DNA of 64,000 nucleotides from Bacteroidia bacterium (GTDB lineage: Bacteria > Bacteroidota > Bacteroidia > UBA4408). The stretch covers positions 14,616 through 78,615 of the forward strand of contig JAYWFU010000031.1 of the NCBI GenBank assembly GCA_043778625.1. Reading direction: 5' to 3'. Below are positions 1 through 64,000 of the stretch, one piece after another (the first letter of the stretch is position 1; the number at the start of each line of letters is the position of its first letter). The position numbers and the translations under genes were made by a program. The notes under the pieces are model-generated. The model searched no databases and was not told the origin of the DNA. It worked only from the letters and a program-made list of their open reading frames with translations.

Positions 1-726
1 TTTTATTTTAACTACGTCGCTATACCGCTTACAGCACAACAACAATTTGCGCCTACGGTTAGTTATTTAAAAGATTGCCTAAAAGAGCATACCTTAACCA
101 AAGAGGGCGCAACAGTAACTATACCAGCAGGCAATGTGTATAGCGATTTTGATTTTACCATTAACCGAGATACTACCCGCACACCTACTTATAAAATATT
201 GCACCCAGCCATTGCGGCGCATAGTTATTACAGCATAACATTGCCCACTTATACTATTCCAAAATCAGTAGTAAATAAAGCAATGGTAGTGTGCTTAGAT
301 TATAACGGTAAAGAAAAATGCGAAGGCGGAAAAATTAATGTGGCTAACAATACCATAACCGCACAAAGCCGTAGTTACGGACGGTTTACCATTAAGGTAG
401 ATGAAAAACCACCAGTAGTAAGCAAAGTAGGAGGTAATGGTACTGTGGTAAAAAAAGTAGGCAAGGGCAAAAAAGCTAAAAAAATAATAACTCATGTACC
501 ACTTACGGCATTGCGTTACCGTATGGGCGATAATCTTTCGGGTATAAAATCGTATAACGGTTTTATTGATGGTAAGTGGGAACTATTTGAATACGATGCT
601 AAATCAGGCGTGTTAGTGCATTTTATTAATAAAGCTAAATACACCGCAGGCGAACATTTAGTAAAACTCATAGTAATAGATTATGCAGGCAACGAAACCC
701 AGCTATTAGATACATTTAATTTATAA
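1..726 (+). CDS. hypothetical protein, C-terminal part (ORF enters from the left window edge)
   Basis: Frame 1 has no stop from base 1 to the first ATG at 136, so the ORF is truncated by the window. It has a Lys-rich stretch (KKVGKGKKAKK). I recognise no catalytic motif. Confidence 0.5.
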   Translation, partial: FYFNYVAIPLTAQQQFAPTVSYLKDCLKEHTLTKEGATVTIPAGNVYSDFDFTINRDTTRTPTYKILHPAIAAHSYYSITLPTYTIPKSVVNKAMVVCLDYNGKEKCEGGKINVANNTITAQSRSYGRFTIKVDEKPPVVSKVGGNGTVVKKVGKGKKAKKIITHVPLTALRYRMGDNLSGIKSYNGFIDGKWELFEYDAKSGVLVHFINKAKYTAGEHLVKLIVIDYAGNETQLLDTFNL

Positions 727-751
727 CTTTATATTTAGTAAACTTACTACT

Positions 752-2149
752 GTGAAACTTAACCACACATACATCATTATTTTATTAATAGCGCAATTGC
801 TATTAGTACGTAGTGTGGTGGCACAAGTAGTGGTTGAAAATACTACGGGCGATATTGAAAAATTTGTGCGCCAAAATTTATTAGGCGAAGGCATTACGGC
901 ATTTAATTTTAAATACAGCGGTAACATTAGTGCTATGGCTTCGTTTAAGGCAGATAATGAGTTGTTAAAAATAGCCGAAGGATTAGTATTAAGTACGGGC
1001 AAAGCTGCTGATATAGCACATGCTAACGATGTAAACAACCAGTGGTCGGGCAATGCCTCACGTGGCGATAAAGACCTTAATCGAATAGGGCGTGGTATAA
1101 CGGTAGATGCCGCTGTGTTAGAATTTGATTTTATAGCAAGCCGTAATAAATTACAGTTTGATTACTTTTTTGCATCGGAAGAGTACATGGAATACGCCGA
1201 AAGTAAGTTTAATGATGTGTTTGCTTTTGTAATTAGTGGGCCGGGCGCACGCAAAAAAAACATGGCTTTGTTGCCCGACAAAAAAACAATAGTAAGTGTT
1301 AATACAGTTAATCAATACAAAAATGGCGAGTTGTACATTAACAATAATATTTTTACCAAAAATGGCGAACGACTAAAACTGAACAAAAAGAAAATGAAAA
1401 AAATGAATGCCGAGCTCATTAATTTTTTTCAATACGATGGGCTTACTGTACCCTTAAAAGCTGAGATAAATATTATTCCAGGTAAAAAATACCATATTAA
1501 AATAGCCATAGCCGATGTAGGCGATTTTAAGTACGACTCAGGTGTGTTTATTAAAAAAAACTCGTTTACTACCGTGTCTGATAGCTTAGCACGTACTAAT
1601 ATTATATACGTGTTTAACCCTGCTGATACTGTTGTTCCACCACCATTGCCCAAACCTACCGAAGCACTACCTGCAATAAAAACATCTACCAAAACTACAC
1701 CTACCAAAACCATAAAAATGGTAAATGGAAAAGCCACTTTAGTAATTAATAATAATGTCAAGCCCAAAACACCAACGCCTGTGGGCAAAAAAGAATACTT
1801 AATACTTACCAATATTTATTTTGGCAACGACTCCTACATCATACCTGATAGTGCATTTAAGATGTTGGATAAATTAGCTACAAGTGTAAACAAAAACAAA
1901 ACTTATTATTTGGAAATAATGGGCTTTACTGATAGCACAGGCGCAGTAGAGTACAATAAAGTATTATCAATTAATAGAGCAAAGTCAGTATTTGATTATT
2001 TGGCAGCCAAAAACGTAGACGAAGGACGTATAAATTTTGAAGGCTTTGGTAGCTCCAAAGCCATAGCCGACAACAAAGACGAACGTAGCCGATTACTTAA
2101 CCGAAGGGTAGAAATAAAATTAAAAGAAGAGGTTTTAATTGAAAAATAA
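752..2149 (+). CDS. secreted choice-of-anchor L domain / OmpA-family C-terminal domain protein
   Basis: GTG start and a signal peptide. The N-terminal half carries DAAVLEFDF...FASEEYMEY...DVFAFVISGPG, typical of choice-of-anchor L domains. A Pro/Thr/Lys linker follows. The C-terminal part is an OmpA-like domain (GFTDSTG...YNKVLSINRAKSV...NRRVEIKL). Confidence 0.75.
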   Translation: MKLNHTYIIILLIAQLLLVRSVVAQVVVENTTGDIEKFVRQNLLGEGITAFNFKYSGNISAMASFKADNELLKIAEGLVLSTGKAADIAHANDVNNQWSGNASRGDKDLNRIGRGITVDAAVLEFDFIASRNKLQFDYFFASEEYMEYAESKFNDVFAFVISGPGARKKNMALLPDKKTIVSVNTVNQYKNGELYINNNIFTKNGERLKLNKKKMKKMNAELINFFQYDGLTVPLKAEINIIPGKKYHIKIAIADVGDFKYDSGVFIKKNSFTTVSDSLARTNIIYVFNPADTVVPPPLPKPTEALPAIKTSTKTTPTKTIKMVNGKATLVINNNVKPKTPTPVGKKEYLILTNIYFGNDSYIIPDSAFKMLDKLATSVNKNKTYYLEIMGFTDSTGAVEYNKVLSINRAKSVFDYLAAKNVDEGRINFEGFGSSKAIADNKDERSRLLNRRVEIKLKEEVLIEK

Positions 2150-2284
2150 AACTGTTCAGTAGGTATATTTACAAAAAAATACTTAACGTAGAAAAGCATA
2201 ATGTTATGCTTTAAAAAAAGTATGACTTGCCGACCAACGCAATGAATAAATTGATAAGTAAAATCCAAATTAAATAAAAACACG

Positions 2285-2292
2285 TATATTTG
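2285..2292 (+). promoter_or_regulatory. candidate Bacteroidota -7 promoter element (TAnnTTTG)
   Basis: TATATTTG lies about 35 nt upstream of the ATG at 2327. Confidence 0.35.
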
Positions 2293-2326
2293 TATAATTA
2301 CAGATTTAAAAGTACCTAAAAATTAA

Positions 2327-2542
2327 ATGAAGCATTTTTATAAAATAATAAGCATAACGGTTTTGGTAGTGTTTACAAACCTATGTTATGGTCCACCGCC
2401 ACCACCACCCAAGGGAGGACCACCATGCTGGCCACCACCTTGTATTCCTATCAATAATGGAGTGCAATACTTAGTAATAGGCGGTGCTTTATTAATATTA
2501 TACAAATTAGTAGAGTTAAAGCGTACTAACGTTAAAGCATAG
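2327..2542 (+). CDS. 71-aa polyproline mini-protein with signal peptide and C-terminal TM plus basic tail
   Basis: Sequence MKHFYKIISITVLVVFTNLCYG / PPPPPPKGGPPCWPPPCIPINNG / VQYLVIGGALLILYKLV / ELKRTNVKA. It has its own promoter motif and is followed by a strong terminator. Confidence 0.5.
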   Translation: MKHFYKIISITVLVVFTNLCYGPPPPPPKGGPPCWPPPCIPINNGVQYLVIGGALLILYKLVELKRTNVKA

Positions 2543-2571
2543 TAAATAGCAGTAACTATATTAAAACATAA

Positions 2572-2608
2572 AATTGGAGTAGAATAACTAGCTTATTCTA
2601 CTCCAATT
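2572..2608. terminator. bidirectional rho-independent terminator between convergent genes
   Basis: 15-bp perfect stem (aattggagtagaata / tattctactccaatt) with a 7-nt loop and T-rich runs on both strands. The stem overlaps the last codons and the stop of recG. Confidence 0.6.
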
Positions 2609-4702
2609 TGTTTTACCACTTTCTATTGTTTGTAATTCAATTTTCATAGCTGCGTGTTGTGGCAGGTTTAAGTTGGGGTCTTGGTTCATAATATCAATAG
2701 CGGTGTTGCGTGCTGCGATTAGTATTTGTTGGTCTTTGGCAAGGTCGGCTAGTTTAAAATTCATAGCTCCGCTTTGTTGCGTACCGTGTATATCGCCTGC
2801 GCCACGTAGTTTTAAATCTACTTCGCTTATTTTAAAACCGTCGTTAGTTTCGCACATGGTACTCATGCGTAATTTGCTATTAGCACTTAATTTAAACCCT
2901 GTAATAAGTACACAATAACTTTGGTCGGCTCCACGCCCCACACGCCCTCGTAATTGGTGTAATTGCGATAAGCCAAAACGCTCACTACTTTCAATAACCA
3001 TAACCGAAGCATTGGGTACATTTACACCTACCTCAATAACCGTGGTGGCTATCATAATGTGTGTTTCTCCTTTTATAAAACGTTGCATTGCAAATTCTTT
3101 ATCGGCAGCCGTCATTTGCCCATGTACTACACTTACACGATATTCGGGTTCAGGAAAAAAACTGGTAATGGTATCAAACCCCTGCATTAAGTTTTGAAAA
3201 TCGAGGGTTTCGTTTTCTTCAATTAGTGGGTACACTACGTAAATCTGTCGCCCCAACGCTATTTGTTCACGCATTAATCCATAGGCCATCAACCGTTTGT
3301 TTTCGGTATAGTGCATTGTTTTAATAGGCTTACGCCCTGCAGGTAGTTCGTCTATAACGGATATGTCCAAGTCGCCGTATAGTGTCATGGCTAGTGTGCG
3401 AGGTATTGGTGTGGCCGTCATTACTAACACGTGCGGTGGCGCTATGGTATTTTTTTTCCAAAGTTTAAAGCGTTGTTCTACCCCAAAGCGATGTTGCTCA
3501 TCGATAATGGCAATGGCAAGGTTTTTAAATTGCACTACCTCTTCAATAAGTGCGTGCGTACCAATAAGTATATTTAGTTTTCCTGATTTTAAATCGTTGT
3601 GAATAACCCGCCTATCCTTGGTTTTAGTACTGCCTGTAAGCAATGCTATGTTAATGGGTAAGTGTTGCAAAAGCTCGCTAATACCATTAAAATGCTGTGT
3701 AGCCAATATTTCGGTAGGTGCCATTAAGCAAGCCTGATAATTATTATCAATAGCTAATAACATACTCATTAACGCCACCACGGTTTTGCCACTACCTACA
3801 TCGCCCTGTATTAAGCGGTTCATGTGTTTGCCTTGCGCCATGTCTAACCTAATTTCTTTCAGTACGCGTTTTTGTGCGCCTGTAAGTTCAAACGGTAATA
3901 GTTTGTAAAAATCGTTAAAGTACGCGCCAACAATGCTAAATACGTGCCCAGGTATGTTTTGTAGGTTTAGTTTTTTTTGTTTGATGAGTTTGAGTTGCAA
4001 AAAAAACAACTCTTCAAATTTCACTCTATTTTGTGCATTAATAATACTATTGCTATTGCTGGGGAAATGCAGTTGCACTATAGCATCGGTGGCGTTCATT
4101 AAGCGGTATTGCTCCAGTATAGCAGGCGATAGCGTTTCGGGCAGTTGAATGTTTTTTTCGTTAATTACATTTACTAACAGTCGCACTAGTTTTGATATTG
4201 CTTTGCTATCTAATCCGCTAGTTTTCATACGTTCGGACGTATTGTAGGCTGGGTACAGCGGTATTTGTTGAGTTACAGTGGCTGGCGTTACCAATTCCAT
4301 TTCGGGGTGTACTATGCTAAACTTGCCTTTGTAATCAGTTATTTTGCCAAACACAATGTATTGATGCCCCGCTAATAAACTAGTGCGTAAGTATTTAATA
4401 CCCTGAAACCAAGTTAATTCAATACTTTCGGCGCCATCGGTTAATGTAGCAGTTAAGCGTTGGGCACGTGCCACACCTTGCAGTTGCAAGTTAGTTAGTG
4501 TACCTTTAAGTTGCACATAGGGCATATCGGGCGTTAGCTCGGCAATGGTATGAAACACTGACTTATCAATGTATTTGTACGGAAAATAGTACAGTAAATC
4601 GCCGTAGGTAAATATATTAGCCTCTTTTTTTAAAATAGTAGCACGCTGCTCGCCAACACCTTTGAGGTACGTTATAGGTTGAGCTAAAAATTGTGTTGGC
4701 AT
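2588..4702 (-). CDS. recG: ATP-dependent DNA helicase RecG
   Basis: 704 aa. N-terminal wedge region, Walker A GDVGSGKT, DEQHRFGV box and a C-terminal helicase domain (QLRGRVGRG). Confidence 0.95.
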   Translation of the reverse strand: MPTQFLAQPITYLKGVGEQRATILKKEANIFTYGDLLYYFPYKYIDKSVFHTIAELTPDMPYVQLKGTLTNLQLQGVARAQRLTATLTDGAESIELTWFQGIKYLRTSLLAGHQYIVFGKITDYKGKFSIVHPEMELVTPATVTQQIPLYPAYNTSERMKTSGLDSKAISKLVRLLVNVINEKNIQLPETLSPAILEQYRLMNATDAIVQLHFPSNSNSIINAQNRVKFEELFFLQLKLIKQKKLNLQNIPGHVFSIVGAYFNDFYKLLPFELTGAQKRVLKEIRLDMAQGKHMNRLIQGDVGSGKTVVALMSMLLAIDNNYQACLMAPTEILATQHFNGISELLQHLPINIALLTGSTKTKDRRVIHNDLKSGKLNILIGTHALIEEVVQFKNLAIAIIDEQHRFGVEQRFKLWKKNTIAPPHVLVMTATPIPRTLAMTLYGDLDISVIDELPAGRKPIKTMHYTENKRLMAYGLMREQIALGRQIYVVYPLIEENETLDFQNLMQGFDTITSFFPEPEYRVSVVHGQMTAADKEFAMQRFIKGETHIMIATTVIEVGVNVPNASVMVIESSERFGLSQLHQLRGRVGRGADQSYCVLITGFKLSANSKLRMSTMCETNDGFKISEVDLKLRGAGDIHGTQQSGAMNFKLADLAKDQQILIAARNTAIDIMNQDPNLNLPQHAAMKIELQTIESGKTNWSRIS

Positions 4703-4734
4703 ATATTTATTATTTGTGCAAATTTACATTTGAA

Positions 4735-5277
4735 ATGTTAAACAATCAACCTCAAATTGCTACTATTATTTTACGCAAAATTGTACCTGCTGATGCCCTC
4801 GTAATTACTACATTACGTAACACACCTCAAGTATTAAAGTATCTTGATGCAACTGTAATTACTAACGCTAAGCAAGCTAACACTTACATAGCCCAACTGC
4901 GTAACGAAAAAACTAATTATGCACGAGTCATAGTGTACAATGGTATATTGGTGGGAATTTGTTATTTAAAAGATTTTAATACCACGCATCGTTTTGCATT
5001 TATTACCTTTTATTTAAATAATAACTATTGGGGCAAAGGTATTATGCAACATGCGCTTACACACTTTATAAGTACTGCTTTTGTTGATATACCAGCCTTG
5101 CATCGTATTGAAGCGCAAGTACACGAGCATAACGAGGGGTCGTGTGCATTGCTTGCACGTATAGGTTTTACTAAGGAAGGAGAGGCTCGTAATAATTTTT
5201 TTGTAAACGAACAACCATTTAACTCGCAGGTGTACTCGCTCTTGCGTACTGATGTTGTTAATGCAGCTATAAAATAG
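4735..5277 (+). CDS. GNAT family N-acetyltransferase (RimJ/RimL-like)
   Basis: The layout is GNAT-like, with an acetyl-CoA-binding-like YWGKGIMQHAL segment. I prefer the ATG at 4735 over the GTG at 4693, which overlaps the recG start. Confidence 0.75.
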   Translation: MLNNQPQIATIILRKIVPADALVITTLRNTPQVLKYLDATVITNAKQANTYIAQLRNEKTNYARVIVYNGILVGICYLKDFNTTHRFAFITFYLNNNYWGKGIMQHALTHFISTAFVDIPALHRIEAQVHEHNEGSCALLARIGFTKEGEARNNFFVNEQPFNSQVYSLLRTDVVNAAIK

Positions 5278-5310
5278 TAGTTTTACTACCGTATAAAAAA
5301 CACACTGCAC

Positions 5311-6492
5311 TTGAAAATATTACAACTTTTACCTCGCTTTCCGTGGCCATTAAAAGATGGTGGAGCTATTGGGTATTATAATTTTACGCAAGCCTACATA
5401 GATGCAGGACACGAGCTTACCATAGCCGCTCTCAATACTAATAAGCACTATATTAATTATAACGATATACCTGAACAATTGTGTAATAAAGCTACTATAC
5501 ATTTGGTAGATATTAATACTGACATTAACAAAAAAGATGCACTTCTAAATTTGTTTACCACACAATCGTATAACATACAACGCTTTGTTAGCAAGCAATA
5601 CGAGCAATTAGTGGTAGATTTGTGTACTAATACTACCTACGATTTAATTGTATTTGAAAGCATATTTGTAGCCCCTTACTTAACTGCTATACGTGCCGTA
5701 ACACCTGCTAAATGTGTATTGCGCCAGCATAATGTAGAATTTAAAATATGGGAAACATTAGCCGATAATACCTCTTGGGGAGCTAAAAAAATGTATTTAA
5801 AATTACTAGCTAATCGCTTGTGTACGTTTGAAATTAAGGCCTGTAATAGTTTTGATACCGTGTTTCCAATAACGCCAACCGATTACGAAACATTAGTAAC
5901 CTGTGGCGTAACTACTCCCATGCACATAGTTCCGTTTGGTATTAATACCAAAAAAATGCCCAGTTACAAAGCGCCGCAAGGCATTACATTTTTTCACTTA
6001 GGTAGTATGGATTGGCAACCTAATCAATTAGCGGTGCAATGGTTTATCGATAACGTGTGGATACCTCTTGCACCACAATACCCTGAGGCTACGTTTACCA
6101 TTGCAGGTAGGCACATGCCCCCATATTTTATGCAGTACCATAATACTTATAACATACAGGTAGTGGGCGAAGTATCTAATGCCATTGAATTTATGCAAAG
6201 CCACGCAGTGCAAGTGGTACCATTATTTGCAGGCAGTGGCATACGTGTTAAAATAATAGAGGCCATGGCCTTGGGCAAATGTATTGTAGCTACACCGCTT
6301 GGTGCGCAAGGTATTAATTACACATTAGACGAAAATATATGTATAGCTGATGATACCGCCGATTTTTTAAAAGAAATAGTAACCCTTATCGAAAATCCCG
6401 AACGTATTATTACCATTGGAAAATCCGCTCAAGTAATAGCACAAACTGAATACAATATTGATGTATTAGCACAAAAAATAATCGACAATTGA
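5311..6492 (+). CDS. glycosyltransferase family 4 (GT-B fold)
   Basis: TTG start, 393 aa. The N-terminus (LPRFPWPLKDGGAIGYYN) and the C-terminal part (GSGIRVKIIEAMALGKCIVATPLGAQG) are typical of GT4/GT1 enzymes. Confidence 0.85.
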   Translation: MKILQLLPRFPWPLKDGGAIGYYNFTQAYIDAGHELTIAALNTNKHYINYNDIPEQLCNKATIHLVDINTDINKKDALLNLFTTQSYNIQRFVSKQYEQLVVDLCTNTTYDLIVFESIFVAPYLTAIRAVTPAKCVLRQHNVEFKIWETLADNTSWGAKKMYLKLLANRLCTFEIKACNSFDTVFPITPTDYETLVTCGVTTPMHIVPFGINTKKMPSYKAPQGITFFHLGSMDWQPNQLAVQWFIDNVWIPLAPQYPEATFTIAGRHMPPYFMQYHNTYNIQVVGEVSNAIEFMQSHAVQVVPLFAGSGIRVKIIEAMALGKCIVATPLGAQGINYTLDENICIADDTADFLKEIVTLIENPERIITIGKSAQVIAQTEYNIDVLAQKIIDN

Positions 6493-6960
6493 TAACGTTA
6501 CAGTCGCTATTGATAATTATCAATCTTACTTCAAGTAATGAACTTAACAGTATTTAGGGTTTGAAAAATTATACTCTATTTTTTTCAATAACACAAATCA
6601 AAAAAAAGCGTAAATACAACTGTAATTTAAAGAGAATTAGCCCAAAATTCTAACCAAAGAAATGATGTTTAAAAGCTGATTTGGCTCAAAAAAAACGCAC
6701 AACTCAACATAGGTTAAAAACACACGTTTTACTGACGAGATAAAAGCGTACGTTTTACTCCTTTCGAAACGAGATTTTGGTCCAGAACAAATCGTTGGTC
6801 GTTGTAAGTTTGAAAACAACTCCTGTGTTTTAGTAAAAAGTAATAATTTGCATAAACTAGAGTTAAAAAATATTGCAATGACAAATAACTATAAAAACTA
6901 TAATTTTAAAACTATATTGAGCTAATTTACTTTCATTCATGAACAGCATACTTACATTAG

Positions 6961-9900
6961 TTAATTTAATACGCTCAACTTTGCACGACCTAGTTTATTA
7001 CCATTTTGCAGGCGTATATAATACAGTCCGTTACTTAATCTACTAACATCTACCAGTTGTGTATACCCGCCAACAGCTTGTGAAGCATTACACACATTAC
7101 GTACTAATTTACCGTACATATCGTACACATCCAATTGTACATGTTGGCTAGCATCAGTATTAATGTAAGTAATATAAGCCAATCCAGAAGCTGGGTTAGG
7201 ATATATCTTTACGTCAATACCAGTAGTTGAGTTATTAATTATAGCGCCTTTGTTTTTAATACTTTGCACACCATTAGTGCCTACACTATCAATAACCTCT
7301 ACTGGCACTTGGCGTGTTTTGCCTTTGTAGGCTACACGAATAAAAGACTTCCCTTTTTTAATACCCTTAATAATATTGGCATTTATTTGGCTTACTACTT
7401 TAGTATTACCCATTGTAAACGCTACGCCTGGCATATTTGTTATATCAACAGCACCGTTACCTGCAAAGTAGCCTGTAACTTCAGTATTAAAGCTACTGCC
7501 TAAGGGTATGTATATTTTTTTAGGATATACGTGCATGCTATCTAATGTTAAGTTTTTAGTGTCAGTGATTAATGTTGCTGAGTCGGTAACGTAACTTGCA
7601 CTATCGTGTGCTGCTACTGCAATTTTAATTTTACCCACGTAATTGGTTGGTACAGTATAATTTACTTTATAATGATTAGATAATGAGTCGTAATACATTT
7701 CTTGCAAATCGTTAGCTTTTAATCCAACTAGTAGTGCAATTTTAGGAAAATTACCTGTACTCGACACCTCTATCGGAATTGTATCTCCCGGATTAACTGC
7801 AATTACTGGAGGTAGTTTTAACTTAACCGTTCCTAGGCCTTGATTAGTTACATTTACTTGGCTACTAAATTGTTGATTATACAATTTGCCTACTGTTGAA
7901 GTTAATACTTCAGGCGTAAAACCTAGTTTAGTAAAATCAGTACTTGTGGTTGGGTTATTATCAAGTAAACGTATCACTTCGTTAATAAACGAAGTATTGT
8001 CAGGAGAGCCTACATGTTGTTGTAATGTATCAAAACTGGTTAAGTAACTTCCGCTTAATCCTCCTGTTTGAGATTTAAGTGGTACAATTAAGTCTGATTC
8101 AGGCTGACCAAAAAGCCTATCATGAAATTCTCGCGCTGTTTCACCTAATTTTTTATATCCAAATAAAGTTCCGCCTATTGCAAAAGCCGTTGAGCCAAAT
8201 AAACTATTAAATGATGCTGAGGGCGTTGTGGAAACAATACAATGCGAAGGTACTGTATTAGCGTTTAAGCTTGCTCCGTTTAGATAGTTGGTTATTCCGT
8301 TACCATCAACACTCAAATCCTCAATGGCACCTGCATTAGCATCTTTACCAGCAAATTTCAAAATAAATTTAGTAAAGCCTGCATTACGTAATAAGTTGCC
8401 ACACTGGCTACCTGAGTGTGGGGTGTTAAGTGTAATAAGTGAACGTACATCGGTTTTTTTATTATTTTTCTTTGTTGTAAATTCGGAACTCTGTATGTAT
8501 GCTCGGGTAAGAATACCTCCCATACTATGCCCTACTACATCTACACTACCTGCGGAATATCCTGCGTCAACCGCTTTTTTAAGTAAGAATGTTATACCAT
8601 TGGGCACAACGTTTTTATTTGTTTCAAATTTTTGGTCATTACTTGTTGAGTAATCAACTCGGTGTAATATTGCATCAAAATAATTACTAGTACCTACTAA
8701 ATCAGATTCCATAATTGCAAATGCCGCCGCCTCCGACCATAAGCCATGTACCATCATTACAGGTGCTCTATAATAGCTAATCATACGAGTTTCTATAACG
8801 GTATTAGTAATTGTATTGTATACTTCTACCGAATCATCTTTTTTCACTCCATTAACATCTAAATACTCTGGGTGAGTTAACCTACCTTCAATTACGCCAT
8901 CTTCAGGAGGTGTATTCATAGTAAATTTACCCCACAATTCAGGCGAAGTAGTCGCATTTGAATTTTGAATTCTAAATGCAAAATCAGCAGCATTGGCACA
9001 TGTAGTGCATGACTCTGGAAATTTATATTTTATTATAGTAGCACTCGAACCATCGGCACATACTTTAAATGGCTTTTGGCTTGTAAAACCAGTTGCTTTC
9101 GATGACTGTTGAAAAATTACTTTACCTGAGTGTCGCCCTTTTTTACGTCCCCCCTCTACAAATATTTCATCCTCAGTAAGCGCATCGTTTATAAATGTAA
9201 TTACACCATCGTTAGGATCTGTTACTGTAATTGTAACAGAATCGGTATGTGTACTGCCATTGGCAGAAGTTATAGTTAACGTAACAGTAAATCTGCCCGT
9301 ATCATTAAAAGTATAACTAGGGTTTTGTACGCTCGACACATCTCCGTTCCCAAAATCCCAAGCCCAAGCTGTTGGATTGTTGGGAGATAAATCAGTAAAC
9401 TGAACGGTTAATTTAGCAGGTCCTTCGTACACGTCGGCTTCAAAATCTATTGAGTCGCTTGCGGCATCAATTACAGTAATAGTATATTCTTTGTAATCTG
9501 ATCCATTACCATTATCAACCGTTAAGCGTACTGTAAACACACCAGTATCATTAAATGTATAACTCGGGTTTTGGTCCGTTGAGTTATCGCCGTTACCAAA
9601 ATCCCAGTTCCAGCTGGTAGGGTTGTTGGTTGAAGCATCAGTAAACTGTACTGTTAAGGAAGCCTCTCCCGAATTAACATCGGCTGTAAAATCAGCCACT
9701 GGCGCTATAGTAGAAGCATTAACTGTAATTGTAGTGGTAGAACTTGTAATTGAACCATTACCATTATCAACGGTGAGCGTTACTTGGTACGTTCCTGCGC
9801 TATCAAAAGTGTAATATAAATTTTGATCGGTAGAAACTACCACACCATCTACTTCCCAGCTCCATGTGGTAGGGTTTTCGGTAGAGGTATCATCAAAACT

Positions 9901-11364
9901 AACAGTTAGCGGGGCATCGCCAGAGGTAGCATCGGTAGTAAATTGTGCAATACATTGTGCCGTAGCTGAGTTTACCGTAATAGTAGTAACTGATGAGGTG
10001 CTAGTACCTATTGCATTAGTTACCGTTAGCGTAACACTGTATGTACCTGGGGTTTGATACACATTAGATGGATTAGGGTTAGTACTGGTATTACCATCGC
10101 CAAAATCCCACAACCAACTTGTGGGAGTGTTTAGCGATTGGTCTTCAAAATTAACTAATAGTGGTGCGTCTCCACCATAATTATCAGCCGCAAACTGTGC
10201 TGTTGGTGCTATTGCATTTACGGTTATGGTTACCGTGTAAGCTGTGCTACTTCCAGTAGCATTAGTAGCTATTAACGACACGGTGTAAGTACCTGGTGTG
10301 GTAAATGTATTTGATGGGTTTTGTGCTGTGCTGGTGTTACCATCGCCAAAATCCCACGCCCAGCTTGTGGGGCTGTCAGTTGAGTTATCAGTAAAATTAA
10401 CGGTTAATGGGGCATCGCCCGAAGTAACATCGGGCGTAAAGTTAGCTGTGGGTGCAGGAGGTGCGTTTACGGTAATGGTAACGGTATAAGCTGTGCTACT
10501 GCCAATAGCATTAGTAGCTATTAACGACACGGTATAAGTACCTGGTGTGGTAAATGTATTAGACGGATTTTGTGATGTGCTGGTGTTACCATCGCCAAAA
10601 TCCCATGCCCAGCTTGTGGGGCTGTCCGTTGAGTTATCAGTAAAATTAACTGTTAGCGGAGCATTACCCGAAGTAACATCGGGCGTAAAGTTAGCGGTGG
10701 GTGCAGGAGGTGCGTTTACGGTAATGGTAACGGAATAAGTATCAGTACCATCAGCGTTGGTTACGGTAAGTAATACGGTGTAAGTGCCTACAGTAGTAAA
10801 TGTATTAGACGGATTTTGTGCTGTGCTCGTATTACCGTCGCCAAAATCCCACGCCCAACTCGTAGGGTTGTTGGTAGAATTATCAGTAAAGTTAACGGTT
10901 AATGGGGCATCGCCCGAAGTAACATCGGGCGTAAAGTTAGCCACAGGAGGTGCTGCAGCGGCGGCTACCGTACCACAATCGCTACTGCAAGCGTAATCGG
11001 TAACATAATCGCCATAAATTGGGTCTCCGTTAGCATCATAACCTGCTATTGCGTTAGCGTCGTAATAGTAATCATCAACACTTACACAGTGCTGCGCACC
11101 ATCGTTAGTTACGGTAAATTGTGAGCCTGAGCCAGCTCCACCGTCCCAACTATACGAAATAGTACCTTGCCCGCTACCCGATGCACTAAGGGTAGAAGTA
11201 CCATCACCGTTATCAAACACAGCTACTGAAACCGAACACTGCGCCACTGAAGTAGCGTAAGATGTAATTAAAAAAACAAAGGCAAGTGTAAGTTTAACAA
11301 GTACATTTACTATTTTATTTTGCTTTAATACTGAAGAGTAAATTTTAGTCATGATTTTTTTCAA
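6961..11364 (-). CDS. large secreted multidomain protein: 7 PKD domains, alpha/beta-hydrolase (lipase-like) domain, Ig-like domains and a T9SS C-terminal sorting domain
   Basis: It has a signal peptide. Seven W(A/L/S/N)WDFG(D/N)G-type PKD repeats are present. The nucleophile elbow VVGHSMGG lies near 8511-8545. The C-terminus IYPNPASGLAYITY...GLYYIRL is a T9SS CTD. Confidence 0.9.
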   Translation of the reverse strand: MKKIMTKIYSSVLKQNKIVNVLVKLTLAFVFLITSYATSVAQCSVSVAVFDNGDGTSTLSASGSGQGTISYSWDGGAGSGSQFTVTNDGAQHCVSVDDYYYDANAIAGYDANGDPIYGDYVTDYACSSDCGTVAAAAAPPVANFTPDVTSGDAPLTVNFTDNSTNNPTSWAWDFGDGNTSTAQNPSNTFTTVGTYTVLLTVTNADGTDTYSVTITVNAPPAPTANFTPDVTSGNAPLTVNFTDNSTDSPTSWAWDFGDGNTSTSQNPSNTFTTPGTYTVSLIATNAIGSSTAYTVTITVNAPPAPTANFTPDVTSGDAPLTVNFTDNSTDSPTSWAWDFGDGNTSTAQNPSNTFTTPGTYTVSLIATNATGSSTAYTVTITVNAIAPTAQFAADNYGGDAPLLVNFEDQSLNTPTSWLWDFGDGNTSTNPNPSNVYQTPGTYSVTLTVTNAIGTSTSSVTTITVNSATAQCIAQFTTDATSGDAPLTVSFDDTSTENPTTWSWEVDGVVVSTDQNLYYTFDSAGTYQVTLTVDNGNGSITSSTTTITVNASTIAPVADFTADVNSGEASLTVQFTDASTNNPTSWNWDFGNGDNSTDQNPSYTFNDTGVFTVRLTVDNGNGSDYKEYTITVIDAASDSIDFEADVYEGPAKLTVQFTDLSPNNPTAWAWDFGNGDVSSVQNPSYTFNDTGRFTVTLTITSANGSTHTDSVTITVTDPNDGVITFINDALTEDEIFVEGGRKKGRHSGKVIFQQSSKATGFTSQKPFKVCADGSSATIIKYKFPESCTTCANAADFAFRIQNSNATTSPELWGKFTMNTPPEDGVIEGRLTHPEYLDVNGVKKDDSVEVYNTITNTVIETRMISYYRAPVMMVHGLWSEAAAFAIMESDLVGTSNYFDAILHRVDYSTSNDQKFETNKNVVPNGITFLLKKAVDAGYSAGSVDVVGHSMGGILTRAYIQSSEFTTKKNNKKTDVRSLITLNTPHSGSQCGNLLRNAGFTKFILKFAGKDANAGAIEDLSVDGNGITNYLNGASLNANTVPSHCIVSTTPSASFNSLFGSTAFAIGGTLFGYKKLGETAREFHDRLFGQPESDLIVPLKSQTGGLSGSYLTSFDTLQQHVGSPDNTSFINEVIRLLDNNPTTSTDFTKLGFTPEVLTSTVGKLYNQQFSSQVNVTNQGLGTVKLKLPPVIAVNPGDTIPIEVSSTGNFPKIALLVGLKANDLQEMYYDSLSNHYKVNYTVPTNYVGKIKIAVAAHDSASYVTDSATLITDTKNLTLDSMHVYPKKIYIPLGSSFNTEVTGYFAGNGAVDITNMPGVAFTMGNTKVVSQINANIIKGIKKGKSFIRVAYKGKTRQVPVEVIDSVGTNGVQSIKNKGAIINNSTTGIDVKIYPNPASGLAYITYINTDASQHVQLDVYDMYGKLVRNVCNASQAVGGYTQLVDVSRLSNGLYYIRLQNGNKLGRAKLSVLN
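9215..10950 (-). repeat. tandem array of PKD-domain coding repeats; the three N-terminal units are near-identical with a 249-bp period
   Basis: Antisense ORFs at 10298, 10547 and about 10796 are offset by exactly 249 bp and have almost identical sequence. Further along the array the units diverge. Confidence 0.85.
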
Positions 11365-11429
11365 TTTGTAATTATTGTCAAATATAGTAAAAACTATTAG
11401 TAATTGTATTATTAATAGTTAAAATGCAA

Positions 11430-12569
11430 TTACTCTTTTACAAACTGAGTAACACTACTTACATTTTGATGCGTTAAGTATAATGTATATACTCCTGTGG
11501 CTAAATTTGTAATAGGTAATGTTATATAATTAATAGCATTGTTAGTGTAGATTTTAGTTAATACTTGCTTGCCAAGTGCATTGTACACACTAAGCTGTAA
11601 GGGTTGGGTTAATGCATGATTAATAGCCACGTACACTACATCAGTAGCTGGATTAGGATAGGTAATAATATTGGCTTGGGCAAGCCACTTATGTTGTGTT
11701 AGTGCATTGGTAATATTTAATTTGTATAAATTACCTCCGTTGTTTAGGAACGAATTTTTTTCATCGGTAATATATACTTCATCGTTATTCAAAAATACTA
11801 CGGCTTCTTTTTGCGTATAGCTACTAAAGTTGTAATAAGTATGGGTTCCTCCAAAAAAATTATTACCCGTAAAATTACTAAATATGTGTAACGCCATTTC
11901 GCTTAGTAATGCTATTTTACTATGGTCGGGGCTTACGTCGGCACTAGTTATCCAATTACCTAGGTTAGTACCTGTATTAACACTATCGTGCAGTGTGGCT
12001 AGGTAAGTACCTGCACTATCGGGTACAGAGTACATTTTGCAATAACCACTATTGCCTCTGTTTTTACTAAATAAATATAAACGGTTATTAAAATGAAAAA
12101 TTGATTCGCAATCAAAATTTTGCTCTGCTGCAGGTGGCGGAAATTGTGTTTGGTCAGGGTAGGATAAAAATATTTTATCGTTGTTAATAGTAGTGCTCGT
12201 TAATGTATCCAAGTTACCCACCTTACGAATTATTAAATTGGTTCTGTTATTGGTATTATTGCCCACATCGGCAATGTAGTAGTTGCCAGCATCGTCGCGA
12301 GCTATATCCTCAATATCAACCGCCTTTCCTGTACCTATTTTTATTTTGCGGAGTAATTGCCCTTGCGTATTTACTTGATACACGTAGGCCGAATCTCCAC
12401 TATCGTTGTGTGTCCATACTTTAGTAGTGTCAGCAGGGTTTACCTCAATACCTGAGGTTTCGCTAACAGAAGTAGGTAGCACTGTTAGTTGTTGTGGCGT
12501 TACGTTATACGGTTGCCCAAATAAATTCCCTACATATATTTTGATTAATGTAAAAAGTATTTTTTTCAT
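11430..12569 (-). CDS. secreted beta-propeller-like protein with T9SS C-terminal sorting domain
   Basis: Hydrophobic N-terminus. The motifs ETSGIEV...HNDSGDS...DIEDIARDDAGNYYIADVGNN recall SdiA-regulated/phytase-like propellers. The C-terminus ITYPNPATDVVYV...GVYTLYL is a T9SS CTD. Confidence 0.65.
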   Translation of the reverse strand: MKKILFTLIKIYVGNLFGQPYNVTPQQLTVLPTSVSETSGIEVNPADTTKVWTHNDSGDSAYVYQVNTQGQLLRKIKIGTGKAVDIEDIARDDAGNYYIADVGNNTNNRTNLIIRKVGNLDTLTSTTINNDKIFLSYPDQTQFPPPAAEQNFDCESIFHFNNRLYLFSKNRGNSGYCKMYSVPDSAGTYLATLHDSVNTGTNLGNWITSADVSPDHSKIALLSEMALHIFSNFTGNNFFGGTHTYYNFSSYTQKEAVVFLNNDEVYITDEKNSFLNNGGNLYKLNITNALTQHKWLAQANIITYPNPATDVVYVAINHALTQPLQLSVYNALGKQVLTKIYTNNAINYITLPITNLATGVYTLYLTHQNVSSVTQFVKE

Positions 12570-12591
12570 TAATTAATTTTGATTGTACATT

Positions 12592-13785
12592 TTACTTTAA
12601 ATAATATCCTTTTACACTTTCTCTCAAATTATAATTACTACTCATTACCTCGCCGTAAGCTCCTGCGGTGCGTATAATTATGGTATCGCCACGGCTGGTT
12701 ATAGGTAGTTCTACCGCTTTGCCAAAACAGTCGCTGCTTTCGCAAATAGGGCCTACTACATCATACTTTAGTTGTGTAGTTGCTGTTGAACTTATGTTTT
12801 CAATTTTATGATAAGCTTGGTATAATGCTGGGCGTATAAGTTCAGTCATTCCAGCATCAAGTATAGCAAAGTTGGTATTAATACCATTTTTAATATAAGT
12901 AACGGTACTTACTAATGCACCGCATTGCGCTACTATGGCTCGGCCTAGTTCAAAGTGCAATTGTTGATTATTACGTAGCTCAATAAATTTATTAAACACG
13001 TTAAAATAATCTTCAAAATTTACAATAGGTTCTTGTTCAGGATTTTTGTAATTAACACCTAAGCCCCCACCAACATTTATTATTGGTAAGTCGTAGCCTT
13101 TGCGCAAAAAGTAAGTATTGATTTCGTTTACACGCAAGCACAATTTTTTAAATGGTGATAAGCTTGTTATTTGCGAACCAATATGAAAATGCAAACCAAT
13201 TAGTTTAATGTGGGATAATGTTTTTAGTTGTTCAATTACCGCATCAAACTCATAGGGGTTAATCCCAAATTTATTTTCCTCGAGCCCTGTAGTAATGTAC
13301 TTGTGGGTATGCGCATCTACGTTAGGTTTAATGCGCAATGCCACTTGTGCCGTTTTATTTTGTAGTTGTGCAAGTTCGTTTATTACCGCTAACTCTTGCG
13401 TGCTTTCGCAGTTAAAGCAAAATATGTTGTGGTGTAGGGCGTAATTAATTTCTTCGTCAGTTTTTCCAACACCTGCAAATACAATGTGTGCAGGGTCAAA
13501 GCCATTGTTTATAGCACATTTTACTTCGTTGCCACTTACACAATCGGCACCTAAGCCAGCCTGCTTTATTTGGGCTAAAATTTCGGTATTTACATTAGCT
13601 TTAAACGCATAATGCACATGATAGTTGTGCTTGTTGCTTGCATTGGTAAGTGTTGTAAGCGTTTGTTGCAATAACGCTAAGTCGTAAATATAATAGGGAG
13701 TGTTGTGTTGCAGTAATTCAGGCAAGCGTTCTTTTGAAAATATCATCGTACGTTTTTTAGTAGTATAATTATTGATGATAGCCAA
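12592..13785 (-). CDS. lysA: diaminopimelate decarboxylase
   Basis: PLP decarboxylase motifs YAFKANVN, GLHFHIGSQ, GGGLGV and CESSD. The start may instead be the internal ATG at 13746, which avoids overlap with lysC. Confidence 0.9.
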   Translation of the reverse strand: MAIINNYTTKKRTMIFSKERLPELLQHNTPYYIYDLALLQQTLTTLTNASNKHNYHVHYAFKANVNTEILAQIKQAGLGADCVSGNEVKCAINNGFDPAHIVFAGVGKTDEEINYALHHNIFCFNCESTQELAVINELAQLQNKTAQVALRIKPNVDAHTHKYITTGLEENKFGINPYEFDAVIEQLKTLSHIKLIGLHFHIGSQITSLSPFKKLCLRVNEINTYFLRKGYDLPIINVGGGLGVNYKNPEQEPIVNFEDYFNVFNKFIELRNNQQLHFELGRAIVAQCGALVSTVTYIKNGINTNFAILDAGMTELIRPALYQAYHKIENISSTATTQLKYDVVGPICESSDCFGKAVELPITSRGDTIIIRTAGAYGEVMSSNYNLRESVKGYYLK

Positions 13786-15091
13786 ATAGGCCTTTGTTTA
13801 AATTAATTAATGCTTCGTTTTTATACGTTGAGTTTACTAGCACACTAATATTGTTTTTGCTACCTCCGTACGAAACCATACTTAACGGAATATCCTTTAG
13901 GCACTCCAATACCTTGTATCCATAGCCTGATTTGTGTTTAGGTAAGTTACCTACAATGCAAATAATACTTTGATTTTCTTCTACCTCCACATTTGCAAAT
14001 TCTTCTAATTCTTTTAAAATATCTTTTAATGCCTTGGTATTATCAATGGTTAATGACACGGCAATTTCCGATGTAGTAATCATATCAATAGCGGTTTTAA
14101 AACGCTCAAAAATTTCAAACACCGCTCTCAAAAAACCATGTGCCAAAAGCATTCTATCGCTTTTGATAGTAATGGCGCATATTCCGTCTTTGGCGGCTAC
14201 GGCTTTAATGCCCTCTTCAGTTGCTATGTTAGCTATTGTAGTGCCTAATGCTTGCGGTTGCATTGTGTTTTTAAGCAATACCGGAATATTCTTTTTTTGT
14301 GCTGGCAATATGCAAGTAGGGTGTAATATTTTTGCACCAAAATAAGCTAGCTCAGCAGCTTCGTCAAAACTTAATAAATGTATTGGATGTGTTTTGGCTA
14401 CTACACGAGGGTCGTTATTGTGCATACCATCAATATCAGTCCAAATTTGTATTTCTTCAGCCTGTATTGCTGCGCCTATAATAGAGGCGGTGTAATCGCT
14501 GCCACCACGTTGCAAATTATCAATTTCGCCAAAGGCATTTCGGCAAATATACCCTTGGGTTATAAATAATTTTTGAGTTGGATATTTATTAAGTTCAGTA
14601 GTTAAATGTTTTTCAATATAGGTTAATTCAGGCTCTTCGTTTTCGTCAATACGCATAAAGTTTAGTGCAGGTAATAGCACGGCATCACTACCAAGCTCTT
14701 GCAAATGGTAATGAAACAGGGCTGTACTTAATAATTCGCCTTGTGCTAATACTGCTTTTTCTTCATTGGCAGTAAACATATCTAACGTAAACGAACGTAG
14801 ATAATCAAAGTGGTGTTTAACTAAATATTCGGCCTTAGTTTTAAATTCGATATTAGTGTATAGTGCATTTACCTCGATAGTATATTTGCTTTCTAAAGTT
14901 TCAATTTTTGCGTTGGCTTCGGCATACGATTTATTGTACAATGCTTCGCAAATACCCACTAGTGCGTTGGTAGTACCACTCATGGCCGATAGCACCACTA
15001 TTGTTTCAAAATCATTAGTTACTAAATTCACTAGTGCTTTCATTCGCTTAGCAGTACCTACACTTGTGCCACCAAATTTTAATATTTTCAT
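13769..15091 (-). CDS. lysC: aspartate kinase
   Basis: MKILKFGGTSVG amino-acid-kinase N-terminus, GGSDYTASIIGAA, and C-terminal ACT-like repeats. Confidence 0.9.
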   Translation of the reverse strand: MKILKFGGTSVGTAKRMKALVNLVTNDFETIVVLSAMSGTTNALVGICEALYNKSYAEANAKIETLESKYTIEVNALYTNIEFKTKAEYLVKHHFDYLRSFTLDMFTANEEKAVLAQGELLSTALFHYHLQELGSDAVLLPALNFMRIDENEEPELTYIEKHLTTELNKYPTQKLFITQGYICRNAFGEIDNLQRGGSDYTASIIGAAIQAEEIQIWTDIDGMHNNDPRVVAKTHPIHLLSFDEAAELAYFGAKILHPTCILPAQKKNIPVLLKNTMQPQALGTTIANIATEEGIKAVAAKDGICAITIKSDRMLLAHGFLRAVFEIFERFKTAIDMITTSEIAVSLTIDNTKALKDILKELEEFANVEVEENQSIICIVGNLPKHKSGYGYKVLECLKDIPLSMVSYGGSKNNISVLVNSTYKNEALINLNKGLFGYHQ

Positions 15092-15092
15092 T

Positions 15093-16724
15093 TTATTGCA
15101 GTGTTATTATTTTAAATGTAGGTGTTGTTTCATTTAATTCTTGTTTTAAGTCATCAATTATTTTAAACCCAAATTTATTAATGTATTGAAATATATTTTC
15201 GTAGCGTTCTTGCAAACCATTATTCGGAAAATACTTTTCTTTTTGTTTCAAGGCTTGTGTTATTCCGTTAGCGTGTTGTTGTTTTAATGCTTTGTTTACC
15301 TTGTTATTTAAGGCATGTAAGCCATCAATAGTTTTTTTGAGTTCGGCGTTGGCTATGGGAGCAAGAGTTTTATCAATGGTGGCTAACTCGTTACTTAATG
15401 CACTATATATAGTTTGTAATTGCTGTTGATAGTTATTGGTATTAAATTCTTTTTCGGTATTTAGCGCAATATATTTTTTGGTTATTACTTCATCAGTCTC
15501 AAACAAATCGTTAACGTTAAGTTGCAGGGCAGTAAGTTTTTCGTTAGCGGGAACATCTATCAACAAGGCCGAATGGCGCAATAACAACTGCGGAAACGGA
15601 GTTTTGTAATAATCAAATAATGGCTTTAGTTGCAACCAATATGCCAACTCTCCGCCACCGCCCACATAGGCAATGTTAGGCAATATTGTTTCTTGATACA
15701 CGGGACGTAGCAATACATTGGGGCTGATGTTAGCCGTATTGTTGTGCAATTGTTGTAGGGTAAATTCAGCGTTGCCTGCGGTATAATTAGTGCCTTGTGC
15801 TATAATGCGTTGGCGAGTATTATTGTGTAGTAGAAATAAATTTATTGGGCGCGGAGTTACTTGTATGCTTTTGTAGCCTTTGTTAGTAAGGCTTTCGATA
15901 GTTTTGGTGGTTATACTATACGACGGACTGGTGGTTAATTCCTCGTTAATTATAGTGCTAAATGCGTATTTTAATTCAGGAGTATTTGCATCAATTATTA
16001 CTACGCCATATTGCCCGAATAGCTCGTGTACCAAGCGTTGTGTGGCTTGCGCTAAGTTGTTGGTTGTGGCATAACAACTATCAAATAAGTTAAGTATTGC
16101 CGAAGAATGTTCTGTAGTACCTAATAATGCAACTAGTTGCTCCCTAAGTTGGGGTATATTATCAAGTGTAATAGCACCTACTGCATTGCCTGCTATTGCT
16201 GTAGCTGTTAATTTTTTATTATGGATATTAAAATGATTTACTTCTTCAAAATCATGATCTTCGGTGGCCATCCAATACACAGGTATAAAGTGGTGTTGTG
16301 GGTGCGCCGTGTTAAGTTGCTCAGCATAATTAATTGCAGTAATTATTTTATACACAAAGTACAATGGCCCTGTCATTAAGCATAATTGATGCCCTGTAGT
16401 TACGGTAAATGTATTGGTATTGAGTAGTGTAGTAAGCTGTGTTTCAATGCGTTGTTTGTGGGTAGTGGTATGTTGCCACAACGCGTTATACTGCTTAGTT
16501 AGCGCAATGTGTAACGCACTACGTTGTGTGGTGCTAAAGTTAGCGCGCTGCGTAATGCGCTCATTTATTGCTTGGGTATTAGTAGTAAGGTCGTTTAGTT
16601 TTTCATCATTAGTTAATAAATCAATTACTAACGGATTAAAAAACTGAATGACATCAAAGCCAATGGTACTGTGTGTTTTCAATAGAGGCGAGCTGTTATT
16701 TGATTTTTTTTTCGGTTTTAACAA
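15093..16724 (-). CDS. bshC: bacillithiol biosynthesis cysteine-adding enzyme BshC
   Basis: 543 aa. The conserved block AYVGGGGELAYWLQLK and the coiled-coil C-terminus are typical of BshC/YllA. Confidence 0.8.
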   Translation of the reverse strand: MLKPKKKSNNSSPLLKTHSTIGFDVIQFFNPLVIDLLTNDEKLNDLTTNTQAINERITQRANFSTTQRSALHIALTKQYNALWQHTTTHKQRIETQLTTLLNTNTFTVTTGHQLCLMTGPLYFVYKIITAINYAEQLNTAHPQHHFIPVYWMATEDHDFEEVNHFNIHNKKLTATAIAGNAVGAITLDNIPQLREQLVALLGTTEHSSAILNLFDSCYATTNNLAQATQRLVHELFGQYGVVIIDANTPELKYAFSTIINEELTTSPSYSITTKTIESLTNKGYKSIQVTPRPINLFLLHNNTRQRIIAQGTNYTAGNAEFTLQQLHNNTANISPNVLLRPVYQETILPNIAYVGGGGELAYWLQLKPLFDYYKTPFPQLLLRHSALLIDVPANEKLTALQLNVNDLFETDEVITKKYIALNTEKEFNTNNYQQQLQTIYSALSNELATIDKTLAPIANAELKKTIDGLHALNNKVNKALKQQHANGITQALKQKEKYFPNNGLQERYENIFQYINKFGFKIIDDLKQELNETTPTFKIITLQ

Positions 16725-17433
16725 ATTTGCCGTTAGCGTAATAATCTACTTCGCTTAGCACACCAAGTTCGGTGTAATAAAACACCGTACCGTTACCATT
16801 AGTTAAAGTGCCTTTATCTAGTGGCTTACCAGCGTTATCAAAGTTGGAAACTATTTCCACAATATTATCAGCCACGTAACGCTTTTCGCTCCATAGCTGT
16901 CCGTTATCGTGGTTAATAATTTCCATGCCCTCTTTTTTACCTGCTAGGTAATTATTGGTAGCGGCTATTTTTCCGTTTTCAAAATACACTACGTTTGTAC
17001 TGTCTCGGTGTCCGTGTTTGTAATGCCCTAGGCTTTGTAATTTGCCGCTAGGGTAGTAGGTAATGTAGTTGCCGTTTAATTTTCCTTTAAATGTTTCAGC
17101 GTCTATTTTAAGTATTCCACCTTTGTAAAACTCCTTACGATACTCGTGCTTGTGTTTGCCCACACGCTTATCAGTGTGTACAAAACCATAAGCACCGCTA
17201 CCCCCATCTACATAATAAAAATTGCGCTGTGCTATTAATTTACGCTTCACATAAAAATCTTCCCACAGTAGTTTTTTAGTTTCTTTTTCGCTCACTCTAA
17301 TAATCATAGTGTCTTTGGCTACGGAGTACACTGTATCTTTTTTGCCTTCGGGAGCTTTACTGTTATCCACCACTTGTGCGCTAAGTTGTAGTGTAGCCAA
17401 GGCAAGCGTAATTATTGTATAAATTCTTTTCAT
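16696..17433 (-). CDS. MORN-repeat-variant (YwqK-like) secreted protein
   Basis: Signal peptide ending in AQ. Repeated YYPSGKL / YFENGKI / NHDNGQL motifs. Confidence 0.7.
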   Translation of the reverse strand: MKRIYTIITLALATLQLSAQVVDNSKAPEGKKDTVYSVAKDTMIIRVSEKETKKLLWEDFYVKRKLIAQRNFYYVDGGSGAYGFVHTDKRVGKHKHEYRKEFYKGGILKIDAETFKGKLNGNYITYYPSGKLQSLGHYKHGHRDSTNVVYFENGKIAATNNYLAGKKEGMEIINHDNGQLWSEKRYVADNIVEIVSNFDNAGKPLDKGTLTNGNGTVFYYTELGVLSEVDYYANGKFVKTEKKIK

Positions 17434-17448
17434 CGGTTATTTTAGTTA

Positions 17449-18090
17449 TTATAAATTTTGTAGTACGATTTTTAAATCGTTTTCAAACTCTTGAAATGCT
17501 GTTAGTTGACGAAGTGCATTATAATCTTCAATATACTCAGCTACTAAATGCGTTCTTTTATGCGGATTAAAATTTTTTATTTTTCTGCCCGTTAATTCGC
17601 TACAGCTAATTAATAACTCGTGTAAGTATGCTTTAGGTTGTTTTTGTTTTTCTAACTCTGTAATTTTAGGCAAACTAATTGGTTTACTATAATTTGGATT
17701 ATCAGCTGCTTTCTTTATTGCATTTTCGTTTATTAGCAACCATGTTTCCATCATTTTTACAGGCACAATTACTACTATATTGTTTGTGTTTTCAATTCCT
17801 TGACTATTTATTATTTCGTTTTTTCGCTGTTGAATAGTTTTTTTAATATCCGTTACCGACTCCCCATCTCTATGATAAATTAAAATATCACAGCAATAAT
17901 AGTGTTGCGCTAATTTTATTCTTTCCGCTACTTCGCTAGCTTTGGGAGGATTTTTAAAACTACTAAAATCAGCAAATTCACCCTCGTTAGGCACTGTAGG
18001 ATATAAGTCGTTTAGCAACCATTTTATTATTGTTACTAATATTTTATCGGAACTTCCGTCGCCAATAAGTGTAAAATTAATTTGCTTCAT
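17449..18090 (-). CDS. small Toprim-like / DUF4276-like partner protein of the upstream ATPase
   Basis: 213 aa, starting 5 nt after the ATPase stop. It has an N-terminal strand FTLIGDGSSD, a central acidic cluster ILIYHRDGES and a PVKMMETWLL motif. This layout resembles DUF4276/RloB/DUF4435 Toprim partners. The family call is an inference. Confidence 0.5.
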   Translation of the reverse strand: MKQINFTLIGDGSSDKILVTIIKWLLNDLYPTVPNEGEFADFSSFKNPPKASEVAERIKLAQHYYCCDILIYHRDGESVTDIKKTIQQRKNEIINSQGIENTNNIVVIVPVKMMETWLLINENAIKKAADNPNYSKPISLPKITELEKQKQPKAYLHELLISCSELTGRKIKNFNPHKRTHLVAEYIEDYNALRQLTAFQEFENDLKIVLQNL

Positions 18091-18095
18091 GTGTG

Positions 18096-19538
18096 TTAGT
18101 ATTCAATTTTTAATTGATTTACATGTTCACGAACCGTTTTTTTCACTTTTGTAGAATTGACAAGAGTTATATTTTTTTCTTTTTTAACATCTAAATTATC
18201 TAAGTAGCCATTAATTTCAGCTAAATTAGTTGTTAATACTAAGTTACTATTTGTTTTCCAAGTATCTTGTAGTGCTACAAACGTAGTGGCTTTAACTTTT
18301 CGTTTAAATTCATCCATATACACTTCATACTCTTTAGCCAAGTATAAACTTTCGTGAGGTACTGAGCTCACCACTATTGGTGAATGTGTATTAATAATTA
18401 CTTGGCGCAACGGATTATCTTCATCCACCTCATAATCAGTATCGGTAGCCATTCCTTCAAGTAGTTCAATCATTTCATTAATTTTTTTTGGATTGATTCC
18501 GTTCTCAGGTTCTTCCAAACAAATTAATCCACTACCCATATTATCTTGTTCAATTATTGCTAAAGCCAAGAAGCGTAATGTGCCGTCCGATAACGATTGC
18601 GCAGGCAATACTAAGCCGTCTTTAAATGTTAATTGAAGCGTGAGCAAGTCTCTCTTATCATCTTTATCAACCGACACATAACTTACATTACTAATTAATT
18701 CTTTTAATTTGTTAGTGAGCGTTTGATATGTTCTACCTTGTTCTTTTTCTACTGATTGTAAGCGAAACAAAGTGGCAGGTAAGTTTGCACCATTTGCTTG
18801 TATTTCAGCATTTTTTATTTCGTAAGTTGAGTTTGGATTACGCAATGCACTTGGCTCAAATTGTAACATCATCCAATTACGCATTTCTTGTCGTGCCAAA
18901 AATGCTGTGGGAGTAACCGAGTCTGCTTTTGACAACAACGTACGAGGCATTTTTTTTGCGAAAAATTTAGTTGTACTGCCTTGATTACGATCTTGGTGTA
19001 GTCTTAACTTATCTCCCTCTGTAGAAATAAACGGTGTACCAGTACCTCTACCCAAAAAAACTGAGTCTTTCCACTCTTTTTTATGATTAAAATAAATATT
19101 TTTTCGTGCCTCCCTTGATTTGATAGGAATTAACTCTTCTTTTATTATTTCAATAGGTTCTTTATCATTATCATATAAATTCAAATTAAGTTCTAGCGTA
19201 TATTTTAAGCTCGTTGTTGTAGCCTTCGATTTTTGCCCCAAATCATCTTCTGCTTCTTGAGGAACAATCATATCTACTTCAAACTTCATGGTAGTTAAAT
19301 ACTCATCTCCATTTTTAAAGAAAATATCTTTAAAATTAGCGTGTTTTTGGTTTTCGCTTCTTACTGATTTAGCTGCCTCTAAAATTGTTTTATCTGATAG
19401 TTGAGATAAAAACATAAGAGCATCAAAAAAATTAGATTTACCCACGGCATTTGCTCCTGCAATGCACGTAAATGGTCCAAAATATAGTTCGGTATCCAAC
19501 AGGCTTTTAAATCCGTTTATTTTTATCCGTGTAATCAT
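18096..19538 (-). CDS. ABC/SMC-like AAA ATPase (AAA_15/AAA_21 type, OLD/AriA/AbiL-like)
   Basis: MITRIKINGFKSL N-terminus, Walker A GANAVGKS (19434-19457), signature-like LSDGTLRFLALA, Walker B LICLEEPENGINP and H-loop INTHSP. A long insertion separates Walker A from the signature. Confidence 0.85.
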   Translation of the reverse strand: MITRIKINGFKSLLDTELYFGPFTCIAGANAVGKSNFFDALMFLSQLSDKTILEAAKSVRSENQKHANFKDIFFKNGDEYLTTMKFEVDMIVPQEAEDDLGQKSKATTTSLKYTLELNLNLYDNDKEPIEIIKEELIPIKSREARKNIYFNHKKEWKDSVFLGRGTGTPFISTEGDKLRLHQDRNQGSTTKFFAKKMPRTLLSKADSVTPTAFLARQEMRNWMMLQFEPSALRNPNSTYEIKNAEIQANGANLPATLFRLQSVEKEQGRTYQTLTNKLKELISNVSYVSVDKDDKRDLLTLQLTFKDGLVLPAQSLSDGTLRFLALAIIEQDNMGSGLICLEEPENGINPKKINEMIELLEGMATDTDYEVDEDNPLRQVIINTHSPIVVSSVPHESLYLAKEYEVYMDEFKRKVKATTFVALQDTWKTNSNLVLTTNLAEINGYLDNLDVKKEKNITLVNSTKVKKTVREHVNQLKIEY

Positions 19539-19543
19539 TTATT

Positions 19544-20053
19544 TTATACTTTTTCTGTAGTTAAGTATTTCCCCAACCAAGTGTTACGTGCAGCTACTTG
19601 CCAAGCATTAGTTAGTTGTGCTAATGCGCTTATTGTATTGTCAAACACTAGGGTTGATGCACTAATAGTACCGTTGGCTATGAGCTGCTCGGCTTGCGTA
19701 AATTTAAAATTCGCTACCGTATTGTTAGCTGTTAGGTAGTACACAAGGCTACGATCAGTTAATGTTATTTGTAAGTTGGTTTCTAATTGTTTAATTACCC
19801 GTACCGATGCATCAATGCTACAACCACTGGCTTGGCTTAATTGTTCGTCTACCGCTATTAGTATAAATTGTTGATGCTCAAGCGTATAGCTTGCTTTAAG
19901 TTCGTTGCCATGTGCTTTCCAACCGTTTACAAATGTGGTTAGTGTGTTGTGCAGTACTTGAGTTTGCGCAACCGTAAATGGCTGTGTACTAGCGTATATC
20001 CACAAGCGTGAGCTAGGTGCTAGGGTAGCAAAGTTAGTGGGTAGAGTAATCAT
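19544..20053 (-). CDS. conserved Bacteroidota hypothetical protein (family often mislabelled ABC transporter ATPase)
   Basis: The pattern SRLWIY...W.AHG..L.A...FILIAVDE...ASGCSIDASV is recognised from memory only. Confidence 0.55.
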   Translation of the reverse strand: MITLPTNFATLAPSSRLWIYASTQPFTVAQTQVLHNTLTTFVNGWKAHGNELKASYTLEHQQFILIAVDEQLSQASGCSIDASVRVIKQLETNLQITLTDRSLVYYLTANNTVANFKFTQAEQLIANGTISASTLVFDNTISALAQLTNAWQVAARNTWLGKYLTTEKV

Positions 20054-20143
20054 GGGAGCTATTTAATTTTAAACTCAAATTTACTACGATAATTGAGTTA
20101 TTTAGTATTTTTTGTTAGCCACTAATTAACAACTGTTATAGGG

Positions 20144-21568
20144 TTATTTGCCCAACAAATTTAATACCTGTTGCATACACGCATCGTGGGTAGTGCTGAG
20201 TAAAGTTAAATTTTCATTTACTATATAACTAGGTTGCACGCCACGCCCATAATTGGTTTGGGGCAATATATTATTTACCTGATACAGCGGCAACCGCAGT
20301 TGTATTTTGGTGTTGGGGGCTTGCACCATAGGCATTGTAAATGCGTTGCAACCATTTTCGGTTCCGCCAGTTTCTTGCCCAATAATGGTAGCTCGGTTAT
20401 AACGTTTTAAATATGCCGCTACTATTACCGATGCCGAAAAACTTCCGCCATTAACCAGTACAAACACTTTGCCTGTGTAATTATTATTTTTTGCTTTTTT
20501 AATAGGTAAGTAGGCATAATAGATGCTATCAACTGTTTTGTGTTTAGTGTAATTTAAAAACTTAGCTGATAATATAATGCCAAACTTATCTTTCATGTAG
20601 CCGTAGTAGGGTATTATTTTATTATTGCGATTAGCTTCAATAACAGTATTGTTGGGCAATAAATAGCTTAATAATTTTATAGCAGTAAGTACCTGCCCGC
20701 CTCCATTATTGCGTAAATCAAGCACTAGGTTAGGGGTGTGTTTATTGGCAAGTTGGTTAAATGTAGTGGTTAAAAACTTACGTTGTTTAAATGATGCAAA
20801 CGAATTCAAATCAATAATTGCAATGCTATCGTGTAGGTAGGTTAATGTTTCTTCGCTTTCGTTTTTAGTCTTATTTGTTTTAGCAACAACACAGGTAACG
20901 GTATGTTTAATGGTACTGCCTTTTAGGGCATTAATAGTAATAATTTGTATAGTTGCACTATCCACTAATCCCCTGTAATAACGTGCAAAGTTTTGGTTAA
21001 TTATGTTTTCTTTTCCAGTTGTAATACTACCATCGGCGGTAATAAAACTATTCATAGCTAAGAGTATATCGTGCGCTGAATGCTTGTTAATACTAGTTAT
21101 TTCGTCCAATGGTTTTATAGTACTATCGGTACTATTGTTTTTAATTACATACAATTTTTGGTTGTTGGTAACAATATCTAACGGTAATAATTTATAGGGG
21201 TGTTTAACTAAATATTTAGTAGTACTGGGGTTAAATAATGTGGCGGTATGCCCACATTTTATTTTTTCAATAGGGCGTTCGAGCAATATTCTAAACTGTC
21301 GTTCGGTCATACTATCCGCTATTTGTGTGCGGTAGTAATTAAACCAGTAGTGCATACTATCGGCGGTGGTGTAGCGTGTTAGCCCAGGGTGGCATTTGGT
21401 AAGTATGGCTTGCATGAAGTTATAATCCTGCACCAAATCGTTTTTAGCATAGTACTTATTGCTAGGGTCGTGCTGTTGTGCAATGCTAAGTTGTGTGGTT
21501 AGTAATAACAAAAAAAACACAAACAATTGTTTGTGTTTTAATATAACGTTGCGCATAGTGTAGTACAT
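20144..21568 (-). CDS. S41 family peptidase
   Basis: Signal peptide, then LVLDLRNNGGGQV and VLVNGGSFSASV (nucleophile Ser region). Confidence 0.8.
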   Translation of the reverse strand: MYYTMRNVILKHKQLFVFFLLLLTTQLSIAQQHDPSNKYYAKNDLVQDYNFMQAILTKCHPGLTRYTTADSMHYWFNYYRTQIADSMTERQFRILLERPIEKIKCGHTATLFNPSTTKYLVKHPYKLLPLDIVTNNQKLYVIKNNSTDSTIKPLDEITSINKHSAHDILLAMNSFITADGSITTGKENIINQNFARYYRGLVDSATIQIITINALKGSTIKHTVTCVVAKTNKTKNESEETLTYLHDSIAIIDLNSFASFKQRKFLTTTFNQLANKHTPNLVLDLRNNGGGQVLTAIKLLSYLLPNNTVIEANRNNKIIPYYGYMKDKFGIILSAKFLNYTKHKTVDSIYYAYLPIKKAKNNNYTGKVFVLVNGGSFSASVIVAAYLKRYNRATIIGQETGGTENGCNAFTMPMVQAPNTKIQLRLPLYQVNNILPQTNYGRGVQPSYIVNENLTLLSTTHDACMQQVLNLLGK

Positions 21569-21575
21569 AAAGCAA

Positions 21576-22904
21576 TTAATTATTAAACCCTAGTAAGCGC
21601 ATAATATCATTAATATTACCCAGCAACATTAAGCCTAATAGCATAACCATACCTACTACTTGTGCATATTCCAAAAACTTTTCGTTAGGCTTACGGCGTG
21701 TAATTATTTCGTATAACGTAAACATTACGTGTCCACCATCTAAAGCGGGTATGGGTAGTATATTCATTATAGCTAATACTATTGATAAAAATGCGGTAAA
21801 CCCCCAAAACACTTGCCAGTCCCAGTTGGCCGAAAATGCACTGCCCAACATAATAAATCCGCCTACTTGTTTGTAGCCTTTTACCTCAGGGTTAAATAAT
21901 ATTTTAAACTGACGAATGTAGTTGCTAAACGTTTGGCCTGCATGGTGGTAACCTGCTGGAATACTTGCTAGTAGGGAGTACTCCACTTTTTTTGTTTTAA
22001 AATAACTTAACACATTTACTGGTGCAATGCCTAACTTGCCACTTTCGGGTACATTAACTTTTACATTAACTGCTGCACCGTTACGCAGTACATTAATAGT
22101 GGCTACTTTACTTTTGTGCAATTGCAATTGCGCTACTACATTGTTAAAATATTCGGCACCCACACTATCAACACCCACTATTTTGTCGCCTTTAAGTAAT
22201 CCCGCTTTTTGCCCCACACTACCAGGTACAAAATCGCCTACTACAAATGGAAAGCGAGGAATAATAAATTGGTCTTTACTCTTAATTAATTTGGCTAAGT
22301 AAGTGCGTGGTAGGTCTAGTACCATTATTTTACCTTCACGTTCTATTTCTAGCGTGCGTGCTTGGTTCAGTATCATTTCTTTGGGTATATCAAAGTGGCT
22401 TTCAATGGTGTTACCCTCTACTTTTAAAATTTTATCGCCATCTTTCAAACCTATTTCCGCAGCCAAGCTATCCGCTGCAATACCATAAGTTACGTTAGCC
22501 GAAGGTAAAATTTCGTCGCCCCAATAAAATGCAATACCCGCATAAATTAATATGCCCAATAGCGCATTAACTGTAACACCGCCAAGCATTATTATTAAGC
22601 GTTGCCATGCAGGCTTGCTCCTAAATTCCCACGGTTGAGGTTCTTGTTTTAATTGCTCGGTATCCATACTTTCGTCTATCATACCTGCAATTTTAACATA
22701 ACCCCCTAATGGCAACCAACCCATACCGTATTCGGTTTCGCCTTTTTTAATTTTAAAAATTGAAAAATAAGGGTCAAAAAACAAGTAAAATTTTTCGATA
22801 CGGCAACCAAATAGTTTAGCGGGTATAAAATGCCCTAGCTCGTGTAGGGTTACTAATATTGATAAACTTAATATAAATTGTGCGGCTTTAATAAGTATTT
22901 CCAT
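21576..22904 (-). CDS. rseP: RIP metalloprotease RseP (site-2 protease)
   Basis: HELGH zinc motif in the first TM, two PDZ-like regions, and C-terminal NILPIPALDGGH. Confidence 0.9.
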   Translation of the reverse strand: MEILIKAAQFILSLSILVTLHELGHFIPAKLFGCRIEKFYLFFDPYFSIFKIKKGETEYGMGWLPLGGYVKIAGMIDESMDTEQLKQEPQPWEFRSKPAWQRLIIMLGGVTVNALLGILIYAGIAFYWGDEILPSANVTYGIAADSLAAEIGLKDGDKILKVEGNTIESHFDIPKEMILNQARTLEIEREGKIMVLDLPRTYLAKLIKSKDQFIIPRFPFVVGDFVPGSVGQKAGLLKGDKIVGVDSVGAEYFNNVVAQLQLHKSKVATINVLRNGAAVNVKVNVPESGKLGIAPVNVLSYFKTKKVEYSLLASIPAGYHHAGQTFSNYIRQFKILFNPEVKGYKQVGGFIMLGSAFSANWDWQVFWGFTAFLSIVLAIMNILPIPALDGGHVMFTLYEIITRRKPNEKFLEYAQVVGMVMLLGLMLLGNINDIMRLLGFNN

Positions 22905-22995
22905 AAGCTGATAGTGGTGTAATTAATGTGTTAAATGTAATGCAGTGCAAAACTAGTAAGTTTAATTTACAATAGATAATTGATTTTAAAATCGG

Positions 22996-23934
22996 TTACT
23001 TAGTATAAGGCGTTAAATCACTGTCTTTTAAATTAATGTGGCTAAATTTCTTTTTAACTATCCCGTTGTCTAATGCCATAATTACGGGCACTTCAGGGCC
23101 ACTTAGCTTTACAAAGTTGTTAGTATTATAGTGCAGGTGTGGTACATCTTCGGCTTTGGTTTCCGCCCAAAACGGAGCTAAATATTCTTGCTTACCTGTT
23201 AGTACCAATAGCATACTCCAGTTTGGGTGTTGGTTGTGCATAATGTGGAGCTTAAAGGCAGCTATTTTGCAATGTGGGCAAGTAGCGCTTACAAAGGCTA
23301 CAATATGTTTACCTAGTTTTAATTTATCAATAGTAGGTTGATTGTTGTGTTCCTTATCACTAAGTAGCTCCAGCGGTAGCGTGTAGTTGGCTTTGCCTTC
23401 GGTGATGTATTGTGCCATGTAAAAATCAGGCGGATTAAGTATAAATGGTAACGCTGCACACCCTGCAATACTTACTATCCACACCGCAATGGTATAGCGC
23501 CACTGCACCACCACATTCATATACCATAACATGGCGGTAATGCCCATCATTGCTATATTTTTGAGGATAGATTGTAGCGGTGTCATTTCCAAATAAGTAC
23601 CAAAACAACCGCAGTTGCCCGTATTGCCGTCTTTTATTAGCGCATACACTAAGTAAAGCGTAAAAAATAATAACACGCCCATTACAGCTTTTAGCGTAAA
23701 CTCACGGTGCTTAAATTGTAGTATTAACAGTAATCCTACGCCAAGTTCTAACCCAATAAGCAGGCGGGCTACAATAGGCGCAGTAAACCAGTTAGCAATA
23801 CCTACATCAATAAAATTAAGTTCAAAAGGCTCAATAGGGTATAGCTTAACATAGCCCGAAAATATAAATACTATACCTAATAGTACAGCGGTAATAAAAT
23901 AAATAATACGTGTAACCGTTGGATTGTGTTCCAT
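22996..23934 (-). CDS. MauE/DoxX-family membrane protein fused to a thioredoxin-like domain
   Basis: Four to five TM helices with a GNCGCFG motif. The C-terminal domain carries a CPHC redox motif. Confidence 0.7.
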   Translation of the reverse strand: MEHNPTVTRIIYFITAVLLGIVFIFSGYVKLYPIEPFELNFIDVGIANWFTAPIVARLLIGLELGVGLLLILQFKHREFTLKAVMGVLLFFTLYLVYALIKDGNTGNCGCFGTYLEMTPLQSILKNIAMMGITAMLWYMNVVVQWRYTIAVWIVSIAGCAALPFILNPPDFYMAQYITEGKANYTLPLELLSDKEHNNQPTIDKLKLGKHIVAFVSATCPHCKIAAFKLHIMHNQHPNWSMLLVLTGKQEYLAPFWAETKAEDVPHLHYNTNNFVKLSGPEVPVIMALDNGIVKKKFSHINLKDSDLTPYTK

Positions 23935-23948
23935 AATTTAATTAGAAC

Positions 23949-24824
23949 TTAGTAATTACGAAACCTACCCCACACGCCTAACGGTAACTTTAAATCGGAA
24001 GTGCTTTGTAAATACAGCTCGCCAGTTTGCAAGTTTTTACCTGCTTTTTTCTTTAATAAGTTTTCCAATATAATGCTCGAAAACCCTAACGAATAGGCGT
24101 TAAGTATTAAAAAATGTTTAGGTGCAAGTAGTTGCAATACCAACTCAATAAGTTCGGTAATGTTGTCTTCCAATATCCATTTTTCGCCATTAGCGCCGTG
24201 TCCAAATGCAGGCGGATCTAGTATTATTCCGTTGTAAGTATTGCCACGTTTTACTTCGCGGCGAGCAAATTTTAGTGCGTCTTCTACCGTCCAGCGTATG
24301 TTGTTAAGCCCACTATTTACCATGTTTTCATTGGCCCAATTTACTACTTGCTTAATACTATCCACGTGCGTAACATCAGCTCCTGCTGCACAAGCCGCAA
24401 TACTTGCAGCACCAGTGTAGGCAAATAGGTTAAGAAACTTAGGTTGTGGCACATTAAGGTCGTTAATGCTATTGGTTATGTAGTCCCAATTTACGGCTTG
24501 TTCGGGGAACAAGCCTACGTGCTTAAACGATGTAAGCCCTAGTCTAAACGTAAGTTGCTTGGCGTTTTTGCTATTGGCAGTGTAATTAATTCGCCATTGG
24601 TCGGGGCAATTTTTTAGCTTGCGCCACGTGCCCTGCGAACTCGATTTTGCCTCAAACTTTAAGTGTGCCTTACGTTCCCATTCCGCTTTAGATAATTGCG
24701 CATTCCACACGGCTTGTGGCTCGGGGCGTATTGTTATGTAGTTGCCCCAGCGTTCGAGTTTTTCAAAATTGCCACAGTCTATTAATTCGTAATCGGTAAA
24801 GTTTTGAGGGCAGAGTAATTGCAT
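23949..24824 (-). CDS. class I SAM-dependent methyltransferase (RlmI/RlmK-like)
   Basis: LNLFAYTGAASIAACAAGA...ILDPPAFG motifs. Confidence 0.8.
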   Translation of the reverse strand: MQLLCPQNFTDYELIDCGNFEKLERWGNYITIRPEPQAVWNAQLSKAEWERKAHLKFEAKSSSQGTWRKLKNCPDQWRINYTANSKNAKQLTFRLGLTSFKHVGLFPEQAVNWDYITNSINDLNVPQPKFLNLFAYTGAASIAACAAGADVTHVDSIKQVVNWANENMVNSGLNNIRWTVEDALKFARREVKRGNTYNGIILDPPAFGHGANGEKWILEDNITELIELVLQLLAPKHFLILNAYSLGFSSIILENLLKKKAGKNLQTGELYLQSTSDLKLPLGVWGRFRNY

Positions 24825-24867
24825 AAATAATATTGAGAAAAAAATAATTTAAAAAAAATAGGTGTGC

Positions 24868-25959
24868 CTAGCCTTGTTTTTTGCGTGTTTTGTTAATATC
24901 AAATTTTAACGAAAACACATTAGAGTAAATGGCGGTAGATGAATTGCCGATGTCAGTAAAAGCATAATCAATACATATACTCCTAAACTTTAACCCCAAA
25001 CCTACATTAGGCTGAAAGGTAGTTATACTACGTTGCAAAATATCTTTTTGTTGCGTTATGTTGCCCGCTCCTGCTCGTATATACACCAAATTATATACAT
25101 TAAGTTCGAGGCCTGCGTGGGGGTCAATACTTATGCCGTTGGTTTTAATGGGTACGTTACGCTTACCATCGGTGGTAATATCAGCATTTACTTCAGCCAA
25201 CAAATTAAAATTTTTGTGTAGTTTGATGTTACGCGCCGCTCCTAACAAAAAACGAGGTAAAGTTATCTCGCCTGAATTGGTAGGTATTTCGTTACCTGTA
25301 CGCTTAAATGCTTCTATTGTTTTTTCATCTAACGTAATATTCCAAGCATTAAATGTGGTAGTAATATCGCGTGCCGTAACGCCAAATTGCCACTGCTTGC
25401 GCTTATATTGCACCCCTGCATCAATACCAAAACCCCAACTATTAGCAAACTTGCCAATAACTCGGCGCACTACTTTGGCTGTGCCCCCCACGGTTAAACC
25501 AGGTATTTTAAGTGTGCGTGCATACGATCCCATAAATGCATAATCAGCCGCCGAAAACGAACTAATTCTATTATAATCAATATTGCCATTAGCATCAATT
25601 AATTCGGTAGTGTTGGGTATATTATCTACCCCAAAACGAACTACTGACAGGGCAACAATACTGTTGCTATCAATACGTTTGGCTAGTGCGCCGTAGTCGT
25701 ATTTGGCTATACCTGCAAAGTATTCGGCGTGCATTAAGGCTAGTTGTGGAGTAGTACTTACACCACTTAACCCAGCTGGGTTCCAGTAACCGCTTGTAAC
25801 GTCGTTTACACTAGCTACTTGGCTACCGCTCATACCAAGGGCTCTGGCACCAACGCCTATTTGCAAAAATTCGTTACTGTACTTAGGAGCTTGCGCTAAT
25901 GCCCTGTTGCTTACTAATGCGCACAGTGCTATAAAAAGTAGATGAAATAGTGGTTTCAT
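24868..25959 (-). CDS. PorV/PorQ family outer-membrane beta-barrel protein (T9SS-associated)
   Basis: Signal peptide, N-terminal FLQIGVGARALGMSGSQVA...WNPAGL, and alternating beta-strand patterns ending in F. Confidence 0.65.
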   Translation of the reverse strand: MKPLFHLLFIALCALVSNRALAQAPKYSNEFLQIGVGARALGMSGSQVASVNDVTSGYWNPAGLSGVSTTPQLALMHAEYFAGIAKYDYGALAKRIDSNSIVALSVVRFGVDNIPNTTELIDANGNIDYNRISSFSAADYAFMGSYARTLKIPGLTVGGTAKVVRRVIGKFANSWGFGIDAGVQYKRKQWQFGVTARDITTTFNAWNITLDEKTIEAFKRTGNEIPTNSGEITLPRFLLGAARNIKLHKNFNLLAEVNADITTDGKRNVPIKTNGISIDPHAGLELNVYNLVYIRAGAGNITQQKDILQRSITTFQPNVGLGLKFRSICIDYAFTDIGNSSTAIYSNVFSLKFDINKTRKKQG

Positions 25960-26067
25960 TAAAATAATTAAAAAAATAGTTAGACAATAGTTTTTAAACT
26001 ATTATGCTAACACGAAAATAGGTTTTTTATTACAAAATGGCGTAATTATTAAATGTGGAGCTAGGTA

Positions 26068-26931
26068 CTAAATTTTTGTTGCCACTACAAAGCGGTGCTT
26101 TTGGTGCAGGTCGTTAATTATTTGTACGTTGCCAAAACCTAATTGCACAAATAGTTGTGCCGTTGCTTCACCAAGGGTTTCATTAATTTCAACGGCTACT
26201 AACCCTTGTGGTTTTAAGGTATTATGCGCCATGCTGGCTATGACTTTGTAAAATAGTAATGGGTTGCTGTTAGGCACAAACAGTGCGCTGTGTGGCTCAT
26301 AACTAAGCACGTTAGTGTGCATGGTTTGTTTTTCGGACTCTAACACATAAGGGGGGTTGCTTACCACTACGTCGTACATTGGCCACGTGTGTTGTTGCCA
26401 TTGCAATATGTCGGATTGTAATAGTGTTACTTCGCAATTATTTGCAGTGGCGTTATGTTGCGCCACTAACAAAGCTTGCGCACTTATGTCGCATAGGGTA
26501 ACTGTACTGTTGGATAATTCGTGCTTAATACTAATGCCTATGCAACCTGTGCCTGTGCCTATGTCAATAATGTTGAGAGAATTAGTTTTATTTGAGTATT
26601 TATTTAAGATATAGGCCACTAACTCCTCAGTTTCGGGTCTTGGGATTAAAGTGTGTTGGTTTACGTTAAATTTTAAATCAAAAAACCATTCATAACCAAT
26701 TATGTATTGTAGCGGTGTGTGCATTAATAGCTTTGCTATGGCTGCATTATAGCTATTAATTTGGCTTTCAGTTACACGGTAATTAGGTTCAGTTAATTGT
26801 TGAGTTTTGGTAAGCTGCGTAATGTACGTAGTAAGTGGCATAAATAACTGTACAAGCTCAGCGGGTGAGTAATTTGCGCTTAACTGTGTTACAAAATAGT
26901 TACGTAGTGTGCTTAGGTTATTGTTGTGCAT
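26068..26931 (-). CDS. prmC: release factor glutamine N5-methyltransferase PrmC
   Basis: PRPETE, IIDIGTGTGCIG and VVSNPPYV motifs. Confidence 0.9.
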   Translation of the reverse strand: MHNNNLSTLRNYFVTQLSANYSPAELVQLFMPLTTYITQLTKTQQLTEPNYRVTESQINSYNAAIAKLLMHTPLQYIIGYEWFFDLKFNVNQHTLIPRPETEELVAYILNKYSNKTNSLNIIDIGTGTGCIGISIKHELSNSTVTLCDISAQALLVAQHNATANNCEVTLLQSDILQWQQHTWPMYDVVVSNPPYVLESEKQTMHTNVLSYEPHSALFVPNSNPLLFYKVIASMAHNTLKPQGLVAVEINETLGEATAQLFVQLGFGNVQIINDLHQKHRFVVATKI

Positions 26932-27109
26932 TGGGTGAAATGTCTAGTACAGAATATATAGTGCAATTATAATAAACATTATCTCAAATTGTTACAAAAC
27001 ACGTGTATAGCAATTGATTCCACAGCGTATTCAAACTATTCTATATTAATTAAAATAAAAACCGTTTAACTTAGTTATAGTAGGTGTACTAACCCTAAAA
27101 CTACACCTC

Positions 27110-27703
27110 ATGTTAAACAAAAACAAACTTCCGTTATTAATAATTATTGTAATGTGTGTAGAGTTAATGATATACCTATGGGCTGTTGGCACTACCGAAA
27201 CAAGTGTAGTTTTTGATAAATGTGCGCGAAATTCGGGAAGGGTATCTTCATTTTTTAATGTAGCTATATTAGGAATGATTGGTTTTTATGGGCTTAAAAA
27301 TTGTTATACTAATACTACTAAAAAAGATGCCTTGGCTGTTTTAATTACTTTATTTGCCGTTAATCATTTAATTCATTTTTTTTATGTGTATCAAAATTTT
27401 ATGCATCACGCACATCTATTAATTGTTTGGGATAATAAGCACGGCTTTGTTACCTTTATTGGTATAGTAACTATTCCTATAGTAGTGTGGCGTGTTAAAC
27501 AATTAAATGGCCTACTGTATTTTACTATTATTGCACACCTATTTAACGTTAGTTATTTTATTATAAAAACATTTCACTCCAAAATAAAACCTGAGCACCC
27601 TGCCTATCACAATCAATTAGGTATTGTAGTTACAAGTGCCGCACTTATGTATGTTTTATACGGCATTATTAAGCATCACAATAAATTAAGTACAACTCGT
27701 TAA
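27110..27703 (+). CDS. hypothetical polytopic membrane protein
   Basis: 197 aa with about six hydrophobic helices. It lies inside the cassette bounded by the duplicated prmC 5' ends. No family recognised. Confidence 0.5.
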   Translation: MLNKNKLPLLIIIVMCVELMIYLWAVGTTETSVVFDKCARNSGRVSSFFNVAILGMIGFYGLKNCYTNTTKKDALAVLITLFAVNHLIHFFYVYQNFMHHAHLLIVWDNKHGFVTFIGIVTIPIVVWRVKQLNGLLYFTIIAHLFNVSYFIIKTFHSKIKPEHPAYHNQLGIVVTSAALMYVLYGIIKHHNKLSTTR

Positions 27704-27805
27704 TGCATACATCAATTATTCGTAGCTTTTGTTATACACAATTATTTAATTGTGTTAGAGCTATAGTAGCCCTGTGCCAAACGTGGCAACAATTACCTAA
27801 TTACT

Positions 27806-27866
27806 ATGCGCTAAGCTATATTATAAAATAATTACGAAGAATACTTAAGTTATTGTTGTGCATTGG
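27806..27866 (-). pseudogene. decayed duplicate of the prmC 5' end (first ~20 codons)
   Basis: The minus strand reads ATG CAC AAC AAT AAC TTA AGT ATT CTT CGT AAT TAT TTT ATA ATA TAG, giving MHNNNLSILRNYFII*. Genuine prmC starts MHNNNLSTLRNYFVTQ. The nucleotide alignment to 26874-26934 spans about 61 nt with about 13 mismatches. Confidence 0.75.
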
Positions 27867-27868
27867 TC

Positions 27869-28273
27869 CTACATTACCAATATTCCATCCAATCCCAATA
27901 CCTCAATAAACTCAAATTTATCAACGTTAATAGTATTTGGAGCAAAAACAAATTTTTTATCGTACACGTTTCCGTTGTGATAAAAACTTGCCCAATACTC
28001 GTTACTTATTGCAAATACATCTTCTATAATAGGTTCAATTTTTACTGCCGTACGGCCGTGCACTGTATTTAAAAAATGACGTAGTGTAGCCGTTTTTTTA
28101 TCTTCGCCATTAATTGTTCCGTAGCCTGATGTAGATACTAAAACGCCATCCACAGGCTCGTATTTAAAATTTACAAAGTAAGCGTTCCATTCTTCAGCCA
28201 GTTCTTCGTTAATTTCTTTTGTAATGGCTATTCCTATGTGTTCTACATTTAATTGTGGTATGTCTTTAAGCAT
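27869..28273 (-). CDS. hypothetical protein
   Basis: 134-aa ORF with no recognisable motif. It ends 5 nt from the orphan copy of the prmC start. Confidence 0.45.
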   Translation of the reverse strand: MLKDIPQLNVEHIGIAITKEINEELAEEWNAYFVNFKYEPVDGVLVSTSGYGTINGEDKKTATLRHFLNTVHGRTAVKIEPIIEDVFAISNEYWASFYHNGNVYDKKFVFAPNTINVDKFEFIEVLGLDGILVM

Positions 28274-28449
28274 AATAAGTGTTGAGCGTATTTTTTTGTA
28301 AAAATAATATTTTATTTAATTTTTTTTTGAGTGCTAGAATTAATATTGTTACTTAATTTTAAAATAGTAACCCAGTGTATTCTTAATTATTGTTGTTTAT
28401 TTTTTATTAAAAAAGCAACTTCAACAAATAACAGCATAAAATTTTCGCA

Positions 28450-29907
28450 TCAGTCTGCGTTAAGGTGCTTGCTCCGTCCTCGGGGTTCATTTACTTCTTT
28501 GAGTATAATTTCCGAATGTAGTAAATGTGCAGCCGTGGCCGAATCATTTACTTTGGAGGCAGAGCGGGCAAGTATTTCCAACTCAAATTCGGTGAGTACA
28601 CTTTTACGCACACCAACGTCCCTCCATTCGGATTGGGAATTATCCTCTTTAGTAATTGCTCGTGCCAACGCTAGCGCATCTAGCAAGGCTTGATTTGCTC
28701 CCTGTCCTTTAAAGGGACTCATAGGGTGGGCGGCATCGCCAATGAGTGTAACTGCCCCTGCATTAGCTAATAATTGTGGGTCGAGTAATGCCCTGTCGTA
28801 TACTGGGTAGCCCGAAATTTCAGTTTCAGCCGTAGCGGCCAAAATTTGTGGTATAGGGTCGTGCCATTGTAACCTGCGGATTGCCTCCGCTTTAAGGGCT
28901 TTAGTTCCTTGCGCACTCAATGCCTTAGCTTCTTCTTCGACCATAGGGAAGCTAAGTTGCCACATTATGGAATTAGTTGCATAAGGCATAAGGTAAATGC
29001 GTTCGTTGCCGTTAGAGGTTTGAAATACGGTGGCAGAATCCAACAACGAATGCTCAAACTCGTGTAAGTTAGCCAAGGGGCAAATGCCCAAAATAACAAT
29101 ACAATTGAGGTAACGCAAAGGTGTAGCCTCGTCAGTAATTAATAACTTACGTACCGCGCTTCTAATACCGTCGGCTCCTACTAAAATATCTGCCTTGGCA
29201 TGTTGAGTTTCGCCATTTAATTTAAACGTTAAATCAACGCCTCCACCATCGTTATTTTTAAAATTTATTAGTTGATGCCCCCACTGTACGGCGTTATGTC
29301 CGCCCAGTTGTTCTAGTAATGCTAAGCGCAATGCTTGGCGGGCAATGTGTACGTTGCGGCGTTTATTAGACGATTGATTAATAGGTTGATTTAATTTGCG
29401 TACGCCCCATTCGCCAATTATTTTTCCTTCAATAGTATGTACTACGTGCCGTGTGGAGAATACTCCTTGTTGTAACGCAAATATACCAAAGCCTTCAATG
29501 GCTTTGCTGGCTTGTTGCAACGTGAGACCATAGCCTTGAGAGCGGTCGTTAAAACCATTATCACGTTCGTATAACGTAAACGGAATACCACGGTGCAAGC
29601 ATGCCACCGCTAGTGCCACGCCACCAATGCCACCACCCACAATAGTTACGTGCGGGTAGTGTTGGGTATTAATTACCGCAGGTGTAACGCTACGCATAAG
29701 CCCATTGCCGTTGCATAGCAAGCATTTGTACAAATGTTCTTTAGCAGGAGTTATTAGTGGCTCTTGGTGCGGAGTTTGGTTTAACTTATTTAATTCAGCT
29801 AGTTTTTCGAGCCGTATTTTTTTGCGGGTTCTCTTGGGTGCTTTGCCTTGCCCTGCACAGTCGGGGCAGGGTGTAAAATAAGTTTGTTGATGTGCGGTTA
29901 TCTCCAT
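28450..29907 (-). CDS. FAD-dependent monooxygenase with N-terminal twin CxxCxGxG zinc-finger extension
   Basis: VTIVGGGIGGVALA dinucleotide-binding motif and GDAAHPMSPFKGQGANQAL. The N-terminal ~90 aa contain CPDCAGQG and CLLCNGNG. Confidence 0.85.
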   Translation of the reverse strand: MEITAHQQTYFTPCPDCAGQGKAPKRTRKKIRLEKLAELNKLNQTPHQEPLITPAKEHLYKCLLCNGNGLMRSVTPAVINTQHYPHVTIVGGGIGGVALAVACLHRGIPFTLYERDNGFNDRSQGYGLTLQQASKAIEGFGIFALQQGVFSTRHVVHTIEGKIIGEWGVRKLNQPINQSSNKRRNVHIARQALRLALLEQLGGHNAVQWGHQLINFKNNDGGGVDLTFKLNGETQHAKADILVGADGIRSAVRKLLITDEATPLRYLNCIVILGICPLANLHEFEHSLLDSATVFQTSNGNERIYLMPYATNSIMWQLSFPMVEEEAKALSAQGTKALKAEAIRRLQWHDPIPQILAATAETEISGYPVYDRALLDPQLLANAGAVTLIGDAAHPMSPFKGQGANQALLDALALARAITKEDNSQSEWRDVGVRKSVLTEFELEILARSASKVNDSATAAHLLHSEIILKEVNEPRGRSKHLNAD

Positions 29908-29921
29908 TTTTTAATGTTCCC

Positions 29922-30491
29922 CTAAATTACATAAGGCGGGCGATTACTTTTAAAATTATTTTTAATTTCAGTGATCATGTATTCAGGGTATTCAAACACT
30001 AATTTATTCTCAAAACGGATTACGTGTATTCCAACGGAATTTAAAAACAAGGTGCGTTCCCCATCATGTAATTGTGCTTGTGGGGTGTTGTGTATTTCGC
30101 CATCAAGTTCTATGGCTAATTGTTCTGCTGGGCAATAAAAATCGAGGATATAATTGCCTACGCTGTGTTGGCGGCGGAATTTACGCCCATCTACTTGTGA
30201 GTTTTGTAACAGTGTCCATAATTTAGCCTCGGCTGGAGTTGAGTTGTTGCGTAGTGTGCGGCGGAAGGTTTTGAGATAGGGGAGGTTGTTGAGTTTTGTA
30301 TTAACTGGAGTATCTTGGGGGAGAGTTTTACTTTCTAGCGGGAGAATTTTACCACCCCGCCCTGCGGGCACCCCTCCTAAAATAGGAGGGGAACTCTGGG
30401 TGTGATTATCTAACGGGAATGACGGGGTGGCACTGTTGAATGTGCTATTTTCTTTACTTCTATTATTTTCGTCGTCTGTATTTTGTACCAT
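29922..30491 (-). CDS. DUF559 (Vsr-like endonuclease fold) domain protein with repeat-encoded N-terminal extension
   Basis: The C-terminal ~115 aa carry TPAEAKLW...RRQHSVGNYILDFYCP...IELDGEIH. The N-terminal region (SPPILGGVPAGRGG) is encoded by the GC-rich repeat element, so the true start is uncertain. Confidence 0.75.
   Translation of the reverse strand: MVQNTDDENNRSKENSTFNSATPSFPLDNHTQSSPPILGGVPAGRGGKILPLESKTLPQDTPVNTKLNNLPYLKTFRRTLRNNSTPAEAKLWTLLQNSQVDGRKFRRQHSVGNYILDFYCPAEQLAIELDGEIHNTPQAQLHDGERTLFLNSVGIHVIRFENKLVFEYPEYMITEIKNNFKSNRPPYVI
30351..30393 (-). repeat. GC-rich double-hairpin element, copy 1 (inside the DUF559 ORF)
   Basis: accaccccgccctgcgggcacccctcctaaaataggagggga. Its reverse complement matches copy 2 almost base for base. 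It contains the hairpin cccctcc/ggagggg. Confidence 0.85.
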
Positions 30492-30624
30492 TACCCCTGA
30501 AATTTTATTACTGAATTTTAACCTTAGGTTTAATCTTGATGTTTACTCTTTTAATTTACTACTTATACTTTTGCTCCCTAATTTTTACGCTTAGTATTTA
30601 CGATATTATATTTACGCTTTGTAC

Positions 30625-30668
30625 TCCCCTCCTTTTTAGAGGGAGGGGTGCCCGCAGGGCGGGGTGGG
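30625..30668 (+). repeat. GC-rich double-hairpin element, copy 2 (intergenic, inverted relative to copy 1)
   Basis: tcccctcctttttagagggaggggtgcccgcagggcggggtggg. It stands out strongly against the AT-rich flanks. Confidence 0.85.
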
Positions 30669-30735
30669 TTATGCGCCCTGCTTACATGCTATACTATATG
30701 GCTAGATGAAATAAATTTTGAAAGAAAAAATGGTA

Positions 30736-31422
30736 CTAGTATTGCTTAATTTTTCTTTTAAGCCTATTTACTTCATTTTCCCATTCTCTTACTGAACTAA
30801 GAGCTTCTACTATTTGTTGTTGTTTGTCAGAATAAGACCTTAACAGATGAAACTGTTGAACTTCTTCCAAATTTATTCTTGCAGCACCTAAATTTATAAT
30901 TGCTTGATCATATTCAGATTTTAATCCTTCAAGTTCTGCTTGTCTTTGAGCCGCATTAGCTATTTTTTTTTGCCTTTCTTCCTCTGCCAATCTAGCTATC
31001 TCAATTTGCTCTTGTTCTTTAATTTTAGCGTTTTGCTTTTCTAATTGTAGTTGTATTTCTGTTTGCTGAGCTTGTTGCTTAACGTATAATGTTATGCCGA
31101 TTACACTTATCAATAAAAAACTAGCAATAACAACTATAATTATATTTTTTTTGTTAGTGCTTTTTTCTGTGGTTATAACAGTATTTACTATGGTTTTTTT
31201 TTCAGAAAGTGGCGGTGGTATAATTGGTGCTTTTGTTAATAAAGGGGGCGGAATACTTTTGAATATTTCTTTTAAATCTTCAATATCATTGGCTTTCATC
31301 CAGCTTTCCGCACCCTCGAACCATACTAAAGTATCTCTAGTAATGTTTTGTTCTTTTAATTCAGTTATCGAATAAGGTCCTTTTTGTATATCGTCTATGT
31401 GAATAAAATAGTTTTGTATCAT
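30736..31422 (-). CDS. GYF_2 (DUF4339) domain - TM - coiled-coil protein
   Basis: The N-terminus YFIHIDDIQKGPYSITELKE...LVWFEGAESWMKANDIEDLKEIF is GYF_2-like. One TM (IIIVVIASFLLISVIGITLYV) is followed by a Q/E/K-rich coiled coil. Confidence 0.65.
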   Translation of the reverse strand: MIQNYFIHIDDIQKGPYSITELKEQNITRDTLVWFEGAESWMKANDIEDLKEIFKSIPPPLLTKAPIIPPPLSEKKTIVNTVITTEKSTNKKNIIIVVIASFLLISVIGITLYVKQQAQQTEIQLQLEKQNAKIKEQEQIEIARLAEEERQKKIANAAQRQAELEGLKSEYDQAIINLGAARINLEEVQQFHLLRSYSDKQQQIVEALSSVREWENEVNRLKRKIKQY

Positions 31423-31484
31423 GTTATTTTAAGTTTTTATGAATTGATTTTAAATTAGTTAATTTTTAAGTTTACGTCTACCCC

Positions 31485-33404
31485 CTACCCCTCCATTACA
31501 TCTGCCTTGTTCCCCAGCTCTTCCCATTGGGCGTAGTAAGTGGCTAGCTCGGTTTTAAACTTTTTGTAGCTTGCGGTAAAAGCCCCGTCGTTAAACAGTT
31601 CGGGCTTGGCCAGTAGTTGGGCGTCGTATTCTTTTATTTTGGTTTCGTTGCGTTCAATACCTTCTTCAATTTTTTTAACGGCATTTTTTATTTTACGCAA
31701 TTCTTTTTCTTGCTCCTTACGCTCTAAGTATTTTTGTTTGCCATCGCTGCTGTTGTCGTCGGTTTTGGCCGCGGCTATTGATGTAAAATTATTTTCTTTT
31801 TTGCGGTGCGCTAAGTATTCGTCTATATCGCCTATAAATTCTTTTAGCTTTCCGCCTTTTAGTTCAATTACTTTTTCGGTTATACCACGCAAAAAATCAC
31901 GGTCGTGAGATACCAGTAGTAATGTACCTTCAAAGCTTTTGAGTGCTTTTTTAAGCAAGTCTTTAGAAAGAATGTCCAAGTGATTGGTAGGCTCATCGAG
32001 TATTAAAAAATTGTAAGGTTCAAGTAATAATTTGGCCAATGCAAGACGTGTTTTTTCACCTCCTGATAGCACTTTTACTTTTTTGGTAATATCATCTCCT
32101 TTAAATAAAAATGAGCCTAGTATGTTACGTACACGTGTGCGTACCTCGCCTACAGCTACTTCGTCTATGGTTTCAAATATTGTTTTTTCCTTGTCTAAAT
32201 CATCAGCATGGGTTTGTCCAAAATAACCAATGCGTACCATGTGTCCTGGCGTAAGCACGCCTGATGTGGCTTGCAGTTCGTCCACAATTATTTTTATAAG
32301 TGTACTCTTACCTTGTCCGTTTTGTCCCACTATGGCTATTTTTTCGCCACGTGCTATTAAAAAATCTATATTATCTAACACTTTTTTGGTTTCGAACGAT
32401 TTACTCAAGCCCGCAGCCTCTATGCTTACCTTGCCACTGTGTGGTGCAGCAGGGAACTTAAAGCTAAGGTTAGATACATCTTCATCATCAATTTCAACTA
32501 CCTCTAGCTTGTCTAATTTTTTCATCAATTGCTGTGCAAACGCTGCTTTAGAAGCTTTTGCTTTGTATTGGTCAATTAATTTTTGAGTAGTTTCAATGTA
32601 CTTTTCTTGATTTTTTTGTTTTTGCAACAATTGCTCTTTGCGCTCTTGTTTAAGTACAATATGCTTGCTGTAGTTGCACGGATATTCAGTAAGTACACGA
32701 TTAGCAATTTCAAATGTTTTGTTGGTTAAATTATCCAAAAACATACGATCGTGCGATATAAGTACTACTGCCCCCTCGTAAGTTACTAAGTGGTTTTCTA
32801 ACCAATCTATAGCCTCAATATCCAAGTGATTGGTAGGTTCATCGAGTAATAATAAATCGGGGTTTTGGAGTATTAGTTTCGCTAATTCTACACGCATACG
32901 CCAGCCACCGCTTAGTTCATTCATATTAAAATGAATACTTACACCGTTAAACCCTAAGCCAAACAATACCTGTTCTATACTGGCATCAATATTAGCTGCA
33001 CCTAATATATTAAGCCTATCCATGCAGTGTTGGTAGTCGTCGAGGGCGTCCATGTAGGCTTGGCTTTCATAGTCTTCGGAATGCGCTATGTAATCATTTA
33101 AGAGCTCTATTTTAGCTTCTACTGAAGCTAATTCTTTTAACGATTGTTTTACTTCTTGCGCAACAGTTAAATCGCTGTAGTTAAATAATTCTTGAGGTAA
33201 GTATCCCATCGTAAACTCTTTGGGAGTGCTTATAACACCGCCCGAAGCCTCTTGCGCACCCGCTAATATTTTTAAAAATGTTGATTTCCCCGCCCCATTT
33301 TTACCAGTAAGTCCTACCCGCTCGCGCTTGTTTATTACTACGTTAATATCTGCAAATAGTGTTGTGCCTCCAAACTGTACTGTTAAATCGCTTACTGAAA
33401 CCAT
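31485..33404 (-). CDS. ABC-F family ATPase (no TM domain)
   Basis: Two cassettes with Walker A GKNGAGKST and GQNGQGKST and signatures LSGGWRMR and LSGGEKTR. The C-terminus is a coiled coil. Confidence 0.9.
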   Translation of the reverse strand: MVSVSDLTVQFGGTTLFADINVVINKRERVGLTGKNGAGKSTFLKILAGAQEASGGVISTPKEFTMGYLPQELFNYSDLTVAQEVKQSLKELASVEAKIELLNDYIAHSEDYESQAYMDALDDYQHCMDRLNILGAANIDASIEQVLFGLGFNGVSIHFNMNELSGGWRMRVELAKLILQNPDLLLLDEPTNHLDIEAIDWLENHLVTYEGAVVLISHDRMFLDNLTNKTFEIANRVLTEYPCNYSKHIVLKQERKEQLLQKQKNQEKYIETTQKLIDQYKAKASKAAFAQQLMKKLDKLEVVEIDDEDVSNLSFKFPAAPHSGKVSIEAAGLSKSFETKKVLDNIDFLIARGEKIAIVGQNGQGKSTLIKIIVDELQATSGVLTPGHMVRIGYFGQTHADDLDKEKTIFETIDEVAVGEVRTRVRNILGSFLFKGDDITKKVKVLSGGEKTRLALAKLLLEPYNFLILDEPTNHLDILSKDLLKKALKSFEGTLLLVSHDRDFLRGITEKVIELKGGKLKEFIGDIDEYLAHRKKENNFTSIAAAKTDDNSSDGKQKYLERKEQEKELRKIKNAVKKIEEGIERNETKIKEYDAQLLAKPELFNDGAFTASYKKFKTELATYYAQWEELGNKADVMEG

Positions 33405-33470
33405 GAATGTGTGTTATATTATTTAGTGTGTTGTTGTTAAAAGTAGTATGTGGTAAGTGTAGCGTTCCTG

Positions 33471-34931
33471 CTATAATTCTTTACGCAAGCGTGCTACGGG
33501 TATGTTAAGCATCTCGCGGTACTTAGCAATGGTGCGGCGTGCAATGTTGTAGCCTTGTGCTTTAAGTACTGTTACTAGGGCTTCGTCGCTTAGGGGTTCG
33601 GCTTTGTTTTCGTCGGCTATGGCGTTAGATAGTATTTTTTTCACTTCCTTAGAGCTTACTTCCTCGCCATCGTCGTTGGTGAGCGACTCGCTAAAAAAAC
33701 TTTTTAACGCAAACGTACCAAAATGTGTAGTAATATATTTAGCGTTTGAAATCCTTGACACGGTAGATATATCCAAGTTAGTAACATCTGCTACGTCCTT
33801 TAATATCATAGGTTTTAGCTTGAGTTCATCGCCCTCCAAAAAGTAATCGTACTGCTTAGTAAGTATGCAGTTCATTACCAGCATCATGCTTTGGTTACGT
33901 TGGTCAAGCGCATCAATAAACCAGTTGGCGCTTTCTATTTTTTGTTTAATAAAACTAACGGCTTCCTTATCTTTTAACTTGCCTTTGCTATATTGGTTAA
34001 GCATGTCGTTATAATCTTTGCTTACTCGCAATGGCACACGGTTACGGCCATTCAGGCTTAGTTCCAGCTTACCATCGTTGTTGTACAGGGCAAAGTCGGG
34101 CGTTATTTGCTCTAAGTTTTTTTGGTTATCCGCCATCGAATTCCCTGGTTTAGGATTCAGGTGTATAATTTCGTTAATGGCTAATTTTAATTCTTCAGGC
34201 GTAAAATCAAGGTGCTGCGCTATTTTTTCGTAATGTTTCTTTACAAATTCCTCCATCATTTCGCTTACAATTTCGGTAGCTAAGCGTATGCCTTTGGTGC
34301 GGTTTTCTTTACGCTTTAGTTGTATTAATAGGCATTCGCGTAGGTTGCGTGCGCCAATGCCTGCGGGGTCAAGGTCTTGTATTTCGGTGAGTATAACTTC
34401 AATTTCTTTTTCGGTAGCAGTTATGTTTTGTGTAAATGCAAGGTCGTCTACCATAGCCGCCAATTCTCGGCGCATATAGCCGTCGTCGTCAATGTAGCCA
34501 ATAACATAATCGGCTATACGCATTTGTTTGTCAGTAAGGTTGCGTAAGTGCAGTTGCTCCGTTAATTGCTCTTGGAACGATATTCCGCTTGCAAACGGCA
34601 CGTCCTTAATATCATCGTCGGAGCTTGATTGTATGGTGGTTTTATAACTCGGTATTTCGTCGTCGTCAATGTACTGATCTAAGTTAAAATCCTCTCGTTT
34701 ATTTTCGTCGTTACCCTCGGTTTCGTAGTCGTCTTGTTCGTATATCGATTCCTCGTCGTCCGCATTTTTATCGTCATCATTCAAGCCCTCTTCTAACGCA
34801 GGGTTAATCTCCAATTCTTCTTTAATACGTTGTTCGAGCGATGCCGTGGGTACTTGCAACAGTTTCATTAACTGAATTTGTTGTGGCGATAGTTTTTGTT
34901 GTAGTTTTTGTTGTAACGATTGTTTTAACAT
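33471..34931 (-). CDS. rpoN: RNA polymerase sigma-54 factor
   Basis: Gln/Leu-rich N-terminus (LQQKLQQKLSPQQIQLMKLLQ), an acidic linker, and the C-terminal RpoN box ARRTIAKYR. Confidence 0.95.
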   Translation of the reverse strand: MLKQSLQQKLQQKLSPQQIQLMKLLQVPTASLEQRIKEELEINPALEEGLNDDDKNADDEESIYEQDDYETEGNDENKREDFNLDQYIDDDEIPSYKTTIQSSSDDDIKDVPFASGISFQEQLTEQLHLRNLTDKQMRIADYVIGYIDDDGYMRRELAAMVDDLAFTQNITATEKEIEVILTEIQDLDPAGIGARNLRECLLIQLKRKENRTKGIRLATEIVSEMMEEFVKKHYEKIAQHLDFTPEELKLAINEIIHLNPKPGNSMADNQKNLEQITPDFALYNNDGKLELSLNGRNRVPLRVSKDYNDMLNQYSKGKLKDKEAVSFIKQKIESANWFIDALDQRNQSMMLVMNCILTKQYDYFLEGDELKLKPMILKDVADVTNLDISTVSRISNAKYITTHFGTFALKSFFSESLTNDDGEEVSSKEVKKILSNAIADENKAEPLSDEALVTVLKAQGYNIARRTIAKYREMLNIPVARLRKEL

Positions 34932-35019
34932 AATGCACTATTAAAATAGGGGGTTGTGTAGATATGCCCCAAATGTAACATACATTTTTTGGTTTATAAA
35001 ATATTTAACCTATCATTAG

Positions 35020-36357
35020 TTATTGGTCAGTAATATTTACTTTGGGCGGAGCGGTATCTTTGCCTTTTTTGTTTACGTAATACACTTTGCGCCCATTGGT
35101 TAGCACAAAAACCTTGTCGGAATACTTATCAATTTTCTCGTACAGCGGCTCTACTACTTGCTTACCGCTACCGTTCACCAAGCCCCATCGTCCGCCAAGT
35201 TTCATTTTAAATATTCCTTTGCCAAAGGGTATTAATTCGTCGTATAGCGGTGGCACTATTATGCCACCAGTTTTGTTAATATAGCCCCACTTACCATCGA
35301 GTTTTACTTTGCTCATACCCCCTTTAAAACCTAGCACTTGTGCATACGTAGGGGCTACTACTTCTTTGGCTTTGGCGTTAATAAATCCCCACTTACCCTC
35401 AGCTAGCACAGGGGCTAACCCCTCCCCAAAATTATCAACACGGGTGTACTTAGGGGCAATAATTTCTTTGCCTTTGTAGTTTATAAAACAATATTTTCCG
35501 TTGAGTTTGCCCAGCATAATACCCTTGCTAAAATCGGTTATTGCATCGTATTCGGGCTTGGTTATTTCCTTACCTTTTTCGTTTACAAAGCCGTACTTTT
35601 TGTCAATAGTAACTTTAGCTAATTTGTTGTTAAACACTGCTGCCGAGTCGTAGGCAGGCTTAGTAATTTCTTTGCCTTTTTGGTTTACAAAACCCCACTT
35701 GCCTGCAAGCTTAACACTAGCAAAACCGTTGGTAAACTTAGTTACACGGTCGTAGGTGGGTTTTAGCACCTCTTTGCCTTTGGAGTTAATAAAGCCCCAT
35801 TTATTATCTAACCACACAGGGGCTAAGTCTTGGCTAAATGCCTCAATGGTATCATAGGTAGGTACGGTTATTTCAGTACCTTTTAGATCTATTAACCCCC
35901 ATTTAAACCCTAAACGAACGTAAGCAATGCTGTTGTTAAAGTCGTAGGCTTTGTCGTATTTAGGGGGGACAATTTCCACGGCTTTAGCTCCTACAAACCC
36001 ATATTTTTCGTTAAGTTGCACACGTGCCACGCCTTGTTTAAAGTTGGCTACCTCATCGTAGTTAGGGGCTATTAATTCCTCGCCCTTGGGGTTTAGTAGT
36101 CCTGTTTTTTTATCTACTTGCACAATGGCTACGCCATCGGTTATGCCAGCTATAAAGTCGTATTTGGGTGCTACCACCTCGTTACCCTTGCGATCAATTA
36201 AGCCCCACTTATTATTACGCTTGGCACGCATTAGCTCGCGGGTAAAATATTTTTTATCCTTAAAATTACTTTGCTTTACCTGCGCCAATAGTTGCTGTAC
36301 GCTAAGTACAAGCAATAGTGTAATTAAGTTACGGTATGCAATACGTGTTGGGTACAT
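35020..36357 (-). CDS. WG-repeat (KWG) containing secreted protein
   Basis: Signal peptide, then about 12 repeats of the form KWGFINxKGKEVxxPxYD. Confidence 0.85.
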   Translation of the reverse strand: MYPTRIAYRNLITLLLVLSVQQLLAQVKQSNFKDKKYFTRELMRAKRNNKWGLIDRKGNEVVAPKYDFIAGITDGVAIVQVDKKTGLLNPKGEELIAPNYDEVANFKQGVARVQLNEKYGFVGAKAVEIVPPKYDKAYDFNNSIAYVRLGFKWGLIDLKGTEITVPTYDTIEAFSQDLAPVWLDNKWGFINSKGKEVLKPTYDRVTKFTNGFASVKLAGKWGFVNQKGKEITKPAYDSAAVFNNKLAKVTIDKKYGFVNEKGKEITKPEYDAITDFSKGIMLGKLNGKYCFINYKGKEIIAPKYTRVDNFGEGLAPVLAEGKWGFINAKAKEVVAPTYAQVLGFKGGMSKVKLDGKWGYINKTGGIIVPPLYDELIPFGKGIFKMKLGGRWGLVNGSGKQVVEPLYEKIDKYSDKVFVLTNGRKVYYVNKKGKDTAPPKVNITDQ

Positions 36358-36468
36358 AGTTTTTGGTTGATGTAACTAACTCAAATGTACAATCATTTTT
36401 TTGTTTTGATAAATGATTTTGCCTAACCCGTAAATAGTTATATTTGAAGATATATTAACTATTAGATT

Positions 36469-37014
36469 ATGTTTGAATATATTAAAGACACCATAACACT
36501 TACTGAAATTAAAAAAACATTATTACTAAATAAAACAGTAATAGATATTGAGGGAGAGGCTTTTTATTATTCTAAAATAACCTTGGGTTGTAGCATTGTA
36601 TTTCAATTATTTTTGGGCTTGGGTTCGCTTTGTGTATTTCCTTTTTTTGAAAATATATGGCTTTTTTTGTACGTTTTTTTGATGGCTTTAGCAATCATTT
36701 ACAACCTTTTAAATGACACAATACCCAAGTATTTAAATACACGCCCTATTTTTATTTTAAAGCAAAAACAACTGTATTACACGCAACAAAATCAGTGGTA
36801 TAATATAGCCGAATGCCACGTAAGTATAGATAGTGTTGGTAAGTATAATTATTCGGGTACCTTAAAAATACATTCTTATTTAGATTCTAATAATACAATA
36901 TCAGAAAACATTTGGCATATCTCGAACGATGATACATTAATCAGTAGAATAAAAAAAATCAAAGGCATTACAAATTTCTTTGATTATGAACAAGAGCGTC
37001 AAAGCCGTAAATAA
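36469..37014 (+). CDS. hypothetical membrane protein
   Basis: 181 aa with two central hydrophobic helices. No family recognised. Confidence 0.4.
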   Translation: MFEYIKDTITLTEIKKTLLLNKTVIDIEGEAFYYSKITLGCSIVFQLFLGLGSLCVFPFFENIWLFLYVFLMALAIIYNLLNDTIPKYLNTRPIFILKQKQLYYTQQNQWYNIAECHVSIDSVGKYNYSGTLKIHSYLDSNNTISENIWHISNDDTLISRIKKIKGITNFFDYEQERQSRK

Positions 37015-37018
37015 TTAC

Positions 37019-37639
37019 ATGAAACACCTTTATCTACTTATTATTTTAACAGCATACGCTACTCTGGCTAAGGCACATGGGGTAGTAGTTATTTGGTCGT
37101 CGTTAGATACCAATAAACACTATGCTAATTATAACGATAGTAAAAGCGTAGCGGCCAACATTGGCGATACTATTTATATTGATGCCGTGCTTATTAAATA
37201 TAATAATGTGAGCGGAATTATGGTGTTGCGTAAGTTTGCAGGTGTGGGTATCGATACCATTAATTACTATTATAACGACACACACTGTATATTAAAATAC
37301 GTAGTGCAAAACCACACCAGTACCCGCTACGGCATTGATATTGATGGCATACTTGATGTTGCTTTTTACATAACTCCAGTAGCTACATTAGGCATTAATA
37401 ATAGTACTAATGCAGCTAACCTAAACTTTAGTTGTTACACCAACTTAGCTACTAACGAGCTGTACGTAAGTTTTAACGGCGCACCTAACGCTAGTAACAT
37501 TGATATTATAACCAATACTGGCAGTGTGGTATTGCAAGCACAGGCCATGCACAATACTACTATACCATTGGCACAACTACCCAGCGGAGTGTATTATGTG
37601 CGCTGTGGCGTAGCAGTACGTAAGTTTATTAGCCCATAA
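37019..37639 (+). CDS. secreted hypothetical protein with probable T9SS C-terminal domain
   Basis: The preferred ATG at 37019 gives the signal peptide MKHLYLLIILTAYATLAKA. The C-terminus NELYVSF...LPSGVYYVRCG is CTD-like. Confidence 0.5.
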   Translation: MKHLYLLIILTAYATLAKAHGVVVIWSSLDTNKHYANYNDSKSVAANIGDTIYIDAVLIKYNNVSGIMVLRKFAGVGIDTINYYYNDTHCILKYVVQNHTSTRYGIDIDGILDVAFYITPVATLGINNSTNAANLNFSCYTNLATNELYVSFNGAPNASNIDIITNTGSVVLQAQAMHNTTIPLAQLPSGVYYVRCGVAVRKFISP

Positions 37640-37736
37640 CTATTCATTAGCAAAATTAATTACGCCAGTAGTGTTGCCACATTAAGTTAGCTATATTTAC
37701 CACTTGAAAATTTAAACTTTAAAACAACCTTATACC

Positions 37737-39128
37737 ATGAGCACACAAAAACAATATTTAGATGCCAACAAACAAAAATTTGTTGATGAATTATTTGCAC
37801 TCCTCCGCCTACCAAGCGTTAGCGCCGATATTAAGTACAAAGACGATGTGCTAAAAACGGCCGATATGGTGGCTGATAGTCTACGCAAAGCAGGGGCTGA
37901 CAATGTAGAAATAATGTCCACAGGTGGTTACCCAATTGTGTATGCCGATAAAATTATTGACGCCACGTTACCCACCGTAATTGTGTATGGCCACTACGAC
38001 GTGCAACCCGCCGACCCTATTGCCCTGTGGCATACGCCACCATTTGAACCTACCATTAAAAAAACCGAAACTCACCCCGAAGGCGCAATATTTGCACGTG
38101 GTGCATGCGATGATAAAGGGCAAATGTACATGCATGTTAAAGCATTTGAAACCATGATGCAAACCAATACTCTACCATGCAATGTTAAGTTTATGATTGA
38201 AGGCGAGGAGGAAGTAGGTAGTGCTAACCTTGGTCCGTTTTTACAACAACATAAAGAAAAATACAAAGGCGATATTATACTAATATCCGACACATCAATT
38301 ATAGCTAACGATACCCCAAGCATTGATTGTGGCTTGCGTGGCTTGGCGTATATGGAGGTAGAAGTAACGGGCCCTAACCGCGACTTACACAGTGGTGTAT
38401 ATGGTGGTGCGGTAGCTAACCCTGCCAATGTATTGGCTAAAATGATAGCATCGTTACACGACGATAATGGACACGTAACTATTAAAAACTTTTATGATGA
38501 TGTAGTGGAACTTTCTGCCGAAGAACGTGCCGAATTAAACAAAGCACCATTTGAAGTAGAAGCCTACCAAAAAGACTTAGACATAGCCACCATACAAGGC
38601 GAAAAAGGCTATACAACGTTGGAACGCACAGGCATACGCCCAACACTTGATGTTAACGGTATATGGGGAGGCTACACAGGCGAAGGTGCTAAAACAGTGC
38701 TACCTAGCAAGGCCTATGCTAAAATAAGTATGCGCTTAGTTCCTAACCAAAATTCTGATAAAGTATCTAAGTTGTTTACTGATCATTTTATGGCCATTGC
38801 GCCTGCATCGATTAAAGTTAAAGTAACACCACACCACGGCGGTGAGCCTGTAGTTACCCAAACTACTAGCATTGGCTACAAAGCTGCTGAACTAGCCATG
38901 ACCGAAACCTATGGCAAAAAACCTATCCCTACACGTGGCGGTGGTTCTATACCTATTGTAGCCTTGTTTAAAGCCACGCTTGGTTTAGATAGTATATTAA
39001 TGGGCTTTGGCTTAGATAGTGATGCACTACACAGCCCTAACGAACACTACGGCTTAGTAAACTACTACAAAGGCATCGAAACTATTCCGTTGTTTTACAA
39101 GCATTTTGCGGAGTTGAGTAAGAAGTAA
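37737..39128 (+). CDS. M20 family dipeptidase/metallohydrolase
   Basis: GHYDVQP, GACDDKGQ, EGEEEVGS and a C-terminal HSPNEH. Confidence 0.85.
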   Translation: MSTQKQYLDANKQKFVDELFALLRLPSVSADIKYKDDVLKTADMVADSLRKAGADNVEIMSTGGYPIVYADKIIDATLPTVIVYGHYDVQPADPIALWHTPPFEPTIKKTETHPEGAIFARGACDDKGQMYMHVKAFETMMQTNTLPCNVKFMIEGEEEVGSANLGPFLQQHKEKYKGDIILISDTSIIANDTPSIDCGLRGLAYMEVEVTGPNRDLHSGVYGGAVANPANVLAKMIASLHDDNGHVTIKNFYDDVVELSAEERAELNKAPFEVEAYQKDLDIATIQGEKGYTTLERTGIRPTLDVNGIWGGYTGEGAKTVLPSKAYAKISMRLVPNQNSDKVSKLFTDHFMAIAPASIKVKVTPHHGGEPVVTQTTSIGYKAAELAMTETYGKKPIPTRGGGSIPIVALFKATLGLDSILMGFGLDSDALHSPNEHYGLVNYYKGIETIPLFYKHFAELSKK

Positions 39129-39129
39129 T

Positions 39130-39795
39130 ATGGAATTAATTTGCCCTAATTGTAAAACCGAAATTTTAAATAGCAATGTTAGCATAGCTGAAGCCGTTGC
39201 TAGTTGCGTTAGTTGTAGCAAGTCGTTTAAAATAGCTGAGTTAACTAACAATGAACAAATAATACGAATACAAAAACCGTTTTATTCTAAAATACAAATT
39301 GAGGATAACTTAGGCTCACACACGATTAAAATGAAAATTGCTGATTGGGATAATCATAAAAAAGACTTGCTAATAATTATTTTCAGTAATTTTTTTGTTT
39401 GGTTCATGTATTATTTACTGATATTGAATTCTAAAAACAGTAAAGATTTTGCTTTAATTTTTCCCACTATTATTCTTGGCTTTTTTATATTAATAACGAC
39501 ACTTTCTTTTTTTAATTTTTGGTATAGAGTTTTGGGTCAAATACAAATTAATTTTAATACAGAGTTTGTATCAGTTAAATGGAGTTGTTTAAAACTGTGT
39601 TATACTCAACAGAAAAATACAATTGACCTAACAACAATAACTGAAGTCCCTATTTATAATGGACAAAAACGCGGTGTAGAATTTTGTTTTAAAAAAAGTG
39701 AACGAATTAAATTTGGGTACTATTTGCAACAAGAAGAACGCAAATGGCTTATTGGGGAGTTGAATGAACTAAAGGAAAAATATCAACTGCATTAA
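39130..39795 (+). CDS. zinc-ribbon / 2-TM protein, paralogue A
   Basis: N-terminal CPNC...CVSC, two TM helices, and C-terminal EERKWLIGELNELKEKYQ. The start lies 1 nt after the M20 stop. Confidence 0.6.
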   Translation: MELICPNCKTEILNSNVSIAEAVASCVSCSKSFKIAELTNNEQIIRIQKPFYSKIQIEDNLGSHTIKMKIADWDNHKKDLLIIIFSNFFVWFMYYLLILNSKNSKDFALIFPTIILGFFILITTLSFFNFWYRVLGQIQINFNTEFVSVKWSCLKLCYTQQKNTIDLTTITEVPIYNGQKRGVEFCFKKSERIKFGYYLQQEERKWLIGELNELKEKYQLH

Positions 39796-39796
39796 C

Positions 39797-40471
39797 ATGA
39801 AATTAATTTGCCCTAATTGCAAAACCGAAATTTTAAATAGTAGCATTAATATAACTGAAGCAATAGCCCAGTGTAATGCTTGTAACGAAGTATTTAAAAT
39901 AGCTGATTATTTAAATAAAGATGAGGAGGTAGAAAGAATACCCAAGCCTACTTTTACAAAAGTAAACATTGAAGATAATTTTGATTCACATACTATCACT
40001 ATTCCAACCATTGGCTGGAATAGTAATAGTATTTACTCCCTTATATTTGCTTGTTTTTGGAATTCTATTTCTTTTGCAAACTTTTTTGAGGCGTACCAAA
40101 AAAACAAGATTGACATTATGACTTTTATTTTTCTAATTATAGGAGTCTTCACTTTTTTATTTTTTTTATTTACCCTTTTAGCTAAAATAGAAGCTGACTT
40201 TAATAGAGATATTATTTCAGTATCACGAATTTTTTTAGGCTTAAATTATAAAAAAAAGAAAAGTAGTAAATGGTTAGAAAGTATAACTGAAGAGATAGCT
40301 TATAGGACAGGAAGTCGACAAGAAAGAGCTGTATATGCTATATCACTTAATTTTTGTGATAATTCAACGATTAGATTTGGGACTAAGTTAAATGAAGAAG
40401 AACGCAAATGGCTTATAGGAGAATTGTACGAAATGAAAAAGAAATATCAAACCTCAAAAGATAAATTTTAA
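39797..40471 (+). CDS. zinc-ribbon / 2-TM protein, paralogue B
   Basis: N-terminal CPNC...CNAC, two TM helices, and C-terminal EERKWLIGELYEMKKKYQ. The start lies 1 nt after the paralogue A stop. Confidence 0.6.
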   Translation: MKLICPNCKTEILNSSINITEAIAQCNACNEVFKIADYLNKDEEVERIPKPTFTKVNIEDNFDSHTITIPTIGWNSNSIYSLIFACFWNSISFANFFEAYQKNKIDIMTFIFLIIGVFTFLFFLFTLLAKIEADFNRDIISVSRIFLGLNYKKKKSSKWLESITEEIAYRTGSRQERAVYAISLNFCDNSTIRFGTKLNEEERKWLIGELYEMKKKYQTSKDKF

Positions 40472-40475
40472 CCCC

Positions 40476-41459
40476 ATGGAATTTTCCGATATTGATAAAA
40501 TCCTCAACAACACGCCAGTAGGCGTATTTGAGCGTAAGAGTACCTCGTTTAAGTTAGCGTTGTTTATTGCTTTGGCAGTGGCAGGCGTTTGCTTGTTTAT
40601 GTTTGTTGCAGTGCTGTTAATGATACCGTTTACTGGTATTAACATACTTACTGACCCTTTGGCATTGGCTAATACACACGATGCCAAGGTAATAGATGCT
40701 TATAAAATAATGCAACTCTGTAACCAAATTGGTTTGTTTGTAGTGCCTGCATTTATTGCCGCTAAATTATTTGGTGGTAGTGTGTTGCCGTATTTAAAAT
40801 TAAATAAACTACCACGTGCAACAGTAGTATTTGCCACTATTGCGTTAATGCTATTGGCATTGCCAGGTATTAACTTAATGGGGTATTTAAATAGCGAGAT
40901 GCATTTACCTGGTTTTATGCAAAGCATTGAAACGTGGATGCACGCCAAAGAAACTGAAGCCGAACAACTTACCAAACTATTCTTACACACTAACTCCATG
41001 TTGGGTTTATTACTTAATATTTTTATTGTAGCATTTATGGCTGCCTTTGGCGAAGAATTATTTTTTAGAGGAATACTACAACGCCTACTTACTAACAAAT
41101 ACGCCAAACCAGCCGTAGCCGTATGGATTACCGCCATTGTGTTTAGTGCTATACACATGCAGTTTTTTGGGTTTTTTCCGCGTATGTTTATTGGTGCGTT
41201 ATTGGGATTTTTGTTTGTTTGGACTAATAATTTATGGGTACCAATTATTGCACATTTTACCAACAATGCAGCCGCAGTTATTATGAGCTATGCCACACAA
41301 CGTGGCGTGTTAGATAGCGGTGCCGAGCAACTGGGCGCTACCCAAAACGATTATATACTAGGTGTGGTGTCTATTGTGCTAACTGGTGTGGTACTATTCG
41401 TATTTAAAAAACTACTAACTCACCAACCACAATTACCAGTGGCAGATGTTGCGCAGTAA
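40476..41459 (+). CDS. CPBP family intramembrane glutamic endopeptidase (CAAX/Abi)
   Basis: Polytopic protein with the motifs GEELFFRGILQ and FSAIHMQ ... HFTNN. Confidence 0.85.
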   Translation: MEFSDIDKILNNTPVGVFERKSTSFKLALFIALAVAGVCLFMFVAVLLMIPFTGINILTDPLALANTHDAKVIDAYKIMQLCNQIGLFVVPAFIAAKLFGGSVLPYLKLNKLPRATVVFATIALMLLALPGINLMGYLNSEMHLPGFMQSIETWMHAKETEAEQLTKLFLHTNSMLGLLLNIFIVAFMAAFGEELFFRGILQRLLTNKYAKPAVAVWITAIVFSAIHMQFFGFFPRMFIGALLGFLFVWTNNLWVPIIAHFTNNAAAVIMSYATQRGVLDSGAEQLGATQNDYILGVVSIVLTGVVLFVFKKLLTHQPQLPVADVAQ

Positions 41460-41477
41460 ATTAAACACGTTGTAGCA

Positions 41478-43418
41478 ATGTTCAAAAAAATAAGTATAGC
41501 CCTTGCAATTGCACTATTAGCGGGTGTTAGCACGTTATACTTAGTGCGTGAGCGGGTAGTTAATTATTATTATTTTACCAAAATAAATAGCGTACAACAA
41601 CAGTACGGTATTCGTATAATTACTGACAGCATACACCTCTCTAGCCTGTCGAGCGCAGTACTCAGTTATTTGTATATTATACCCACCGCTACCGATACCC
41701 TACTAAGTGCCGCCAATCTAGGTATAACTGTGGATATCCCCACTATAATTGCTGCGCAGCAATTGTCGGTTAAAAACATAGTATTGTCGCAACTAGCCAT
41801 TAACTTAATTAATAATGGCACTACTACTAATTATTCGTTTTTATCACAGCATAAAAACAAAGATACTTCTGCCGTAGCAAAACCCTACAATGCACAACTA
41901 ACAAGCCTTGTAACCCAATTGTTTAATGTGTTGCCTAACAATATGCAAGCACAACATTTGCAGGTAACGTACAGTAGCCCTACATTAAAGTTAGGGTACA
42001 CCATGGACACCCTAAGTATAATTAACGGAAAGTTAGCAGGCGTGCTCAACGAAGATTTTAGTGGCAATACTTGGGGTGTAGCAGGCACAATAAACAAAAC
42101 TAATAAACATGCCAACCTGCTATTAACAAGCCACGCCAATAACACTAACGTATATGCTGTGGAACGCTTAACACATGTAAAATGTAATTTCAAACAATTA
42201 AATTTTGCATTTAATGGTATGCAACAACAAAGCACCACTACCACGTTAGCCATGCAATTAAGTAGTAAAAACTTATGCCTCGAACACCGCCGATTAAGCA
42301 CCGCCCCCATTGATGTAGCACAAGCCAGCATTAACGCCCAACTAACTGTAGGTAGTAATTACATAATGCTTGATAGCACCAGCACAGCGTTGTTAAACGG
42401 GCTTGCTATGCACCCCTACGCACGTGTAGCCTTGCGCCCTGTTAAACAATATGAGGTTAGCATTAACGTACCTTTAACTAATGCCAACACTTTTATTAAC
42501 GCATTGCCCAAGGGTATGTTTAGCAATTTTGTAGGGTTACAATGTAGTGGTAAACTAGGGTATGTAATGCGTTTTAAATTAAATGATGCTTTGCCCGATA
42601 GCTGCGTGTTTACAAGCACAATGCTCGACCAAGAGGTTAAAATTACCAAAATGGGCGTAACCGATTTTAGTATGATTAACGGCGCATTTGCCCACAAAAT
42701 ATACGAAAAAGATAATTTTATTCGTAGTATAATTATAGGTACAAGCAACCCTAACTTTTACCCAATAGCAAGTATTTCGCCGTATGTACAACAAGCCATA
42801 CTTACCAGTGAAGACGGTAGTTTTATGTGGCACAAAGGGTTTAACGAGGGAGCGTTTCGTAAATCTATTGCGCAAAACTACAAAGAGCGAAGGTTTGCTC
42901 GTGGTGGTAGCACTATAAGTATGCAGTTAGTTAAAAATGTGTTTTTGAGTCGTAACAAAACCGTGAGCCGCAAGGCCGAAGAGGCACTAATAGTATGGTT
43001 TATAGAGCATTTGCACCTTAGTAATAAACAACGTATGTACGAGGTGTATTTAAACAGTATTGAGTTTGGCCCTAATGTGTATGGCATAGGCGAAGCAAGT
43101 CAATTTTATTTTGCCAAAAAACCTAACGAAATTACGTTAAACGAGGGCATATTTTTAAGTTGTATAGTACCTAAGCCCAAAGCGTTTATGTATTATTTTG
43201 ATGCGCAGGGTAAACTAAATGCTTATTTAGAACCTCACTTTCAGTTCATAGCACGTATACTACACTACAAAGGCTACATTACCGAAAACGAATTAAACGA
43301 TGTGCGTGCCAATGTAGCAATTACAGGTGTTGCCAAACGTTACCTAAAAACAACTACCGATACCTTAGCAAGCCCACGTACCTTTGAGGAATTATGGCGC
43401 ACATTAGATAAAAAATAA
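41478..43418 (+). CDS. transglycosylase (GT51) domain protein with long N-terminal extension
   Basis: The C-terminal third carries SEDGSFMWHKG, RGGSTISMQLVKN and RKAEEALIV. An N-terminal TM is followed by ~400 aa of unknown function. Confidence 0.8.
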   Translation: MFKKISIALAIALLAGVSTLYLVRERVVNYYYFTKINSVQQQYGIRIITDSIHLSSLSSAVLSYLYIIPTATDTLLSAANLGITVDIPTIIAAQQLSVKNIVLSQLAINLINNGTTTNYSFLSQHKNKDTSAVAKPYNAQLTSLVTQLFNVLPNNMQAQHLQVTYSSPTLKLGYTMDTLSIINGKLAGVLNEDFSGNTWGVAGTINKTNKHANLLLTSHANNTNVYAVERLTHVKCNFKQLNFAFNGMQQQSTTTTLAMQLSSKNLCLEHRRLSTAPIDVAQASINAQLTVGSNYIMLDSTSTALLNGLAMHPYARVALRPVKQYEVSINVPLTNANTFINALPKGMFSNFVGLQCSGKLGYVMRFKLNDALPDSCVFTSTMLDQEVKITKMGVTDFSMINGAFAHKIYEKDNFIRSIIIGTSNPNFYPIASISPYVQQAILTSEDGSFMWHKGFNEGAFRKSIAQNYKERRFARGGSTISMQLVKNVFLSRNKTVSRKAEEALIVWFIEHLHLSNKQRMYEVYLNSIEFGPNVYGIGEASQFYFAKKPNEITLNEGIFLSCIVPKPKAFMYYFDAQGKLNAYLEPHFQFIARILHYKGYITENELNDVRANVAITGVAKRYLKTTTDTLASPRTFEELWRTLDKK

Positions 43419-43498
43419 CTAAACTATTAATAGTTGTTACGCTTTTAATAATCAAATTAAAGGTGTGAATTTGCTCAATTTTATTTTTTACTTCTACC

Positions 43499-43939
43499 CT
43501 ATCTCGTAAGTGTTACAACGCCCGTTTGCACTTCGTTACTTTTGTTACCTGCACGGTCGGTTATGTAGGCATTAAAAATTACCACTTCAGTAGTGGCAGA
43601 AGCATTATTAATATATAGTTTATCAATAACTACGTTAAGCGTGCCTTTAATACTAGCCGTTTTATTATTGGGTACAATTTCTTTTATGCGATACTCTAGC
43701 ACGGTGTTAGTTCTACTATCAGTTAAAAACAAATTCTTTTTGTTGGGGTCGTTTTCGCCTAAGTCGCCATCAGCATCACTGTAAGCAATAGTTATTTGTA
43801 ACGAATCAGTATATTCTTTAATTTGATATTTATTTAAACTTTTAAATTCAATAACCGGCACATTACTCACTGGAGTTTTCTTTTTGCAGGCAGTAATAGC
43901 AAGTGTTAACACACATAGGGTTAGTATAAGATTACGCAT
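43499..43939 (-). CDS. hypothetical lipoprotein
   Basis: Lipobox LAITAC after the signal peptide. 146 aa. Confidence 0.55.
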   Translation of the reverse strand: MRNLILTLCVLTLAITACKKKTPVSNVPVIEFKSLNKYQIKEYTDSLQITIAYSDADGDLGENDPNKKNLFLTDSRTNTVLEYRIKEIVPNNKTASIKGTLNVVIDKLYINNASATTEVVIFNAYITDRAGNKSNEVQTGVVTLTR

Positions 43940-44051
43940 TTTTTTAAGTTTTAATTAGTTGCCCTAAAGTAATATATTTTTGGATTGTGTAACTATTGTA
44001 TTATTTGCACAAAAAATAGTAACCCACATTTTGACAACTCCAATTTTTAAC

Positions 44052-44059
44052 TACATTTG
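44052..44059 (+). promoter_or_regulatory. -7 promoter element (TAnnTTTG) for the SRP RNA
   Basis: TACATTTG lies 4-5 nt upstream of the predicted 5' end of the RNA. Confidence 0.5.
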
Positions 44060-44062
44060 CAG

Positions 44063-44161
44063 TGGGTAAGTCTTACACAATCAGCTCCTGTTGAATCCCC
44101 CAGGATCGGAAGGTAGCAAGGGTAAATGGTCGTAGCGATGTGATGTAAGTAGCTTACCCTT
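44063..44161 (+). ncRNA. ffs: signal recognition particle RNA (small/4.5S type)
   Basis: The conserved apical motif CCCAGGAUCGGAAGGUAGCAAGGGUAA is present. The terminal helix GGGUAAG...CUUACCC closes the molecule and a T-run follows. Confidence 0.8.
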
Positions 44162-44208
44162 TTTTAATACCATTAGTATAGTATCAATATATTTTTAACA
44201 CTAAAAAC

Positions 44209-44928
44209 CTAAATCAGTTGTTGCAACTCGTTTAGGTTTTTTATTTGAATAATAGCTGAGTTATTAGTTGTATTAATTACGTTATATGGGTTATACCACA
44301 CGGCATCAATTCCAGCATTAGTTGCCCCTTGGCAATCTACCGCCCAATCATCACCCACTACTAAACATTGGTTAGCAGTAGCTTTAATTATGGATAGTGC
44401 CGCATTAAAAAAACGAGCATTCGGTTTTGCTACCCCTACATCTTCCGAAATTATTATATGCTTAAAATAGTGTGCAATATTGCATTGCTTTAACTTTAAC
44501 AACTGCGCTTCCTTAAAACCGTTAGTAATTATGTGTAATTGATAATTACGAGCTGTTAAATAGTTAAGCGTTGCAATAGCGTTGGGTACTAAATTAGTTT
44601 TAAGAGGAGCAGTATTTGTGTACTCTACTCCTATTTTATTTATCGTATTTGGGGTAAACAGTTGTGCAATGCCTACAGCAGTCATCGTTTGTTTAATACG
44701 TTCATAGCGCAATTGTTGTTTATCAACAGTGCCTTGGCGCATACGTTCCCACAATGCATCGTTAATGGGTGTGTAGGCTTCCCAAAACTCGTCAAAAGTG
44801 CATTTAACCTCAGCATTAGTGCTAATATACTTTACAAATAATTCTTCCATGGTTTCATGGCTATTTTTATCCATATCCCACAAGGTGCGGTCAAGGTCGA
44901 GTAATATATGTGTATAACGCTTATTCAT
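44209..44928 (-). CDS. HAD-IA family hydrolase (YjjG-like nucleotidase)
   Basis: ILLDLDRTLWD (DxDxT), ITNG, and VVGDDWAVD near the C-terminus. Confidence 0.8.
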   Translation of the reverse strand: MNKRYTHILLDLDRTLWDMDKNSHETMEELFVKYISTNAEVKCTFDEFWEAYTPINDALWERMRQGTVDKQQLRYERIKQTMTAVGIAQLFTPNTINKIGVEYTNTAPLKTNLVPNAIATLNYLTARNYQLHIITNGFKEAQLLKLKQCNIAHYFKHIIISEDVGVAKPNARFFNAALSIIKATANQCLVVGDDWAVDCQGATNAGIDAVWYNPYNVINTTNNSAIIQIKNLNELQQLI

Positions 44929-44937
44929 TACTCGTAC

Positions 44938-45849
44938 TTAAATTTTAAACACACGCCCATCCATTGCCATTTGAGTATTGGCAAACACCGTGCGTGCCTC
45001 CTCTAACAAGGGTAACGCATCAGCATAGCGTGCGGAGTAATGCCCAATAACTAACTGCTCCACATTGGCTAGTTTGGCTATGGTAGCGGCTTCAATAGTG
45101 GTGCTGTGGTAAGTTTCTTTAGCACGAGGCAGTAAGTTGTGCATAAATGTAGCCTCGTGGTACAGTAGCGTGGCATTGGTTATGTAGGGTACTACATTTT
45201 CGTCGTATATGGTGTCGCTACAATAGGCGTAATCTCTAGTAGATGGTGGTGCTATGGTAATTTCATTATTGGGTACTGTAGTACCATCTTCTAACAATAA
45301 ATCAGCACCTTGTTTTATGGCAGTAATTTGGTCTAAAGGAATATCGTACTCCATTACTTTAGCGCGTATAAGGTTACGTTCCTTTATTTTTTCTTGTATT
45401 AAAAAACCACACGTAGGTATACGATGGTTTAATGGAAATGAAAATATTTCTACCACCTTGTCTTCAAACAACAAATACTTACCATCATACTTTAGGTTGT
45501 GCCAAGTTATTTCATAGCGCAACACGGAGTCCGACGAATTAAGTTGCAATTCAATTATAGCACGTAAACTTTCGTTGGCATAAATAGCTAAGGGCTTAGT
45601 ACGCCCCCAAAGGTGCATACTACTAATAAAGCCTATTAAGCCAAAAAAATGATCGCCGTGCAGGTGCGATATAAAAATATGATCAATATGCTGAAAATTA
45701 ATCTTGTTTCTTCGCAATTGCATTTGCGTGCCCTCAGCACAATCAATTAAAAAAAACCGCCCATGTAGTTGTACTACTTGGGCGGTTGGGTTACGTTGCG
45801 CTGTTGGCGTGGCCGAGCCGCAACCTAAAATTGTTATTTCAAAACTCAT
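44938..45849 (-). CDS. rnz: ribonuclease Z
   Basis: ITILGCGSATP N-terminus and the metallo-beta-lactamase motif SHLHGDH. 303 aa. Confidence 0.9.
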   Translation of the reverse strand: MSFEITILGCGSATPTAQRNPTAQVVQLHGRFFLIDCAEGTQMQLRRNKINFQHIDHIFISHLHGDHFFGLIGFISSMHLWGRTKPLAIYANESLRAIIELQLNSSDSVLRYEITWHNLKYDGKYLLFEDKVVEIFSFPLNHRIPTCGFLIQEKIKERNLIRAKVMEYDIPLDQITAIKQGADLLLEDGTTVPNNEITIAPPSTRDYAYCSDTIYDENVVPYITNATLLYHEATFMHNLLPRAKETYHSTTIEAATIAKLANVEQLVIGHYSARYADALPLLEEARTVFANTQMAMDGRVFKI

Positions 45850-45884
45850 TAAATTGTTTTAAAAATGTAGTGGTTAAAATATTA

Positions 45885-46733
45885 CTATTTTTCAATAACC
45901 ATACGTTGTGTAGTAGTTTCTACACCGTTAGTTAATGTGTAGATGTACATACCACTGGTTAAATTGTTAGCCTTAAATTCAATAGAATTTTGCCCAGCTT
46001 GTGCAGCATAGGTATTGCTATACACTTGCTTACCTAATAGGTTATATACTGTAAGTGTAGTTTTTGCAACTTCAGGCGAATTGTATAGTATAGTTGTATT
46101 ATCAGCAAATGGGTTAGGATTAGCTGCTATTACACTAAATTTAGTGCTATTAACCAATGCACTATATAAGCCTACACTATTAGCATTAATAGTTAAGTAG
46201 TAACTATTATCTTCAGGAGCAGCCGCCCAAATAGTTGATCCAAAAATACTACCTCTAGCTTGCGATTTAATTTTGATAGGAAATACTCCTGCCACAGTTG
46301 GCGTGCCTGATACTACTACACATTTACCAGCTTGTGCAGGTGCTGGAAAAAAAGTATGGTGTGTGGTTGTAAAACCAGATGGACCTGAGCCTGGATTTGC
46401 AGTATTGCTACCAGCTCCATCATAATTCATACCTACTGCAGTTAACGGACCGAAAGTACCATTCACTTTGGCTTGAATATCTTCTACTAAGAACTGCGTA
46501 AGTTGTACCGTTTGTCCTTGGTAAGTGGTTGAAGCGGGTATTTTTATACTAAATACAACATTCATTGCGGTACCTACAGTACCTGTTAATAAAGGAATGG
46601 CCGATGTTGAATCAGGACATACACCACCTGTAGTGCTTGGTGGAATACACGACACGTCTGGCGTGCATGTTGCTTGTGCCATAACTGACATAGTAGCTAT
46701 AGATAAGCCTACTGATAGTAAAGATTTTTTCAT
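45885..46733 (-). CDS. secreted protein with T9SS C-terminal sorting domain
   Basis: Signal peptide, and the C-terminus NPNPFADNTTILY...LTVYNLLGKQV...GMYIYTL. Confidence 0.7.
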   Translation of the reverse strand: MKKSLLSVGLSIATMSVMAQATCTPDVSCIPPSTTGGVCPDSTSAIPLLTGTVGTAMNVVFSIKIPASTTYQGQTVQLTQFLVEDIQAKVNGTFGPLTAVGMNYDGAGSNTANPGSGPSGFTTTHHTFFPAPAQAGKCVVVSGTPTVAGVFPIKIKSQARGSIFGSTIWAAAPEDNSYYLTINANSVGLYSALVNSTKFSVIAANPNPFADNTTILYNSPEVAKTTLTVYNLLGKQVYSNTYAAQAGQNSIEFKANNLTSGMYIYTLTNGVETTTQRMVIEK

Positions 46734-46775
46734 GATGTTGAGGTTTTTATTTGTTTATAATTATTTGTTTTTTGT

Positions 46776-47108
46776 TTAAATTTTTGCTTCAGCATCGGCT
46801 ACGGTTGGGCTAATTAGTAGCACGGTATCCAGTTGCGATATTTGAATTAGTTTGGCTACATTTTCTTGTAAGGAGGTAATAAAAAATTTACCCCCTGAAT
46901 TTTTGCACAATCTATTACCTACAAGCAACGCGCTTAATCCTGACGAGTCGCAATATTTGTTGTGTGATAAATCTACCAATATTGTATTTATGTCGCGCGA
47001 ATTAATTTTAATGAATTCTGATTTTAGCTCTTGCGAAATTGTTCCATCTAATTTTTCGGCGGCAATACTAACAACAGCATAATTTGTTTTATAATCAATA
47101 GTAATCAT
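46776..47108 (-). CDS. STAS domain protein (anti-sigma-factor antagonist-like)
   Basis: 110 aa with the pattern ILVDLSHNKYCDSSGLSALLVGNRL. Confidence 0.75.
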   Translation of the reverse strand: MITIDYKTNYAVVSIAAEKLDGTISQELKSEFIKINSRDINTILVDLSHNKYCDSSGLSALLVGNRLCKNSGGKFFITSLQENVAKLIQISQLDTVLLISPTVADAEAKI

Positions 47109-47179
47109 GTATTCAAATAGATTAATGCTTCAGCTTTGTTCATTTATATTTTACAATTCAGTAAATATAGTATTTAAAA

Positions 47180-48457
47180 TTAATTGAAACTTAGTTTTTT
47201 AGTAATTACTTCATTACCTTTTATTATTTTAATCAGGTAAATTCCTGCGGCTAAGTTGTCGCGGTTAATAATTGCTTTAGTAGCATTAACTTTTTGAGTT
47301 TTAACTACCTCACCCGTAATAGTGTATAACACCAGTTCGTTTATTATTTCATTAGCGGGTAATGCTACCGTAACTGACGTGGTAGCTGGGTTAGGATATA
47401 GCTCTAAGCTACTTTCGTTTATGCTGAACAATCCGTTAACACAGCTTGTAACAGTATATAATGTTTGATACCCTACATATTTATTTGTATCAGGTACTAG
47501 TGTTACAGCAACAGGTGTATTACCTAAGTGCTTTAGTAAAAAACCTGTCATAAAATTCATAGTTGTATCAAAGTAGGCGCCTCCGTTGGAATACGGTACG
47601 TGATCAGCTCCGTACCAAGTAAACATATCGTGGTTGTGCCCTATAGCATCAGTATGCTCTTTTATCATGCGCGAACCATCAAGGTATAATAATTTAACTC
47701 CTGGATTTACGGCATCTCTTCCGTATTTAACTGTACCATCGGCATTACCGTGCATACTACACAAAGGTACATCGTTAGCTTGTATTAAAGTGTAACGCAC
47801 TAATGCTCCACATAAATTTAACACCCCCTTTACTTTAGTAGGATAGCCCGCATTACCACTAGTACCCTCTATGCCACCTAACGATGCTAATACCGTAGCT
47901 CCACCCACAAATGGTTCAATAGTGCAGGCTTGTTTTAAATAAGCTACGTGCATTGCCGTAATTGCTCCTGCCGATGAACCTCCAATAAAAATGTTATTGG
48001 TATCTATCTTGTACAAGTTAGTAGTACGTGCATCTTTGTAAAAGAAACGAATAGCTGCGCGTAAATCTTGCGTGGCTCTAATAGCTGCTTTAAATGCGTT
48101 AATTGAATCAATAGGAAAGAAACCCAAACGGTAATTAATATTAGCTGTTACATACCCTTTTTGTGCAAAATCTCTAGTAATAGGTGCTTCATCGGTTTTG
48201 CTCCCTCCTACAAAACTTCCTCCGTGCACCCATATAATTAAAGGACGTGACGCTAAGCTATCCCCATGTGGTTGTAGCACATCCATTTTTAACGATTGAG
48301 TACTATTGGTATAGGTTTTAGAACTACCATATACTACATCAATAGTAGAGTCAATATTATTGGCAAAAACTTTGCTTGCATAACGCCCTGTGCCATATTG
48401 TGCATAGCTTACTGCGGTTAAAGCTATACCTGCCAATGTTAAGTAAATTTTTTTCAT
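47180..48457 (-). CDS. secreted alpha/beta-hydrolase (carboxylesterase) with T9SS C-terminal domain
   Basis: Oxyanion motif VHGGSFVGG and nucleophile elbow GGSSAGA. The CTD reads LYPNPATTSVTVAL...GIYLIKI. Confidence 0.8.
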   Translation of the reverse strand: MKKIYLTLAGIALTAVSYAQYGTGRYASKVFANNIDSTIDVVYGSSKTYTNSTQSLKMDVLQPHGDSLASRPLIIWVHGGSFVGGSKTDEAPITRDFAQKGYVTANINYRLGFFPIDSINAFKAAIRATQDLRAAIRFFYKDARTTNLYKIDTNNIFIGGSSAGAITAMHVAYLKQACTIEPFVGGATVLASLGGIEGTSGNAGYPTKVKGVLNLCGALVRYTLIQANDVPLCSMHGNADGTVKYGRDAVNPGVKLLYLDGSRMIKEHTDAIGHNHDMFTWYGADHVPYSNGGAYFDTTMNFMTGFLLKHLGNTPVAVTLVPDTNKYVGYQTLYTVTSCVNGLFSINESSLELYPNPATTSVTVALPANEIINELVLYTITGEVVKTQKVNATKAIINRDNLAAGIYLIKIIKGNEVITKKLSFN

Positions 48458-48506
48458 AGAATTGGATTGTTTTTTTAGTTGAATGTTTAATCAAAGATAT
48501 AAAAAA

Positions 48507-48974
48507 CTATTTAATAGCAATATTAGTAAACGTACCTTTTACGCTGGTTAAGCCTCCTGTGTTCATTACCACGTCAAACGAGCCACTTATTGTAGTGGTG
48601 GATTTATCTGTTATTTTTAAATCGCCAGTAACGGCACTATTATCAGCGCCATTATTTAGCGTAAATACGTTGCCATTAGTAATTTTGTAAGTACCCACAC
48701 TATCTGCCAAAAAACCAATATCAAACGTAGTAGTGTTATTACCAGCAGTTACAGCTTTATTGTCTTTAGAAAAGCTCATTGTGGTAGCTACATACAAGCT
48801 ACTTGTACCATTAACAGCCCACACAAATGAGGCTATAGGCTTTGGTGGATTATTATTATTTGTAGTGGTAGTAGCCACTGGTCTTGCTGGCGCTGGCGCG
48901 GCGGCTATAGGTTCATTTTTTTTACAAGCAGTAAGAGCTGCTGCTGTTAGTAAGGCTAGTAGGATTGTTTTCAT
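48507..48974 (-). CDS. hypothetical lipoprotein
   Basis: Lipobox LTAC, followed by an Ala/Pro/Thr/Asn-rich linker. Confidence 0.55.
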   Translation of the reverse strand: MKTILLALLTAAALTACKKNEPIAAAPAPARPVATTTTNNNNPPKPIASFVWAVNGTSSLYVATTMSFSKDNKAVTAGNNTTTFDIGFLADSVGTYKITNGNVFTLNNGADNSAVTGDLKITDKSTTTISGSFDVVMNTGGLTSVKGTFTNIAIK

Positions 48975-49450
48975 ATTTGATTGTTTTTTTATACTAAATG
49001 TACCGCTATTTTTTAATGCGAATATTTTTTGTGTTTTTAATAAAATGGTTAGAATTTAAGAAAAACCAACGTACAAACTTAAATCTCGCTATTGCAAACG
49101 TATAACTAGTATTCATTGTTATGGTATTTTTTATTAGCATTTTTAATACTAAATTACTTTAACAAGTATAATGTTTTTTTTGAATGAATGCGCACTATAA
49201 GCTCGCACTAATCTAAACAGCAATGTTACCTTACACTATTAGGGCTTTGTTATGTAATTTAGTCTTTTATTACTTCTTGTATTTATTGTACTTCTACTCT
49301 TGAATATTATTATTATAAAAAAATATTAATAAGGTTATTAGTTACGCTTAGTTTGTAAAACCGTACATTTACGATATGTGAATATGTATTGAATTATATA
49401 GGATTATAATAGTAAAAATAGTAGTATTGTATATAATACTGAATTATTAT

Positions 49451-50044
49451 ATGACTAAAAAAACAACATTACTATTGATAATTTTTAGCTTCTTTTTTGA
49501 ACTAAATGTTTCTGCTCAAAATTTGGATACCTTAAAATTGTATCGAAATAAATGCGGCATGCGCTATAACGTTTATAAATGGTCACTTTTTTATTGTAAA
49601 GCTCCTAAGGAGTATGGTTACAATACTCGAACTATACAAGACACAATTGTTACGAGCCGAAAACGTGAAAGTAGCTACTGTATTTTTTACGATCGAAGAA
49701 AAAGAAAAATGTATGAAGGACCTCTTGATAATGGTTATTTTAGTGGAACAGTAATCTTTTATTATAAAAGTGGTAAAATAAAAAAAACTGAAATATACGG
49801 CATAGATACTGTTAATAATTGTAACAACTCTATTATTTGGAGTGATGCACCTTACGAAACTGGAATATGGAAATATTATAAAAAATCGAGACAATTATTC
49901 AAGCAAAAAGAATATTTAATATTATTATTAAATATCACTACTTCTTCTACTGATTATTATCGTGTTTGTTTTTCATCGTCAATTGATAAAAACGGAAATA
50001 TAAAACTACGCAAGACAACTTTATTAGAAAAAAACAAAATGTGA
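49451..50044 (+). CDS. hypothetical secreted protein in an AT-rich orphan region
   Basis: The ATG at 49451 gives the signal peptide MTKKTTLLLIIFSFFFELNVSAQ. It has weak MORN-variant-like motifs (YYKSGKIKK). Confidence 0.4.
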   Translation: MTKKTTLLLIIFSFFFELNVSAQNLDTLKLYRNKCGMRYNVYKWSLFYCKAPKEYGYNTRTIQDTIVTSRKRESSYCIFYDRRKRKMYEGPLDNGYFSGTVIFYYKSGKIKKTEIYGIDTVNNCNNSIIWSDAPYETGIWKYYKKSRQLFKQKEYLILLLNITTSSTDYYRVCFSSSIDKNGNIKLRKTTLLEKNKM

Positions 50045-50184
50045 TACTCAATTATGCTTTAGCATAAACACAACTGAACTTGTTTGTGGAACAACAACTA
50101 ATTAATTAAGATTATCGTTATTGGGCGGGTACATTCTACCAATTATAATTGTTAAATAGTACTTGAAACTAGGCAGATATATAA

Positions 50185-50219
50185 ACCAATAAAGCCCGCT
50201 AATAGCGGGCTTTATTGGT
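50185..50219. terminator. bidirectional rho-independent terminator downstream of rpsA
   Basis: 15-bp perfect stem accaataaagcccgc / gcgggctttattggt with a 5-nt loop. A/T runs are built into both arms. Confidence 0.7.
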
Positions 50220-50245
50220 ATTGGGCGTATTAATTAATTGCTTAA

Positions 50246-52033
50246 TTAGTTATCCATTTTGCTACGTAAATCAGAAAGAGCAGAAATGTCTCCTAATGTT
50301 GTTTTTTCAACATTGTCTTTCAATTTTTTTACTGCTTTCTTTTGTTCGTCACGGTCAGCTGTTTTGCGTTCTTTTTCTTCTACACGTTCAACATTGGCTG
50401 CATCTTCGTGTATGCGTGAGTGCGATACAATTATTTTTTTGTTTTCTTTGCTAAATTCAATTACTTTAAATTCAATTGTAGCATCAACACCTGCAGTAGT
50501 ACCATCTACTTTAGTTAAGTGTTTGTTAGGAGCAAAAGCCTCAACACCGTAAGGCATCATTACTAATGCACCTTTATCGTTGGCGCTCATAATAGTTCCT
50601 TCGTGTACTGAATCTAGTGCAAATACAGTTTCAAATACTTCCCAAGGGTTTTCTTCTAATTGTTTGTGTCCTAAACTAATACGACGATTTTCGCCATCAA
50701 TTTCTAATACTTTCACATCTAATATATCGCCTACTTTAGTAAACTCTGATGGATGCTTAATTTTTTTGCTCCACGATAAATCGCTAATATGTACAAGGCC
50801 ATCAATACCTTCTTCTAACTCAACAAATACACCAAAGTTAGTAAAGTTACGTACTGTACCTTTGTGTTGCGAATCAACAGTGTACTTAGAAGCAACTATA
50901 GCCCATGGATCAGGAGTAAGTTGTTTTACACCTAAGCTCATTTTGCGTTCTTCGCGGTCAAGTGTTAATACTTGTGCCTCAATAGTGTCGCCTACTTTCA
51001 TAAAGTCTTGCGCACTACGTAAGTGCTGGCTCCAGCTCATTTCACTTACGTGAACCAAACCTTCTACACCTGGTATAACCTCAACAAATGCGCCATAGTC
51101 AGCTATTACTACTACCTTACCATTAATTTTATCTCCAATTTTAAGTTCAGTATTTAAAGCATCCCAAGGGTGAGCGCTTAATTGTTTTAAACCTAAAGCA
51201 ATACGTTTTTTAGCATCATCAAAATCAAGTATTACTACGTTAATTTTTTGATCTAACTGTACTATTTCTTCAGGATGATTAATACGACCCCACGATAAAT
51301 CAGTAATGTGTATTAAACCGTCAACTCCACCTAAATCAATAAACACACCGTACGAAGTAATGTTTTTAACCACACCTTCTAATACTTGTCCTTTTTCTAA
51401 TTTAGATATAATTTCAGCTTTTTGTAATTCAATTTCTGCTTCAATTAATGCTTTGTGCGATACTACTACGTTTTTAAATTCGTTGTTAATTTTCACAACC
51501 TTAAACTCCATAGTTTTACCTACGTATATATCGTAATCGCGGATAGGCTTAACGTCAATTTGCGAACCTGGTAAAAATGCTTCGATGCCAAACACATCAG
51601 CAATTAAACCACCTTTAGTACGGCATTTAACGTAACCCTTAATAATTTCTTGCGTTTCTAAAGCAGTAGTAATACGCTCCCATGAACGTAAACTACGTGC
51701 ATGCTTGTGCGATAATACTAATTGTCCTAATTTGTTTTCTTGGTTTTCGATATACACTTCAATTACATCTCCAACTTTTAAGTCTTCGTTGTAACGTAGT
51801 TCTCCACGAGAAATAACTCCGTCCGATTTAAAACCAATATTTACTATTACATCTTTTTCGGTAATAGCAACTACAGTACCTTCGGCAACAGTGTTTTGTT
51901 GTACTTGTGTAAGTGAGTTAGAAAGTAAACCTTCTAAGCGAGTGTGTTCGTCAGCTGAATATAATTCGGCTTTCTTTCCAATTGTGTTCCAGTCGAAATC
52001 GGCTATTGGAACAATTTTTTTTAATTCAGACAT
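50246..52033 (-). CDS. rpsA: 30S ribosomal protein S1
   Basis: 595 aa with six S1 repeats (G..V.G.V...GA.V..., HISE/HVSE motifs). Confidence 0.95.
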   Translation of the reverse strand: MSELKKIVPIADFDWNTIGKKAELYSADEHTRLEGLLSNSLTQVQQNTVAEGTVVAITEKDVIVNIGFKSDGVISRGELRYNEDLKVGDVIEVYIENQENKLGQLVLSHKHARSLRSWERITTALETQEIIKGYVKCRTKGGLIADVFGIEAFLPGSQIDVKPIRDYDIYVGKTMEFKVVKINNEFKNVVVSHKALIEAEIELQKAEIISKLEKGQVLEGVVKNITSYGVFIDLGGVDGLIHITDLSWGRINHPEEIVQLDQKINVVILDFDDAKKRIALGLKQLSAHPWDALNTELKIGDKINGKVVVIADYGAFVEVIPGVEGLVHVSEMSWSQHLRSAQDFMKVGDTIEAQVLTLDREERKMSLGVKQLTPDPWAIVASKYTVDSQHKGTVRNFTNFGVFVELEEGIDGLVHISDLSWSKKIKHPSEFTKVGDILDVKVLEIDGENRRISLGHKQLEENPWEVFETVFALDSVHEGTIMSANDKGALVMMPYGVEAFAPNKHLTKVDGTTAGVDATIEFKVIEFSKENKKIIVSHSRIHEDAANVERVEEKERKTADRDEQKKAVKKLKDNVEKTTLGDISALSDLRSKMDN

Positions 52034-52152
52034 TGTTGTCTTGTATTGTTAATGCTGTGTAAGTAATCAAATTTCAAACGCTTACAACAACGGATTTATG
52101 TTTTATATCGGTGCTAAATTTGATTACCGATAGCTTTAACTTTAAAGCATTG

Positions 52153-52160
52153 CAAATATA
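52153..52160 (-). promoter_or_regulatory. candidate -7 element (TAnnTTTG) for rpsA
   Basis: The minus strand reads TATATTTG, about 120 nt upstream of the rpsA ATG. Confidence 0.35.
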
Positions 52161-52186
52161 TACAATTATATGTTAAATGATAGGTG

Positions 52187-52194
52187 TATATTTG
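52187..52194 (+). promoter_or_regulatory. candidate -7 element (TAnnTTTG) for the nfu-like gene
   Basis: TATATTTG lies 23 nt upstream of the ATG at 52217. Confidence 0.4.
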
Positions 52195-52216
52195 CACATA
52201 ATTTTTAATTAAAATA

Positions 52217-52822
52217 ATGGAAACCACACTTACCCCTATTGTAGTTTATGCGGAGCAAACGCCTAACCCAGCAGCATTAAAATTTGTAGTAAATAAGCCC
52301 TTATTAGAGGGTGGAGTACAGCTAGAATTCCCTAGCCCAGAGTACTGTAAAGGTGCCCCGTTGGCACAAAAACTATTTGAATTTCCGTTTGTGAAAAACA
52401 TATTTATATCAAGTAATTACGTTTCTATTACAAAGATTAATGAGATAGAATGGTCAGACGTGATGAATGAGTTACGTGATTTTTTGAAGAACTATTTTAC
52501 CAACAACGGTGTGGTGTTAAACGAGTTGCCAAAAATAACTGACAACCCAGCCACGTTGCATCAAAGCATCGTTAAATCTATTACGGTAGAGGAAATAGAC
52601 CTGCGCATTGTAGATGTACTTAACGAATATATTAAACCCGCTGTGGAGCAAGATGGTGGCGCTATTACATTTAAAGGATTTAAAGATGGCGTGGTTACCG
52701 TAGCTTTGCAGGGGTCGTGTAGCGGATGTCCGTCGTCGCAAATGACTTTAAAAGCGGGCATTGAAGGCTTGTTAAAACGCTTAATACCTGAAGTAGAAAG
52801 CGTTAGAGCCGAAGAGGTATAA
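52217..52822 (+). CDS. NifU/Nfu family Fe-S cluster assembly protein
   Basis: Nfu_N-like N-terminal domain (NPAALKF...) and a C-terminal NifU domain with GSCSGCPSS. Confidence 0.85.
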   Translation: METTLTPIVVYAEQTPNPAALKFVVNKPLLEGGVQLEFPSPEYCKGAPLAQKLFEFPFVKNIFISSNYVSITKINEIEWSDVMNELRDFLKNYFTNNGVVLNELPKITDNPATLHQSIVKSITVEEIDLRIVDVLNEYIKPAVEQDGGAITFKGFKDGVVTVALQGSCSGCPSSQMTLKAGIEGLLKRLIPEVESVRAEEV

Positions 52823-52847
52823 ATTATAGAGTACGGTATAAAACAAT

Positions 52848-52919
52848 GGTTTCGTAGTACAACGGATAGTATAAAAGACTCCGACTCTTTAGATGTGGGT
52901 TCGATTCCCGCCGAGATCA
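52848..52919 (+). tRNA. tRNA-Arg (anticodon CCG)
   Basis: Hand-folded cloverleaf. Acceptor stem GGTTTCG/CGAGATC, D-arm GTAC-AACGGATA-GTAT, anticodon stem AAAGA/TCTTT with loop CTCCGAC, and T-arm GTGGG-TTCGATT-CCCGC. The discriminator is A and CCA is not encoded. Confidence 0.85.
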
Positions 52920-53120
52920 CTTAACACATTAAAAAAATAGGATAGTTTAAAAAAGAACTTTAGCCGAGGTTCAGAGTTATTTTTCGGTAATAAATAACAA
53001 TGCTTGGGCTTAATGGTAACGGACACGAGCAAAATGCTTGCGCCAGCGTGGGAACTAATGGCTAACTGTACGTAACCGTTATTACTATTTACACCACGGA
53101 ATTACCGCTTGGTTCTTGCG

Positions 53121-53203
53121 TAGTTCCCTGAGTTTTCATCGAAGGGACGTATACAAAAACTCTTTATTAGTAACCGTCCCTTCGATGAAAACTCAGGGAA
53201 CTA
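53121..53203. repeat. 29-bp perfect inverted repeat (long hairpin, 25-nt loop)
   Basis: tagttccctgagttttcatcgaagggacg (53121-53149) is the exact reverse complement of 53175-53203. An extra ACCGC/GCGGT pairing lies beyond an internal loop. Confidence 0.9.
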
Positions 53204-53345
53204 GCGGTAGTGCTACATGCACTTATAAAACGTTAAAAAACGTGAGATTGCAAAAAAATGTTTTTTTTTAAAATGTTGTATACTCCCCCTAAAACACTAC
53301 CGCCCACACTTAATAATAAGTATAGACGGCGGTGGTAAAGTTATA

Positions 53346-53717
53346 TTACCACGAAATATAATACGATTTTGAAATATATCCGTGTTGCTTTAAAGTTTTT
53401 CTTATCTCAACATTGAAGCCTCTAGCATATAAATAATTAGGGTAGTCGTAAACACCATGTATTGCATAACCACCCTTTACGCTTTCGTAAATCCTATTGT
53501 TATCTTTCTCAATTTTAGCTAGAGTTTCCGTTTTATTCAACCCACCATCTATGTAATCAAAGCTTATTGAACAGTCTCCTTTTTCTGCGGCTTCCAATAT
53601 TAAGGCGTTTAAAGTTTGATAACTATCAATATATGGAAATCTTGATTTAACAAATTCAATAGCATTGTTAGCCGCTCTTGTAATTTCTTTAATTTCGCTA
53701 ACTGTAATGTCTTTCAT
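53346..53717 (-). CDS. hypothetical soluble protein (third gene of the orphan operon)
   Basis: 123 aa with no TM. The start lies 2 nt after the upstream stop. A possible terminator hairpin (accaccgcc...ggcggtagt) lies just downstream. Confidence 0.5.
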   Translation of the reverse strand: MKDITVSEIKEITRAANNAIEFVKSRFPYIDSYQTLNALILEAAEKGDCSISFDYIDGGLNKTETLAKIEKDNNRIYESVKGGYAIHGVYDYPNYLYARGFNVEIRKTLKQHGYISKSYYISW

Positions 53718-53719
53718 AG

Positions 53720-54235
53720 TTAATTCTTATCCCTTACTTTTTCTAAATCATCATTTGTGTTTATCGCCGTACTTTTATTTACTTTAATATCTCGCTCATA
53801 AATAAAGTAGGTTATAACAATTGAAATTATTGTAGAAATTATCAAGGCAATAATAGCAACCATCCTTCTTATAACGAATGGTTCAGCAAATACAGGATAC
53901 TCGTCAGAGTCATAGCAATTTTTTAGAGCATAATCTCCTGCAAATCCCTGCATAATCATAAAAATTAATAACCATGATACAGGAAGCCATATCGCTGCCG
54001 ATTTTACAGAGTTAATAATTACTGTTTTTTGTTTTAATTTTTGTAATTGAATTGGTGTTGCTGGAGGTCTAATTGATATATGACTTTTTAACTCTTCAAT
54101 TTCAGAGATGGGTTTCCAATTATCAAAACCGTCTTTCCAAATTAAGTAATCGTCAGTTAATTCAATTTTTAACAAGTCCTCAAATGAGTAAGGTCCTTTT
54201 TTATCATTTCCTTTTGCAATAAAATATTTTTCCAT
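53720..54235 (-). CDS. GYF_2 (DUF4339) domain membrane protein (second gene of the orphan operon)
   Basis: The N-terminus YFIAKGNDKKGPYSFEDLLK...LIWKDGFDNWKPISEIEELK is GYF_2-like. Two TM helices follow. Confidence 0.6.
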   Translation of the reverse strand: MEKYFIAKGNDKKGPYSFEDLLKIELTDDYLIWKDGFDNWKPISEIEELKSHISIRPPATPIQLQKLKQKTVIINSVKSAAIWLPVSWLLIFMIMQGFAGDYALKNCYDSDEYPVFAEPFVIRRMVAIIALIISTIISIVITYFIYERDIKVNKSTAINTNDDLEKVRDKN

Positions 54236-54237
54236 TT

Positions 54238-54645
54238 TTATTTCTTTTGTTTTTGAGTGCGAAATATTACAGCTATAATTATGAGTACTAAAATTATAAG
54301 TCCGCCATACATACCTACGTTTTTAATCATGTTAACACCTAAGTCTCCAGTACTTTGATGCAAAGCAGCACTTCTTTCTAAAGTTGCAGCATCATCCCCC
54401 TCTATAGCAAAAGGGTCCCAATTTTCTTGAGATGCAATTTTTTGGTATCTTTCAGGTATAGGTGCAGCAGTTCTGTATTTATCACCATTTTGTAAACCCG
54501 TATAATCATGTAAACCCTCTTGAGACTTTTCATATTCAGCTTGTCTTTTAGGGTCATTGGCAGCTTCTAAAAGTCTTAAAGTTTCATCTGAAATTTGTTT
54601 TACTTTTTTAATAGGCTTAACAGATTGTGAATTTTTATCAGGCAT
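54238..54645 (-). CDS. hypothetical tail-anchored membrane protein (first gene of the orphan operon)
   Basis: 135 aa. The N-terminal part is hydrophilic and there is a single C-terminal TM (GGLIILVLIIIAVIF) followed by RTQKQKK. Confidence 0.5.
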   Translation of the reverse strand: MPDKNSQSVKPIKKVKQISDETLRLLEAANDPKRQAEYEKSQEGLHDYTGLQNGDKYRTAAPIPERYQKIASQENWDPFAIEGDDAATLERSAALHQSTGDLGVNMIKNVGMYGGLIILVLIIIAVIFRTQKQKK

Positions 54646-54765
54646 TTTTATAATTGATTTATATTTCTACAACAAACTTACCCCATTCCCTCCCTTTTAA
54701 ATCAATTTTTAGTAGTAATTAAGTAATTGTAAGGTTAATTTGCTACTTTAGCGGTTATTAACCCA

Positions 54766-55152
54766 ATGCAACACACTTTTGTTATGATTAAAAAAATATC
54801 CGACAATATTAAAAAGTTTAGAGAGCTCAAAAACATTACCCGCGAGCACATGGCCGTGGAGCTAGGCATGAGCCTTAGTGGCTACAGCAAAATAGAACGT
54901 GGCGAAATAGACCTTACCATAACCAAAATATACAAAATAGCCGAAGTATTGGGCGTAGAAGCCTCACAGATATTAAACTTTGATGCTACTCAAATTTTTA
55001 ACGTTACACATAACAATAACGTAAACCACGTAAATGGTATTGGCGCTAAAGACAACACCTTTAACATTAAGGGCGACGAGTACCGCGAGAAGTATGTAGT
55101 ATTACTAGAGCAAGAGCTAGCCACCCTAAAAAGCCAAGCCCAAGCCCGCTAA
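54766..55152 (+). CDS. XRE-family helix-turn-helix transcriptional regulator
   Basis: IKKFRELKNITREHMAVELGMSLSGYSKIERGE...KIAEVLGV. It is divergent from the three-gene operon. Confidence 0.85.
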   Translation: MQHTFVMIKKISDNIKKFRELKNITREHMAVELGMSLSGYSKIERGEIDLTITKIYKIAEVLGVEASQILNFDATQIFNVTHNNNVNHVNGIGAKDNTFNIKGDEYREKYVVLLEQELATLKSQAQAR

Positions 55153-55217
55153 CGCGTGGCAATAATTGATTATATTTACAATAACTACGCAACTAACTAC
55201 ATAACCACCCCAACGCC

Positions 55218-55421
55218 ATGCTAACCTTACACCCACAATACATAAAAGATACTGCAGGAAAAAAATTGGTAGTGCTACCTCAAACTGAATTTGACACCCT
55301 TATTGAAGAACTAGAAGATATAGAAGACGTAAAACTATACGACGATGCTAAACAAAAAGATAGTGGCGAACGTATTTTGTTTTCGGAATACCTAAAAAGT
55401 AGAGCGAAAAAAAATGCCTAA
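55218..55421 (+). CDS. type II antitoxin-like protein (Phd/YefM- or RelB-like, acidic)
   Basis: 67 aa. The pattern VVLPQTEFDTLIEELEDIEDVKLYDDAK is typical of antitoxins partnered with RelE/ParE toxins. The stop overlaps the next ATG (ATGCCTAA). Confidence 0.55.
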   Translation: MLTLHPQYIKDTAGKKLVVLPQTEFDTLIEELEDIEDVKLYDDAKQKDSGERILFSEYLKSRAKKNA

Positions 55422-55572
55422 CTATATAATTGTAATATCAAAAAAAACTCAAAAGCAATTAAAACTATCTTCGCTTGCGGGTAAACTTTCAAACCAAACA
55501 GCACAAGCAATGCAACAAAATATTATTGAAGGCAGAAACGATTGGCAACAACGCTTAAATAAACAAATTTAA
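55414..55572 (+). pseudogene. 52-aa ORF: RelE/ParE-like N-terminus fused to unrelated sequence (probable toxin remnant)
   Basis: My translation is MPNYIIVISKKTQKQLKLSSLAGKLSNQTAQAMQQNIIEGRNDWQQRLNKQI*. The first ~17 aa look like a RelE/ParE N-terminus. The rest resembles the C-terminal tail of antitoxin-type proteins. It is far too short for a toxin. Confidence 0.3.
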
Positions 55573-55578
55573 AAATAT

Positions 55579-55616
55579 GCTTCGCCTTGGTTCGTGTCCC
55601 CACGAACCAAGGCGAA
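55579..55616. repeat. GC-rich hairpin element, copy 1
   Basis: cttcgccttggttcg-tgtcccca-cgaaccaaggcgaag, a 15-bp perfect stem. Confidence 0.85.
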
Positions 55617-55682
55617 GAATTAAATAATTGCTTACATTTACAATAACTACAAACTTAAAAAATTACCTAACACTTACATCTA

Positions 55683-56030
55683 ATGAAAACAACTACAAAT
55701 AAAACCCTTATAATACACCCTACCACGACCGAACAATTAACTTTATTGATATTGCTAGCCAATGTTTTAAAAATTAAATATGAAGTTATTACCCCTACAA
55801 AAAACAAACCCAATAACGAAGAATTAGTAGCGACCATAAGACAAAGCGACCAAGATAAAAAAGATAAAAAGAAAACTAAACTAACGAAGAAAGAACTAAA
55901 ATCGTTAGAGAAAACTAAAGTGAAGAGTAAAATTTTAAAAAGGATTAAAAAAGGTATGGAGGAAGTGGAGTTAATTATACAAGGTAAAGCAAAAGGAACG
56001 CCAGCCCACGATATTTTGAAAAAATTATAA
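55683..56030 (+). CDS. Lys-rich hypothetical protein, antitoxin-like N-terminus
   Basis: 115 aa. The start MKTTTNKTLIIHPTTTEQLTLLILLANVLKIKYEV resembles small Bacteroidota antitoxin-like proteins. The centre is extremely K-rich. It is bracketed by the two hairpin elements. Confidence 0.4.
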   Translation: MKTTTNKTLIIHPTTTEQLTLLILLANVLKIKYEVITPTKNKPNNEELVATIRQSDQDKKDKKKTKLTKKELKSLEKTKVKSKILKRIKKGMEEVELIIQGKAKGTPAHDILKKL

Positions 56031-56051
56031 TTATCAGTTTCAACAACAAAA

Positions 56052-56106
56052 TCGCCTTGGTTCGTGTCCCCACGAAACAAGGTGAAAAACACGAACCAAG
56101 GCGAAG
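56052..56106. repeat. GC-rich hairpin element, copy 2, with duplicated 3' arm
   Basis: tcgccttggttcg-tgtcccca-cgaaAcaaggTga-aaaaca-cgaaccaaggcgaag. The 5' arm can pair with either a degenerate proximal arm or a perfect distal arm. Confidence 0.85.
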
Positions 56107-56170
56107 AAATTGTAATTATCAATTTCAAAAAAAACAACCATTACCCTCACACAAAAACTAACCACACACA

Positions 56171-57712
56171 ATGCTCGTAAAAACCTTTGGAAGTGCCGTA
56201 TATGGTATTAATGCAACTAGTATAACCGTGGAGGTAAGCACTGATGTAGGGTTTAAATTTTACCACGTGGGCCTACCCGATAATGCCGTAAAAGAAAGCC
56301 AACAACGCATTGAAACCGCTCTTAAACAAAGTGGCTACAAAATGCCAGGCAAAAAAATAGTAATAAACATGGCTCCCGCCGATATTAAAAAAGAAGGCAG
56401 CGCCTACGACCTTACCATAGCCATAGGCATACTAGCTTCCAGCGACCAAATACTACCCACACGCCCCCTGCACGATTATGTAATAATGGGCGAACTATCG
56501 TTAGACGGTACCCTGCAAAATATTAGAGGCGCATTACCCATAGCTTTAGAAGCCAAAAAACAAGGTTTCAAGGGCATAATACTACCTATGCACAACGTGC
56601 AGGAAGCCGCCATAGTAAACGACTTGGAGGTGTATGGTGCCAACACTATTGGCGAGGTAATACAGTTTTTTGAGGGCAAGGATTCATTACAACAACACAT
56701 TATTAACCATGCCGAAGTATTTAATAATCAGTTGCACCAGCTGGAGCACGATTTTTCGGACGTAAAAGGGCAAGAAAACATTAAGCGTGCCTTGGAAATA
56801 GCCGCCGCAGGCGGCCACAACCTACTACTAATAGGGCCACCGGGTGCAGGCAAAACAATGCTTGCCAAACGCTTACCCACCATACTGCCCCCACTTACGC
56901 TGGACGAAGCCATTGAAAGCACCAAAATACACAGTGTAGCAGGGCGTTTGGGCAAGGATACTCGCATTACATCGCTCCGCCCGTTTCGTGCACCACACCA
57001 CACTATTAGCGATGTGGCATTGGTGGGTGGGGGTGTTAATCCGCAACCTGGCGAAATATCATTAGCGCACAACGGCGTACTATTCCTGGACGAATTACCT
57101 GAGTTTAAACGCACCGTATTAGAAGTAATGCGCCAACCGCTGGAGGAACGCTGTGTAACAATATCGCGCGCACGGTTTAGTGTGGAGTTTCCAGCAAGTT
57201 TTATGTTGGTAGCCAGCATGAACCCCTGCCCTTGCGGATATTACAATCACCCCGAAAAACAATGCGTATGCCCACCAGGCTCGGTTACTAAGTATTTGAA
57301 CAAAATATCGGGCCCATTGTTAGACCGTATCGACATACATGTAGAGGTTACTCCTGTACCGTTTAACGATTTAACACGGGAGATGCCGTCGGAAAAAAGT
57401 ACTGTTATCCGTGATAGAGTAATAGCCGCTAGAGAGCTACAACACGCACGCTATGCTAAAATTAAGGGCTTGTATTGCAACGCTATGTTAAGCAGCAAGC
57501 AACAGCGCACGTATTGTGTTATTAACGAAGGTAGTACACAACTACTTAAAACCGCTGTGCAACGCATAGGGCTTAGCGCACGTGCCTACGACCGAATACT
57601 AAAGGTAGCACGCACCATAGCCGACCTTGAGGCAAGCCCCAATATTGAAATACAACATTTGGCCGAAGCCATACAATACCGCAGCTTGGATACTGATGCG
57701 TGGAATAAATAG
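56171..57712 (+). CDS. comM: YifB/ComM family Mg-chelatase-like AAA ATPase
   Basis: Lon-protease-like N-terminal domain, Walker A GPPGAGKT, LFLDELPEF, and a C-terminal helix-hairpin region. Confidence 0.9.
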   Translation: MLVKTFGSAVYGINATSITVEVSTDVGFKFYHVGLPDNAVKESQQRIETALKQSGYKMPGKKIVINMAPADIKKEGSAYDLTIAIGILASSDQILPTRPLHDYVIMGELSLDGTLQNIRGALPIALEAKKQGFKGIILPMHNVQEAAIVNDLEVYGANTIGEVIQFFEGKDSLQQHIINHAEVFNNQLHQLEHDFSDVKGQENIKRALEIAAAGGHNLLLIGPPGAGKTMLAKRLPTILPPLTLDEAIESTKIHSVAGRLGKDTRITSLRPFRAPHHTISDVALVGGGVNPQPGEISLAHNGVLFLDELPEFKRTVLEVMRQPLEERCVTISRARFSVEFPASFMLVASMNPCPCGYYNHPEKQCVCPPGSVTKYLNKISGPLLDRIDIHVEVTPVPFNDLTREMPSEKSTVIRDRVIAARELQHARYAKIKGLYCNAMLSSKQQRTYCVINEGSTQLLKTAVQRIGLSARAYDRILKVARTIADLEASPNIEIQHLAEAIQYRSLDTDAWNK

Positions 57713-57815
57713 TCTTAAAATAAAAATAGTGTAATGCAATTAACTACCAAAGCTTAACACAGTGTTCAGGTAAGGTAATATAAATTATTTTACCTGAATT
57801 CACTTACGGTATTCA

Positions 57816-58553
57816 TTACAGTTTTTTTTGTTCAATGTGTTCGTTAATAGCCACTAGATTAGGGTGTGTAACTAATAGTTGTTCTATTTCAGTATAGGTT
57901 AATTTATCAGCTCCATAATTTTGTATTAGTTCCTGTATTAATTCAAAGTCTTCGGCGGTATCTACCGTTATACGCAAATGGCTGTTGTTAGTGGCTTGCG
58001 TAATGTGGTGTAGTTGTACTTGGCCTGATTTGTTTTGCCAAATATAAGGGGTTACGTGTTCCAAATCAGCCATTTCGGTGGCATTGTTATACGCCTCTTT
58101 TAATAATTGAAACGAAAATAGTTCAAAATCGAAACCACGTGCATAGGTGCGCTCCACGCCGTTACCCATGTATAGGTTAGGGTTGTTGAGTTGCAGGTAA
58201 TGCGCAATGCTTTGTTGTATTAAATTACCGTCAATTAGTGGGCAGTCCGACGTTACTCGTACTATAATATCGTAATTAAATTTTAGTGCCGTTTCGTAAA
58301 ATCTACTTAATACATTATGTTCGCTACCTCTATAATAATTAATATTATTATCTAGTGCATATTGGCACACGCAATCATCGGTAGCGTTAATGGTGGTAGC
58401 TATTACAATAGAAGCTCCTGTGTGTTGTAAGCGTTCAATATGGTACTGTAATAGTGTTTTGTTATTTACCGTTTTCAATATCTTACCCAGCAAGCGCGTA
58501 CTCGTCATGCGTGCTTGTGTAATAATGCCAACTTTAGGAGTGTGCGGAAACAT
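57816..58553 (-). CDS. SpsF-like cytidylyltransferase-fold protein (nonulosonic-acid pathway associated)
   Basis: The N-terminus GIITQARMTSTRLLGKILK is typical of SpsF / acylneuraminate cytidylyltransferase-family proteins. Confidence 0.7.
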   Translation of the reverse strand: MFPHTPKVGIITQARMTSTRLLGKILKTVNNKTLLQYHIERLQHTGASIVIATTINATDDCVCQYALDNNINYYRGSEHNVLSRFYETALKFNYDIIVRVTSDCPLIDGNLIQQSIAHYLQLNNPNLYMGNGVERTYARGFDFELFSFQLLKEAYNNATEMADLEHVTPYIWQNKSGQVQLHHITQATNNSHLRITVDTAEDFELIQELIQNYGADKLTYTEIEQLLVTHPNLVAINEHIEQKKL

Positions 58554-58556
58554 TGT

Positions 58557-59360
58557 TTATTGTTTAAATTTCCAAACTATTAAGTTAGTAGTGTTTAAGG
58601 GTACTAAGCCTAATATATCCGTTTTTAACTCCACTATTTCTACATCGTTACGTTGTTGTAATACATACAATAGGTTACGGTTATAATCGTTAAGTTCCAT
58701 GTATTTATTACGCATTAATCCTAGCAGGCTTGTCCGCTCGTTTATAACGGTGGGTTCAAAATGCACTACATAGTTTATCTTGTGTTTTTGCTGTGCAAGA
58801 TTTTCTATAATTATGGTAGCATCAGGTATTTGCTCAATACTATGCGTGGTAAATATAGTAGTATTAGGTTTTATAAAATCGTAATCAGCATCGGTGTAGT
58901 AGTTAAACTCACGTACATCATACCCTAGTTTTTGCCCTAAGGTTACTGCATTTTTAGAGTACTCGCCTCCGTAAGCATTAGCACCCAAGTACGATAAGTT
59001 GTAACCATAGCCACAACCTAATTCACAAATATGCTCCGAAGTATAGTTGCTTATTTTTTCTTTTATAATATCGTAAAACTCCTTGCGAGCCTCAGCTACC
59101 GTGGCCGTAAACACATCGTCGCCTTTAGATATTGTTATTTGGCCAGTTATAGGGTGTAAGCCCGCTTGCTCAAATTCCAATGCTTTATACTCCTCCATCG
59201 TAGCTAAATCTACCTGTAATAGTTTAGCATATTTATCTAAATTATATTCGTTTTCTATTTGTTGTACGTCACGTGTTTTCTTAAAATCAACCATACCTAA
59301 TAAGCGTTTTGCCCACGGGTTGCTAGTGTTAAGGTATTCGTTTATGGATATTTGTTGCAT
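58557..59360 (-). CDS. class I SAM-dependent methyltransferase
   Basis: ICELGCGYGYNLSYLG motif I. 267 aa. Confidence 0.7.
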   Translation of the reverse strand: MQQISINEYLNTSNPWAKRLLGMVDFKKTRDVQQIENEYNLDKYAKLLQVDLATMEEYKALEFEQAGLHPITGQITISKGDDVFTATVAEARKEFYDIIKEKISNYTSEHICELGCGYGYNLSYLGANAYGGEYSKNAVTLGQKLGYDVREFNYYTDADYDFIKPNTTIFTTHSIEQIPDATIIIENLAQQKHKINYVVHFEPTVINERTSLLGLMRNKYMELNDYNRNLLYVLQQRNDVEIVELKTDILGLVPLNTTNLIVWKFKQ

Positions 59361-59366
59361 AGTGTA

Positions 59367-60008
59367 TTATTGTTTTTCTAGTAAATACATATAGTCCACA
59401 TTACTAGGGTTTTCAACGTAAGGGTACATTTCTTTTTTTACCAATTTTAAATCAGGAAATTGATTCATGAACAGTTGCGCATAATCAGCTTTCCATAAAT
59501 AATTAGTATGCCCACGATAATTTATTTCGGTTACCGTATCCGCATAATATTCAAAACCCCAAATGTATTTATTGGTGCAGCGGTACATTTCGGCCATTAT
59601 TTTAGGCAAATCGGTTGGCGAAATATGTATTAGCACACCATTGGTACACACAAGGTCAAAAAAATTATCCTTAAACGGTAAATCGAAACCTGAGCCTGTA
59701 ATTATGTTAATGTTTTTAGTGAGTTTTTTTGCTTCTTCTACCGCATACTGCTGTAACTCAACACCATAAATATTCTCAAAACCCATACGTTGCAGGCCGT
59801 TGAGTTGTAAACCTAAGTTACAGCCTACCTCCAATAGTTTAGTAGCTTTAGGTAGCTGCCCCAAAAACTCTTGGTTCATTTCTATTTTGGTTTTACCCCA
59901 ACATTGTTTGTAAAAAGCATCCCATTCTTCCATTGAATGTGGGTTGCGGTCGGTATATTCTTTACCAAAATCACCTTTCCAAAAATCTTGTTGCGCTGTT
60001 GTTTTCAT
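59367..60008 (-). CDS. pseudaminic acid biosynthesis-associated methylase-like protein
   Basis: FWKGDFGKEYTDRN N-terminus and LLEVGCNLGLQL motif I. The resemblance to the Pse-associated methylase family is recalled from memory. Confidence 0.65.
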   Translation of the reverse strand: MKTTAQQDFWKGDFGKEYTDRNPHSMEEWDAFYKQCWGKTKIEMNQEFLGQLPKATKLLEVGCNLGLQLNGLQRMGFENIYGVELQQYAVEEAKKLTKNINIITGSGFDLPFKDNFFDLVCTNGVLIHISPTDLPKIMAEMYRCTNKYIWGFEYYADTVTEINYRGHTNYLWKADYAQLFMNQFPDLKLVKKEMYPYVENPSNVDYMYLLEKQ

Positions 60009-60041
60009 TTATATGTAGTGTGTTATTAATTTATAAAATAG

Positions 60042-61619
60042 TTAAAATACGTGGTCGGCAGCTACTGCACCGTTGTTAAAAAAATCAAAATAATATCCGT
60101 TCAAAAACAGCGTATCGGCTTGCGCAGTAAGCCAACCACTTTTATTGTTAAAAAATGTTGCTAGCTCAGTATCCTCCGTTACGCTTATTGTTTTGGTTCC
60201 GTTAGGCGGTAGGCTAATTACACGTGTAAGTACAGCATCGTTATCCTCGCAATGAAAGTTAAGCGTAACATTGGCCGATTGTGCATAGTGCTTTAGCGAA
60301 GCTGAATTAGTAAGTACAATTTCTGAATTGCCCACGTTTACAAACGGCGCCCAGCGAAAAGTACTTGTTTTTTTTAACACATTAGGATTGCCCAATTGTG
60401 GCGCAAAACAAATATTACTTGGTAGCATTACTGCACTATTGTTAATACCAACATTTAAACCAAACTTAACACGCGTGGGTATGCGTTGTTTGTTTTCCCA
60501 ATTGCAAATTAAGTTTACTGCTTTAGCTTTAGCTACATCAATATTTTCGTCAATAGCTATTTTTCCAAAATCAATTTGCTCGTATTTATTGTCGCTACTT
60601 TTAATAAGTACATAGTTGTTCAGTAGCTTTATTAATACGCCTTCAGCATCATAAAATGCTAATGACAATTGAAAATCTGATGGCGAAAATATAGGATAAA
60701 TTGCTATACGTGTATAGTAATTATTAGTAATATATAGCGGAATGGCTACCGAGCTGTCGTTAAATAATTCATCTTTTCTGTTCCAAAAACTTTTTTCATC
60801 GTTTAGCTCCGAGCAATCGTAATAGGTATGTGTAATGCTTATTGTTTTGTTTTCGGTTTCGAAATTACCTACTGCAAAACGTGGAAATATTCCTTCTAAA
60901 TTATGTCCTAGTTTTATTGACCCTGCTTCGTTACCCAACATCTCCACTAAATTAATATGGTCTTTCAGTTTTAAAAATACCGTTTGGTAAGGTTGTAGTG
61001 GCACTATGCTAAACTGCCCCTTAAACGATTGTTGCTGTGCGTTATCAATAATGTAGGTAAATGTAGGATTACTATTAGGCAACGCTCCGTTGGTAAACGC
61101 TACAAACGGTGATAGCGTAGCACTACCGTAAATATCAAACCCTGACTCACGCACCTTGTATTCTTGGTTAAGGGTAAGGTCTTCAATATCGTTGTAAATA
61201 CGCCCTATGGAGTGTACTGCAGTGCTAAATTCATCGCCATAATACACTAGCACAAATGCAGAGTAAGGATACACTAAATCTTGTGTTGAAAATATTTCAA
61301 GCTCTAACGAACCTATAAAATCAGCGCCTATAACGTCAGTAAATTCATTTAATTGTATTGAAAATGCTTTGGCTGAATTTACCAATAAATACTTTCGTGC
61401 TAGTATTTGCCCAGTAGCTGCACGCAAGGTGTACAATAAGCCAATTTCTTTTATTTTACGCTTGAGTAACCAATAGCCCATAAAAATTATTTTGCTCGAA
61501 TAATCTTTATTATGTAGCACAGGGAATATTGCCGACGAACGAAATATAGGTTTTTGTGTAAGCAAAACTTCTTCGCCTACACTTTTAACGGCTTGTAAAT
61601 GGCTATATAACGAGCGCAT
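60042..61619 (-). CDS. 525-aa hypothetical protein embedded in the sugar locus
   Basis: A long uninterrupted ORF between pseC and the methylases. It has no signal peptide, no TM and no motif that I recognise. Confidence 0.5.
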   Translation of the reverse strand: MRSLYSHLQAVKSVGEEVLLTQKPIFRSSAIFPVLHNKDYSSKIIFMGYWLLKRKIKEIGLLYTLRAATGQILARKYLLVNSAKAFSIQLNEFTDVIGADFIGSLELEIFSTQDLVYPYSAFVLVYYGDEFSTAVHSIGRIYNDIEDLTLNQEYKVRESGFDIYGSATLSPFVAFTNGALPNSNPTFTYIIDNAQQQSFKGQFSIVPLQPYQTVFLKLKDHINLVEMLGNEAGSIKLGHNLEGIFPRFAVGNFETENKTISITHTYYDCSELNDEKSFWNRKDELFNDSSVAIPLYITNNYYTRIAIYPIFSPSDFQLSLAFYDAEGVLIKLLNNYVLIKSSDNKYEQIDFGKIAIDENIDVAKAKAVNLICNWENKQRIPTRVKFGLNVGINNSAVMLPSNICFAPQLGNPNVLKKTSTFRWAPFVNVGNSEIVLTNSASLKHYAQSANVTLNFHCEDNDAVLTRVISLPPNGTKTISVTEDTELATFFNNKSGWLTAQADTLFLNGYYFDFFNNGAVAADHVF

Positions 61620-61624
61620 ACTTT

Positions 61625-62803
61625 TTATTTAAAATTTAAAATTGTTTCAATTACATAGTCTTGCTCTTCGTAGCTTAACGAATGATACATAGGTATGCTC
61701 AAGCAATTATCATAATATAATTCAGCATTGGGGTAGTCGCCTTTTTTGTGCCCAAAGGCTTGGTAATAAGGCATTAAATGCACTGGTACATAGTGTACTT
61801 GTGCAAATATATTATTCGTTTTTAAATAATTGTACAACCCTAAACGGTTAGTAGTTTGTATCACATACAAATGATACGCATTACCCGCTGCTGCTAATGG
61901 AGTAGTAATAGGCGTGTTAGCAAAAGCTTTATCATAGCGTGCTGCTAAGGCTTTGCGGTGTAGTAAGTTTTCGGCAGCACGTTGTAATTGTGATGTACCC
62001 AACGCTGCCTGAAAATCAGTCAGGCGATAATTGTAACCTAAGGTTTGTATTTCGTAATACCAACCACCTTGCGCTACATCGGTAGTTAAGTTGGTAAACT
62101 TGCTTGCATCTTTGGTTATACCGTGCGTACGAAGTATATTTATTTTATCGTACAGTACTTTATTGTTCGTAGTTATCATTCCGCCTTCGCCTGTGGCAAT
62201 GTGCTTCACAGGATGAAACGAAAATATGGCTAAGTCGGCAAAGTTGCCATTCCCACAGTGTTGTTGTTTGTTATTAGTATCTACAAAATATCCACCTGGT
62301 GCATGGCAAGCATCTTCAATAATCCAGCAACCGTATTCGTTAGCTAGTTGTCTAAATACTTGTAAATCTACAGTGTTTCCTGCAAAATCTACAGGAATAA
62401 TTCCGCTGTAATATCCTTTAGGTTTTGATTCTAAAAGGGCACGTACTTTATTAATATCTAACAAAAATGTGGCGGGGTCAATATCAGCAAAGTGTACCTC
62501 GCCACCACAATAGCGCACACAATTGGCTGATGCTGCAAAGGTAATTGGGCTAGTTATTACACGTGTTGTAGTGTTTACTTCTAACGCCATTGCACATAAG
62601 TGTAAGGCAGCAGTACCGTTGGCTAAGGCTATTACATACTTAGCGCCCACGTAGTTGGCAAAAGCAGTTTCAAATTCGGCAACGCTTGGACCTTGTGTTA
62701 AGTAGTCTAATTTTAATACCTTAACTACTGCTTCAATATCAGCATCTGTAATCGTTTGACGACCATAAGGAATTATGTTTGTAGGTAAAGTAGTTACGCT
62801 CAT
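61625..62803 (-). CDS. pseC: UDP-4-amino-4,6-dideoxy-N-acetyl-beta-L-altrosamine transaminase-like (DegT/DnrJ/EryC1 family)
   Basis: IPYGRQTITDADIEAV...YLTQGPSVAEFE N-terminus and FSFHPVKHI (PLP lysine). Confidence 0.8.
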   Translation of the reverse strand: MSVTTLPTNIIPYGRQTITDADIEAVVKVLKLDYLTQGPSVAEFETAFANYVGAKYVIALANGTAALHLCAMALEVNTTTRVITSPITFAASANCVRYCGGEVHFADIDPATFLLDINKVRALLESKPKGYYSGIIPVDFAGNTVDLQVFRQLANEYGCWIIEDACHAPGGYFVDTNNKQQHCGNGNFADLAIFSFHPVKHIATGEGGMITTNNKVLYDKINILRTHGITKDASKFTNLTTDVAQGGWYYEIQTLGYNYRLTDFQAALGTSQLQRAAENLLHRKALAARYDKAFANTPITTPLAAAGNAYHLYVIQTTNRLGLYNYLKTNNIFAQVHYVPVHLMPYYQAFGHKKGDYPNAELYYDNCLSIPMYHSLSYEEQDYVIETILNFK

Positions 62804-62828
62804 TGTAATATTGTTTAAGATAAAGTAA

Positions 62829-63845
<1,017 letters not shown>

Positions 63846-64000
63846 TGTGTAAGGTAGCGTAATAAATATTATAATGTTCAAAGTTAGTAGAGTTTAACTA
63901 AAAAGCAAAGATTTAGCGGTATGTGTTTGTAATTGATTGTTAGCTGAGCTATTTCAGCTAAAATGCTATAATTATTTACAAGGAAATCATACCAATTAAA

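Follow-up and report, generated by a model that had tools for sequence, protein, structure and literature searches.

A stand-alone HEC-01-type gene pair, a candidate antiphage cassette, at a variable junction in a Bacteroidia genome

A pair of adjacent genes in a 64,000-nucleotide stretch of DNA from a Bacteroidia bacterium (contig JAYWFU010000031.1; hereafter, the window) is, judged by its profile matches, a stand-alone copy of the known candidate system HEC-01 and not a new kind of system. The explanation that we favor, and consider reasonably probable, is that the pair constitutes an HEC-01-type candidate antiphage cassette that occupies a variable junction, is probably transcribed by read-through, acts through a sensor-ATPase/nuclease mechanism, and moves horizontally. 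HEC-01 is among the commoner candidate defense systems in environmental surveys. Its name stands for Hma-embedded candidate 01 (PADLOC-DB v2); it consists of an ABC ATPase and a DUF4276/TOPRIM-like partner (Payne et al. 2024; 10.1101/2024.01.29.577857) and was first found inside Hma defense systems (10.1101/2024.01.29.577857).

Organization of the gene pair

The features of the locus are as follows (window coordinates; L088 is the locus of the closest relative, used for comparison).

18096..19538, minus strand: HEC-01A, the ATPase gene (480 aa; ABC-type, AAA_21/AAA_15)
17449..18090, minus strand: HEC-01B, the small partner gene (213 aa; divergent DUF4276-related protein, probably a Toprim-like effector)
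17438..19557, no strand: window-specific segment (cassette) of 2,120 bp, in place of which L088 holds 27 bp
19544..20053, minus strand: upstream host flank, encoding a 169-aa Bacteroidota hypothetical protein; left anchor of the variable site
16696..17433, minus strand: downstream host flank, a MORN-repeat protein gene; right anchor of the variable site
20076..20083, minus strand: Bacteroidota-type -7 promoter element TAAATTTG, from a motif scan, in the gap between the S41 gene and the 169-aa gene

The two minus-strand genes of the original prediction, encoding 480 and 213 amino acids, were found as open reading frames at these coordinates and with the spacing given for them: a stop codon and a 5-nt gap separate the ATPase from its partner, and the pair lies 5 nt from the 169-aa gene upstream and 15 nt from the MORN gene downstream. 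All of the motifs that had been quoted for the ATPase and for the small protein were also found. The genes are arranged as in HEC-01 (i.e., adjacent, on one strand, and with the ATPase first), as are those of five further loci (L091 to L094 and L089). Alignment of the junctions with L088 places the left break of the cassette within the final few codons of the gene for the 169-aa protein, whereas the right break is 4 nt upstream of the MORN ATG. The 169-aa gene, which encodes a conserved Bacteroidota hypothetical protein, is outside the HEC-01 system.

Both proteins match the HEC-01 models

The ATPase had 79 PADLOC matches, headed by that to the HEC-01A model PDLC04184 (E = 3.4e-92; 307.9 bits; residues 1 to 417 on model positions 1 to 417 of 464), and the best of these matches were to defense-system ATPases throughout. 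The Pfam families AAA_21 (1.8e-27; 97.7 bits against a cutoff of 27) and AAA_15 (1.3e-17; 65 bits against a cutoff of 32.1) were also identified. The protein contains, in order, a Walker A motif (GANAVGKS, residues 28 to 35, with K34), an ABC signature (LSDGTLRF, residues 316 to 323), a Walker B motif with the catalytic Glu (LICLEEPENG, residues 338 to 347, with E342/E343), and an H-loop (NTHSP, residues 383 to 387); Walker A is separated from the signature by inserts that total approximately 280 residues. These motifs are invariant in four ATPases that accompany the partner in other genomes and are 60 to 66% identical to the window protein. The ABC-type assignment made here is derived from motifs and profiles, and the ABC fold itself is taken from the literature (10.1101/2024.01.29.577857). 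The sole sequence match of the ATPase in the PDB was the N terminus of the OLD-family nuclease 6p74 (E = 1.6e-4).

The small partner was matched over its whole length by the HEC-01B model PDLC04210 (E = 3e-20; residues 1 to 213 on model positions 1 to 212 of 217), and nine of its ten further PADLOC matches were likewise to HEC-01B models, with two to PDC-M25B. The Pfam family DUF4276 (PF14103) was matched below its cutoff (21.1 versus 30.2 bits; residues 84 to 206 on profile positions 76 to 191), and weak matches to it were found for 108 of 120 subfamily members (best, 1.1e-7). Comparison of narrow and broad subfamily profiles with canonical DUF4276 by hhalign gave no significant match (E of approximately 0.2), the sole aligned stretch being that of MMETWLL with HEFEGLLF. 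By these profile comparisons, the partner is a divergent relative of DUF4276 that falls below strict Pfam membership.

Conservation was examined in 134 representatives that are only 30 to 52% identical to the 213-aa protein. At position 11, 123 of the sequences have D and 11 have E; D15 is present in 132; D75 is invariant; at position 77, E occurs in 123 sequences and D in the other 11; and E115 is present in 133. The invariant or always-acidic set comprises D11 (D/E), D15, H73-R74-D75-x-E77 (E/D), and E115-x-W117, and H73, R74, R89, W117, and K153 are invariant too. The strings FTLIGDGSSD, IYHRDGES, and METWLL of the partner are family-invariant positions and not chance strings; the motif set [D/E]GSSD…HRDx[E/D]…MExW is kept across approximately 2,000 protein clusters (50% identity). 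Conservation at this depth, seen in the alignments, shows that the motifs of both the ATPase and its partner are under functional constraint. The partner had been proposed to be an undescribed variant that lacks the usual N-terminal Glu. Position 11, however, is a conservative D/E position throughout the family, and the protein is not undescribed, because PADLOC already models its subfamily, which extends over some 2,000 clusters: the v2 models PDLC04184 and PDLC04210 match the two proteins over their full length.

Comparison with known systems

The predicted composition of the pair, an ABC-type ATPase and a DUF4276-related small protein of the ATPase-plus-TOPRIM class of defense systems, is borne out by the Pfam and PADLOC profile searches. 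Membership in PARIS, OLD, or AbiL is not: the HEC-01 profiles match far better, neither AriB nor DUF4435 was detected, and the two proteins are separate chains. The pair resembles HEC-01 in that both genes have it as their best and full-length match, in the ATPase-then-partner order, and in the tight spacing. It differs from HEC-01 as first described in standing alone among housekeeping genes, outside an Hma, RM, or other defense system. It belongs to the long-ATPase subtype (480 to 500 aa; DGSSD/HRDxE) and not to the canonical-DUF4276 subtype.

The Mad3-Mad4 module of MADS likewise combines an AAA_21-type ATPase with a DUF4276 protein. NCBIfam MAD3 was the best NCBIfam match of the ATPase (E = 7e-45), and MAD4 weakly matched the partner, but the scores are far below the cutoffs (153.9 versus 420 bits for MAD3 and 16.6 versus 160 for MAD4). 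MADS membership needs MAD6 to MAD8 as neighbors (10.1101/2023.03.30.534895), and neither mad1, mad2, and mad5 to mad8 nor a methyltransferase gene was found near the pair. PARIS also divides its functions between an ATPase and a small TOPRIM-class effector, and AriA models match the ATPase (6e-27 and 4e-21); nevertheless, the better of these compares with 3e-92 for HEC-01A, and the partner, which has no DUF4435/AriB match, is 213 aa long, whereas AriB is approximately 35 kDa. PARIS, in which a sensor ATPase releases a TOPRIM nuclease, is the best-understood mechanistic analogue (PMC11464382).

OLD and Gabija GajA contain ABC ATPases of the same broad clade, as seen in the match to the N terminus of the class 2 OLD protein 6p74. 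They were rejected, being encoded as one chain where the functions are split here; the Old model match was partial (4e-12), and there is no GajB-like helicase partner at the locus. In AbiL and Menshen, too, the ATPase is of the AAA_15/21 type and has a small partner from the Toprim superfamily (RloB or DUF4276); the AbiLi and NsnB models match the window ATPase (E = 3e-18 and 4e-16, respectively), far more weakly than HEC-01 does. RloB was matched by only 1 of the 120 subfamily members (E = 0.0094), and the NsnA/NsnC architecture of Menshen is absent.

A variable junction occupied by different cassettes

The flanks of the cassette are closely related in L088 (82 to 99% identity between proteins and 85% between nucleotide sequences), where 27 bp take the place of the 2,120 bp in the window. 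A blastn comparison of the two gave two 85%-identical blocks, of which one ends at 19558 and the other resumes at 17437. In L088 (83% identity) and L096 to L098, the 169-aa gene stands without a cassette, and the C-terminal residues of the window's 169-aa protein are unlike those of its relatives. The MORN gene (93% identical in L088 and 68% in L089) directly follows either the 169-aa gene or the resident cassette. L089, a more distant relative with flanks that are 58 to 68% identical, carries another HEC-01 subtype at the same junction (PDLC04175/PDLC04188), whose partner is a canonical DUF4276 protein (2.6e-53); compared with the window, its ATPase is only 26 to 33% identical locally, and its partner has no BLASTP match. 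The cassette had been predicted to be accessory, and the prediction stood: the junction is empty in L088 and holds a different cassette in L089, and in the synteny comparison the pair is not universally conserved at the junction, being absent from L088.

Closer relatives of the proteins of the window cassette are encoded by cassettes of other families, Spirosomataceae and Prolixibacteraceae among them (48 to 66% identity), and partner proteins with approximately 50% identity occur as far off as Limnohabitans. Since the window and L089 carry different subtypes, each with much closer relatives in other families than in the other, one horizontal replacement or more must have occurred; the cassette is accessory and horizontally moved. 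Four unrelated genomes encode an ATPase of 492 to 501 aa followed, at 1 to 5 nt and in the same order, by a partner of approximately 213 aa, and these pairs (L091 to L094) reside in unrelated, nondefense neighborhoods. The ATPase and its partner are thus obligately paired.

No polymorphism of the cassette was seen within the population, whose seven contigs are 100% identical in this segment, and a metagenome scan for further relatives of the flank gene yielded two distant short contigs only. A scan of IMG/VR found no carriers of the family, which is nearly absent from phage and plasmid collections (two records each). The 8-bp repeat TAAAATAA, present at 17437 and 19539, was considered as a target-site duplication and rejected as a chance occurrence, because 9.4% of random gene-start window pairs have at least 8 nt in common and TAAAATAA occurs 39 times in the window.

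Genomic setting, composition, and transcription

Pfam assignments agree with the gene identities that had been proposed for the flanks: Orn_DAP_Arg_deC (lysA-like), AA_kinase plus ACT (lysC), BshC, and MORN_2 on one side and the 169-aa hypothetical protein, Peptidase_S41, and Peptidase_M50 (RseP) on the other. The description of these genes as a housekeeping string is correct with respect to the identities, but the string is conserved among close relatives only. None of 80 Bacteroidota genomes located through BshC (36 to 42% identity) has the other genes of the window within 10 kb, and the gene string around the cassette is therefore lineage specific.

The GC contents of the two genes are 30.4% and 33.0%, with GC3 values of 22% and 24%. 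The 49 genes of the window have a mean GC content of 37.2 ± 4.5% and a mean GC3 of 32.0 ± 6.6%, placing the pair approximately 1 to 1.5 standard deviations (SD) low. The predicted AT-richness of the cassette is thus real (32.2% GC versus 37.0% for the remainder) but modest, and approximately eight of the window's other genes have values just as low. The cassette is lower in GC than its flanks in five of six genomes. PADLOC found no match among the other low-GC genes of the window, and the cassette is outside a defense island.

Immediately before the ATPase gene, the motif scan detected no -7 element, and the interval from the 169-aa gene to the MORN gene contains nothing resembling a terminator on the minus strand. 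The sequence block containing TAAATTTG is conserved in L088. These motif data suggest that TAAATTTG is a likely promoter and that the cassette is read through from the 169-aa gene, in which case this host gene probably supplies the transcription of the cassette.

A possible but rather doubtful alternative to recent gain is that the cassette is ancestral and vertically inherited, having been deleted in L088 and replaced in situ, or rapidly diverged, in L089. An HEC-01 cassette is present at exactly this junction in two of the three known lineages, and the very tight gaps and the lack of a promoter of its own are as might be expected after long residence; in addition, mobility genes and a significant target-site repeat are absent, and the GC content deviates by only about 1 to 1.5 SD. 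The cassettes of the window and L089 are, however, different subtypes, each closer to cassettes of other families, and three lineages are too few to fix the ancestral state.

Proposed assignment of the partner to the Toprim superfamily

The AF2 model of the partner (pLDDT, 92.5) is β-α-β-α-β-α-β in its N-terminal half and helical in its C-terminal half, and the acidic and HRD residues map to the C-terminal ends of the predicted strands β1, β3, and β4. The acidic pattern consists of D (E in 11 of 134 sequences) after β1, DxE after β3, and E115 after β4, the canonical Toprim residues after β1 and β3 being Glu and DxD; it is analogous to the canonical motif without being identical to it. Solved Toprim domains are three-layer α/β folds with a four-stranded parallel sheet of order 2-1-3-4. 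Foldseek searches with this model against the PDB and BFVD returned nothing at E ≤ 1e-3, as did those with a canonical DUF4276 control modeled in like manner. The top 50 matches of the partner model were generic α/β/α folds among which Toprim was absent, and the control behaved identically; lumazine synthase, RpiB (2ppw), WrpA (5f4b), and LMW-PTP were matched by both models, which have the same order of secondary-structure elements. Because a bona fide DUF4276 protein also fails, the negative result probably reflects the insensitivity of the tool. Profile hidden Markov models of the partner family, built from three alignments, found no relatives among the PDB sequences. With the Foldseek, PDB-profile, and hhalign searches all negative, the assignment of the partner as a nuclease rests on motif placement and the literature, in which HEC-01B was classed as TOPRIM on structural grounds, its metal site being common to BpOLD (10.1101/2024.01.29.577857), and DUF4276, like RloB, was placed in the Toprim superfamily (PMC12065111).

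It is unlikely, in our judgment, that the partner is instead something other than a Toprim nuclease, with a different catalytic chemistry or a nonnuclease role and a mechanism unlike those of OLD and PARIS. The lack of a Toprim match in the PDB and BFVD and of any relative in the PDB profile search would fit this alternative, but the canonical control misses Toprim as well, matches the same generic folds, and agrees with the partner in secondary-structure order. Similarly, although the DUF4276 match is below the gathering cutoff and limited to the C-terminal half and the hhalign comparison was not significant, the one stretch that hhalign aligned pairs MMETWLL with HEFEGLLF. The classic Toprim motifs include nothing equivalent to H73, R74, R89, W117, and K153; the acidic residues, on the other hand, occupy the positions of the Toprim E, DxD, and E/D residues, with Glu itself at position 11 in 11 of the 134 members, and both HEC-01B and DUF4276 are Toprim proteins according to the literature (10.1101/2024.01.29.577857; PMC12065111). 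A more speculative proposal, to which we also give little weight, joins two ideas: that the HEC-01B proteins with DGSSD/HRDx[E/D]/MExW motifs may be non-Toprim effectors built on the invariant His-Arg residues beside the acidic pair, together with R89/W117/K153, and that the junction between the 169-aa and MORN genes may be a hot spot without mobility genes, at which HEC-01 subtypes would be swapped by flank-mediated recombination.

Proposed mechanism and function

A sensor ATPase that licenses a metal-dependent nuclease is the likely mechanism of the pair. The ATPase would oligomerize and keep the small protein inactive, and a phage-derived trigger would be sensed by the extensive inserts that separate the signature from Walker A. 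The small protein, a putative metal-dependent nuclease with the acidic cluster D11/D15, D75/E77, and E115, would then be activated or freed as ATP is bound or hydrolyzed, and it may cut DNA or tRNA and thereby stop phage replication or host growth. The cassette would spread horizontally as a promoter-poor two-gene unit without mobility genes; different HEC-01 subtypes have settled at one junction in related lineages.

Published activity tests of HEC-01 are in conflict, and both used representatives other than the pair described here. The representative of Payne et al. gave no protection in Escherichia coli (10.1101/2024.01.29.577857), whereas another gave E. coli B protection from one or more of the phages T4, T5, and T7 (10.1101/2024.09.26.614923). 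In MADS, deletion of mad3 or mad4, which are homologous to the pair, weakens defense, and the methylase gene mad5 can be deleted only alongside mad2 or mad3 (10.1101/2023.03.30.534895). These genetics tie the Mad3-Mad4 module to both defense and self-toxicity.

We think it improbable that the pair is a selfish, toxin-antitoxin-like addiction module that confers no antiphage benefit. Its compact two-gene form, sporadic distribution, low GC content, and location in housekeeping neighborhoods instead of defense islands would suit such a module, but almost no plasmids or phages, on which addiction modules do well, carry the family, and it was discovered embedded in defense systems. The inactive representative of Payne et al. 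is likewise set against the one reported to be protective and against the homologous Mad3 and Mad4, which add to defense; and although the Pfam label of AAA_21 names the AbiEii toxin and type IV toxin-antitoxin systems, it is a family name only. A housekeeping role in DNA maintenance, analogous to that of RecF/RecR (an SMC-like ATPase with a Toprim protein), is highly improbable: the ATPase has weak RecF and SMC_N matches and the pair lies among core genes with which it is probably cotranscribed, but those matches cover the P-loop N terminus only and are far below the cutoffs, the best matches of the ATPase are all defense-system ATPases, and the pair is absent from L088, whose flanking proteins are 82 to 99% identical.

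Implications for the HEC-01 family

Under the favored explanation, that of a candidate antiphage cassette, the invariant residues of the two proteins can be offered for mutagenesis (K34 and E343 of the ATPase and D11, D15, H73, R74, D75, E77, and E115 of the partner). Within DUF4276, the long-ATPase subtype forms a branch that is both large and highly divergent. The locus provides a clean natural case in which an insertion, an empty site, and an alternative subtype are found at one position, and it shows that, outside defense islands, the pair is self-sufficient and moves as one unit.

A HEC-01-type gene pair in a housekeeping gene string

The two minus-strand open reading frames of the original prediction were recovered at exactly the expected coordinates and spacings, with every predicted motif string in place (FTLIGDGSSD, IYHRDGES, and METWLL in the small protein):

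18096-19538, minus strand, ATPase gene (480 aa; Walker A GANAVGKS at residues 28-35, including K34; ABC signature LSDGTLRF at 316-323; Walker B LICLEEPENG at 338-347; NTHSP at 383-387)
17449-18090, minus strand, small-protein gene (213 aa)

The genes are separated by 5 nt; gaps of 5 nt and 15 nt divide them from the upstream 169-aa gene and the downstream MORN-repeat gene, respectively. Pfam annotation agreed with the proposed neighbors, i.e., a lysA-like decarboxylase, aspartokinase, BshC, and MORN_2 on one flank and the 169-aa hypothetical protein, Peptidase_S41, and Peptidase_M50 (RseP) on the other. The anticipated AT-richness is real, with a GC content of 30.4% and 33.0% compared with 37.2 ± 4.5% over the 49 genes of the window and a GC3 of 22% and 24% compared with 32.0 ± 6.6%, but it is modest, as about eight further genes are equally low.

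The best match of the ATPase in PADLOC-DB v2 was HEC-01A (PDLC04184; E = 3.4e-92; residues 1-417 on model positions 1-417 of 464), and that of the small protein was HEC-01B (PDLC04210; E = 3e-20; residues 1-213 on model positions 1-212 of 217). Rival defense ATPase models matched the ATPase far more weakly (AriA, 6e-27; mad3, 3e-20; AbiLi, 3e-18; NsnB, 4e-16; Old, 4e-12). Pfam assigned AAA_21 (1.8e-27) and AAA_15 to the ATPase and only a sub-threshold DUF4276 match to the C-terminal half of the small protein (21.1 bits; cut-off, 30.2), and the top NCBIfam matches were MAD3 and MAD4 of the MADS system, each far under its cut-off. These matches uphold the proposed class, an ATPase with a DUF4276-related partner. 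Judged by these profiles, the pair is a further member of HEC-01, a known but still uncharacterized candidate system. HEC-01 was defined as an ABC ATPase paired with a TOPRIM-like protein and embedded in Hma defense systems, and the representative tested in that study gave no protection in E. coli (Payne et al., 10.1101/2024.01.29.577857). A later cold-seep study reports that its HEC-01 representative conferred protection from one or more of T4, T5, and T7 (10.1101/2024.09.26.614923), and surveys still list HEC-01 as a candidate system.

Two neighboring genes deserve comment. BshC (15093-16724, minus strand) appears mechanically as a 543-aa TTG-start frame that shares 29 nt with the end of the MORN gene; its true start is probably downstream, since it is called as 529 aa on the source contig and alignments of relatives begin at residue 15. 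The 169-aa product (19544-20053, minus strand) is a conserved 160- to 170-aa Bacteroidota protein without a Pfam domain. UniRef labels its homologs "ABC transporter ATPase" and JGI labels them "MnmC"; both names are probably propagated misannotations, given the lack of a Pfam domain and a length too short for either function.

The small protein represents a large, divergent DUF4276 branch

Relatives of the small protein numbered 281 in a search of sequences clustered at 90%; most are about 50% identical to it, and their hosts range over many Bacteroidota and extend to a Limnohabitans. An exhaustive profile search yielded 1,992 clusters (50% identity) at E ≤ 1e-3, including 549 at E ≤ 1e-30. 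Across 134 representatives only 30 to 52% identical to the small protein, position 11 is acidic throughout (D in 123, E in 11), as is position 77 (E in 123, D in 11); two other acidic residues are nearly invariant (D15 in 132, E115 in 133), and H73, R74, D75, and W117 are invariant. The catalytic glutamate once thought missing thus corresponds to a conservative D/E position across the whole family, not to degeneration. Nor is the protein the undescribed variant that had been suggested, because its subtype already has a dedicated PADLOC model. As 108 of 120 subfamily members have weak DUF4276 matches (best, 1.1e-7), the subfamily is, by profile similarity, a divergent DUF4276 branch.

The AlphaFold2 (AF2) model of the small protein is confident (pLDDT 92.5; pTM 0.89). 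Its N-terminal half consists of beta1 (4-9), alpha1, beta2 (35-39), alpha2, beta3 (69-73), alpha3, and beta4 (105-108), followed by a helical C-terminal half, and the conserved acidic residues are placed at the C-terminal ends of beta1, beta3, and beta4. Toprim domains carry an E, a DxD, and a further acidic residue at matching strand ends, as is established (restated in PMC12065111). Foldseek searches of PDB and BFVD returned nothing at E ≤ 1e-3, and the top 50 contained no Toprim, being confined to generic folds of the three-layer alpha/beta type (lumazine or riboflavin synthase, LMW-PTP, RpiB, WrpA, and small GTPases). Profile searches of PDB sequences with the small-protein alignments were empty, and hhalign against a canonical DUF4276 alignment did not reach significance (E of about 0.2), aligning solely PVKMMETWLL with PYIQLHEFEGLLF. 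As a control for Foldseek, we modeled a bona fide DUF4276 protein, the partner encoded at the more distant relative locus L089 (Pfam, 2.6e-53; pLDDT 87.5). In the control, the secondary-structure elements follow the same order, and Foldseek likewise gave no Toprim match, returning the same generic folds; the Foldseek negative is therefore a property of the method and speaks neither for nor against a Toprim fold. Assignment of the small protein to Toprim is literature based (10.1101/2024.01.29.577857; PMC12065111).

The junction is empty in one relative and holds another subtype in a second

The source is a metagenomic population in which the cassette is 100% identical on seven contigs from several samples. 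No close relative was found among 185,579 GTDB species-representative genomes (best BshC identity, 42%), and the window's neighboring genes showed no shared synteny in BshC-bearing Bacteroidota genomes (L001 to L080). The source belongs to a poorly sampled Bacteroidota lineage, known solely from a few metagenomes. The informative loci, L088 (Logan SRR8820264; the closest relative) and L089 (JGI 3300080850), were found via relatives of the 169-aa flank gene.

L088 has the order RseP, S41, 170-aa gene, MORN, BshC, LysC, and LysA without the cassette, its proteins being 82 to 99% identical to those of the window. Nucleotide homology (85% identity) ends at window position 19558 and restarts at 17437, so that 2,120 bp in the window (17438-19557) correspond to 27 bp in L088. 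In L089, whose flanks are 58 to 68% identical to the window's, the same junction holds a 369-aa ATPase and a 218-aa canonical DUF4276 protein (L089:3685-5452) of a different HEC-01 subtype (PDLC04175, 4e-130; PDLC04188, 9e-71). The two ATPases share only 26 to 33% local identity and the partners have no BLASTP match, whereas pairs from unrelated genomes match the window pair at 60 to 66% (ATPase) and 48 to 55% (partner) identity. By these identities, each cassette is nearer to cassettes elsewhere than to the site's other occupant, which requires horizontal acquisition or replacement at the junction among the three lineages compared; the predicted accessory status thus holds. The presence of a different subtype at exactly the same junction suggests that the site between the 169-aa and MORN genes is a cassette-exchange hotspot without mobility genes.

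No integrase, transposase, or tRNA was found at the cassette site, and an 8-bp TAAAATAA at both junctions was at chance level. The family is nearly absent from mobile records (two phage and two plasmid), and no member turned up among the viral contigs of IMG/VR. The sole phage record with a near-full-length ATPase relative is an unannotated human-feces contig (GenBank MT836135.1:9279-10445; 35% identity, 82% coverage). In four other genomes, the ATPase gene always precedes its partner with gaps of 1 to 5 nt, in unrelated, mostly housekeeping contexts, and cassette GC is below that of the flanks in five of six genomes. The cassette is likely transcribed by read-through, since in the window the ATPase gene is not immediately preceded by a Bacteroidota -7 element, no minus-strand terminator occurs ahead of MORN, and the 169-aa gene has a conserved TAAATTTG upstream.

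Other features of the window

Five frames of very low GC (0.27 to 0.30) without Pfam or PADLOC matches, the first two forming an adjacent pair, may be other accessory genes. Part of the 1,463-aa protein gene has a GC of 0.45 to 0.48, markedly above its surroundings. The only Rfam gathering-level matches in the window were the two RNAs listed.

39130-39795, plus strand, low-GC frame (221 aa)
39797-40471, plus strand, low-GC frame (224 aa)
27110-27703, 36469-37014, and 49451-50044, plus strand, low-GC frames
30736-31422 (228 aa) and 53720-54235 (171 aa), minus strand, low-GC genes for proteins with N-terminal GYF_2 (E of about 1e-13)
44057-44163, plus strand, Bacteroidales-type small SRP RNA (Rfam, 105.7 bits)
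52848-52919, plus strand, tRNA (Rfam)
6961-11352, minus strand, 1,463-aa protein combining seven PKD repeats with a lipase/esterase-like domain and a T9SS C-terminal sorting domain

Proposed mechanism and significance

In PARIS, AriA acts as the sensor ATPase and sets free the TOPRIM nuclease AriB (PMC11464382). In MADS, deletion of mad3 or mad4 weakens defense, and the methylase can be deleted only when mad2 or mad3 is also lost (10.1101/2023.03.30.534895). By analogy with PARIS, OLD/Gabija, and MADS genetics, the ATPase would most likely sense a phage cue via its large inserts and license the small protein, a putative metal-dependent nuclease using D11/D15, D75/E77, and E115. Strict conservation of the ATPase motifs and the acidic cluster shows that both predicted activities are under selection. 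What is modestly new here is a junction that, without mobility genes, exists in three states: occupied by this HEC-01 subtype, occupied by another, or empty.
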